Below, in pieces: positions 1 to 64,000 of a stretch of 64,000 nt of DNA. The stretch is from Klebsormidium nitens (lineage: Eukaryota; Plantae; Klebsormidiophyceae), in contig DF237204.1 in the NCBI GenBank assembly GCA_000708835.1, positions 1-64,000 of the forward strand, given 5' to 3'. How positions within the stretch are numbered: position 1 is the stretch's first letter; each line of letters opens with the position of its first letter. The position numbers and the translations under genes were made by a program. The notes under the pieces are model-generated. The model did no database searches. It was not told where the DNA came from and saw only the letters and a program-made list of their open reading frames with translations.

Positions 1-3000
1 TGCAGGATCTCATCGACGTCGAACCATAGAAAAGTCTGTTCGTACTCGTGAAGCCTGGCGCGCCGGCGTAGTCCTCCGAATACGCCCCTTGCCGCACCAT
101 CTCTGTGAAGAAGTACCGGGCTTCCTGCGGAGAAGAGAGAACAATCCCCCGGTCGGGTTCGTCCGGGGGTTCATCCCAAAAAGCGCGTGGCGGAGAGCAG
201 AGTGGTTCCGCATCCGCCGGCGCCGCCTCGTCCGGTGTCTCCTCGAATTGCTCCAGCCAGGCGACTGTGTCATCCACGTAGAGTAGCTGCGTGAAAGCTG
301 CTGTCCCCGGTCTCTCAAGGGCATCAACTCGCAGTCGCAGACCGGTTCTTCGTCGTCGTTCCGGCAGCGTCGGCCTCGGGGGGCCGTCATCGTTGTCAGA
401 TTCCCCTGAGTCTTCATCCTCCCCTTCCGAGCAGGCTTCCAGTTCTGGGACGTCATCGTCAGAGTCTTCCTGATGGTCACCGACGGCGCGAATGCGCGCG
501 GAAGATCAGTAGAGCCCTGATTCAAAGCCATCTCCGCTTGTCCGTTTGAATACGGGGCTACGGGTTGTATCACTCCGAGGCTAACAAAGCCCTCCAGGAC
601 TTGCGCTAGCGTTAGCGGATCCGCTGTGTCGGGCGAAGCCTCCTCCATGGCAGCTACCAAAGCTGCATCATGCCAATCTTCCTCTGCCCCTTCATCGATG
701 TCGGAGAAGTCAAGGGAGTCTTGGTCGTCGTCACTATCGGCAAAAGTGGCGCGGACTAGTCCACCGAAGCGCGGCGCTGTTGGTGTGTCCAGCGGCGCTT
801 TCGTCGGAGGCATCGCCAGGGAGGGTCTCCTCAACCGTGATTAGTGACGTCACGGGGTCATCACCAATCTCCGCTTGCAACTGGGGCTTGGTGTCCGGTG
901 GTAGCAAGCGGGGCATCCCGTGATCAGAGGCGTCGTCATTGCCTGTCGCGTCGCGCTTAAGCGCGCTTTCCGCGCTCTGCGAAGACTCGTCCCCGGTTTC
1001 TGAGTCGGAGCTGTCTTCGTTGTTTCCTGCAGAACAATTGGTGTCATAAGTCGGCGGACTTTGGGGACCTGCAGGGGTTATGGTGACGCGGCGCCAGCAT
1101 TCAGGGGGGATCCCTGCAGGGATTCCCTTCATGCGCAGCCGGCGAAGGTTGTAGACCATGGCCACCTGTGGAAGTTCCTCGATCCCCTCGCTAGTTGTTG
1201 GCGAGGGGGCCTTCCCAGGGGCCTTGTCGCCGGGGGGAAAGGGGCCTGCAAAGGGGGCCATTGAGGGAACCTGCACTATTTGTACCTGTGGGATTGGCTT
1301 CCCCCGCTTTGGCGGGGTGATGAGGTTCAGCGCCACCACTTTGTGAGTGCGGGGGAGTTGGAACTCGAACCGTCCTTTCGGAAAGTTAATTACGCCGTTG
1401 ACTTTCTTCATCGAAGTAGTCCCCAGAAGGACATCATAGTTCAGGTTTTCCTGCACAAGGAAACGCGCGCAGCGCTCCATGTGGGGTGCCGAGCCCAATT
1501 GCGCAGTCAATCCACCCCGCAGCTGTGCTGCTTCGCCCATCAGCCTGCAAGAAAGTAGGGGCGCCACGGCGGAACTTGTGCTCCAGCCCGGCGGCCTTTA
1601 CCGTTTCGAGTGACATCACGTTGACGTCAGCCCCGGAGTCCATGCAGGTTGGTCTCTCGATCCCTCGTACTCCGCCCACTCGTGTGACCACATAAGCGAT
1701 GCTCTCGCGCAGGAGGGGGTCCACAAAGGCTCGCTCGACTCCGAGAGCTCGTTCTCTCCCCAGCTCCGGCGGCGGCACAGTGGTTGCGTTCCGCACCACT
1801 GGTTCATTTGTGACGTCAGCACAGTTGTTGCTTGCCTGCCCCACTTTCTTGAGTGCGCGGCTCATATCCTGCAAGAGTTGAGGGCTGCCGTGCGCCAAGT
1901 AAGCCTCTGACTTGAACCAGCTCATAGCGGAAAAGTTCCGGTGACGGAGGGACAAGGAACTGGCGGGTTGGAAGTGGCCCGCCCCGTCGCGTTTTTGAAG
2001 TACTTGGTGCGATTCCTCGCGGCCTTCCGTTGGGCTGAAGAGAGGCGGCGCTCGGCGCCAGCTGACTCTGAACGCCCGGCCTGCGGAGATCGCGGCCCGG
2101 ATGTGGCGGAACTTGCATGGGTACCACCGGCATCGTGGTGGCCACCGGCACCCTGTTGGCCGGCATGCGCACGCGCGCGCCATAGGGGTCTAAAACCTCT
2201 GGGCCGCTGCGCGTCACGCGAACGTTCCCAAAGCCCTCTTCCTCGTAAGAATCCTCGTCGGAGAGGTCGAGTTCGGGCTCATGCTCCCAGCCAATGGGTC
2301 CTGTCGCCAAGTTGACTTTGGGACCCTCGACTGTTGAGGACGAAGATCGAGGGGGCGGCGCGCGCGCTCTCGTGCGCGGTCGTTTCGGACACGCCGGGGC
2401 GAGGTGTGGTTGAACCGTTCCCCTGGTGCCGCACTCGCAACAACGTCGCTCCTTTTGGGGCGCCTGAGGGGTGCTGTTGGTCGGTACCTGCAATGGGGGG
2501 GTTTCCGCTCCCCATCCACTTTCAAAAGTGGAGTGGAGGACCACCGAAGGCTCAGTCCTCGTAAACAGTCTCCGCGTCACAGTCGTCGTAACCGTACTCC
2601 ACTTCCTCGCCATTAGCCCACCGCGCCGTGTTTTTCTGAGGCTCGGGGCAATCCCTCTGAACGTGCCCTGTTTTCAGGCAGTTAAAGCACGTTTGGGGTT
2701 TGGTCGGAGGAAAGTTTGGTCGGTTCGACTGCGGAGGGCGTTCGCCTCGTACTCCTCCGTTTCTGTCAGGGTAACGGCCTGCTGCCAATTGGCGCGGCTG
2801 CTCCTGCTGGGTGTACCTGGCGGTCTCCATTTTGTCGTCCTGAGGGCGCTCCGAATCTGCTTCAGACACCCGGTCGGCCTCCGCCACGCGAACCTGATTC
2901 GCAGCGCGCGCAGTAATCCGCAGCGGCGCCGCCTTCGTGACGGGGGCTTTCTCCATTGCCCAGAGTCCTCTGTCCAGTTCCTCCGCAATGTCCACAGCTT

Positions 3001-4329
3001 CTTCAAACGTGGGTGCTCCGCGAGTGTGAAGCTGTTCGCGCAGTGGGCTGCGCAGAGACATCTTGAAATGGTGTATCTTGACTTGTTCGTTGGAGATATC
3101 TGCCTGCACGAAAAGGTCGCGCAGCCTCTGCGCGAGCGTCCCCACCGCTTCGTCCTTGCCCTGTTGCACCTGCCCAAGCTTGACAGTGCTCTCCGCGGGG
3201 TCGGACTTGCCGAAACGCGCGAGGAACTTTTCCTTTAGAGTGTCCCAGTGATTCAGCAGGGAGTCGCCAGTCTTGTCCATGTAGGCGTCGTCTGCAGACT
3301 AGATCCAATCATGAGCCACCTCCCCCAAGTTGTGGAAAAGGGTGAGGCCCATTTGGCCCTGCGTAAGACCGGGAGTGTTCCGAAGGTAAGTCTCCATGCG
3401 CTTAATAAAGCGATGCGCGCCGAAGCCTTCGTCCTTCTTAGTCCCCTTGTAGGTGATGATCTTGATCGGTTGAAACAACCGAGGGGTGCGCCTGCTTCCC
3501 TCCGGATCTTCGGTAAACCGGCTCTCCTTTCGTCGTTCCTCCGGCCGAGGAGTTGTCAGGCCGAAGTCGTCCGAGCCCCCTGGCGAGGGCGGGGGGCCCG
3601 GAGAGGATGCCACCTGTCTTGGCTGGGGCGGGGGAGGGTTCCCTGCGTCCGCCTTCCTGTATGACGTGAACCTGCGCGTTTGCTCGATTGGTTCTGAGCG
3701 GCGCTGGTTCCGGCAGTTGATCCGCCCTCTCAAAGGGGGAGGCTTTGATGGGCTCCCAGTTCGAGGTCTCCCAAACTCTTGCCACATCCTTTCGGACGTT
3801 CTGGGGCGAGGTACCTGCTCTGGCGCTGCCACATGTCCCATTTGTCCGTTAGGAGCGTTGTCAGGCGGCCGCGCTTCCCTTTGTTAAGGGGAAGAGGCCT
3901 GCGCCGAGTCGCTCTTGTCCTGTCGTGGAATATTCTGGGATTCCCAGTTCGGACCGGATAGGCCCGCACTGAATTCCTGTTTCTCTTTTTTCCACTTCAT
4001 GAATTCCTGAAACTTTTGGTACTCCTCCCAGTCTTCGTCGAAGGCTGAGGAATACCCATTCCACGAGTTAGTCTCTCGAGGAGGCCTTGGGGGAAGTGAC
4101 CTTCCCTCAGAGGCACTTTGTGTTCTGAGTTCCCTGCGCGACGCTCTGTTGGCGGTGCCATCCCTGCAGTGTAAACTGTGAATTGGTCTCGCCGGCGAGG
4201 CCTTTGCCTCCAGCTCGGTTAAGAAGACCACCTCCCTGAAGTGGGGGAACCTCATTTTCCTGCCCCTCCAGTCGCTCCGCCGCGCGGGGCAAACGGTTCA
4301 CCTGCAAATTCGGAACTCTCTGGTTCCTA
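1..4329 (-). mobile_element. Degenerate Ty3/Gypsy-like LTR retrotransposon, gag + aspartic protease region; RT/RH/IN not in window
   Basis: ORFs 3884-4255, 3299-3841 and 2552-3280 share one frame, broken by TAA at 3884-86 and TAG at 3299-3301. They encode a retrotransposon-gag-like segment (HDWI*...LNHWDTLKEKFLARFG...HFKMSLRSPLREQL...TFEEAVDIAEEL) and a CCHC knuckle (CFNCLKTGHVQRDC). Frameshifted downstream ORFs carry a retropepsin motif (CMDSGADVNVMS...FLQADGR) and its C-terminal half (FLVQENLNYDVLLG). Confidence 0.85.
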
Positions 4330-4792
4330 NNNNNNNNNNNNNNNNNNNNNNNNNNNNNNNNNNNNNNNNNNNNNNNNNNNNNNNNNNNNNNNNNNNNNNN
4401 NNNNNNNNNNNNNNNNNNNNNNNNNNNNNNNNNNNNNNNNNNNNNNNNNNNNNNNNNNNNNNNNNNNNNNNNNNNNNNNNNNNNNNNNNNNNNNNNNNNN
4501 NNNNNNNNNNNNNNNNNNNNNNNNNNNNNNNNNNNNNNNNNNNNNNNNNNNNNNNNNNNNNNNNNNNNNNNNNNNNNNNNNNNNNNNNNNNNNNNNNNNN
4601 NNNNNNNNNNNNNNNNNNNNNNNNNNNNNNNNNNNNNNNNNNNNNNNNNNNNNNNNNNNNNNNNNNNNNNNNNNNNNNNNNNNNNNNNNNNNNNNNNNNN
4701 NNNNNNNNNNNNNNNNNNNNNNNNNNNNNNNNNNNNNNNNNNNNNNNNNNNNNNNNNNNNNNNNNNNNNNNNNNNNNNNNNNNNNNNNNNNN
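4330..4792. other. Assembly gap (N run, ~463 nt) inside the retroelement
   Basis: Run of N in the sequence. Confidence 0.99.
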
Positions 4793-5070
4793 NCCTGTCT
4801 CTCTTTCGGGGAGAGTTCCCTCTCGGAGACTTTCAACAAGTCTTTCCTGATCGAAATTACCCTGACACCGATGGTCAGTCTTCAATTGTCGCGCTCTCAG
4901 CTGCGACTTTCCTGCAATTCTTTTAGTGAAGGTCTCAGCCTTCTCCGCAGCTTGTGTCAAAGCTCGGAGAGAGAGGGAGCACCTTTTCAACAATTTCTCT
5001 TCCACAAGGACCTGCAAGATCCCTCTGATACCAGAGAGCACCCCCCTATGGCCACTGCCCACTCTCGGGG

Positions 5071-6146
5071 TTCAGCGCCACGTGGCAAGGGTGATCGGAG
5101 TTGCGGCGCACTATCATGCGCGCGGGGCGGCGCGGCCAGCTTAAGGCCTGCGCGCTCTGCCGCGATAGTCGCCTGCGCAGCGGAATTTGTCTTAGCGTAG
5201 CGAGCCTATCAGGCCACAGCTCTCCGGAACGTAGTAGCTCTCAGCAAATGCACAAGTGTCCCATGCCACTTGCTTTTAGCAGCTTGTAGGCTGCAATTAC
5301 ATATGCGAAGCTTTCACCTGTCAACAAGTCACACATTCATTCACACAATGCACATAACACTTTGTACTTCTCGGGGAGCAACGTCTCGACTCGCTATTCC
5401 ACCATGTGGGTACTTCCCCAACAATGGCCATGAGCATTCATGCTTGCGGAGCCATACATGATGATGGCCAACACACAACACTCATGCGATTGCGGAGACA
5501 ATACTTTTGGGAATAACAAGGCGTCCTGCCTTAAAGCCACACAGGGTGTTTGTTGCTACGCAGCGCGCGAACCCCTTGGGCTGTGCAGCTGCGGATCCCT
5601 TGTTCCTGCTCCTCTTAGCGCCTCTGCGCCTACCCTGCAAAGCTAAGAATTCTGGAAACTCAAGGAATGAAGTGAAGTTCTGCAAATCTTCCAACTTCTA
5701 TCAAACTTGGCCGAAGTGTAGCGCGGCCTTCCCTAAGTCGACAGAGCCTCTATTTACAGTATGACTGGGTCGCTGGAACTCGTAGAAGCTTCCGGAAGGA
5801 GGCCCCGTGGAGAACCTGCACAATAAACCAAGCAATCTTAGCGCAAGTTCTCAATGAGGTATTGAGTTCCTTTGCCCAGTCACGTAACTTAGTGCGGAGT
5901 ACTAGAGTCTTCTCCGCGAGGCCTTTTGTCTTCTAATTTCCAACGGTCGGTTAGACTCCGCCGATCTACGGTCTTGAGCTACTCTAAAGTCATCGTGCGG
6001 CCTTCCGCAATAAGCACGGGGTTCCGGAAGGTTCCACGCGCTAAACCCTGAACTGCGGACTCCCTGCACAACTTATTGAACCAAATTTACTTCGCGCCGC
6101 GGCTTAGCGCGCCACCTGTCCTGCAGCGGCAAATGTCTGCATGCCA
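5071..6146 (-). mobile_element. Candidate 5' LTR (5083-6146) with adjacent PBS-like site (5071-5080) of the Gypsy element
   Basis: 5083 begins TGGCA and 6142-6146 reads TGCCA, a 5-bp inverted terminus. On the minus strand the end reads ...CCA-CG-TGGCGCTGAA, the typical LTR/PBS geometry. A TATA-like TGTAAATAG lies on the minus strand near 5750. The second LTR and TSD are outside the window. Confidence 0.4.
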
Positions 6147-8257
6147 CGTGTCGCTATCTTATACGCGCGCAGCCCTGGTGGGGCTCCTGCGCAAGGCGGG
6201 AGCATTCAGAGAGCACAATTTACTGCTTTGATTCCCAGTTTAGCCAGTCCGTACGCATACTGAGGTGTTACACGTGCGTCGTAACTGCTGATTGCCGACT
6301 TTAGCTTCTTTCGCACCGACGGCGACGGTTCGTACTAGATCAATCATCACCTATTGAACGCGGGTACCTACGGTATACGGGCGGTATACCTACTGCTTCC
6401 ACTACAGTATTAGTAGTAGTGCCTTGCTTTTTACCGAGCGGCGAGAACCATTCAGTGATACGGTACCAATCCTTCCAGCTAGTGCCCAGCTTACCCCGAT
6501 ACTTGTTGGGTCTCATCATGCAAGCAGTGGAGCAGCCTGCTGCTGCTAAGAGCTGCCAACATCATGACGCGCGTCCCTAACGCAAACGTCACTCAAAGAA
6601 GCCTGCAGGGCTACTTGTACCTGCTGCAGCCTCTGACGCAATTCAGGAGTTAGGATGTTCGCTGTGCCAGTAACGACTAAGAGTACCGTATGTACCTAGT
6701 CGACCTACACTGACTACTATTAGGTAGGGTGAGCGCGCTGTCACACTGCCCCAAGTGGTTGCAAGGACTCAAACGCATGAAACTAAAGGCCGCTTGCGCT
6801 TGTCCTATTAGTAGAAAGCTGACGCTGCGTGGCTGATGCCAGCTGACAGCGCTTCAATAGCTTGAAAAGCTAGTCAGAAGAGAGGGTTCCCGCCAGCTGG
6901 AACCCGCCACTAGGTCTGCTTAAAGGCTTAACCCAGTTTCTTCACCGGAACCTTCGAAACCAAGCTCCGCATGCTGCCAGCTGTGTTGCTGAATTGGTAG
7001 ATGAGTGATTTTTGGCTTTGGCGAATGTGGTGTCAAGAGACAAGGCAACACTATTACTGTACAGGTAGGTAACTGATAAAAGCTCCCTGCTGGTTGCATG
7101 CTAACCATTTTAGCAAGTGCCCGCTAACCCAATCATGTAGGTCCTATGACTCTGCCATTGCCAGGGCCCATGATGCATCCATCAGATTCCTTCCAGGCCC
7201 CAGCACTGGCAGAGGGATGCACTCCTCATCATTAGATCCGTCTGCCATTAATAGTCAAGAAGGCCAGACACGGTGTGGGCCGAGATCGCAGAAGGCAATC
7301 GAAGGGAACCGCAGAAGCAGATCTCGCAAGAGATACAATCGGCGAGAGGACGTCCTGAAGCTTCAGAATGGCTCTCCATTGGCTGAGAAGACCACGTGGG
7401 TGTATAAAGTGTAATAAAGAAGGAAGATGACGCACTTCTTCTATGACGCACTTCACTGTACTTGATGGCGAGAGCTTGGTTCGTATCTTCGGATCTCGGC
7501 TGTGCATTGGACACCGGTCAATCTTCAGGGTGTCCACATCATCATGAGCGTTGCTGACGAAGGAATCGTATTGCCTGCTCTTGTGAATCGCGAGAAGATA
7601 CATTTCTAAAGTAACAGCATATGAGCGGTCGGTTGAAGATATTCATTGGAAATGGCAACGCAGCTCCTGCAGCGGCCCTGCAGACAACGTGCGTTACGCT
7701 TTGGGAGAAGACTCTGGCCCACTGCTTGGTCCAGGGCTCCGTGGGAAGCTTCTGACAGGGAGCGTTTCACCTTCGGAAGAAACCGAAAAACGGCCCAACC
7801 GAAGCAAGTGGTCAGGAGGTCACACGACACCGGGCTCTTGAGTCTTGAGCTGGGGAGCAAAGTTCACGTGACGTTTGTTTGAATCTTGTCAGCTATACGT
7901 CGGCAACCCAACGCATGCTATCACATAGGTAGGAGTAGCTGGCTGATCTTATGAGGCCTGGGCAAAGCGTTTTCCAGATGGGTGGCAGCTGGTGGAGCAA
8001 CCTGACACGGACCTGGCAAGCTTGCATAGAAGTACAAAAGCTTCGATTGGACCCACTCCCAGCTCCAACTTTCCCCTCCATTGTGATACAGAGCAAGAAG
8101 CGGAGCATTCTTTCTGGAAAGACAGCCGCTGGACAAGCTCAGATGCAAAGCAAACCAGCCGCCAAAACGTCACGGGATGCAAAAGAGGAGCTCAATAGGA
8201 TTGTTTCCCGCCTTCGGGCTTTCTTGCGATAATCTGGATACCCTCAGCGGTGGCAGG

Positions 8258-10557
8258 ATGACGTCGTCAGATAAGGACGGGGGGAGCCAGGGGCCTCAGC
8301 CGACCACTTCCGGACAGCAGGAGGCGCGCTCTCCCTGCGCCGCGTGCAAGTTCTTGCGGAGGAAGTGCACGGACGAGTGCCTATTTGCACCACACTTCCC
8401 GCAGTCCGAGAAGGAGAAGTTCCAGAGCCTGCACAGGTGGGTGTGAATGGGTGCACGTTCCTTCTTGCGTCTGGCGAGTGCCCTGGCCACTTCTTGCTGT
8501 CTGTGTGCATGCGTCCGTCCCTATCATGCCTTGTCTTGTCAACTTGCTTCTTGGATTTGGGTCTCTTGTACGAGCTTGAAAGCTTTGAGCTTAATTCTGT
8601 CTCTTAGAGCTACTTGAGGTTTGAGAACTGCTCGTGAGTAGATGGTTCCATCTCCAAGTCATAACGTGTCCTCGTCCCCGGGCTTCTTGTGCGGGTAAAC
8701 AAAGTGATCAAGAAAGTTCAATGTGTTGATGCGTCTATGAAAAGGCAGCTTGGCCCACAGCAAATGATGAGCGTCGTGACATTCTGCCTGGCTGCAAGAC
8801 TAAACCGAAAAGAACCCAAATGTGCATCTCACTCTGGAATTTTGAGAGAAAATTGATGATGCTTTCTTGCAGGTGCTATGGTGCGGCCAACATCATCAAA
8901 CTGTTGTCAGGTCTTCCCAAGGACCTGCGAGGGGACGCACTGCAGAGCCTGGCATATGAGGCGCAAGCAAGGTGAGAAACAAGCACCGGGAATTCGAGCC
9001 AAGAACACCCTTCTTTCTCTCAGGACATCAGAAATTAAAAAGGAGTTGGGCAGAAGAGTGTCTGAGCTGCGCTCTTTGGCTTGTTCTGGGGGGACGCTTT
9101 CCTTACCAAGGCTTTACCTGACTTTTGTTCCATGGTGTTTGCAGAATCGTGGACCCTGTCTATGGCTGTGTGGGCGCGGTTGCCATCCTCCAGAGACAGA
9201 ATGAGAAGCTCAAAGTGAGTGATACCAGCAGCCATGACTTTTGTTCCTTTGCTTGGTCTTCTCAACTCCTGTCTCGAGACTCTCGTGTCGACCGCTCGCA
9301 GGCAAAGTCGGTTCTCCTGCTTTCCTTCTCTTACTGTACCCGACTCTTGGAAAAGGTGCTCGAAACATCGGTTGTCTGGCCCTATTCTCACCTGCTTCCT
9401 TCTCTTTTCTGCAGACAGAGTTGGCCCAAGAACGTGCCAGTGTGGCCAAGCTCACTCAGATGCGCTCCCAGTCTCCCTCCTCCTCTCAGCAGACCAAGCG
9501 GTCCAGAACACCCCCGCTGGTAGGCTTCCTTCTCCTCTCAACTCGAGAGGACTTGTGTTGCTGCAGGTCACTTGCCAATTCCGCAATTGCTGGATGGGCA
9601 AGAAGGGCCTCGAGTGTTTCGTCAAAACACTGCCCACTTCTGCATTCCCCAAGAAGTCGGATTCTGTTCGATCCGGAGGCCTGCTGTCCAGTGTTTCTTG
9701 CACAATCTCGAGCGCAATCTTCATCCCCATACAGCCAGTTCCGCCGGAATCTAACAAGGACATTCCGCTGGCGTGCAGGTTTGTCAGAGCAGCTTGAACA
9801 GCTTGGCTGCCCCGACGCCCGTCCACCCGATGGCCCTCGTGACGTCCAGATTCGCCCCGCAGATTCCGAACTCTACACTTGAGTTTCTGTTGGCAGAGGT
9901 ACGTACCGCTGTGCATCTTACAAGCTTGTGGCGTCTCTTCGAAAATTTACAGTGACGAGTCCAAAAGGCCGCCTTGCTCAGTGACAACCGTGGGAGACTT
10001 CTGAAACACTTTTCTCCGAATAGGATTCAAAAATGGCTGTACGTAGAACGAGTGGGCGTAGGAGCCCGTCGTCCTTCTGAGATCGTGCCGCGAGCGGGCT
10101 CATGTTTCTGCTTGACGACCGCACCCCGCTTCGCTAATGCATCTTGAGGTGATACGGAAAACGCCTCCAATGATTGTCCGCTTGCCTTTAATCAACCCTT
10201 CGAGGGCTTCCTCAAACATTTCTTGCATCGAGCTGACGCGATTTCGCCCCCTCCTCGCAGCTTACCCGGACCCATTCCCCGACCCCTGAGGTTGGTTCTC
10301 CCACTTCGGCCCAGACCACCAACTCCCCGAGCTCCTATACCTTCGACTCCAGCTCGACTCTCGAGACCAACGCCGTTCTCGACTTCGATCCCTTCGACAT
10401 CCCCGCAAGCGCCAAGCGAGCCCGGTTGGCACCTACCGGGGGCGCCGCTCCCCTCCCAGCGGGGCTTGCCAAGCTGGAAAGCGACCGATTTGACATGCGG
10501 TTCGGGTCCCCGATCGGGCCCCTGGAGATGAGCGTGTTCCGGGCGGAGTATTCCTAA
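8258..10557 (+). CDS. LOB-domain (LBD/ASL) transcription factor, class I-like; exons 8258-8436, 8873-8971, 9145-9214, 9415-9519, 9779-9898, 10261-10557
   Basis: Spliced product has the CX2CX6CX3C motif (SPCAACKFLRRKCTDECLFAPHFP), a GAS block (HRCYGAANIIKLL...DALQSLAYEAQARIVDPVYGCVG) and a leucine-zipper-like region (AILQRQNEKLKTELAQ). All junctions are GT-AG and in phase. The start codon and last two exons are less certain. Confidence 0.93.
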
Positions 10558-12463
10558 GGTTCCTAAGTGAGAACCAAACGGAGACAAGAAAGGAACGTTG
10601 ACAAAACGGAACGGATTGGGTTCAACATATACCAAGCATTGGTTGGCCCACATCGGGCCATCAGGAGGCATAGGTGATCAGGCCAGCCTCCGCAATTTGA
10701 TTGGATACCAGCGTGCACGACATTCGTGCGCTTTTAGGTAAGATATGACGAGTTGGAAAACGACGAAAAACACTAGCGTAAGGCTCCAAGGCTCAAGCAT
10801 AAGCTTTAGCTGGCTTGTGTCTCCTTGTAATTGATTGACGCTGCGTTTCAGCGGAACAGCGACTAAGTTGGAGGTTGCAGAATCAGCAACCATTTAAGGT
10901 GATTGTGGATCGGATAGAAAGTTGCCTCGTGACTTGTTGCCAAGGCGAGGTTTGGGCCGTATGGAAGGTCCAGATAGTGTACCATAGCGATAAGTATAGG
11001 AAGTCTTCTTTTTGACAATGATTGTGTTTGAAGTCTGCGCCTCTGGTGTGTGACCGGGGGCTCGAAGTATGATTCAAAACACTATTCAAAGTGCATGGTT
11101 GTCGGCCGCCTCTTTTCTATTCACATCAGCATTCTCTGATCTCGATCATCTGCCGCTCAAGATTGGGGGCTTAGTGCATTTGTGGAAATGCCAGTCGACC
11201 ACGGGGCATACGATGCACATGCCTTCTTCACCGTCCACATCCATAGCATTTTCGAACCAGTGTACGATGATTTGCCGAGGCCGATATACCGGATCTGCTC
11301 TATACATGATTGCTAGCTTAAACAGAGTAGCTGATGTCATGCTTGCGTAAGCCCAGGAACCTGGTCTCGACTGCTCCGCAAATCCGACAGCTCGTCCAAA
11401 CCCTGCGAGTAATTCTTTGAACGAACCATTCAAGCGAAATCAAACCTAGGCCCCCAAATGCTCAGTTGCCATGACCGAATCTTTCTGAATTACAAGTGGA
11501 TTGTGGCCTCGAAACTTACTGAGTCCAAGTCAAACAGCCACTGACCTGAGATATACAGATGGCTAACGCCATGACGTACATGTGAATGCAGTCATGCTTC
11601 AATCTGACGAATAAAGTGCTGCATGTGTCGGCCATGCGCTTGCTTAAAGATACAATCGGCTGATATTGCGTCCAGATCGCTATGGGATCCAGTCGAGATT
11701 ATTCATAGGACGTGGGAAAAAAAAGGGGCAAAACTTCAAACTTCATCGCGGCCTTGTACAGACGGTTGGGGCCATAACTGTATTATTGGCAATCAGCACA
11801 CAGTGTTTAATTTAGGGTCAAATCAAAACGTACGTCGAATCAAAAAGTCGTTAATTAGCTTATTGTACGTCTCATGCAAAGGGCTCAGAAGTGCAATAAC
11901 TTTCACTACCTGTTCGCATGCGTTTGGTCGGTCGGCCCGGCTGCTTTCGAAATGTGTTATATTGTCTGCATGATCATGTGCACTTCGCATCACTAGACTT
12001 CCGTTAATTCTGCGTGGGTTTTAAAACGGCTGAGCTAGTGATTGCACGGACATGACGTACGCTGACTTAGGCAAATTCTACATGTTGGTGGAATGTGGGC
12101 CATGGCCGGAAAACAAGGCCGGGAATGCCATCACTTTTATCAACGCAAACTTAATGAACGCATATACTTCACAATTTAAAGGCCAAAAGCCATGGTGATG
12201 GGTAATCCTGATAAAACGCGTGCCAATATTGGGTCTTTGTCCGCCAAATGAAACGATTGATGTTCTCTCCGTGCTGTTCGAAGAATCTCCTACGCCTACC
12301 GTACTGGGTACCGTCTGATTGATTAAGTGCGTGCGTTGCCTCACTACTTGCTGTTTGTTTCTGCCCGATCTACTCAACACTCCTTAAGCCTGCTTCTGGA
12401 CTCTCTGTAACTTTACATAATCAACAATTGCGGAACTTGATTTCGCATGCAGAAAAGTTACGA

Positions 12464-16004
<3,541 letters not shown>

Positions 16005-17577
16005 TTAGAGGAGCTTCTTTGCAAACGCTCTTTTTCTGCAAACGTTCTTTTGCACTCCTGGGAAAGAAGTTCGCTTTTGTGTGCAGCGTGATTCGTTCAT
16101 TAGGCTTTCAACATCTGTGGGTATTGTGGTAGGTATGGTTCTGCAGTCTGGCCTGACACCTGTAGCAGTCCGCAGTCGTGTCAGTCTGTGGCCACAGTGT
16201 ACCGGTAGAGGCTGCTGCACATGTGGTGATTGGTCTGCCCGGCTCTGCCGCCATGGCAAGGTGCATGATGCACGCACGAGGGATGACACTAAATTGCCAG
16301 TAGAATCAGTCGACAACCTTAAATGCGAGGTTGGTGTCGAGGTGCCAACTACGAATGATGCTTTGCTACCCAGTGCAAGCCCTGGCACGTGCCCTACCCC
16401 GCCCAGCATTTTCGAAAATTGCGTGAGCAGCAGCTACCTAGAATCTAATTCTCTCACAAATCCGCTAGAGCACTGAGCAGTCGCAAGGTGACCCTTTGCG
16501 CTGAGCCTCAGGTGGCGTGGTGGGAATCAGAGAGATCAGCATCTGGATTGACGGGCCCTAGTGCTGCAGGGGAAGCGCAATTGAGTTCGAAGTTGGAGTT
16601 GCGACGCACCACACGCACCTGGTATTTACCTGGTAAGCTGCACAGAGCTATAATCAGGAAGAAAGTGTTGCAGGGGCAATTGCTATTGCACTCGTCGGTG
16701 CCGTCCTTGACTTTCTTAGGACTTGCCACGTGATGCTGATTTTCATAGGAGGAATGGAGCTTGTCTTCAAAGCCTAGGCTTTAATTCCTAAAACACAGAT
16801 GAACTTGTACGGGCAATCAGAAGTGGTTGGGATCGGTTGACGAGAGATCTGAGGGGGGTGGGAAATTGTCAGCACACTGTTTCCTGACAGTTTTGGCCAA
16901 ATTTTTTTCGACAGTAGGAACACTCTGGTTGCATTTACTGAGCTCTGTAGCCTGGCTTGCTTGCATCGAGTCTGCTATTAATGCACATTTTGTATTTTAA
17001 CCCTTGAAAACTGCTATCCCATCACCTTTGGCCGTTGCTTGTTGCGACCGTCGATGTACTCTTGCACAAGAAGGATCATTTCAAGATGTCAGTAAGTCAA
17101 TGTCTTTGAAAGTGTCAGCATCTGCCTACAGGTGCAGCCAATAAAGTTGCAGTATGAAAGATCCCTGTTGCATCAGATCGAAAGTGTCACCTCGATAGTT
17201 TGGAGATTGCCAGCTTTCGCACATATCACGAATATACTTATCTTGGCTGCAGATGAATGCGGCATTGAACCACTCCTTGTCTCCAAGGAGCGCGTCTTTT
17301 TTGCACTCACAGGATTCTGTGTGACACCATTGCTTAGCTGAAACCTCAATGCCTTTTCATCCTGGAGTTTCTACTTGCGGTTGCATTGCTGCTGCAACAT
17401 TTCAAAGCCCCTCCCGTCAAGGTGTGAACAGTGTGTTGGACATACAGTCTTTATCATGTCGAGACCATTCCATAATTTGGAATTGGAAGCCTCCATTCTC
17501 GGTTCTCAGTACAACAAAGAGCCTTCATACCGACAGTTGGAGTAATGGCGCTTCTGTTCCTGCAGAACTTTGCAAGG

Positions 17578-20500
17578 ATGGCTGATGGTGCTCCTCACGA
17601 GATGGCTCGGTCGCCAAGCAATGCCGAGATTGACACCTCGGCTCCCTTCCAGAATGTCAAGGGTAAGCAAACAGCTAATCAGCTTCGGGCTACTTCTGCA
17701 ATGCAATAAGTGCATAATATTCTTTGCGAGCGTTATACAGCCCTTAATATGTTGTAATGAGAAAGCTCTGCTTGGGAGTCGGACTTACCTAGGTATACCA
17801 AACCCAATGACAAGGAGATGTGAGATGTCACATCACCACAGTCCTGTTTGTGAGAGTCATTGTTGGGACGAATGTTTGAGCCAGAGTTTGTGTCACGCTT
17901 AAAGATACTCTGGAGTCAGGTTCAAGGTCATGAAACTTGCCAGAGTCACATGCTCTTCAGCCATGAATGTTATTGACGTACAACTACTATTTTCAACATG
18001 GCTGATTTTGCATTCTGCCATGAACTTGGAACAAGAGTTTGAGTGCTGAGGCCTTCACCAGAAGTGATCTTTGCAGCTGCAAGGAGCATGTTTGAGAATC
18101 CAGGGGAGAAGGGCAAGATACCAATGCCCTCGGCAGCCAGGAGCGGGTCAAACAAGTCAGGGGACTGGCTGACAAAGCAGGTTAGAAGCATTTCGTGCAT
18201 AGATTGGTTCCATGAACATTTATTCCAGAAAAGAACAGGTCCCAGTCGGCGTCTCAATTGGTTCGCCACAGTTAGTCCACTCAATCTGACCTGAGAAGCG
18301 CTTTGCCTGTGGTCAAGGAAGCGTCTTTGACGCGGCTACCAGGAGAATGGGTTGTCAACCAAATGAAATTGCACGGAGAAACACTTGTCCAAAAACCAGG
18401 AAACATTCATCCTGACGTTCTTCTGTGCAGCCAGCCAGAAGATTATTTGCCAAGCATTCAGAAGCCTTAACCATGACTTTCCCCCGCATTTGCTTACAAT
18501 CATTTACCAGGACTTGCGCTCTTGCTTGCAGCAAGGTTTTGTGTCCCCCCGAAGCCGAGGCAACTCCTTTGAAAAGCCACGGGCCGCCACTGTTGGAAGT
18601 CCTGACACGGCAACTTCAGAGTTTCGTTCCTATCTGAGCCCTTCCGCAAGCCTGGTGAGCATCTTGTCGTATGAGGTCATGCTCTTCTGTAAAGTCGGAT
18701 TGTCCTCGCTCTCTTGCCTCGCCAATTCCGTCTTTGTAGGAGTAGACCCTTCGCATGGCCAATTGGAACTGTAGTTTGTTAATTGAGCTTACTGTATCGG
18801 TCAGAGGGGGGCTTTTATCTATCAGAAGGCCGCCCGTGATCATGCGACATGCCTGTCTTGGCAAGCTGCTCAGCTGCTCAACGAAACTTCCTACCCTTCG
18901 GCGCTGTGAACTGGTCCTGTGCGCTCAAGAACAGTCAAGATCTCGTCACCATTTTCTTTTGTTGGAACCGAGTACTTTGTTTCGTTGATCTAGGCCCTGG
19001 TGCCCTGCCTGGGCATGGCAATCAGTCTTGAGGTCTGCCCTGGGGTTTTTGAAGACCAGACTTTGAAATGCACATTTTTTTGTTGCAGCCCGGCAATTCC
19101 CTTGAATTGCTTGGGGGCTCTCGATACAGGTTCCCTCGTTTCTGTGTCTGCCTCAGGAAGTATGAAGAACTTGGGCCTTTGAATTGACACGCTTCACAAC
19201 ACCGGTGCCAAGTTCTCAGCCGCTCAACTCTGCTCATTGCCAAACAGAAGGGCGAGAAGCTGGAAGCCGACCTGAAGGTGGCCCAGGTGCAGCTGGAGGA
19301 CGCGCAGAAGCGTGCGGCAGCCCTGCTGGAGTCTGGCGTTGAGGGGGAGGCGAAGCGCGTTGTGCTGGAGAAGGCATTGGCAGAGGCCCAGGAGGCGCTC
19401 CAGCAGCTTGAGCAGGTGATGCCAAATACTGGCCGCGCTTGCCGCTTTTCCTGTTGGCATTGAAGAGTTCCCCGAGCTTGTAGAGCCATCCCTGCACAAA
19501 TCGATTACAGGGACGAGGTCCGAGCTACTTTCGGGCAGGAGATGCATGTGTACCCTGTTGTGGGAGCCATTGACAAGAGGCAGATACAGTTCGAACCACG
19601 TTTTGGGAAGCACTTCGATGCGCTTCTTGCAGTTGAAACGCTGCCAGCTCCCTGAGATTGCATGGTTTTTTCCTCTTGTCGTACTGCATCCATGTGGACT
19701 GTTTGGGGCGGCTCCAGCCTCTTTCTAGGAACGTGGATGAGGCATTGGCTTCAAGAGACAACGCGGAAACTTTGACTAGCTTATTTAGTTAGCTTGATTA
19801 GCTTCTTCTAACCAAACCACAACTTGATACCTGCAGAAGCTTGCCCAAGAGCAAGCGAGCCACAAGCAGGCGGTGGAGAGTGCAGAGGCTGAGCTCAAGA
19901 AGCTGCAGACGGCCCTGGCAAAGAGCGAGGCTGATCATAGGGACAAGATCAACCAGGTGGAAGCGGCCCTGACAGCGATGCAGGTGAGGCCAACCGCAGA
20001 GTCAATTCTCAGCCTCCTCTCTTTGAAGGTGTGTTTGAGAAGCAACCAAGGCCCTGCCAGATCTTTGCAAAGGCTTCCCTTACCGCTAAATGCTTTGTGT
20101 AATCAAAGAAGGTACATCACTGTGGGACTCTCTTCGGTCGCTAGCAAGGGGGTACTGGGATGCTCTTGCCATCAGTGGGTTGCAATCTCAAAGTTCGCTA
20201 ATCTCCCCCCCCCGACTTGCCAGGTGCGTCCGTCATTTGGCTCCCCTAGAGGAAACCGGTAGCAATTGAAACCAACGAAACCAAGTGCCTGCCAGATGTC
20301 ACCATGTTGGAAGAATTCCTTCTGATAAGGGCTAAAAGCGTGGCTCACGAGAGTGTTTTCTTGACAAGATAGGTTTCGTAACTTTTATGTCACCCTGCAC
20401 GATGCAATTGACAGAGTCGAAGGTTGAACCGCGTTGCTGTATTCTTCTGCAGACCACGAACGATGCCCACAGCGCCACGCAAGACCAGCTCGCTGCCACC

Positions 20501-23457
20501 AACGCCGACCTCGCTGCCGCCAGAACCGAGTTGGCTACCGCCAAGGCCCGTGCTGAGGAAGCTCTCACGCAAACCAAGAAGCACGAGGAGGCTTCAAGAG
20601 CCTCGGAGGCCGCGTTGGCAGTTGCAGAGAAGAAGGCAGCGGACGCGCTGGCGAGCGCACACGTGGCGCGGCAAGCAGAGGAGCAAGTGAAGAAGGAGGT
20701 GGCAGCGGCGCTGTCAGAAGTGGAGCTCGCGAAAAAGGCGAACGCGACGTTGGAAAGCAGGTGAGCGATGTCGTGCTGTGTTGGGTTCGAGTAGCTTCGA
20801 GAGAAGGGAATCTGTGTTTTCCCATGTGGCGTCTGGGAAGTGGCTCCGTACACCGTACACCTTCTCTTGCGCTGGTTACGGGAGACAATCGGGTCGAGGG
20901 TGCAGGACATCAATTTTGATTTGCTGCATAGATGGTGCACATTTGTAGGCATATTTGTAAGCAAAAGTCCAAAAAGCTTGCATAATCTAATGGCAGACAA
21001 ACAACGTTTATCAATCTGTAAAGGCAACGGCTTCTTTACAGTTCGCTCCCTTTGCAGGCTGGATGCCGCCTCCAAGGAGCTGGAACTCGCAAAGCACGCA
21101 GAGGAGCTTGCCAGAAGACGTGCGGCGGAGGAGCAGGCTGCGCGGGAAAAGGAGAAAGTAGGTGAGCGGCAAAGAGGGTGGGACACTCAGCACGAGTTTG
21201 CGAGCTCGGCTTTCGACCAAATTTCTTGTCGCGGCTGCTGAATCACCTGTCTTGCAGGGAAGATATATAGGAGTGGGCGAAGACACTATCTGACATCCAG
21301 GGAAAATTTCTGAGCGCGGTCTGCTCGATGACGATTGAGAGATGACTCATAGCAGCACGCAGGTGTTTACATGAGTAGACAATGTTTGGAATTTGGCAAA
21401 CCGCGCAGGGTAGACTTGAGGAGCGAAAGGTCAGCATGCAAGTCGACTTTCCAGTTATCAGATGCTGCTAGACCTCGCTACTATGCTTATGCTGTGCTGT
21501 AGAATGCAGGGACGAGTCTCGGGTCGACGCTTCCAGGAGTCTTCTCGCCGCAGCCCTCAAACGACTTCACTCTTCCCTTCCTTGCTCACTTATTATCAGG
21601 CCCACATCACCTTTGGCCCGCTTTTTAAAGAGTCTTTTCACTGATTCTTTCAGCACCGTTACATCCAATCACCTGGTTTTCAGAACAACACGTGGATGAC
21701 TAATTGAACAGTAATTTTCACTTCGCTCCAGAATCCACAACGGCACCCGTCTTGGAGACGAAGTCGTCGATGTCCGCCGCATACGAGGACGAGCTGAGCA
21801 GATTCCAGGGCCGGTTGGCGGAGGCGGAGGAGCTCGCGGACAAGCGGGTTGCAGCCGTGACGGCGCAGTTGGATGCGGCCAAACGGGCAGACGAAGAGAC
21901 CAAGGCTAAGGTGGGGATCGCAATCTCCCCTACCTTTTTGTGGTTCTTTGGCTTGATATGTTGTCATGCGCGCGCAGCGGCCTCGCTTCACTCCGCGGGA
22001 CGTGTGAAGCGAGGTCGAGAGTCAAATCCGGAAGGTCAGGCGTTTCCGTTTTTCGTGACTTCAGATGCTGCTTTTCAGAGAGCTTACGTTCCAGGAGTCG
22101 GAGTTGGATGCAAAAGATCTGTCGAGATCCACCCTGAGGATATTATTGTGTTCAGAAGTCGACCCAAGCAATTGTTAAAAGGAAACAAGCAGTCTGCTTC
22201 ATTGCCTACCTTTTGGACGGACCTAGAGACTTGGACATCGCTTCTCGTCTTCCTTCCAGCAGTCCTTGCCACAAGGTTACGACTGAAGTCAACGTGAGCG
22301 AAACCAAAATGCTTTGCTCTACTTTTCAAGCGCACGGGCAATGTCACCCTTCGAATCCGCTCCTTCTCGATCAGTGGGTCAACATCTATTCGTAGAACCA
22401 CATGGAAAGTGTCAACCGCTACTGGTCACTGAAAGGCAACCCCGAAAGTACCACCTTTGGTCGCTTCTGTCCAGGTGGAGGCACTTTCGGCCGAGATCGC
22501 AGCCGCAAAATCTGCTGAGAGCAGTACAAAACAGAAGTTGGAGGCCGTACTGGTGGAAGCAGAGCAAGCAAAGAAAGCGCTGCAAGCGGAGAGCGACAAG
22601 GTGAGTTCGACTCATAGTTGTCGTCGTTCCTATGTTCCTACGTTCCTAGAAGGTGCAGATTATTCAGGCGCAGGTTCTCAATTCTAAGAACTTGCTTTGC
22701 AAAGGTTCCGCTTTCAACCCAGTTGCGATGACTCGGTAGATGTCTGCTTGCACTCAGGGCCGCTCAGGAGGGAATCAAAATCTGATAGCTTGCTGTTTGT
22801 GACTTTACTGTAACACGTCTTTGCCAAAAGTGTCAAGTCCGCTTCTATTTGAGTGTGCCCTGGAGACTATCCTTGCTTGTTGCTATACTACCATCCCTGT
22901 GCCTGCGGAGGCTACCCGTGCGAGCTTTTGAGGAGCTCGCAAGAGGAACACCTAAACGGTTGTGTCGGCTTTTGGGTCGGGAGATCGAGTTGCCAGAAGA
23001 GTAGAAGTATTCACACGACTCTTTAACCGAGTCATTGGACTTATCTGTTCAGATTCAAAACTTCATTTGAGCGAACCGCTTTTAACTTGCTGAGGAGATT
23101 TTTCTGAACGTGCACCAGGCTCACGATGCTGGAGTCACCGGAGCCATTGCGCATGCCAAAGGAGAGGAGGCGCTCCAGAAGCTTGCGGCAGTTCAAAAAG
23201 AAAGAGACGGTTTAAAAGCCGAGTTGATCGAGTTGAAAAGAAGAAGCGTTGCAGCTCCGACCACGAGCAGTGCGCAGAACGGCGGTCAGCCGGCCCAAAA
23301 AGGATCACAAAGTTCTGGGGACAGGAGTGGCCAGGTTACCGTGGCTTCCGAGATTTCAGAGGAAGTTGCGCACAGTTCGAAACCTTCGGCTAAGCCGGAC
23401 TTGCAGCAAGAAGCGCCTGACAAGAAGTCCCAACCAGCATGCTGTATTGTGATGTAG
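17578..23457 (+). CDS. WEB1/PMI2 (DUF827)-like coiled-coil protein with C-terminal CaaX box; exons ~17578-17662, 18077-18180, 18532-18654, 19248-19415, 19837-19983, 20453-20760, 21058-21161, 21732-21910, 22475-22600, 23119-23457
   Basis: N-terminal AEIDTSAPFQNVKAARSMF (across the exon 1/2 junction) resembles the WEB-family signature EIDTxAPFxSVKEAVxxF. Long A/E/K/L heptad exons follow. The protein ends ...SQPACCIVM*. Confidence 0.8.
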
Positions 23458-23774
23458 GACCGTTTCGCTGGATTATTGAGGAGGTCTGTCCTCGAACGCT
23501 ATCATGTTACGTACGAGACGAAAACCAGTTGCGTTGCCTTCGTTGGGGAATCGGGGTTCTCGACAGCCCACGTTCCACTTTATCACTGAAATTGTACAGC
23601 AGGTTGGCTTGCTACTCACATGTGGCCTGTCGTTATGCAACGAGGGCCGCAGATTTACTATGACGAGCGAACTTTGATGACAGCTCCAACATGCAGCTTG
23701 CTGGAGCTAGCCTGCACACACGATCTCTGTGACTCCTGCAATCAATTGGACTTGCACTTGCCAGGCAGCAGGGC

Positions 23775-23852
23775 GGCCTCAAAGCTGAGCGGGTAGTTTG
23801 ATCGGAGTCCGTAGGCCTCAAAGCTGAGCGGGTAGTTTGATTGGAATCCGTA
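23775..23852 (+). repeat. 39-bp tandem duplication
   Basis: ggcctcaaagctgagcgggtagtttgatcggagtccgta followed directly by ggcctcaaagctgagcgggtagtttgattggaatccgta (2 mismatches). Confidence 0.95.
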
Positions 23853-24965
23853 TAGTGCGCGGTGCACGGAATTGCATTAACATACCGCTTTCAACATTCT
23901 GCAATACCGTATCCATGTCGAAGCTCGACATTGTGCGCCGCGCTCGGACAGGGCTCATTTCCGTGAATTCAGGTACAGGTTGAGGGAAACCGCTGACACA
24001 CAAATGAAGTTGTCATTCAGCGAAGCACAGGCCCATGGGGAGTGTACATGTATAGCATATGGCATGGTCGGACATATCGAACGCTGGCCGCCACCAAGTG
24101 TTGTACTCGATTTAAAGGACTTCGTCACCAGGTTTTTCTAACAATGAAAGTTACATTTAACAAGCTAGATCAGCCGTCCACGCAGGTACGTTCGTATATG
24201 CATGGATTTCCAGTTTTCAGTGCGTAGTTATTTGTTGATGGTGTTATACTTCGGTTGCGAGCTGAATGGTTTGGCTTTGATAAAGCAGTTCAATGAATTT
24301 GCCAGCGATAAGCCTAGAGAGTTTGAATTCGAGTTTTGTTTATTTTTTCAAGTTGATTATCGTTCTCACATTCAGGAAACATGATCAAACTTTGATGACA
24401 TATCCATAATTCATCTGTTGACGGACGGAGTACCATTCTTCATCACCAGACAAAGTATCAATATAATTTAGAAGCATCATTGTTTCAACCGATTGAATGT
24501 AGAAGGATAACATCAGCTAGACAATGAAGATGTCGTGGAAAAAACGAATCCCTTTTGAGAAAGATCGGTTGGTGTCAGGAGCACTTTCGAACTCCAAAAT
24601 TGTTTATCTACAAGATATGCTACAGATTTACCCAATTCCACGTCACTACTCTACACTTTGAGACCCAACACGTTGCGCAGGCTTTCCCGTTCGTGCTTAC
24701 AAATTTTCCGATTTTTCTACTTACTTCACATTGATCGACGTACACAGCTAATAACCATCACCCCGTCACCACCATGTTATGTATCACTTCAACAGGTCTC
24801 TGCTATACCACCTGTCCAACGGCACTGGCACTCGACAACACATCCTAGTCTGCAGAGAGTATTAATCTTTTACAACTTTATCCTTGCCCTTTTAACTGCC
24901 AAGTAGCTGCAACTGCCTAATTTGTTGCCATGGCACTACAGATTTCCACCTACCTAGCCAGTTCT

Positions 24966-27900
24966 CTAGTGGTGCCCAGTCAGCTTTTCCTCAATCTTCT
25001 TGAAGAAGCCTTTCTTCTCGTGGTGCTCGGTGGCAGCCGCTGTCGCACCCGCCTCGCCCGGTGCGGGACGCCCAGTCAGGTTAGGTGACGGACCCGGGTG
25101 AGTTGTCCCCGTGGTGTGAGGAGCCACCCCAGTTCCGGCCCCAGTCATATGTCCCAGACCGGTTCCGGTCATTCCGGTTCCGGTCACGTTGTGGCCAGTT
25201 CCCATCCCGGTGTGACCAAGTCCAGCGTCGTGGGACAGCGCTGTGCGACCGGTTCCAGTCACCGGGCCGCCCATCCCAGTTCCATAGCCGGTACCGGTCT
25301 GCGTTCCGGTCAATCCGGCGCCGCTCATGTGGGCGACTCCAGTTCCGGTTGTTGCTCCGGCCATCTCCCCGGTGCGGCGGTGCGACTTCTTGTGGCCGCC
25401 GGGCATCTTGGACTTGATCTTGTCGCCCAAGCTCTGTCCGCCTGCACCCTCCTCGTCGGAGGAGCTGCTGCTGGAGCTGCTGGAGCTTCCAGTCCGCTGG
25501 AGGCCGGTCGTTCCCGTAGTGCCCATCATGTGGGGAGCGCCCTTGTGCGTGTACTCGTCAACCTCCTGCTCGCAGTACCTGGAGAAGGGGGGAAGGGACG
25601 TGTCAATGGTGAGTGCATTTCGACGAAGCTGCACCACTCAAAAAGGACGACGAATTCTTGCAGTGAAAGCGAACTAGATTAGCGTTTAGTTGGTATGTGT
25701 TACTTCGGTTTCGCACATCATATGCTGAGCGGGCTCTTCGATTTCGCACTTCTTGAATTCAAAGGACAACGCATCGTCAATACGAGCCCGATCCAATCGC
25801 TATCGTTGTAGGGATTGTATCACCAGTACGCTCCCGTTACACATAAGGGTGCACTTGTGGGTAATTTATTGTTCAGAGAGATCCAAATTATGGGGACTCG
25901 AGGTTACACATTTTGTTCTTGAAACCGTCTTGTTCGTGGACAAGACTGTTTCATGATGGAGAATTCCGACGACAGTGAAAAGTTCGACCCGAAAATTGAT
26001 GAGAGGTGTTTTAATATTGTGTATCAGTTTCAACCAAGAAGCACCATTGGCCCGAACAAATGTGTGGAAACGCCCGAATTGGAGACTGATAAAAAAATGG
26101 TGCAAACACGGCCAAGAATTCTTGACGTTCGAAAAGAACCGCAAACTTAAGATGAACACATCAAACGATGGTCTGCTCAAAAGAAGAGCGACTGCCTGAC
26201 ACTCACTTGCCAGTGGGCACCTGCACCTGGCGCTGCACGGGCACCTCGGTCACATGGGGCACTCTGACGCGCTCCTGGACCTCCTCACGAACGACACGTG
26301 GCACTGTCTCGGTCTTGGTCACAGGGACCTGCTCCACGATCTTCTCAGTGTACGGGACTTGCACCCTCTCCTCGACCACACTGCAGGATATACGAGCAGT
26401 GGAGTTCATGCTTTCGCATCCAGATTTCTCGCAAAGTTCGTGATGAGGCACCGAACTGAAGCAAGTTGTATGTTGTCAATACCATTCAATGATTCTATGA
26501 TTTCTGCGCTCGGCAAATTTCCATCTTCAATTCTTAAAACTTCGAACATTTCCATCTTCAGATGTTCGAAGTTTGAGTTACTTCGAAGTCCAAAGGAGTC
26601 TACCACAGGAGTCATGGCTCCTTTCGGGGGCAAACACACATGCACGAGCATGGCAACTGGTACCTCAAGTATGCAGTGACAGTTCCGAGACAAATCAGGC
26701 ATTTGTGCGAAGCGACTGCTCGTTAAAGCGATCAAGAACTTTTCGTTTGGGTGGGTACTTCGAACGTCTGAAGTCGAGCGTTCAAAACTTATCATGAAGA
26801 GGTCTAACCAGCTGAATTCTGAGCATACGTGGTGGGCCACTACATGCGAAGTATCCAGCAAGAAACACGTAGGAGGTCCTTTTCTTGGACACTGCCAGGA
26901 GCCTTCCAAGAGAAGGCGTCTTAAAAATTCGCCTCACCGGTGGCGAATCTCCTCCCTCGTCCTGGGCACCTCCTTGACACGTGGCACGGTGTGGGTCACC
27001 TCCTTCTCTTCCTGCACCACGCGCGAGCGCGGCACAGTGCGCACCTCCTCGCGTTCCTCCAGCTTCTTCACATAGTCAGTTTTGGTCACAGTCTTCATCT
27101 CGGGAACCTTCTCGATGATGTTCACGTGTGTCTCGAACTCCTTAGGCTGCATATGGAAATGCGTTGTCAGTTTCTGTTCATTTTCTCTAAATACTTTCCC
27201 CTGTCTACTTCTCCTGATCATCTAAGACAGACAATTAAAAAACCTCTGACAAGAAGCAGAGGGAGGCGCAATTGCGGGGCAAACATGAAGCTTGCGGTTC
27301 AGAGTTTGACAGTAGAAGTAACTTGAGTGTGCATTCGCACTCTGATAAAACATCGGTCTCTCTACCAAGCAATTGCTATCTCATTCTGTCAATAGGAAAT
27401 TCCTATGCTATCCCTCCATCCCTTCCTGTCAGGAAACTTATCTCGTTCACATATGACCTTCCATACAAATGATATATTTCTCTTCATACCATGTGATTAA
27501 GTACAAGAGCTGTCATGAACCTTGCTTTCAGCGTCATGGGTGACATGGGTGAGTACTGGGAATTGCAAATTCTTTCTGCCAAACTTTGTCCAATTTTGAC
27601 AAAGTTACTGAACCTCTTCTTTCTAAGGTTCACTCATCAATTTGCACACGCTCAGAGACCCAACTTCCAAGAACCCCAGTGCCAATTGGTCGCGGCCAGC
27701 ATGCATACTTCAGTATTTGTCTGCACAACTGAAATGCAGCTCCAACATTGACCATGTCCAATTTGGCAGAGTAGAGGGACTTCTTAGCCATCTGTCAGTC
27801 CACCTGTCAGACTCCGTTGTGTGCTTGTAAGATACTCACCAGGTTTGTTGTGGCAGGGTTGGCGCAGTACCCCTCCGACTCCCCCGTGGTGCGGGTGTTG

Positions 27901-28010
27901 AAGCCAGTCCCCATCTGGCCCCTCCCCTGCTCCTCAAACCGGCCGGCGCCCATGTTGCCTGGGGCCATGTTTGCCCTCTCATAACCGCTCAGGTTCTCGC
28001 GCTGAGCCAT
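24966..28010 (-). CDS. Dehydrin-like (LEA2) protein with internal articulin/alveolin-like V/E/P repeat block; exons 28010-27840, 27146-26938, 26380-26207, 25578-24966 (~388 aa)
   Basis: The four exons join in phase (0, 2, 2) with GT-AG ends. The last exon has a Y-like segment (DEYTHK), an S-segment (SSSSSSSSSDEEG), two K-segments (SLGDKIKSKMPGGH; EKKGFFKKIEEKLTGHH*) and G/T-rich spacer repeats. Exons 2-3 encode EKVPEMKTV...VPRVKEVP...VQVPYTEKIVEQVPV...VPHVTEVPVQRQVQVP. Confidence 0.85.
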
Positions 28011-28659
28011 CTTGCAATTCGGGTGCTTCTTACAAAGGTGGAAGAAACTGTTGCAGCAGGTCGTTCGTAGCGAATTCAAGAGCTGCTAGCGGCTTCTGAA
28101 CGTTTTTGTATTCTTGCGACGTTGCTTCAATTGTTGAACGAGAACGTAAGGCAATTGGATTTTGCTTGGTGCCAGTACTGGTAGAAGTAGGTACCAATTG
28201 CAGGCTTCTGCGACTCTCTGTGCAATACACTCAACAGGAGGAAACAGGCTGGGTTGATGCGGATTGGGCAGCACAACCACGGGTCCTCGGCATTCCTGTT
28301 TTCTCACTGGCTGCATGGCGTGTATGATGCGCGCCTGGCTTTGCATGCATGGCAGCGCATCGCGACTTTATCTGATGTCACTGCCACTGACAGATCACAG
28401 GAACTCCCTCAGCAGGATTTCACCCGGAGGTCCAGGATGATAACACTCTCTGAGAAGGATTTTCAGGCGGGCCTGTACGTTGCGAATGAGCTCGTCAAGA
28501 AGAATTCACACTTGAGCTCTGGGCTTCGGTGTCTGGACGAAAGCCTGCCTCTTGAAGTGCCACCTGTCAGTGGTCCTGCCACTTGGCACGCTTCAGGAGC
28601 CTGAATCGCTGAGTCACTTTGAGCGGCGGCTGTGGCCGCCCGCGGCCCCGATGATGGAC

Positions 28660-28930
28660 ATGGTCACGTGCCTAGGCTGCCGTTGGTACCTACATATCAC
28701 GCGTTGAATCTCATATGCGGCCGCGCAGCCTTAGGCTAAGTTGCCGCCCGGGGTCGCAACCCGGCGCGCCACAAGAAGCTACAGTACCGGTGGTACGGTA
28801 CGTACGTGCGGCCTGATCGAGCCTATGTGAGCCTACGTGAGCATGCCAGCTTATTGATGCTCGGAAACCGGCGGCGGCCCTGATCCTGACTACCGTATGT
28901 TTGAAAGCACAAGGAGTCAGGACGTGCTCA
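28660..28930. promoter_or_regulatory. ACGTG (ABRE/G-box core) cluster upstream of the dehydrin-like gene
   Basis: CACGTG 28665-70; ACGTG at 28804, 28835 and 28922; GC-rich tract 28621-28650. Confidence 0.4.
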
Positions 28931-29419
28931 ATCGTACATGTGTATATGCATGCAGGCGCCTTAATTTGATGTTGCACCATGAATGACCGTCACATTGTCT
29001 GACCTCGATGTTTGAAGCTTATGGCAGCATGGTCCCTTTAAAAGATTCATCACGCAGATCTGAACGCGGAGGACTTAGTCGAGCGCACGCATTTAGCCTG
29101 AGCAGCTTTCATGTGTTTCTAGAAGAAGTGTGTCTAGAGAGCCCCATGGTATCGAACGTGCTCAGCCAAGTCAAGGCCGGTTTGCAAAAGAGCCTACCTG
29201 GCTCTCCGAGCATGTTAAGCACATGCGCGGCCAGCACATTTGAGCGCTAGAAAAGAACACTGTGTCCGTCGCCGTTGACCAGATGATAGTGATTGTCAGT
29301 CACTGATGTCGCGCTTCGAAATTGCCCACCCCTTTTGTATGAAGTTTGTTACCTACTTCCGTACCTGATGTTGCTATGCCACCATGTATTTCAAGAAACT
29401 TTCGAATTTGTGCAACACT

Positions 29420-32400
29420 CTAGGCAGCAACCGCGTCAGGCGCATTCCGTGTGATCAAGGGATCCTTGATGACCAACTCCTCGGGTTGCTGTGCCGTGTG
29501 CGGATGCTTGTCGCCAGTGTATACTTTCAAGTGAGTGAACAACGTGCGCCCGAGCTGCAGCCAGGAGAGGAATATGGATGATATGAATGATACACAGGAC
29601 AACATCAGTCAAGACGAACCTTTTGGTTGAAATTTGCAGGTCGGAAAACTGATGGCCGTTGGAATCTTTCAAGAAGCATCTCTTGAACGAGGTCTCTTGA
29701 ATGCTGCTCCACACGTCGTTTACGCTAGGGGCAAAAGGAGAGCGGTTGCAAGCAACCAGAAAGAGCCGCAAATGCTCCAAATTCAGCCTTCGACGTTACC
29801 CGTAGTCCAACGTGAAGAATCCGAACGAACTTACTTTGAATTCCGGCCAGGAAAGCGGGATTACTTACGCTGATTCCGCCAACTTTCCGAATGCCCTATG
29901 TTTTCACTTTCAAAGGGGATTTGTAGGCCGATTCTGGCGGTTTTGAGGCTTCCGAGGACCCACTTTCGATTATTTAACGTTTCCGAATCTTTGAAAAGGA
30001 AAATCCGGATTCCTGACATTCCGAATGCAGATGATGATTTAATGACTCGGAATCATTTCCTTGGACTACCGGTATACCGATAAGCGCTGACAGTACAGGC
30101 TGGACCGTCAGAACCCATGTCGGCCTCTGAAAAGTACAAAACTTTTGCAACACACATTTGAATTAGTACCAAAAGGCCTGGCCGTTTGCAAAATTAGCAG
30201 CCTGTTGATCCTGGTCAGTCCCGCCAAGGATTACAAACCGATGCATCGATTTGGTAACATCTCCTTCCAACAGCGGACATGAAGGATGTCAGGGGTCCGC
30301 CTGTGCACACTGTCAGTGAAGCGTACAATGTTCGGCAATCAAGGCGCTTAGCCACCAGTTCGAAAAGACGAAAATCACCACGACAACATATTGCTTAGTC
30401 GGCCAACCCGTCAAAGAATCTCCAAAGCAGGGAACTGGGTTATGCTTACCCGTCCCTTTGGCAACATCCCCCTCACGGCGTGCTCAACAATCCGCTCCGG
30501 GATCCGGTCCTGCAGCTGGTCGAACGTCTCAACACGCATGCCGCCTGGCCGCCCCGAGTGCCGCCGGTACAGCTTCTGGCTGTTCTTCTTTCCCGACACA
30601 ACCACCTGCGGGCAGGAAAACAAGTAAGCTTTCACGAAACACGCCGTGAAGTCGTCGTCACTTCCGGCTCATTTTATTCGGGCGCTATGTTTGTCGAAGA
30701 AGATACCTCTTTTTCTGAAGACAACGACCTGGGTCACAGACGGCCAAGTCGACTAGCAGGAGGGAAGGCACTCCATGTTCGTCGCAAAGCGATCTGAGGG
30801 CGTCAGCAAGGCAGCGGAGGTGAGAGCGGACTTGTCGGAAAAGGCTTAGACACAACTGAGGCAAGAAGGGTGTCAGAGGAAGAAGAGGGACGGACGATGC
30901 CGACAAAGGAGACACAGACGATTTGGAAAAAGGATGAACCACGGAGTTTGTTTGAAAGAGTACTCTTGGCACTGGTGGATGAACAAACTGCGTCCCACCG
31001 GCCACCGCCGTAAGAGTGGAATGAACTTTGATGACTCTCTGGCCAGGATTGCACACAACTCCCAGGTTGGCACCAAATCTCCTTCTCAAAAGGTCCAACT
31101 GAAGGCCGATGACAACGACCTGGTCCTGCTCTTTAATGAAGATGCATCCTCAATGCAAAACATCCTCCATTTAGATGGAGTCGGCCAGACGGTTGACCTG
31201 ACCAGGCCCAAGCTGGTAGAGATAGCTTCAAAATCTCACAAACAAGCCCAAAAGTGTAAGCAAACATGTCATATATAACGTTAAACGTTGCGTCACACAC
31301 TTCACCTCATGTATCCAGCCAGCGCGTCTACGCCCACCCAATACTTCCCAAAGCTCCACAGCGGTGGCATCTCTTCAAAAAGGATAGACCTAATAAAGGG
31401 AAGGCGAAAGAAGAAGCGACCGCGCACCTTATCCGCGTTGATCACAATGACATACGCGCCCATGTCCATGCTGGGCGTGAAGAAGCGCGAGTCCTTGCCG
31501 CGGATCTTGATGGCAATGGCGCACGCCAGCCTGCCCAGCACCTTGTCGCGTGCATCCACGATGAACCACTTCTTCTTGGTGTTGAGCGTGTCCTCGTGCT
31601 TGGGGTACCACGTCTTGTAGTTCCAGGTGTCCTGCACTCGGGGAAAAAATGGCTTGTGAGCTGACCTAGCGGGCTAAGGCTCCGAGATTGGGATTCCGAA
31701 AGCGAGGAAGACAACTAGTGCTGGTGTTATGGTTCTGCTCCTAAGCAAGGCCAGAGTGAAAGTAAGTCACAGACGAGACAAACATTGGCACACCTCCTGT
31801 TCCCGAACTCATACAGGTTGACAGAGCAGAGAATTTTTCCGCTCCAATTGAGGCGCTGTTTGAGGCGTGACAGAGCTCCAGCGCAATCAAGGTGATTGTG
31901 GCAAGTTTTGGCAGGTCAGACTGCAAAAACTTGGAAGCTTGGACTTATGTTGAAAACTAGGTTTCATCAAGCAGCGGGCTTGGAGCCTCTGCTTAACACT
32001 GGACAAAATCTGCTGTGCTGGTACCAAGTAGGCCCAAACACCAGAAAGGACATGACTAGGAACCTCTCCACCATTGTAGCAAAGGCATCTGAATTCTTGT
32101 TCTTACAAATTTTTCTGAAACACCTGTGAATTTCTGCTCCGCACAGATGTCGCCAAACTTCGTCTCTCAGGAAGATTGTGAATCAGAAAATCATCTGTAC
32201 CGTTGGATGAGGAACGTTCGCTGAACATTGAGCTTGTTGCAAGCCTCAGGCCTCTCAGGGAAGTGATGGACCTCTCCCAACAGACGGCTAACATATGCTC
32301 TGTTTTCTCCATCACTTGCAATCGCTACAGAAACCCCAAGTATCCAGGGGCAGCGGGAGCTCGTCACCAACAACAGGCAGACTGGAAAGGCCGCGATCGC

Positions 32401-33389
32401 CAACGCTTTAACGGCCATTGGAAGAGCAAAATCTGATATAGTTTCTCACTGCTGGCGCTCTTCGCATCCACAGACTAAATGTACGATTGATCACCCCTGG
32501 TCCTAGTGAACCAGTCAATACGACATTGGAGCTAACCCCTGATGCAGAAGCAGAGCACTCATCGGCCATTCGCCAACTATGGATCAAAACTCCTTACGGC
32601 TCAAGCAGTCAACAAGGTGCAGAGCGTCTCATTGCTGGAATCAAAAGGGTCTTGCTGCACGAGGTGTGTGCTGCCTTGCATTCCAACGACATATCAATGA
32701 TTTCACCGTGAAATTTTGTATGTATTCTCGGCATGTCGAAGCCGAGAGGAACAAAGAAGAATGGCGTTGACGTTTCAAGATTCTCTTGCGGGACGATGTA
32801 TGAAATGACCACTCAAACGTACAATCACACCTGTCCAAGAAGCCATTACCAACAAGTACAAAAAAACAGGGCACAGGGCACAGGGCCCACAGGGCACATT
32901 TGCCGCCCTCAGAATGCAGTCGCCAGAACCACCATTGCATTGACTACAGGAGGATAGCCGGGTTACAATCCAACTTCCAGGCCAAACAAGTTGCAAAACA
33001 AGCCGGTGCATTTCCCACTTAAACACAATCATGAGGCCTACAAACTGCAAGTTGGAGAATGTAGGGTCACCATTACCACACGGAACAGCATTGGTGTTGG
33101 GAAAACTCACCGGCCCGAGGTTCTGGACCCCCTCATACAGATGTCTATGAGTAGCGGGGATAAAGCGCCCGTTCGTTGCATCATCATCTGGCGACTTGCC
33201 TGCAGTTATTGTTAACCGCCTCATTGACCTATCAATGTGGCCGACAGATGGCTTCGTAAACCCCCGGCATGATCCCAGAAATGCACTGCTATGCGAGGTG
33301 ACCTTGGTGGACGGCCTGCTGACGACTGACTGCCGCACAGAGGTCGAGGGGGTACAGGCTGCCCGGGCCGCCGCCACAGAGGTGGCCAT
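29420..33389 (-). CDS. rpl13: Nuclear-encoded plastid 50S ribosomal protein L13 (uL13c) with transit peptide; exons 33389-33111, 31631-31428, 30605-30450, 29554-29420
   Basis: S/T/A/R-rich transit peptide, then [13 protein letters not shown]...[15 protein letters not shown]...[24 protein letters not shown]...[12 protein letters not shown]...[18 protein letters not shown]...[16 protein letters not shown]. Confidence 0.97.
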
Positions 33390-33571
33390 GTTTTGAGTTA
33401 CAAAACCCTCTCTGCAGAATGTGAAATCTGCTCACCCCTGCTTGTCATCCACTGCACCCGTTTCCTCAACAAGGAGAGTCTGCTGGACTGGCGCCTAGGA
33501 TACTCCAACCTCTCCCTAGCGCCACACCACTGAAGAAGAAGAAAGACCTGACAACTTCTTCCACTTGAAAG

Positions 33572-33694
33572 CTAGGGTTTCTGCTCCTATCAAAAAAGCT
33601 ACTCGAGCACTCGTGCTAGGTACCTAGTACTTTGTGGTCAGTTACTAGGATCTCGTTAGTTCCAGAGTGGGCGCGGTTGAATCCTAGTTGGGCC
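33572..33694 (-). promoter_or_regulatory. Telo-box and site II element in the rpl13/MIC10 divergent promoter
   Basis: AAACCCTAG on the minus strand at 33572-33580; TGGGCC at 33689-33694. Confidence 0.45.
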
Positions 33695-34287
33695 CGGGGC
33701 GTGTTGCCCCTGCATGGTAGCCCAACACTTCGGCCGGTCAATTGGACGTCCCGCCCCCCGCGCGCGAAGGTCCCCCGGTCGCTAGTCCTGGCACGTTGAA
33801 ACCCAACACGAGGGACGGGTTACAGGATAACCTTGTCTAGGTACTATGGTACGTTAGACGAGATTGGCTAGAATGTGATTTAGAACCAGATCAGAAAGAA
33901 GGGCACCAGTGGAAGACGGTCAAAGACGAAAGCTCATGCCAATGGTCGCTACATTTCGCAAGGACACCTGGATTTTTGCTTAGGGTAGATAGCATTGCGC
34001 AGCGCCAAGCAGTTCTTGAACTTTCTAGCTACTAGCACAGATTCAAACTTCCAAGGCCAGACGGGCGATGCAGGCTTTGAAGTTCGGACAATGGACAGCA
34101 TAAAACAGATTGTCTCCCCACTGTAGTGCGGCTTGCGGTTCTTGGATGCAGTGAAGCCGCTTGCAAATTGCACGGCTCTTAATCAATTCTGTTGTGGGTT
34201 TAATTTGGTGGGGATACCGGCGGCTATTTGAAAAGTGAGTGGGCATACGTGGGACCGGCAAGAATACAGCTGTCATTTGCAAGCACA

Positions 34288-35382
34288 ATGTCGGATGCCA
34301 AGCAGAGGCCTCCCGAGCTGCTGGTGGATGAGAGATGGGACAAAGCAGTAGATCTCACCTTGAGGCGATTTGTCTATAGTGGCGCTGCCGGGAGTTTAGC
34401 TGCGCTCCTTCTTTTCCGTGAGTGCTTTGCACTTCTGCAACTTAAATACTTTTAAGTTTCAGTTCTATTAAGTTTCAATTCGTGCATGTTTTGGCATGGC
34501 AATTAAGTGCAAGGCATGCTGTGTCTCGAGAGTATCCGGTCACTGAGTTCCAAATTGGTGCTGATCTTTCCCTCTGAGTGCGCACGTTTTCAGGTGAGCA
34601 TCAATCCCATCAATTCCAAGTTGCAACTGTTCTAAGAAAACTCCGGGCTGTTTGACGAATTCCGAGGTCTGATAACCTGCAACAGTCTGCGTCGTCCAAA
34701 ACCTCTGCACTTGCTTGATTTATGCATTGAGAATCTTTAGAAGTAGCATTCATGGGGGGCGCTGATGTTCAGTTTGAAGCAGTTTCCCAGCGTGCATGTT
34801 CTATCGATAAAAGGTTCGTTACAGACACCTCTGGAACGTCTTCCGTCATGTATACGCCGCTTGGATTGGACCACTTAAGCAAGAGACATGAGAAGAAAAT
34901 GCGATTCATGTCTCAACTCTTCTGTCAAGATCTTATGCACTTGATTGTTAGCACACGGCTCAGCAGGTAGCTTTGAGGTTGGGTATTGGTGTGACATGCT
35001 TGAATGCACTGCAGCGCACAACCCTGGCTTCTGGCCCTGCAGGAAGCCCCTCAACACGACTTGCAACCGTAGCGTTTAGCGCGGGGGCAGGCCTTGGTTC
35101 GGCATACAGTGATGCAGCCAGGCTCTTTGAAGGGAAGCCATCCATGTCATCAAGCCGACCAGCAGTGGTAAGGGCAAAGTGTGCAACATGTGCGCCATAT
35201 CCCACGATTCTAATGGTGCCATGGTACTCAATGAGTCCATTCGGTAGCCATACTTGAGTGAAGCTGCTGTGTAAAGAGTCCAGCTTGAGATACATCTACA
35301 AGGTGAACTTTGTTTCCCCGCTTCAGTTGCTCCGTTCTTTTTGCAGGAGAGTCAACCGGTGCCGTCAAAAGAGGAAGCATGA
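34288..35382 (+). CDS. MIC10: MICOS complex subunit Mic10 (DUF543); exons 34288-34417, 35043-35167, 35347-35382
   Basis: MSDAKQRPPELLVDERWDKAVDLTLRRFVYSGAAGSLAALLLFR|SPSTRLATVAFSAGAGLGSAYSDAARLF: two TM segments with the GxGxG motif, matching plant Mic10. The third exon is tentative. Confidence 0.92.
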
Positions 35383-36768
35383 GAATGCCCAACTGATTTC
35401 CTCCTCTTTCAGTCGCTTGGAGGAGCACTGAACGTGTATCGTGCCTCTCTTGTGTGTCTCAATGATCTGCTCACAAGCTTTCTGCTGCGCTTGAGGCAGT
35501 GTACTTCCGGTCACAACAAAAGATCAGCTTGACGTTGGTTGACTTGCATGCACTTATGTGCAACACAATGTAAAGTTGGCCACTTACCAGCCCTTTCAGC
35601 CACCTGAATGTGTTGGCGAGCCTTGACCCTCTCAATATCCATCTGCATTACATTATGATCTCGAGAAGGAGTGTTGAGGGTATCTTCCATCTTTCGTGTC
35701 AGATTGCATCTATAAGCTCTGTGAGAATTGCACCAGTGCCCTGAGTTCTGGTAGAAGCAGTTACTACTTCGTGTTAGGTCACCCCGTATGCATGTAGTGG
35801 TGTAGGAGTCATGGCGACAAGAATAAGTCGCTGCATGACACTTATCAGGCTTATGGCCCAGACCTTGTCTTGTGTCAATGTCAGTGGCGCAGCTGGATTC
35901 AATGGTCACAGATGTGCATCTAAACTGACCGTCCGGGCACATGTACAACTACATAGGACGGTTGTGCTCACAAATGAGTACAAAGACAGCTTCGGAGCAA
36001 CTTCAAAATAATCACAAGCAACATGTTCAAATCAGCTTCGCAAGAAATTATGCACACAAGCGGGCCAAACTGCCAGGCCATAAATGACCACATGCACTCT
36101 GAATACTCCGCAGCACATGCCATTGCATGACGGTACATGATGATCCGCGCGTGGCCTTCATGGGTCCACCTTGCTCAAATGCTAATTTCATGCATGATGC
36201 TCGCCGAACGTGGGGGGCCTTGGCTATCCAGTATATGTCCAGGCCGCTCTATACACATGACCTACGCAAACTAAGGAAGCAACTATAACCGTAAATTGTC
36301 AATTATACCATGTAGTATAGCTACGATCATCAGGCAACCTGGCCGGCATGCATGATTGAAGCATGATCATTAGGTTTCACCGTAATGCACAATACGTACA
36401 CTGAGTCTTGTAAACATGTGTATATACGCAGAGTGAAAGTGATTGTGGAAGACTTGTGAATCAGTTAGTAATTGCGCATGCAAGTCAAGCACAACTGTCG
36501 GCAATGCATGGAGTCGCCATTGCTTGGAGAATGCAGCCGGAGTGTACCCCTTCGGAACTTGTTCATTGAAAGGCCAAGAATTCAACATTCATTCATTAAA
36601 TCAGGGCTGTTCAGGTGCCTTGCAAATTGACACCACTGCCAAATTTGCCGCAGGATCATTTCTTGGAAGATAGACCGACAGACTCTTCGTCTGCAAGACA
36701 AGACAGTGGCAACCGTATGCAGTATATTGACAGTGACAGAAGTCAGTATCTATCTAATTGTACATCGC

Positions 36769-39700
36769 CTATACAAGTTCCTCAACGGGGTTAATCGCGT
36801 CCCTTCTTTCAGGGTCAGTCTGACTTGCCACAGTTGTTGGCCGTTGTCCGCTTTCCATAGCGGAAGGATCGGCCCCACCAATCATATCCGATTTGCAAAG
36901 GGGACAACTGGCGTTGATCTTGAGCCACTGATCAACACACGAGCTGCAAAAGCAGAGTGTTCGACTGTGAGCCTGCGGAATGCTACCCTGTCAACAAAAC
37001 AACTAGGGACTGTCCAGAGAGCATAAAGGGGCATCAGTGCACTGCCGAACCAGCATCTCAGTTGAAACAGAAGAAGGACTTACGAACGTTCTTCGACTCC
37101 ATAAAAATTTTACATCCGCTGTCTACTCCCCCGCCATTGAGCTCAAGCAGGCCAAACTCCCATCCGCAGACTTGACATTGCACAGTTGGGTCAGCGCAGG
37201 AAACCCATACATTCTCGATGTATGTAAGGTATACGTTGCCAACCTGTGAAAATGATGAGTGCAAGGCAGCTCCCGAAGCTCGTCCCCATCTTTGTATTGC
37301 CCCAGGCATATGCAACAGAGCTGCAAAAAAGTAGAGCAATCAGCCTACCAAATATTGACTGCAACAAGCTCGGCATTGAGAGCGCATACGGATACCAGCA
37401 GAAGGGAAGGGGCCCCGTTCCCCGTTGCTGCTCGTCTAATAACAAGCATACCATCTCAGTACGGTTTGAAAACAACGAGCAAAAGGCCCCGGCCTGGCAA
37501 ACTCTGAAGAAAGACGAGCTACCACAGAAACCTTAGAAGCAGGCAGCAGATTTTTCATCACTCCATTGCGCGCGCTTGCAGCAGAACCTGTCGCATCAAC
37601 TCCAGCACGTAAGCTTCGAGTCCAAATGCTCGCAAGGTACCAAGCACTCCCAGAGCATATCTTGGTTGCCGAATGTCGCTGTCCAGAAGCCAAATGTTCG
37701 GAGCTGGCAGTCTCACCGCATCCTCAGCCGCGACAGGCCTCTCTGAGGGTGTTCCGGCTGCGAGGATGCCACCCCGGGCGGTGCGGTCGGCCTCCCCTTC
37801 CGAGTCGCTGGTTGATGACTGACGCGTCAGCCGCTTACTTTTCACGCTCCCAAGCGCCTTGAACTTGTAGGTCGGGAAGGACGTTATGACCTCCTGGAGA
37901 ACGAGAAAGCCGGACGGTCAAGAATGATGAACGAGCCTCTGCGGAAAAATGACCGCCAAACCGTGTAACGTTGGCTTAACAAGCAGACACCTTGCTCGCA
38001 GGCAACTTGGAATCTGCAAACTAAAGTGGACCAAGTCCGATGAGGCATCGTCGTATCCAACCGAAAGTCGTGCTTTCAAAACTCAAAAACGGACTGTTAC
38101 TTCCGTTGCAAATTACGATTGCCGGATATGCATAGCCGGTTGCACGCGCGCGAGAGATCTGACAGAGGAGTGGTGGCCAGAAGGAGGGGGCGCCTCTCCA
38201 GCTCGCTGTTGATATGTGTTCGACCAAAGCAGGAGCGAGCAAAGGGCTACGACTCGCTCAAGACCTGGCAGTGGCAAGATCTCACTTGGGAGTGTCTGGA
38301 TATCAAACATAATAAGTGAGCTGGCCAATCTTCCCGCCACCGTTAGTACCTTCACAAAAGGTTGTGCAGTGTTTCATGTGTCACTCATTTCACAAAGGAC
38401 CTCTGTGCGGCGGTGTATGCATCCATGTCCTTCCCACAAGTACAAAACAAACCGTCAGATTTTACAACCCAGACAGGACTGGCCTTGCTTGCACAGCGCC
38501 TTCATCATTGACTCAATACTATGATGTGACAAGGGAAACCCCCTTCGCTTCACTGGAAGATGAGAAACTTCTGACCTTTGAGGCACCGCGGCCTGTCATG
38601 GGCTCATCCACAAAGCCCATCAGTGCTATGCAGGGCAGCAGTAGGCAGATGGTGGCGCACAGGATGAAGGGCATGGCATAGCCCAGGCAACTGAATGTGA
38701 GGAACACTATGCACAACCTGCAGCAAAGAGGAAAGCCCGTCAGCGCCCCCATCTGGCTTCAAGTCCTGTGACCTTTCAAAAGATTGAGAAAGCCAGGTTG
38801 GACATTGATGAACTATGAGTCTGCAGCCGAAAAGTGCCCCGTGCAAGTCGCCAATCGAATAAGAAAAATGAAAGGCCACTTTTCCAGAACATGAGTAAGG
38901 ATAATACTCTGTCCTTACGGTGATGTACGACACAAGCTGTGCGACTTAAGCCCCAATCTTAGCCTGACAATCTCAACTGACAGAGAAGGCTGGGAAGAAG
39001 GGAAAAGGACTGCTGGACGATGACCGGAAGCTTACCGATACTGATTCGGAGCGTCGTGAGCGGACGCGTTGCCGCCAAAGAGCCAGACGTTGCCGGTGAC
39101 AAACCACACAGCAAAGAAGCAATCGAGACAGATCTTCAGTCGCTCAATGAAGAGAGTCCACCTGCAAAGGCAAGGAAGTTAATTGTTCAACGGATGCAAG
39201 GGTTGAGGCAATGGAATGAGGGTTTAAGGTGCTCACCATGCAAGCAAAGCATCCTCTGCTTTTGTGTCCATCAACCAAGAGGGGCTTTTTCACGCAAACG
39301 ACACTCTCCATCGAGATCATGTCGCACGTACTGATCGGCGACCTCCGTATATCCCAAGCTGCTTTGAGGGCCCCAATCCTATTTCAGGATCCAGAGTACG
39401 CGCCACTCCCAGGAACCGCCGTCATCCACTTACGAGGTATCATCGAAGCGTCGTGTCCTTGTTGGCTGAACAGCCCCCAGGTCAACGACCGTCTCGGTCG
39501 CTAAAGAAGAGGCGGGTACTGCAGTGGCCCCCTGTTGAATCACAGGATCAGTGGGGGACTGCCTGTTGCGCGTGCGCGCAGAACCCGCGTCGCTTGACGG
39601 GAATTGCAGAGACGAAGAGACCCCGGAGTTGTTGTTGGCGTCAGGCGCAGGGGCCGGCAGCTGTGCTGCATCCTGTCCTTGCACAACGGAGGTCTCCTGA

Positions 39701-41147
39701 TCTGTGATTTCACAAGGACAAGAGATTTTGAGTCTGATTACTGAGCAACGGGGGAATTTTGGAGGCACACCAAAAGGCTCCTGAGACTGAAACATTCGCC
39801 GTTGATCTAAGCTGCCCCTTGTCGAGAAAGAGACTCCCTTCACCACAAATCAAGATAAACTTGCGGAGATAGACATCCAAGGAGCAATCAAAATTGACCT
39901 TTCAGGGCAACTAAAGAGCTTGACAGATGCACTGTCTGCTTCCACTTGGCCAGGGCACCAAAACTGACATCTTAAGTTGAATCTCCCCACATCTTCTCAA
40001 CCGAATTGTACTCGATAACCATGCCATATTGCTACGTAGGGTTGCTTCATGAAATTAGGGTTAAGGATAGGATGATCAGCCCCACAAAATCAGCAGAATG
40101 CCATTCTCTGATTCAGTACCAATATCATTCCAGACTCTCCAGGGCAGAGAGAATATGTGACCTCTGTGACTGCAATGAAATAGAATCTATGGAGAAGAAG
40201 CTACTTATACAGAACCGTAAATGTAAGTCAACAACATTACTCAACGCACTTACCTTGCATCTGTCGCTGCCGAACTTGAGAACCCCCGGACTGCCGAGTC
40301 CGAGTCCGCCTGTGTGCGTAGCGCCAGTGCAGGATTGGTAGGGTAGCGAAACAGCCTGATGCGTAACCTATGATCCATAGCTGCAAGAAACAGTTCGCAA
40401 ATTGCTCACCCCATGTGCTGCAAGCGAGCCCCCTGTGACAGCACCACAACATGGTGCATGCAAAGAAAGTGGCAGTACACAGAATGGACATACCAGTAAG
40501 CAAGTCACAAGAAGATTGACCAACGTACTGATGACATTTCCATTTACGCTCTACGGTAGAAAGGGGGAAGCAAATCTGCTGAAGCATGGCACAAGCGCCG
40601 AGAGGCAGCCACAGGACACCAACAGGTCACTTACCCCTAGAGGCACCTTTGGCCGCTCGTCCGTGGACACCGACAGAACGACGATGGAGGATATAATCTG
40701 CGCTAGGGTTACAAACAGCTCGAGAGCGAGCCAATATACAGAGTTGAGGGGACTGCTGCGCTGTCGAATCTGCTGGTTGCCTGCCTGCGCCCCCTGAGTC
40801 TCCCCTTCTCCACCCTGCGTTGGAGCGGTGCTGCTCATGGTGAACACAGGGGGTGGCGGGGACTGACTCGCAGGCAACCTGTTCACAGTCCTTACAGGAG
40901 TGCGAGGGAGACTGATCACACTGGTGCTGAATGTTGAGATAGGACTGGTGAGGACAGTGTTGGGGGGGCTGGTGGCTGGGGGAGTGCTCTGGCCGGCAAA
41001 AAGCAGCCCCGCAGACCCCAGAAGTGGCGACCTATCAGTTAGCTGTGTCAAATCGGGAGTCAGGGGTTCCGGCGGGATGCACAGGGAGGGAGCAGCAGGT
41101 CCACGGCCAAGAGAGAAGGTAGAGAGAGTCCTTGAACTCGCTGACAT
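36769..41147 (-). CDS. Multi-pass transmembrane RING-H2 E3 ubiquitin ligase (At1g80400/At4g32600-like family); exons include 41147-40635, 40380-40254, 39701-39434, ~39160-39036, ~38730-38575, ~37895-37720, ~37320-37244, 36943-36769
   Basis: Segments [22 protein letters not shown]...[40 protein letters not shown]...[36 protein letters not shown] and [16 protein letters not shown]; C3H2C3 [46 protein letters not shown]. Confidence 0.93.
40131..40190 (+). mobile_element. Possible tiny non-LTR retrotransposon (LINE ORF2 C-terminal) relic inside a RING-gene intron
   Basis: Translates to [18 protein letters not shown], resembling the RxERxCxxC...E motif at the end of LINE ORF2. Confidence 0.3.
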
Positions 41148-42276
41148 TGCAACCGCTGAATGAGGCAGCACATCGGGTATTGAGAAAGCGTGACTGCTTT
41201 AGTGTAAGGGGTGTAATACATGGAACCTCATCTGCCAAGAAGATTGCGCAAGTTTGTTCACAGCTACACTAGATCTCCAAAAGACATGACGAGACTTTGA
41301 CCTTGTCCCTAACTAATAATACTGAAAGACAGCTCCCCCTGTGGATTACTATGTCTTTACAAACCCCAAGACGTCTTGCAGACCGGGTTAGGAGCAATCC
41401 TCTTACAGATGCTGCTGGCTCTCTCAATCACAGCTCCGAGAAGATTGTCTGCTTCACAATTGCCCTTTAGTTCTTACATGCAGCACAGTGCAATTTCCAC
41501 GCCCCACTTCCTCTCGGTAGTGGCTCCTAGCCTCCTTTAATGAACGGCTTTACAAATGGAGCCTAGGATAGCCCCTCTCAGCACCGTGGCACCTCCACCT
41601 TTGCTGCTCCTTCCAGCAGCAAGGCGCCCCAGCAGGTGCTCAGAACTGTCTTGTCAACTGCCATGGACCCCTCCAACTCCAACTCCGAGTCCTCCCTTTC
41701 CGGCTAACCTGTTCGATTCAGGCGCTATTAACTCTGACCCACGAGGATCAAGCGAGTCGGAGGAGGATACTTGGAAAGAACTGCATTCTGCTTCTGCATC
41801 CCTGCTGCTTGGCACCAGAACGTACTTGAGAATTCAACTGCGTTAGGTTACAACTTGAGCTAAACCCATCCTTGATTGTTCCGGTTTCTGGAGAGCGGTT
41901 TGTGCCATAACTGACCTAGGGGTGAGCTCAATGAAGGGGGAATGGCTCATGTGCAGAAAACATTCTAATAGTAATATGTACAACTTGGCTGCTGAATGTG
42001 AACGGTGGGCAGCTTCTTTGCATCCACCATGCAGTCAAGTTTAATACCTGCTCCTCATAAGTAAGATTATACTCCTCAAAACTTTAAGCATCAAGAAACT
42101 CAAGTTGCATACTCCAGCTAGGAGAACGACAGAGTCCAGTTGGTGGTGAGTGACTTCCTGATGCGTGACGCTGGAATCCTCATCCTCTTTGTGGGGAAGA
42201 GGACAGGGTAAGAAGGCGCTTTGACAGTTGGGTGCATTTGGGGCCACCCAACCAACCGCGTCTTCCATTGAAAGTC

Positions 42277-45200
42277 ATGGAACCGCCGGAGGGCGATCTC
42301 GCGAAGCCGTTCACGGTGGTGGAATTTGGGCCTTCCTTCTTCCGCCGACTTGACCTGGCAAACTCGTCCCAGTTTGCAGAGGTCCTTCTCAGGACTGCTC
42401 ACAAAGATCCGCAGCTCCACTTCAACTCAAGCCTCCTCTTCAGCCACGCAGCCAACGGATCCGCAGAATTCAACACCAGCACGCTCGCAGGTCCAGCTAC
42501 TGACAGCTTGATCAGTGACTTGGCGAAGGAGGTTGTTAGGGAGGCGAATGGGTCCAACCTTGTGATGGTTTTGGATTCAGAGCACCACCAAGTTTTGTTG
42601 GAGAAGGAGGAACCATCTGAACTGACGGTGGAAGTGGGGATTATGATCGCACTGGCGTTCTTCTTGATGGCGCTGTCGCAGGTAAGTTTCGAAAGAGCAC
42701 GCTATGTTCCTGAATTGGTTTTCAAGAAACTTTCTTGAGACAAGCACTGTCAAAGTCTCCAGCCTTTGGCTTTAGACAGAGCGATGTTGGCACTTCTGAA
42801 GATAAGAAAGTTCTGAGATTCATCAATGAGTGTAGTATGGCAGCCAGTTTCGACATCAAGCACAAAGCGAAAAGGTGGAAGTGACAGGAGGTGGTGGGGA
42901 TCAAAAGTATGTTTGGTCGAGCAAGAAGTCAGGATGTTGATCATCACGGCCTTCTCACGGAATTGTTGCTGCTGAGAAGCTAGTGGAGATTCGGATCAAG
43001 AGCCTGTGACTGGAAGCTTCTCCCAACAGCATACCCCATGCTGAGAGATGTGAATTGAGCTTTGGGTAGAGAAGGCCAATCTGCACAGCGTCAATTTTGA
43101 GACGATTCCAGGTTGTCTGGGGGATCCCCCCAAGAGGCGACCTTCGACTTGAAAGCTTTGGCATGCCCTCCTCGTGAATGACGCCCAGCATTCCCTCCTG
43201 CAAGGTTCCAAATCTGTACTATTCAAAGGGAGAAAGCTCTAAGACCAGATGTGGCCATTTTACGACCTTACGCCATGTGTCTGTTACGACCTACTCTTTC
43301 GAATTGTTTCTCCAGGTACTGCTAGTCCAGTGGCGCAAGAAGCACAAGCGATCTTACAATGCTGTGACCACTTTAGGCCTGTGGCTCTTCCCCGCCATCT
43401 TCAGCGTACATGTCCAGTACTGGAGGATGCTTGCTATCTGGTGAGCCCTGAGTTCGATCTCTCTACTCCATCAGGATCGCATTAAGAAGGTGGAAAAGTA
43501 GTTGAATCTCTGGTTTTAACAGATGAGGAAGGACCGTTCTTGGATCTGCTTTCACAAGCGTGATCAGGTTCAAAGCCCCTGGATTGAATTGTTGTGGTTT
43601 CAGCTTGCATCTCTGGTCTAGGGTGACTTAACAGCGAGTCTGTCGAATCGTGACCCCACCCGATGGACAATTTGCACCTCTTCTGCGACTTTCGACTTCT
43701 TCTTTGGAGATTTTTTCTGCCCGCTCCTCCTGGACATTTTCCCATACTTCAGACGAGCTTCAAGGCCCTTTGTTTTCATGCAACGAATTACCTTCGAGCA
43801 CCTCGATTCTGCTCTTTCCAGTAGTCTTCATCTCGCTACTCTACAAGACAAACCAGACAACCAGCAGAACCTTCCCTGAAGTCCAAGCTTTTCCTGGAAG
43901 ACCCGTATTCCAACCCCCCCCTTTGCAGGACCGCCTTCTCATTCGTGTCAGGCTACGTTGCATCCCGCTCCGCCCGCCGGCCGCTCTCCCGGAGCACTCC
44001 CCGCCTTGTTTACACATGGTTCCTGTCGGTGCACCGCACCTGCTTTCTCGTTGGCGTCGTCGGTTACGGCCTCCTGCTGTCCGACAGTTTCGCACAGCCG
44101 GACCCGGAGGCGCCCCGCCTGGGGCTGGGGCCCTTGGGGACCGTCTTGATGTTCTATGGTAAGCATCTATTTCTGTTTGGAGTGTTTACATCCGTTTATC
44201 GTTCATGTACTGTATCAAGAGCGTAGGCCTATTTCAGGTCTGCGAAGTTGGTTCCAGAGCCAACTTCCACTTGAGGCTCCGAGCTGCGGGACTGCCTACT
44301 CTTACATGGTGAGCTGCTGTTTCTGCTTAAAGCAGATCTCGCTTAAATGTTCTAGATGATTCAGGTATCTGCCCTCTCGTATCCCATTGTTGATCATCTG
44401 TCAGGGCCACTTTAGACTTCTGTCTTCAGCAACAGAGGAGAGCTCGGCTTTTCTTTCGGTCGAGGGTAAGGCCAGGATTAGTCTAACTTCAGTAGCGGGG
44501 CGAAGTCTGTCGAAGATTTTGAACCGAAGGTCGCCGTTGCTGCGTACATTAGCCGTTGATAAAGTGGCCTCTAGGGACTTGACACTGGGTGTACGCAGAA
44601 ACCCACTTCCAAAATTTCTCGATAAGCTGGATTGATCATTGTCCGACGTCACCCGCTACAGGCCTGTACTTCGGCGTGCTCGGTCGCGACCTTGCTGACG
44701 TGTGCACCGACTTCATGGCGTCGCGGGTGGGCTTCGGGGGCCGTCCCTCGCGCAACGGCCCCCAAGCGAGCAACGTGTGCGGGATCTGCGGGCAGCACCT
44801 GCGGGACGCAGAGGCGGCGGCGGAGCAGCTCGAGAACACTGTCGCGCTGCCGTGCAAGCACAGGTGCGAAAGTTCGAGCGTCCGAAATGTTTGGTTTGGC
44901 GTTGTCGACCTTAATAAACTCGGAGAAAACGGCGCTGCCCTGCAAGGACTCGTGCGGATAATTGATTGTAAGCACAATCTGATCTGCGATTTTCGGTTCA
45001 GATTATAACCTATGAGCCTCGAGGGACGGAGCTGCCGTGCTAGCAAAGGTGTGTAACTCGGAACGTCCGTTTAATTGGCCTGATTTTGGTGGACTGTAGT
45101 CCTTTCCTTTTGACCCGACAAAATGGCGCCGCCCTTCAAGCGCAAGTGAGGAGCTTGTATTGTCTCGACGGAATCGGTTGAAGATGAGCCCAATCTCAAT

Positions 45201-47436
45201 GACCATCATAAGAAGCGCCTGGTAAGCTGTGAATGCTGGACCCAAAAGCACATGCGAGAGGCCAGCGAGGGAGTGACATAGCGACCGTGTCCGCAAGCAG
45301 GTTCGGCTGCGTGGATGCACCAAACGGGCTCACTTGCTCCTCTAGCGAAATCAGGATGGGGCACAGCCTCGTTTTTCCAACAAATCCGATTGCCAGAGAG
45401 TTTTTGCGGTGGGTCAGAAAGGTCGCCGTGCTTTACAAGCAGCGGTGCGAAGTCTTGGGTCATTCGGAGGAACTTTGTAGAAGACCTTTTGTGAGTATTC
45501 CCGGAAGATGAGATTGACAGCACTTGCCCACCCTTCAAAACCCGAGAGCTTCGAAGCTATAGGATACAGTCAATTGTGACGACTGTGTCCTAGTGATGAA
45601 AAAGGTTGGCGTCCAGCCACCCTTGCGAAACGGTGCAACCCTCAAGGACGTCTTTTGTGGACAATCGAGCCTATGCTTTTAGGATTTCGCTTCTTCGTGC
45701 ATCAGACTACAGGGGCTGGCCCTCGGTGGCTTTTTCTGCCCGTTGCTACTCGTCGCTAGCCATTGAAGAAGTCAGCCCCGCCGTCTTGGACTTGATTGAA
45801 GCCCTTCTTTCAGACCTGAGTCTTTCAGAGATCAAGTGATACGTCTTGGTCTCCGGGCCCCTTTTGATCCAAGCACGCACCGCTGACTTAATCCTTCTCA
45901 CGGCGAATTCTCACTGGCTGTGGACCTCGCGTCGCAGGTATCACGAGTTTTGCATACGAGGATGGGTGATGGTGGGCAAGAAGGACACGTGTCCCTTCTG
46001 CTTGGAAAAGGTGAGGCGTTGTCCAACACCAGTAGTTTCATCCACTTTTTTCCGCGGAGCAGTTTCCAAAGAGTTTGCCCTCGTCCGGAGAGCGGTTGTT
46101 GATATGGCATGAGAAGACGTTTGCACTTGTGCCCTCGGATCGTCTCAAGTGGTGCTAATCCGCTTTGTTGTCCGTCTGTGTCGCTTCACTAAAACCTGAG
46201 GCTTTGTAAAGCTTGGATTTCAGTCATCACAAAGATCGCTCCTGCTCCATGCACTATCTGATATCTTGCCATTACACACCCGGGTGGGTTATCAAAACGA
46301 GAACGCGTCATTTTTGCTGACTGAAGGGTCTTAGCATCATAGTACAAGATCATCAGGCGGGACATTCTCAGTATATTCAGTAAGGAGATTAACGCCGAAG
46401 TCCAACGTGTGCGTTTGGCAGGCGGTATTCCCGACGCGTCGTTTGGAGGTTCAGAGACAGAAGGTGCAACTTTCGATCGACCCTCGCACACTCGGTGGAC
46501 GTGCCTCTTGGGTCCAAATTTTGTAGAGAGACGGTAAAGGACTTTCCATCGGTTCCACTAACCATGTTTAGACATGCAACAATGTGTGTCTCTTCGCTCC
46601 TTCCAGGTGGACCTTCGGAAGCTGTTTGTGAGCCCGTGGCAAACGCAGTCCGTTCTGTGGTCGCGGCTGCTCGACGCGGTCCGGTACCTAGTGGTCTGGA
46701 ACCCGCTAATAGTCATCGTCTGCCAAGTGAGCCCTTCCGCCTCAATCCCGTACCTGGGGCTCGAGTCTCCGTTTTTCATCAATCATTGTCGAGCACGCGC
46801 GTTTGGTCTGTCAACGACTCATCCGACTATTCTTGAAGCCTTGGTCATCAGTTCATTGATACCGGCGTTGTTGTTGACTCGCAGTCCTTCATTGCAAAGT
46901 CTTCTGTGGATGGTTTGATAGGCAAATCTGTGACGCATTTCGCTTTTTACTCGAAATTGGTCGGAGTTCGGTCTCAGTGATTAAGTTGATAAAACGCGAC
47001 TTTTGAGCATGCTGAGTTTCATGGACACGAATCCTTGTTTTTGCGTTCAGTCTGCAACGCTCATAGTAGTTAAAAACTGCAGACGCTGGATCTGCGCTTT
47101 GAGCTGCTTTCCTGCTTTGCAAACCTGTCAGCCGAAGGTGTACTGAACGGTTTGGACTTGCAATCGCGATAGAATACAAAAGGGACCGGCTTCTGGGCCC
47201 CTATAGTCTCTGCAATCTGTCGAACGTCTGCTGGAGCTGGGCAGCGTCCTCTGTTGCTACGGAGTGCCGCGCAGTTTCTTTGCAAACGCTGTGCAAATCC
47301 CTCTAGTTTTGAATCATACACGCTTTAGATCAGAACGGTCTTCCCGTCGGGTTTTGGTGCTCACTTGCGTTTTCCGGTTATGCAGGGTCTCTTCTACGTT
47401 CTTAAGATGGGGAGAAAAAGCGACCCGCCAGGCTGA
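42277..47436 (+). CDS. RNF121/RNF175-like transmembrane RING-H2 E3 ligase; exons 42277-42681, 43316-43440, 43929-44158, 44662-44863, 45938-46010, 46607-46726, 47386-47436
   Basis: VLLVQWRKKHKRSYNAVTTLGLWLFP, TPRLVYTWF, YGLYFGVLGRDLADVCTDFMAS, RING CGICG...[33 protein letters not shown], and PWQTQSVLWSRLLDAVRYLVVWNP are all RNF121 hallmarks. The N-terminus is uncertain. Confidence 0.92.
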
Positions 47437-48931
47437 GCCACCAGGTTCGTTCTTAGGTCGTCCAGGGTAGGCGCCGACTCGAAGCGAGTGTGAAGCCAGC
47501 GTCGTGGTTCGACCGCGGAAAAGCGGTCACGTCGCCTGCAAAGGTGTGGCACCATACAATCGCATTTTACTACGAGAAGGAGCACTTTTCGAGAAGAAAC
47601 GGCAATCACTTCTCACCTCAAGATCCGATGCCCAAGTTCTGGTCTTATGCTTGATTTGCATAGTGCATGTGTGGATACTCCTGGCAATTCCACGCGGATA
47701 AGTTGGGAGCCATGACGGCTTTTGTCGTTGCTGGGCACGTGCTTCGATCGTTGTTTGACGGTTGTCCGACGGTCATAGTGTCGTTTCCAGCAAGGGCTGA
47801 CGATCGCTGCACGCACATTAATAGTCGTCATGTAGGGCGTCCGACGGAAACCGTCTTGTATATATAAACATAAGAAGCTGCCATTGCCCAAAGCCGATTC
47901 ACAGTGACGCCGGCCAGCGGGCCGTTCATGCAAACCTGCAATTGGTGACGGTCCGGCTCGACGGTAATCTGCTCGCCAGTCTCATGCATTACTGGCATAT
48001 GAACGTGGCTTTTGACAATCCAAAATAGTCACTCTGGTGAATGCTTCGCAACCAAGCTGTACTGCGGTTGTCGGACACGCTCCGGATGGTGGTCCATCCG
48101 CGCTGGTCCAACCGGCCCTGCATGTGCATGCTTAAGTTACGAATTGCCCGCTGTGAAGACCATACGGCACCGTCATGCTGTGATCATGGCAGGTTAGATT
48201 CGCCTTTTTACAGGATTGCCGGCGGACTACAGAACATGGCATGTTCAAACTTACTGATAGTATATGCACGGGGCTGCCCCTGCTGACCGGTCATTGCGAC
48301 CTAGGTCCAAATTCGATGACGGTCAGCTACCGTCCTGGGTTGCGCAGGTTGGACTCTCGTTGCACTAAGTGATTGGTGACAGTGAACGTACCTTGCATGA
48401 CTTGCCCGACCATGCCTATGCGCGTTTACGGTTTTCCATTTTGGTCTTCAGCCGTTGGAGCTTCTACTAAACTTTTACAAGCAACGGATGCCAGCAAGAT
48501 CTCTATGCTTGAGATGATGGCGGCAGCGGCGATCAGACGCCTGTATTTCGACCGGACTGGCTAGGCGTCCCCCTGAGGCTGCGGCGGCCGCGCGCGCGGA
48601 CACAACCGAGCGGCCGCGGGTTTTGAGCTCTAAATCTGAGTGAAACCCGCACACCGGGCCGAGGGCGGCCACGTCTTGCGAATCACACCGGCCGGGCACG
48701 CCGGGTCCGCAAACCTCGACAGCACCGTCATCAAAACGTGATGTCAGCGTTAGGACTAGGACTCAAGGATCCAAGGATCTTGGCTCAGACATTAAAACAG
48801 CGCTACAAAAAAACTAGCCTGAAGCCACCTGCGTGTGCGACCCGCAAAGCAGCTAAACAAGCACGCAAAGAGGAAGCAACAAAAGCATAAAGGACCTCGC
48901 GCTCAGGCCTCGAAGAACACGATTCGCAACA

Positions 48932-49349
48932 ATGGAGAGAACATCCCTTCCCAACTTTGAGGATTTCGAGTATCCGGCGGCCGTTTACCAGAACAAGTCT
49001 CCAGAGGGCGACATCCTCTTCTCCGTAGTCGCACCACAAGTTGCAGTTGTTGGAGAGGGGCCCACTGAAGAAGCTGCAATGAAGATGCTACCAAGAAGCT
49101 GGAGTCTGCTTGCTTTCACATGCTCTGTTGTAACCAGGGTTTCCCAAGCCGTACGACGAGGAGAATTTGGTGAAGGAGTTGGAGGAACGGGAGAGTGCTG
49201 ACGGCTTGCCGAACGGTGTTAAGGCCATTGAAAGCAAGAGAGTTCGGTTGGAGAAGCTGAAGACGGCTATGACTCAGGCGGAGGTAGCCAGGAGGTGGGA
49301 GGAGGCGTTGAGTGACGCCAAGAGGAACAACGCGGTCCCTCTCTTCTGA
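48932..49349 (+). CDS. Small HicB-antitoxin-like protein; either spliced via a 34-nt GT-AG intron (49104-49137) or a frameshifted pseudogene
   Basis: EYPAAVYQNKSPEGDILFSVVAPQVAVVGEGPTEEAAMKM resembles the HicB N-terminal pattern YPxxxxxxxxGxxxVxxPxxxxxxxGxTxEEA. A second frame continues ...FPKPYDEENLVKELEERE...LEKLKTAMTQAEVARRWEEALSDAKRNNAVPLF*. Confidence 0.5.
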
Positions 49350-51111
49350 ATTGGTGAGCCCGTCAATTTCAAGCGAGTCTCGTCTTCTAAAGGCTTTCTT
49401 CGGCATGCTTTGCTGCACGAAACCTGTGCTGCTTTGACAGACCAGGCAGACGGTTTTGGATTACTGCCAACGCTGCCGGCCTGACTTGACTGGCCTTCAC
49501 TCTTACTAGTCGTGTAGAGGAGTGGTTTGTTCACCAGTCCACCTCTAAAGTGAAACATTTGACGAACGTACCGACATACGTGGTCAACTGTACGCCTCAT
49601 CCACCCTCCACGCCGGAAACTTCTGACACCTCAAGAAACACGACACAAACTTTCACAGGAAGAAAAGGGAACCATAGTCTCATAGAATCTCAACCAACGA
49701 CGTCTTAGATGGAATGACCCCGACCTTGTTCAGGCTGGGGCATGATTCTGTAGTTTCGGTCAGACTTCTTGGAATTTGATGTTACATACTTTCAGAAAGA
49801 TATGCAGCCAGTCAAAAGTTCGTAGTGATAGCACATAGATTTTCAATTCCCTCAAATTCAAAGTCCATTGAAACGTACACTTGTAGTGAATCGATTGCCA
49901 TGAGCTCTAGCTGTTCAACGCCATGAACAAACACAGGTGAAGGATAGGATTCAGACCTTGCATTTTAGAGGCTCTGACGACATTCGGAGGTCGCATCTTT
50001 AAGTTGAGGTAGTTTTCAAGCGGTTTACTGCCCGCTTTCCACTCCTTTTACGGAGTACGATGGCTGAATCCACAAGAAAACGAATCGAAGCCCGCGGATC
50101 AGCATGCTGCAGTATGAGGTACTTGTATCCACCTACCATTGGAAAGTTCATGGAAAACGCTTTCTCCTCCCCTCAACTGCAGGTGCCACCAAACCCATGT
50201 ACCTCTTGGGTTAGAACTTGCCAATGCACTTTAGGGAGACCGTCTAGTCATATCAAATCCCCGTGACTGATCTCGTTGGAGCATAAGCAAAGATCGAAAG
50301 TGGCACTCGTCTGCAATTACATCTGCTGGCGCAGCGGAAGCGAGCAGACCTAGAGTTTCTTAGCGCTCGCGATTTGAAGTGAGGGGTCAAACCTGGTATT
50401 TTGCGGTCACTCGAACCCGACCGCCGAAAAAACACTCGATTGCATGACATGCAGGGCAGTTTCATCGGATCAATGACCGTCCTAAAGAAGATGCGAGACA
50501 TAATGATCGCATAAAGAGAGAGTCCTACTCATGCAGCAAGTTTGATATGACGGCATGGTCACCGCGGGTGTTGTTCCCCAACAAGATTGACTCGATCATC
50601 TGCGCTCTGTTTGCCATGTGCATGGTAGTGTCTTCTGCCCTCTTTAGATGCAGATTCGATCATGATGCACGTCCAGTTCCATGCCGCGATCGATGATATG
50701 ACGGATATAGATCTATGGAGCACAACGTACCTAGATCATGTGCAACGCCAAAAGTACAGGCTTCATCCTCAATTTTCTAAGCACGAGACAGGCTGCTGGC
50801 GGGACGGTGGTCAGGCTGGCAGTAATGCCCTTGGCGAGACTTAGCAGAATGCAGCGCTACATAGCCGAGTCTTCTTCCCTTGTACTAGAGCGCGGGTCGA
50901 AATAGGTACATTGTCGAGCTAGCAGCAACCAACCCGGCCAGGCTGCGGAGCCGCATGTGTGAAGGCCGGCCATTCAATCAAAACCGCCGTACCAAATGTG
51001 CCTTCGATCTTGGTGGACGCTTGGTCCTAAACGGTGTACTTTGGGACGCGACGTCGAAAATACCGGGGAGGTCACTGTACGTTTGGATTCGAAGTCCCCA
51101 CACGGATCTCC

Positions 51112-54100
51112 TCAGATGTATCTTCCTTTGATCCTCAAAGCCCTCCCTGTGAGTTTCGGTGCAAGGGCCGCTTGCGCCTGCAACTTGCGCAGCCGTATGT
51201 CGCGAGCGTGTGCGAGAGAGCGAGGCCCAACGGGGACACCCTGCGCGGAAAGTAAACGTCCAACTCAAGTAAGTCTTAGACTTGAAAAGAGAAAGTTAGA
51301 TCATCGACTTGAAAGAGGAGCAAGGCTCGAAGGAAACCATCGCTCCACGGACTATTGTCTTTTACGGTGGCATGGCAGCTGAACAACTGAACAACTTCAG
51401 CTGCATGGCATATCGAACCGAGGTCAATTTGAGAAGAGCGATCTTCAGCGGCCCACCTGCTTGAGAATCGACTTGGAGGGTGTCGCCGACATGTGCTTGG
51501 GGCTGTACCGGGGGCTCCGCTCCTTGGGCTTCTTCCCGGCGACCCCGTTCTCCTTGTCTTCTTCCTCGACCGCGTCCCACCACTTCACGTGGCGCCCTTC
51601 TTCTAGAGCAGCCTCCCCAATCACCTGCCCATTGACGGGCGTCGATTCATTCCGCGCCGCAGCCCGAGTTTCCGCTGCGAAATTAAGCCCCGGTCTTGAA
51701 TGCGCGGTGCTTGCTTTCTGGGAGGGAACGTCACGCGTGACCGGAGGAAGCGGCCGGCTTCCCACCCCTGCGCGGTAGAAACTAGAAAGGAGGCCTCGCT
51801 CGGCCACGGACCGTGAACCGTCCGCGCGCTTGATTCTGCTTTTAGACTCCTTCGACAAGCCCACGTTTCCGGGCACGTTCTCTGAGTCGACCCGAAAGGG
51901 CGTCGGAGGCGCTGCCCAGGCCTCCGGCTTCGATAGCAGAACCGGTTCGTCGCTCTCGTTGTGGGAACGGTCCACCAGGACCCGGTTTCTACTTTGGCTG
52001 CTCTGAGGGGGCGCTCTCGGGGGGCTGAAAACGAGTGGCGCCGGCGGAGCGAGCGCCGGGGGGGTGGTCGAGTAGCTGGCCGTGAGGGGGGGCAGATGGA
52101 CGGCCGCGATCGATCGGACGGGCGATCGCACGGCCGTTCGCCGTCGTCGAGAAGGGCTGCTGGTGGGAGAATTGGGAGGCCGAGTAGCCCGTTCCTCTGC
52201 AGGGGGCGTTTTCGAGAGCCGGGGACTGCAGCTCGGTGAGTTGGCGGTGGGCGTGTGCTCGAAGAGGACCTCGTCAGAGGCATCGTGCCACGTGTCTGGC
52301 TCTGCTGCCGCTGCTGCAGATGGACACAAACAGTTAGTGGCACAGTGCTGTGCGTCGTCAAGGTTCGAAAAAACGGGTGATTACATGTCAGCAGTGCCTG
52401 CAATGTTTGCTATGAGCGACTGTTTACTTGCCGCTGACATCCAAGGGGATAGGAGAATGGTGCAATCAATCGTTGAATCTGATATTCCGGGCGTGTTCGC
52501 ACTTTCGGAGCTCAGAGTTCCTTTCACGACAATGGACCGAGGGCTTTGCAATAGACGTGGTCAGCTTGGAAAGTTGCAGTGCCCGGTGCATAAGCTAAAC
52601 GAAGGGCACACAGGGTGCCAGCCAACGTAGTCTTCAATGAACACAGTAATGCAGGGACCCAAGCTTAAGAACAACCGGAATAAGCACCGACATAAGCACC
52701 TCAAAACCACCGTCCTTTTAGACAAAGAGTCTGCGAGGCCTTGAGGATTTCCCACTCAATTTCCCAGCTGCAATTGTTAAAACAAACGTTTTCACTTACT
52801 CAGAATCTGTTCGAAATTGAAGATCAGCAAAAAGCTCACCGTGGTCTGTCCGACCGCTCGCACTCGCATTCCGCCCCCCATTTCCCGTTTCTTCGTCCGA
52901 CCCCGACCCCCAGAAAGCCCCCTCATCCTCCCCTCCGCCCACACTAGTTGCTTCCTCAAATTCTCGCCCCTTCTTGGCGGCTCCAACGGGACTGAACAAC
53001 CCCTGCAAGAAGCCCAGGATCCCCAGAGGAGCGCCCTGCCCAGGCGCCTGTCCCCTGCCGACACGTGTCCCTTGGTTCTTTCTCCCGCCGCTAGTTGCGT
53101 CTTCGTCCCAGCTCGCGAAGTCGTACACACGTGGGCCTGCTTTTCCAGACGGGTCTTTCCTCCCGTGTGGCTCTCCCTCACTTTCTTGGGGGCCGGCAGG
53201 CCCTCCGTTTCGACCCCCCAGAACAGAAGCAGCCGTCTCGAAGAGCCTCCGCTGGGCAGGAAGCTCCCTGTCCGAAACCCCAGTGTCCGAAGAACCCTGG
53301 TCCGGCGCCTCCCCTTCGGACACCCCCGGGTCGGGAACGGCCCTGTTCGCACCGCCCATGTCCAGCGATCTGGCCGCCGGCACACCCCCATCTGCGGTGC
53401 CTAGGTAAAACACACCCGGGACCAGCCCCGCCCGCTTGGATGCCCCATCTCCAACGGCTTCGCCGCTCGGGACTTCTGCACCGTTTGCCCCGCTGTGCAA
53501 CCGCTCATGCATGATTTTACCCAACTCGCTTCCCCTGATGCTTTCTTCTTCCGGTCTGAGCTTCAGATCTCTTGCGTCTAGCTTGCTGTGCAAGCTGAGG
53601 GAGCCGACTGCTGGCTCAAGACTAGCACTTGTTCCGTGTTGGGGTAGGGTGTTTCGAGAGAGGGGGCTGGGGGGCAGTTTGGCATGGTGAAGCGCTCGGT
53701 AGGGAGAACGTTTCTGACGCAGGGTGGCGGGGGAGATGAGGCGGCGGGCGGAGGGGGACTCCCACAGGATGGACTGCAGCTTGCAGATGGACCTAAGCAA
53801 CAAAGCATCGGCTCTTTCAAAGAAAGTTTTCTCGAAGTGACCGCCTGCATCAAGGTATCTGCCTTGATTGCAAAAGTACGGTCGAATTCCGTTGATCATC
53901 ACCCGTCCGCTATCGTCAGAAACGCAATGGGGATGAGCACATGCAATATGAAATACAATCCGACAGTTGTTAGTCAACATTGTATCTACAATGGGATGTC
54001 AGCTGCTAGGCAGAAGCTTTCTGCAACAAGCTTCTTTAGAGTCCCCACGCACAATGGCACCTGGCAGTAACAATGGGCAACGTCAGAGTTCTTACCTGTA

Positions 54101-55142
54101 CGTCTTTGACAGCTCTGCCCGCATCTGCTGCACCTCCCCCCTCCACGCGTCCATCTCCTTGGCCGCCTTTGCCACCAGCTTGGACGGAGGGGGGGGGGTG
54201 CCTCCAGGGAACGGCGACAACCCAAAAACTGAACTACTTTGACCTTGAAGACCTACGCGGGGGCTGCCAGAGTCCGCCGGAGCGGGAAGACGGCTTTCAC
54301 TTGGAGGCGCAGCGTCTTCGACTGAGGTCGTGTAACGTGTGGGTGACTCAAACACGTCTGAAGGAGGCGCTGCGTGCGGTGCTGTTGCTGAGGCGGGGTC
54401 CTCAGCAGCACCCCGGGGATTTAACGAGCAGCGGTCCGTGGAGCTGCTCTCCGGTCTGTGACGTATTGTAATCGCTGGGGAAGCCTGTGCAACTGCAGAA
54501 TCGCCTCTCTCTAAAGCAACTTCTTCTTCGTACCCCTCAGCTGATGGCAGTTCGGGCCTGACTACGTCGACGGTATCGGTTTCAGCAGTTTCCTGGGGCT
54601 GTGTTTGAGTTTGCAAGAGAGAAGGTGGGGTGCGGGAACTCCTACGGGGCCGGTAGGGGGTCAGCTGGTGAGCGGCAGAGGCCCGAGAGAAGCGGCTATC
54701 GGAAGTGGGGGTGGGGGGAGAATCTGCAAATGAGCAGGAGGATGTTTTTTCGGAGGTAAAAGCCGGGTGAGAAAAAAGGTGATAGCCGCTATTGCAGGGT
54801 GACCGACAAATGTCGAAGTGATTTCCAAGTACATGCAGAAGAAGCGCGGGCATCTCCGGTGGCTGGAGCATCGCATCCTTGGAGTTGACGTTTGAGCAAC
54901 GAGCCAAGGGCCAAAGTAAAAAGTTCTAAGCTTCCCTCCTTTGAGGCGTTTAGTGAGCGCATGAGAAGAAGAGACATACCTGCAAGTCTGGGAGAGTCCA
55001 CCACTTCTTCCGCTTGACAGGTTTCTAGCTGAGGCCCCGCCACTGTCTGGAGTCTTCGGCAGATTTGCGCAGCGTCTAGGTGCCGGCTGTCGGTCATTTT
55101 GCCAGGTCGCTTGAACAGGACTCTTCTTGTCTGGGACTGCAT
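51112..55142 (-). CDS. Large S/P/G/E-rich intrinsically disordered protein of unknown function; exons include ~55142-54980, ~54726-54095, ~53770-52840, ~52320-51457, 51240-51112; may extend upstream
   Basis: Long open frames with GT-AG boundaries. Contains a coiled segment (KLVAKAAKEMDAWRGEVQQMRAELSK). The C-terminal region has RHVKW, KEN and SILK motifs, and a last exon GVPVGPRSLAHARDIRLRKLQAQAALAPKLTGRALRIKGRYI*. No recognised family. Confidence 0.7.
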
Positions 55143-56085
55143 CAGAAGGGTCCCCCATGCGCTGCCAGGAGGACCTGACAGGGGAGGGCTTGCCGGATCA
55201 ACGGCCCATCAAATACGCGGTGACGATGATGAGGTGCTTTAGCTGGCACTTTGCTGAGGTGGTAACTGATGGACTTCCCTCTGCAACAGGGCAGCTGAGC
55301 TCGAAACTTGACTGCTACAGAAACACCAAATCAAGCTCAAATGCAATGGAAGACTTTGCTCAGAGTTGTAAACTGTATGTCAAGGCTCGAGTGACCAGAC
55401 ACGGTCAACATGCTCATGTTCCGTTCGGCTGGAGAAAACCTGAGGGGAACACTGATTAAATGGTGCACATCTAACTGCTACAGCATGTTCTTAGCAACGT
55501 CGGGCAACCGTTCAGCTGTGTGTCTTTCAGAGAGCGAAAAGCGCTTAATGGGGCTCTTCGCTCCTACCTATTTGCATATTCTCCTAAAAAGAAAAGAGCA
55601 AATCCCATCCATGGGCGATAGGCGCCTATGTAATTTCAAGCACAAGTCTGCAGATGTTTCCATCTAAATGAATAGAAGAACCTTCCTCACCATGGGCCCT
55701 CTTTGACACACCGTGTGCCCGATCCGAGTTGCTCAACAGCTGGTTTGTGAGCTGAAGGCCACGTCTGCAATGGAAGCACCAAAGCATGATCTGCTCTGCT
55801 GAAGTACTGTCAAACGCTCCGCGAGTGGCTTTTTTGAGCAGATCATTCCTCCAATCAACTCAAAGAGGCTACGATCGGTAGAGGACGTGCACGGCAAATA
55901 CTCATGGTTGTCAGGTAAAAGCCAGCTTGAAACCATGCATGTATGCGAACATTGTTTGCCTAAAAGCGCAAAAAGTGATGGTCAATGGTCCACTAATGTT
56001 TATATGCCTGGGCATGAATGCTGCTGTTCCTTTGCCTATGTCTGAAATGGTTTCTGATGCCTGCTGAGCTCAGCAATTTACTTAC

Positions 56086-56479
56086 AGACTTTGGCTATGT
56101 TTTCATGGTTGCTCATGTCTGCTGAGCTCAGCATGCCAATTTCAAGGTTGAAGGTACACACCAATCTGACACGGACGCTTGAAATGATATCATGCTCAGA
56201 GGATGAGGATACGGGTTGTCTATTCATCGATTGTTTTTGAACCCTTAAATGAACGTGGTTCACTAACCTGGAACCATAACTGCGAGGCAGGTCAGCATCT
56301 GCCCTGACCAGTCGCTCTGCGATGGCCTCCACACCTAGTCTCTCTGCCCTTGCTTTGCGCAGCCTGCTGCTCAGAAACGCCCTTTGCACGATGAGCGCCG
56401 CAATGTGCCCAGAGTTTCCCCCAAGCTTTTGGCTCAATTGCTCATCATGACTCACTGCTATGTCCCCTTCTTCAGCCAT
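56086..56479 (-). CDS. Putative first exon (IQ-like motif), probably of the disordered-protein gene downstream
   Basis: ATG 56479 ORF MAEEGDIAV...AALIVQRAFLSSRLRKARAERL... ending at a GTAAGT donor. Confidence 0.5.
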
Positions 56480-56916
56480 GCTGGTATTGGGTTTGCGACA
56501 AAGTGGTTTCCACCCTTGCTTAGGAGAACACTTGTCTTGCTTAGTTTATGATGACGTCAGAAGAGGTATGCTGTATTGCATGCTCCCTCAAAGTCAATAA
56601 TGTGACATATACCGCCCAGAATACCTGAGCATACGGCCCGCCGGCTTGGAGCAGGCTTTTTACAAACTTGATGCATCACCCGTACTTATCAAATAGAGAA
56701 AGCATTGGCTAGCACCCCATGTCAGTTCCGTCAATCCTGACGTTGCACGTCCAAGCCGCACAAAGGCAGGGCTTCGCACAGACGTAACGCACTTTTTCGA
56801 GAGTTCATTCATAGCGGCCATAGAGTTTTAGGTACCTATCCACTTTGATTCCTTCCCTCTGCATCCAACAATTCATGGGGTTCCTGGTCTCCTGGGGACT
56901 AGGTACCTACCTACCT

Positions 56917-56956
56917 ACTGTTGTAGACTGTTGTAGACTGTTGTAGTTGTAGACTG
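56917..56956 (+). repeat. Short tandem repeat (ACTGTTGTAG)x3 plus partial copy, preceded by TACC repeats
   Basis: actgttgtagactgttgtagactgttgtagttgtagactg. Confidence 0.9.
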
Positions 56957-57950
56957 CGACCTTGCTACTTTTTAGGGTTCCTCATTTGAATGCTAGGGAA
57001 AGAGCACATTCGACGGTTGCCACTAAGAAGGCCAACGGCCGCGATGACTCGACACTCGTTCACGTGAAGCTGCGACCGTCCAGTTTTAGCCCTGCTATTA
57101 TTAGAACTTGCAAGCCAGACTCAACTTGCACATTGAACTGTTCAAACGTGCGTACGTCAGAATCCGATGTGGGAATGTGGAGCCAGGGCCGGGCGCAAAG
57201 GTAAAATACGGCCAGCTCTAGTTGCGTGGATGTATGTCCCGGGCTCCTCTCGGGGAACTGTTGATCAGCTCACTTCTCCACGAGAGTGGTCGGGGCGATC
57301 CCGGCCGGGTGCACAGCCACTCTTACTGGCTGAAGAGATGTGAGCCGTTCACTGCGGATTCTGTATGCAAATGAACGGCCAGGTTTGGCCGTCGCTTGAT
57401 ATACCCGCACTCAGCAACAGCTTGCTGTTTGGAAGGGGTCCTTCCGAACAAGCTGTGGACATGAGCTCGAAGCAGCCATAAACCGTGTTTCCAGCAGGTT
57501 GCTCGAGCAGGAGAGAGCAAGCTGTATCGGACTCCGACAAGTATTGCTGCTCAACCTTCTAGAGATTTGGTAGAACACGAAGAAGACGTCGTCAGCTGCT
57601 CGCACGCTGCATAATCGGACTTACACACGCACACTCAGATTCAACATGATCATCCTGTTAGATAAAAGTAGGTGCCTTGATGAAGGTATGCGACCTGATG
57701 TTGGAGTGTAACAACCAGATCTATGTCTCTCTAACGGAAATGCAATGCCTAGTCTCGATGGGATTCAAGCCAGAATGCTGCAATACTAAGGTGCAACCTG
57801 CAGGCATAATTAAGGGCAGTCAGCTTATGCAGCTCCCGGAAGCAAAGGACGTGAGCGTGGTGCTACTGAAGCCAGGCGTGTCTGCATTTGACGATTAGCG
57901 CTTTAGATTTCTGCAATTAGCGAGGTCGGCAGAGCTGGCTTGAAGACAGG

Positions 57951-60900
57951 ATGCAGTCGTTTGCTCGAGGGCTTGTGTCAAAGAAGAAGCGGAGGTACAA
58001 GGAAAATGGCTTCGACCTGGACCTCAGCTGTACGTCGTAGGCCTCCCTGCAGGGCCCTAGGTTCTGTGTTCGAAGTGTGCAATCTATTCTCCAGTTTTGA
58101 CGCCGTGCTCCCATGTTTGTTGATTTAACACCGATCGCGAGCCCCTTTGTAGAGCTCTTCTTACGCTTTAGAGCTGCAAAAACCAAAAATGCTGAGAAGC
58201 GGCCCATACAGGAAGGCTCGTGACTGGCCTCGGGTCACCACACGACTCAGTACACTTTATCTTCCATCTTGAATTGCAAATGCTAAAAAGTGAGCATAGA
58301 CATTCAAAAGATGAAACATCAGATATTAACATGCGTCGCCGCCGTATACCCTGACATCATAACATTGTCATGGTTCACAAGTCATTCCTTCAGTTGCAGT
58401 TCCTCCTGTGCTCAGATGATGAAGCAGATTGACCCGCAAGGGCCCCCTGGGTATGCAAGCCGCGGCATATACGTAAGTTTGACAAGCTCCCAATACCAAT
58501 TTAAGAGGCCCTGTCCTGCCTCTTACTGCAGACATCACGCCGCGCATCATCGCCATGGGTTTCCCATCAGAAGGTACAGAAGGCATCTACCGCAACCCGC
58601 TGTCCGAAGTCTTGCGCCTCCTCACCAAGATGCATGACAACCACTACCTCGTCTTCAACCTGTGAGCGGCGCAGAGAGACCCTTCGAATCCTATGTCTGC
58701 ACAATGCGTGGTTCTCTTTACTGTGTGCTGATAAGCATTGTCATGGCAAGCAGTCTAAGTGTTCAGACAATGGCTTTGAATGCGAACAAATGGTGTTGAT
58801 GGCCTAAGCTAAATTCGAATTACAGCTGCTCTCAAGACGGCTGCCCCTGGTTGATATAAGAAGTCAATGTGGTTCTTTTTGCCAGAGTGCTGCCGCAAGA
58901 TCGTCTCAAGGGCAGCTGGCTTACCATCAAACGTTACTCTGCAGCCTTGGCTGCTTTCACTTCCTGGCAATGCTTGCTGCAAATCCTTCCATAGGGGAGG
59001 CGAGACGAAAGCAATGAACAAAAGGACCGCTGATTGATCATGGAAGCGGACGGCATGCTCACGCCAGACAGAACACCATAATCAGAAGGGCAAGGATCTC
59101 GGAAGTATCTGAGCTTGACAACCAATCAGCTCAAAGGCAGAGGGCTCACATAGGGAAAAGCCATAATTGGAAATCTTACGCAGGATTGGTCGACTTGGAA
59201 GACACCCCTTAGCGAGACAGTCAAGACTCAACCAACTAAAGGCCTGCTTCTCCTCTTTCACGTTTCAGATGCTCGGAACGGGCGTATGATGCGGAGAAGT
59301 TCAACGGCCAAGGTGAGCAATACGAAAACCCTGTGTTCCTTTTGGCAGTCTCCAAGCCCGCTAGCTCATCTGCTCTCTCGTAGGGCACTTCTTCGGTCGT
59401 TTCGAATCTACAAAGACTCAGCCGTCGTGTCGTTTACATTCCGCATTAATGGAAAGCAATTTTGCTGATCATGTTAAAGGGATATACATGGGGTGACTGC
59501 AAAAGTTGTCCTCAGCAGCACCAATCATTTCCAGCGGATCCGTCTCTTGCTGACGACGGTCCGATTGATCCAATTACAGTGGAGCGGATACCGTTTGACG
59601 ACCATCAAGCCGCCCCCCTCGAGGTTATCCAAGCCTTTTGCCTGAAAGCCGTAAGCAATGCACCCTCATGAAACAAATAGGCCTTGGGCTTCGAATAGCG
59701 GTTTCACTGTCATTTGCCAACTTATGAAGAGTTCTCTTTGCACGATGCTGGATTTGACAGGGATCTGTTCAATATGTCTTTGGACGTACAAATGGAGCTT
59801 GAACACTGCAGTCGTGCAAAAGCCAGTTTCTGGTCTGGAGGGATCGTTTGAAGATTCGGTTGGCTTCAGTGTCCGGCTGCGACATGCGAAAGGCTGCTGC
59901 AACCACGAAGCCCAAATGAGTCGTGAGAGGCAGCCGCCGCGTAGATGAGTCTCCTCCATAGTGATCCTTTCAAAAGCCAGGTTTGATAAGCAGAAAGATC
60001 CAGAGCGTAGAGATCGCAGCTTCCAGGTTGTAAAGCACAGGAATCCACTGCAGCCTGGATCCAAGAAGCGAGTCCAGCTCTGTTTCTTTGTGCGTCCTTG
60101 ATTTTCCACCTCAGATTGAGGACATGAATTCCTCAAGGCGCACTCCCCCGTTCGCGGAGTCCAAAGCCTTATATCAGAAGTTCCACCCCTTGAGTTATCA
60201 CCTCTTCCATTTCCCCCCCCCTTGGCTACTCAGGACGCGTGGCTGGCGCGGCACCCCCAGAACGTGATCGTGGTGCACTGCAAGGCGGGCAAGGGCCGCA
60301 GCGGCCTCATGATCTGCGCGCTGCTGCTCTTCCTGGAGCTCATGCCCGACCCGGACACCGCCATGCGCTTCTACGCGGACAAGCGGACCAAGAACGGCAA
60401 GGTGCGGACGTGCGGACGTTCAAATAAGTGCCCGTATACGAAAATAGCTTGTTTGTGGCTGGGGCCTCGAGCGTAACCTGAACAATTGGTCTTCAAACGA
60501 AGAGATGTGCGATGCGATACTCAGGAGAAGGTAGAACCTTCTCCACTTCGTTTCTGGCTAGGTAATCCTGATCAACCACTTCAATTTGTCAGATGCTTAC
60601 TGAAGCCCAAAGTGACACGGGTCCAAGCTGCCCACGAAACAGCATTCAAAACGGTCGAAGCTGGAGGAAACTTTGCGTTCTCCATTTCTAAGCCGCTTGG
60701 CAATAACACAATAACTGTCTCAGAATCTTCGGTTTTCACCGAACCTGGCGTGGGGGCAGGTCGTTGAAAAAGGATCGGGATCTTTGCGAGCTTCTAAAAC
60801 CGAAGACGTGTCCTTCTCTCGCAGGGAGTGACCATCGCCAGTCAGCGGCGGTATGTGCGGTACTACAACGACAGCCTGGTGAATGGGCCCCGGCCTGCGG

Positions 60901-62828
60901 CCATGCTTCGACTGGTCCAGGTCAAAGTGACGGCCACGATCGCGGTGAAAGGAGGTGCGTCGCGACGTTCTTCGTTGCCACTGCTTCCGAAGCAGGATCT
61001 AGCTGATGTACAGGAACACAAATCCTAAGTAGCAGGGAATCCGCTGGAGATGCAACAGTTACGAACTTAAGGAATGGGAGCCGAACCGAGAAATCTGATA
61101 AGCTCCAGGTGTAGAGTCCCAGATTGGAATCTCTTGACAAGACCTGGCAGAATGGAACCTGGTCTCCAGTCTGAAAGAAGCAGGGAGGTGATGCGACGTC
61201 CAATCTGGGCTCCCAAACGGGAGTTCGTATTCTGGTAGCTATTTCTGCAAGAAGGTATTAGCCGAGACAATTGATGTTTCGAGCAGGGGGTCTGGTAGCT
61301 ATGGCTGACGTCGGTTTTTCTTGTGCAGACGTAATCCTAGTCGTCTCGTGCAACAACGGCACGGGAGACTATAACGTGACGCCGGTACTTACGTCAACCG
61401 TAAGCCATCTCAGGAAAACTGCACGTCTTCTCACAAGTTCTCCGGTACTGAAGCCACGACTTTTCAAATCGTGCTGTTGCGAGCGGAGGATTACATCATA
61501 CGATTGTGCGAGCCGTATCTTCATGAGCTACCGGGATACATGCTGCCCGCTGTCACTTTTTCCAACCTTCCGGAGCATTCGAAGGTGATGCTTGACTGTA
61601 ACTTACAAGTTTTTCTCCTTCGTCCACTGCTCAAGCAGCTACGTTTACTTGGAGAAGAACTTCTTGTGTTCATCTGAAGTAAGCAATCGGGGTTGCCGGG
61701 CCGCAGGAGGAGGGCAGCATACGGAGCTTGAACCGGCAGATCGTACGGCGGACGCTGACCCTGGACGTCCGGCCGGTGCTGCTGATGGGGGACGTCAAGG
61801 TGCAGCTGTTCGACAGGAAGATCGCCAAGGACGTGAGTGGAAGAGAGAGATTGTTACTTCATTTGATCCAAGAGAAAGGATACAGATGTACCTCTGGACG
61901 CGAATTCGGAGGTACGAAGGAACCTTCGAAAGGAAGACGATTTGCTATATTAAACGGACCTTCACCGAAGTGCGATGGAGTGCATCGGAAGGGTACTCGT
62001 GCTCCCAACCGTCAAAATGATTAATCACTTCCTATCTGATTCAAGGCATTTAGATGGTGCGTCAATTGATACCCCACCTGATACGCTCGACGGATTGAAG
62101 TTCTGACCCAACAGAAGGAGCACCTTTCTCCATGTAAACCCTGTACATTTGTTCAATGGCCTGTATGAAATAGATAATGTTTCTCATTCTAGAGACTTCT
62201 GGCACAGAGGTGTCAATGAAAAACTGCGACGCTCTCTCCTCGCCAGGCGTCTCTCTTCTACTGCTGGTTCAACACGGGCTACGTGGCAGAAGGCAAGTGG
62301 GCGGTGCAGCGGGACGAGATGGACAAGCCAGCCAAGAGGCAAGGGCTCCAATCGAGTTGACTTCACCAAGTTTTTTCAATCCCAGACCAGGAACAAATTG
62401 AAACGACGTTCAATTTCTCTGCTGCACATACTCTTGGGAAAATCCTCGTCTAGAGTCTTTTGGGAGGTGTTGAAAGCTTTCTGAAGCGGCGCTATCAAAG
62501 CGCCCAAACATAGAGCTTAAAAAAGGACGCGTATTTCAGAATTTTGAATTCCCCCATACACTCTGAAAGTCCGGGAATTGTTAAGAGCCCTTCTTTTTTG
62601 GCCAGACTCTTTTACCACTTCTTGCACGGCCTGAAGAAGCATTGCTCTGTATGCAGTCTCGAAGACGACCTGCGTTTGGAGCTCTCTTTTACCGCACCCA
62701 CGACTTCTGGCGCTCCTTCGGGACCTACAGACCCTGGTGCAGCACAAGCGGAAGACCGAGACTCGGACGGAGATGAAGATCCGTCCTTTCAGCGTCCTGA
62801 AAGTGGACACCCGCGTCCCGGCGGGTAA
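57951..62828 (+). CDS. PTEN: PTEN phosphoinositide/protein phosphatase with C2 domain; exons 57951-58029, 58532-58661, 59269-59312, 59580-59650, 60234-60401, 60825-~60955, ~61330-61390, ~61708-61832, ~62250-62338, 62657-62828
   Basis: [38 protein letters not shown]...YRNP...YLVFNLCSERAYD...PFDDHQAAP...[12 protein letters not shown]...[14 protein letters not shown]; C2 region GDVKVQLF...[11 protein letters not shown]...RDEMDKP. Confidence 0.96.
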
Positions 62829-64000
62829 GCTCAACGAATAAATGTACGCGAAAGAGGCACGCTTGTCTGTCGGGCATGCCTGTTTGATATGCAGACTGGA
62901 GGGATTGAAGAATTGGTGTTTCAGTTCGGGCCGATAATCCGCAGACTCAGAAGGATTGGGGATAAAAGTAATGGCACGGATTGCAAGGAGGGGGGCAGAT
63001 CTATATATCGTCTGCAGGTGAAGGGTTGTGCACAGCAACGACGTGCAACTTACGCAATGGTAACATTTCGCAACTTGTAAAGGGACATTAGAGGTACTTA
63101 AAGTGTAGAGAAGTATTGTTGCTAAGTTGGTTCGTTCCTCTCGGTCGCAGGCAAACAGGCCACAGATGGACGCCCGTTGGAACCGGGGGTCGGGCCGGCA
63201 CTGCTCAGCAAGATCAGCTGCCCGCCTCCACCAATCAGAGCTTGCCACCTGGCAGCACGCGGTCGCCACCCGCGACTGCCCAGAATCCAAACAGAACCGA
63301 GTTGGAAAGACGAACGGCCAGTCTGGGTGGCCCTTTAGGCTCCAAGAGTCGGGAGCAAAACGTGCGCGAGGCGAGAAAACGATCGTGCCAAATCATCATG
63401 CCGCATAAATGAGGATCGTTGCATTGCAGTAATTGAATACAGGCGAGCAATCTTGTTAACCACATCGGAGTTCCGTTTCGACTTCGCGTCATAAATCAGA
63501 TGCAAGGCGACTCAAAACAATGCTCTGCGTGTAGCTGCTTGCCGGGAAGTCCAGCCGACTTCATTGTCTGGTGCGCTTTAATGCAGATCAAGTCTGCCCC
63601 TAAGGAGTACCTCACTATTTTGATCTTGGTCGACAGACCCAATTTGGCGAAACAAGACTTGATTGGCTGAGGGCAGTGCAACATCTGACTTTGCGCCATG
63701 TTTCACTTGTCATTTCCAAACTATTGAATTTGCAGGTAGGGCGGAATCGGGTGCTGCCAGAAGCGGAAGCCTGGCGGCATCCTCCCGATACAGCTGCGAC
63801 GGGGGTCGCTGAACGAGTTGTTGCGTCGACATGTGCAAATAAGACAATCGTAAGCCTGATGTAAGAGGATCTGCATAATCGGGGTTCAGCCGGGGTGATG
63901 TAGTGCGCCCCAAATTCGAGCTTGCTTGCACTAGCCTGCAAACAGGTTCTGTCCAACTTGACCTCAAGAGAGATCCTTACAAAAGTGGAATGCCGACCAG

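Follow-up and report, generated by a model that had tools for sequence, protein, structure and literature searches.

Dehydrins are the textbook wholly disordered stress proteins; disorder along the whole length is typical of them, although it is not a defining trait, and the usual SKn dehydrin gene has an intron inside the S segment. No dehydrins were listed for streptophyte algae in a 2020 review (PMC7289719), and a 2025 survey, which terms its own finds the first confirmed green-algal dehydrin sequences and describes algal dehydrins as having no Y segment, scored the protein studied here (GAQ85800.1) as an SK2 dehydrin, with EKKGFFKKIEEKLTG counted as a K segment (PMC11763121). A second set of described systems is formed by alveolins, articulins and plateins, which are defined by a 12-residue repeat period (PMC4303705). 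Epiplastins have a medial domain of low complexity (V, E, I, K, Q, P), in which acid-base dyads occur and beta or coil structure is predicted; when green algae were searched for IMCp, none turned up (PMC6212826). Here we followed up a prediction, made for a Klebsormidium nitens locus in a 64,000-nucleotide stretch of DNA (the window), that a Val/Pro/Glu-rich repeat block is fused to a dehydrin tail. The fusion is real, as judged from composition, single transcripts and a match to the Pfam dehydrin family (PF00257), and the block was rightly taken to be undescribed, since the sole paper naming the protein, PMC11763121, is silent on it.

One four-exon gene with a dehydrin tail

The gene, kfl00255_0070 (KFL_002550070), lies on the minus strand and encodes 388 aa in four coding exons (Table 1). 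As transcript evidence we used assembled contigs, namely X7 rec9 (1812 nt), X8 rec11 and X15 rec1. In single spliced contigs of these three runs, which come from three studies, the joints are 28228..27840 / 27146..26938 / 26380..26205 / 25576..24535, with GT..AG at all of them (CT..AC on the plus strand), matching the four-exon model, and the annotated protein P0001 (388 aa) equals the four exon translations plus two split codons, letter-perfect. The spliced contigs thus confirmed every exon, phase and splice site of the original prediction, and they place the repeat exons and the dehydrin exon in one gene, as these are joined within single contigs. All three intron positions are identical in the moss Ceratodon (P0013) and in the paralog kfl00107_0210. 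Seven neighbouring ORFs at 19-36 kb of the window gave no Pfam match.

Table 1. Features of kfl00255_0070, in window positions
Feature	Positions	Strand	Basis or remark
Transcript	24535..28228	-	5' end ~28228, 3' end ~24535; spliced contigs
Exon 1, coding, 57 aa; Gly/Thr-rich disordered head, phase 0 end	27840..28010	-	Translation and contigs
Head motif TGESEGYCANP, directly before block	27855..27887	-	Family consensus TGESEAYCPNP; alignments A1/A2
Intron 1, phase 0, before PKEFET	27147..27839	-	Contigs
Exon 2, first block half, P58-H126 plus 2 bases of R127	26938..27146	-	Contigs, repeat analysis
Intron 2, splits Arg codon following His126	26381..26937	-	Contigs
Exon 3, second block half, V128-G184	26207..26380	-	Contigs
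Intron 3, splits codon between PTG and YCE	25579..26206	-	Contigs
Exon 4, coding, 203 aa plus stop; dehydrin tail	24966..25578	-	PF00257 match
Y-like segment VDEYTHKG, residues 191-198	25539..25562	-	Weak match to (V/T)D(E/Q)YGNP, 4/7
S segment, ten Ser then DEE, residues 216-228	25449..25487	-	Sequence reading
K segment 1, LGDKIKSKMPG, residues 235-245	25398..25430	-	Within Pfam stretch 204-268
K segment 2, EKKGFFKKIEEKLTG, residues 372-386, C-terminal end	24975..25019	-	Quoted for GAQ85800.1 in PMC11763121

Both exon 4 alone (40.4 bits) and the whole protein (36.5 bits) exceeded the Pfam gathering threshold of PF00257, which is 30.6, and Dehydrin was the sole family returned when Pfam was run on each exon, the block and seven relatives. 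Membership of the dehydrins was judged by the K segment consensus EKKGIMDKIKEKLPG; the protein carries two such segments, LGDKIKSKMPG (235-245) and EKKGFFKKIEEKLTG (372-386), and an S segment in which acidic residues come after a run of Ser. Of the Y-S-K2 tail claimed for it, the S and both K segments therefore stand, with the 40.4 bits of exon 4, and the Y segment stands only as a Y-like motif agreeing at 4 of 7 consensus positions; bryophyte members have GEFVNPG where the K. nitens protein has VDEYTHKG. The accession is absent from the supplements of PMC11763121.

The repeat block and its predicted structure

The block is 127-129 aa long, with V at 23%, E 18%, R 12%, T 11%, P 9% and K 9%, these six residues making up 82% of it. 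Autocorrelation revealed a period of 28 residues (z 5.3-7.3 in four members), that is, 4.5 copies in 127 aa; at lag 12, z was 1.4 in the K. nitens protein. AlphaFold2 predicted one long two-stranded beta-hairpin with a mean pLDDT of 81.6, and 87-90 in the block (residues 69-189), from an input of only 17-21 fairly similar sequences. The strands span positions 28-85 and 89-148 of the model, strand 1 being protein residues 69-126, so that each predicted strand has its own exon (exon 2 for strand 1, exon 3 for strand 2) and the predicted turn, R127-V129, falls at the exon 2/3 junction. For the 183-aa paralog AlphaFold2 likewise predicted a single hairpin; its turn is shifted by about one repeat, so that the ends still meet. 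By a crude score of cross-strand complementarity, the register i+j=176 ranked second overall (i+j 120-230) and first among registers with at least 50 pairs, followed by register 148 (=176-28), which weakly backs the predicted hairpin. AlphaFold2 is prone to long hairpins for alternating repeats. A sequence profile search of the PDB gave 0 matches at E<=10, and among solved structures there was no fold match, the best reaching Z 3.2, with TM <=0.21, all of them generic long hairpins. Foldseek against the PDB, VIA-align and an Atlas shape search likewise returned just generic long hairpins or weak bacterial models, and an ESM Atlas feature search on the block gave values <=0.78, at noise level, the structure neighbours of the model having TM <=0.25.

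Across 86 members the block is 127 aa long in 74 and 183 aa (127+56) in 12, and nothing else; the longer form differs solely by duplication of a complete exon pair, 18+38 = 56 aa, or 2x28. In all 86 members the prolines lie on one residue parity, for which the chance with 11 Pro in a single sequence is ~0.001. An 11-sequence block alignment contains 38 invariant columns, and mean column identity between the alga and bryophytes is 59-60%. Disordered linkers drift in length and sequence, so this constancy argues against the block being a disordered, highly charged low-complexity spacer (a PEVK-like entropic linker), with the alternating pattern misleading AlphaFold2 into drawing a hairpin, a reading that would fit the disorder typical of dehydrins, the ~39% of block residues that are charged, the low pTM (0.30-0.37), the absence of a PDB match and the poor ESM Atlas model of the whole protein (pLDDT 0.48). 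We consider such a spacer unlikely; in the AlphaFold2 models the block looks ordered, not shapeless.

Relatives of the block and dehydrin origins

The architecture is not special to the alga: mosses and liverworts carry it as well. The moss members include Physcomitrium patens XP_024389754.1 (LOC112289052) and Ceratodon purpureus M758_1G058200 with at least six paralogs, and the liverwort members Marchantia paleacea Mapa_000695 and Riccia fluitans R1flu_023906, and no bryophyte member has an annotation beyond hypothetical or uncharacterised. Their four-part architecture is that of the K. nitens protein, the block is 47-57% identical over its full length, and Ceratodon has the same exon structure. 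The block forms the centre of an unnamed family that occurs in Klebsormidium, mosses and liverworts; the sequence searches made brought up no member from vascular plants. Literature searches on the moss and paralog accessions found no paper, and the literature on MpDHN and PpDHNC held no link of these named bryophyte dehydrins to the block family. The first Cys of the putative 'clasp' is Ala in several mosses.

The paralogs kfl00107_0210 (KFL_001070210, P0081) and P0011 resemble kfl00255_0070 in having the head motif, the block and then the PTG.YCE junction; their introns sit at the same positions, and their expression is likewise very high. Compared with kfl00255_0070, kfl00107_0210 has two extra 28-residue repeats, from a duplicated exon pair, and no S segment, and its C-terminal helix is degenerate (RRGLLGRLIGA); P0011, an SK1-type K. 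nitens transcript, has one K-like segment. Bryophyte tails are shorter than that of K. nitens and have a single K-like end, which is often truncated.

These differences bear on whether the family is a dehydrin family by descent. K segment 2 is close to the canonical 15-mer, and the Y-like motif, the S segment with its acidic residues and K segment 1 stand in the canonical Y-S-K order; moreover, liverwort members end in KRKKKSLLKRIEEKIVG, and the moss members P0115, P0117 and P0138 do carry PF00257. All of this speaks against an independent beta-repeat family whose Ser run and C-terminal amphipathic basic helix came to look like S and K segments convergently, with only the K. nitens subclade passing Pfam, which we hold to be improbable even though most moss, liverwort and paralog members fall below the PF00257 cutoff (14.6-18.9 bits or no match), moss C-termini are short (KKRGLLNKILHH) and a search with the tail found no land-plant dehydrin at E<=1e-3, in agreement with PMC11763121.

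The gene shows the Klebsormidium dehydrin to be one half of a wider, deeply conserved architecture, whose core domain is very probably ordered and is common to mosses and liverworts. This opens a fresh view of how dehydrins arose and of what vascular plants lost. We give rather little credence to the further conjecture that the tail exon of this alga-bryophyte family is the ancestral dehydrin form, from which land-plant dehydrins arose by loss of the two rod exons; if true, the first dehydrin was the disordered tail of a protein with an ordered beta-ribbon rod, in the streptophyte ancestor, and the canonical, fully disordered dehydrins of land plants are derived. On the same conjecture the rod would be a new kind of module, a proline-edged two-stranded ribbon with its length set in 28-residue steps.

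Proposed role and comparison with known systems

The original prediction also related the block to alveolins and articulins, a kinship that our searches did not uphold. A profile of the block family gave 50 matches among 1.84e9 proteins, three long ones of which (P0026, P0042 and P0052) proved on reading to be unrelated repeat proteins. The block fits the description of the epiplastin medial domain (82% V+E+R+T+P+K, 12 dyads in 129 aa, an all-beta prediction), and its likeness to alveolins and articulins is one of composition and predicted beta structure only. That the block belongs with the articulins and alveolins (epiplastins) and polymerises to build a membrane skeleton at the cell cortex, with K segments at its tip to bind the membrane, is very unlikely: its many V, E, K/R and P residues and its VP motifs, the concentration of dyads in it (12 in 129 residues against 5 in the other 259), its predicted beta structure, as the class requires (PMC6212826), and the similar head/medial/tail layout are outweighed by the lack of any IMCp (PF12314) match even at E<=10, whether single exons, the block or the entire protein were searched, by the absence of alveolins, articulins and plateins from the 50 profile matches, by the period of 28 and not 12 (PMC4303705), by the absence of the IMCp family among the ESM Atlas shape neighbours of the block and by the failure of IMCp searches to find such proteins in green algae (PMC6212826). 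Klebsormidium, mosses and liverworts are not known to have an epiplast or alveoli.

On balance, we infer that kfl00255_0070 encodes an abundant, probably cytosolic dehydrin-class protein that serves in stress protection and is made of an ordered beta-ribbon rod and a Y-like/S/K tail. In the predicted structure, the block would double back on itself to form one antiparallel beta-ribbon of two strands and ~19 nm in length, exon 2 and exon 3 supplying one strand each, and this fold would bring together the head motif (YC.NP) and the start of the tail (PTG.YCE) at the open end. One face of the ribbon would be Val-rich and the other charged, and the prolines of one parity would occupy outward-pointing NH positions; sideways growth of the ribbon into a sheet would thereby be barred, so that it might act as a stiff rod or as a module for face-to-face self-association. 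The ribbon may present the disordered, phosphorylatable tail, whose amphipathic K segments, by analogy with other dehydrins, could bind membranes or proteins on dehydration. However, an isolated two-stranded ribbon of 19 nm may be unstable alone, in which case strand pairing could be between molecules. The family offers a testable structural module and a candidate for K segment display or multimerisation.

Expression is high in low light, with an FPKM of 804 for kfl00255_0070 and 4995 for the paralog (PMC9121098, Table S1). IAA induces the gene within 1 h whether or not cycloheximide is present, and KnRAV activates its promoter (PMC10272232). Against the stress reading, we found no desiccation or cold induction, expression drops 3.3-fold in high light, and a scan of the promoter for the ABRE-like ACGTGKC gave none. 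ACGTGKC matches inside exons 2 and 3 were rejected as regulatory elements, as they stem from VPRV codons.

Among solved structures, only the very long two-stranded antiparallel hairpin stems of pore-forming proteins and phage tail proteins (lysenin, aerolysin, the anthrax PA pore) resemble the block model, with TM <=0.21 and Z <=3.2, and such known hairpins exist only within oligomeric barrels; nothing points to a pore or toxin function for the K. nitens protein. Like alveolins, articulins and plateins, the block has a high content of Val, Pro and charged residues, has VP motifs and dyads, is predicted to be beta and is flanked by other domains, but it is short (127 aa), has a period of 28 and not 12, and showed no sequence or profile similarity to them in the searches made; unlike in epiplastins, its sequence and length are fixed. 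With SKn dehydrins (PF00257, LEA group 2) the tail shares a poly-Ser plus acidic segment, two K segments, one of them near-canonical, a Gly/Thr/His-rich hydrophilic spacer and a score above the Pfam gathering threshold. The tail differs from the usual SKn gene in lying wholly in one exon, and to the dehydrin plan the K. nitens protein adds a conserved 127-aa repeat domain, predicted to be beta, and a head motif, both undescribed for any dehydrin.

Transcripts and gene model of kfl00255_0070

The observation made at the kfl00255_0070 (KFL_002550070) locus is confirmed. Contigs from four public transcript runs were placed on window positions 24300-28700, and single spliced contigs spanning all four exons were found in X7 (1812 nt), X8 (1673 nt) and X15 (1682 nt), one from each of three studies. 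The stretches spliced out in these contigs are exactly 27147-27839, 26381-26937 and 25579-26206, each with GT..AG at its ends when read on the gene's strand, and the reading frame is maintained through exons 2-4 via two split codons. Because each spliced contig runs through exons 1-4, repeat and dehydrin exons share one mRNA and do not belong to separate genes, and the in-phase splicing of the repeat exons to position 25578, as in the original prediction, is borne out. In the fourth run, X3, low-depth contigs lie over all three introns (25579-26206, 26381-26937 and 27147-27737), with a word depth of 14-57 in introns versus about 1400-2300 in exons; they may derive from unspliced pre-mRNA or from DNA carried over into the library.

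The stop-free ORF 24969-25637, used as query in a word search, retrieved the 388-aa P0001, 'hypothetical protein KFL_002550070 [Klebsormidium nitens]', whose sequence equals the four exon translations with R127 and K185 added. This database sequence, not our own exon joining, was used for all whole-protein analyses. Two further contigs, X3 rec7 (1553 nt) and X8 rec12 (1552 nt), match only short bits of exons 2 and 4 and then diverge; they probably represent the SK1-type paralog P0011 (contig 1552 nt), which these cultures would also express.

Features of kfl00255_0070, its product P0001 and related loci (window positions unless stated)
Feature	Location	Strand	Detail
Exon 1, coding part	ATG at 28010	minus	57 codons; GTGAGT donor at end
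Exon 2	27146-26938	minus	frame kept
Exon 3	26380-26207	minus	frame kept
Exon 4	25578-24966	minus	frame kept
S segment	tail of P0001		ten Ser, then DEE
First K segment	tail of P0001		LGDKIKSKMPG
Second K segment	C-terminus of P0001		EKKGFFKKIEEKLTG
Palindromic core, exon 3	26293-26302		GCCACGTGTC/ACGTG
Palindromic core, exon 2	26976-26985		GCCACGTGTC/ACGTG
Short partial contig matches	26941-26979, 27130-27147, 25162-25184		
kfl00107_0210	K. nitens DF237056.1 (L003 3001-6181)		

Dehydrin tail and expression

The Dehydrin profile (PF00257) matches the tail above its gathering cutoff of 30.6 bits, scoring 40.4 bits with exon 4 alone and 36.5 bits with the whole protein. The dehydrin nature of the tail is already known, as GAQ85800.1, the KFL_002550070 protein, has been catalogued as an SK2 dehydrin (Biomolecules 2025; PMC11763121); an earlier review had streptophyte algae still without a dehydrin (PMC7289719). 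From the proposed Y-S-K2 order, the S segment and two K segments stand, and the Y candidate VDEYTHKG matches only four of seven consensus positions. Since GEFVNPG occupies this site in bryophyte relatives, the tail may have a Y-like motif in a Y-S-K arrangement.

Published FPKM values are 804 under low light and 244 after high light for kfl00255_0070, and 4995 and 1381 for its paralog kfl00107_0210 (PMC9121098, Table S1), so both genes are very abundant without stress. Within 1 h, 100 uM IAA induces kfl00255_0070 whether or not cycloheximide is present, and KnRAV activates the promoter of this gene (PMC10272232). Our scan found no ACGTGKC element in this promoter. The palindromic core occurs once each in exons 2 and 3, as codons of the repeated VPRV motif and not as a promoter ABRE. 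Across the whole window, ACGTGKC is enriched (25 found versus 13 expected; 0 of 100 shuffles reach 25).

Conservation and predicted fold of the repeat block

Word and profile searches recovered 63 clusters of relatives and no vascular-plant protein. The named members include three paralog types within K. nitens, Physcomitrium patens XP_024389754.1, at least six genes of Ceratodon purpureus, Marchantia paleacea Mapa_000695, and proteins of Riccia fluitans and R. sorocarpa. Database annotation calls every one of them hypothetical or uncharacterised, and a literature search with their accessions found no citing paper. From N to C, the common architecture comprises a disordered, Gly/Thr/His-rich head, TGESEAYCPNP, the block, PTG.YCE and the Y-like motif; a Ser run with acidic residues is present in 65 of 86 members, and a basic amphipathic K-like C-terminus, by a loose pattern, in 59.

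Among 86 proteins with a complete block, measured from PKEF to PTG, the block comes in just two lengths, 127 aa (74 proteins) and 183 aa, or 127+56 (12 proteins), and the block prolines lie on the same residue parity in every protein. Alignment of the alga with bryophytes shows a mean column identity of 59-60% and leaves 35-38 columns invariant. A gene of the moss Ceratodon and kfl00107_0210 share all three intron positions with kfl00255_0070: one before PKEFET, one within the Arg codon that follows His, and one between PTG and YCE. The fixed length, proline parity, conservation and intron positions form the pattern of a module that is folded or under some other strict constraint, rather than of a drifting low-complexity linker.

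The 183-aa block of kfl00107_0210 (P0081) has 56 extra residues, namely two repeats that stem from tandem duplication of an exon pair (18+38 aa); this extremely highly expressed gene is flanked by a histone H2A gene on one side and a PEMT/ICMT-family gene on the other. Three divergent Ceratodon proteins (P0034, P0064 and P0039), which have a His/Gly-rich head, lack a K-like end and carry a Cys-rich motif (C.C.C...C.C) ahead of the block, form a second subfamily with the same domain. A short variant, P0056 (212 aa, from a 915-nt Logan transcript contig), may come from another streptophyte alga. Its extreme N-terminus carries a K-like MEKIKEKL, its block runs to only about 70 aa and ends in VPTGDY, and its tail is rich in Gly, Thr and His.

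With a 21-sequence alignment, AlphaFold2 modelled the kfl00255_0070 block as a single giant antiparallel hairpin (mean pLDDT 81.6, block 87-90, pTM 0.37). Its strands span model residues 28-85 and 89-148, equivalent to protein residues 69-126 and 130-189, and its turn, R127-V129, coincides exactly with the exon 2/3 junction. The 183-aa paralog again gave one hairpin (strands 27-110 and 118-203; pLDDT 77), its turn shifted by about one 28-residue repeat and its conserved ends still meeting. In a two-stranded ribbon, the NH groups of alternate residues point outward; the one-parity prolines would occupy these positions and would prevent lateral sheet growth. Hydrophobic residues fill 27 of 64 positions on the non-proline parity versus 13 of 65 on the proline parity. 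Solved structures resembling the model were only generic long hairpins of pore stems and phage tails (TM <=0.21, Z <=3.2), and an ESM Atlas shape search gave no informative match. A crude cross-strand complementarity score lends weak support to the register where the strand ends meet; the strands could conceivably pair between molecules instead. The intramolecular hairpin is a prediction of moderate confidence. The product is most likely an abundant protein of the dehydrin class, with an ordered beta-ribbon rod that bears the Y-like/S/K tail; the rod would be built of 28-residue repeats with one exon per strand, and its probable role is that of a stiff spacer or self-association module.

Comparison with alveolins, articulins and epiplastins

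The original interpretation finds support in part. Fusion, dehydrin tail and undescribed module all stand, but alga-specificity does not, given the moss and liverwort members, and neither does kinship with alveolins or articulins. Pfam IMCp did not match the exons, the block or the whole protein even at E<=10. An HMMER search of 1.84 billion representative proteins with the block-family profile A1 yielded only 50 matches at E<=0.001, the named ones from Klebsormidium, moss Ceratodon and liverwort Riccia, and none of the 50 is an alveolin, articulin or platein. Three long, multi-stretch matches (P0026, P0042 and P0052) were set aside as unrelated repetitive proteins. Whereas 12-residue tandem repeats define alveolins, articulins and plateins (PMC4303705), block autocorrelation peaks at 28 residues (z 5.3-7.3 in four members), and in P0001 lag 12 is at background. 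The block resembles epiplastins, which are defined by looser criteria (PMC6212826), in composition, acid-base dyads (12 in 129 aa) and beta prediction; however, Klebsormidium is not known to build the epiplast that the organismal criterion calls for, and the fixed sequence of the block is absent from epiplastin medial domains. On these grounds, the likeness to alveolins and articulins is at most an analogy.
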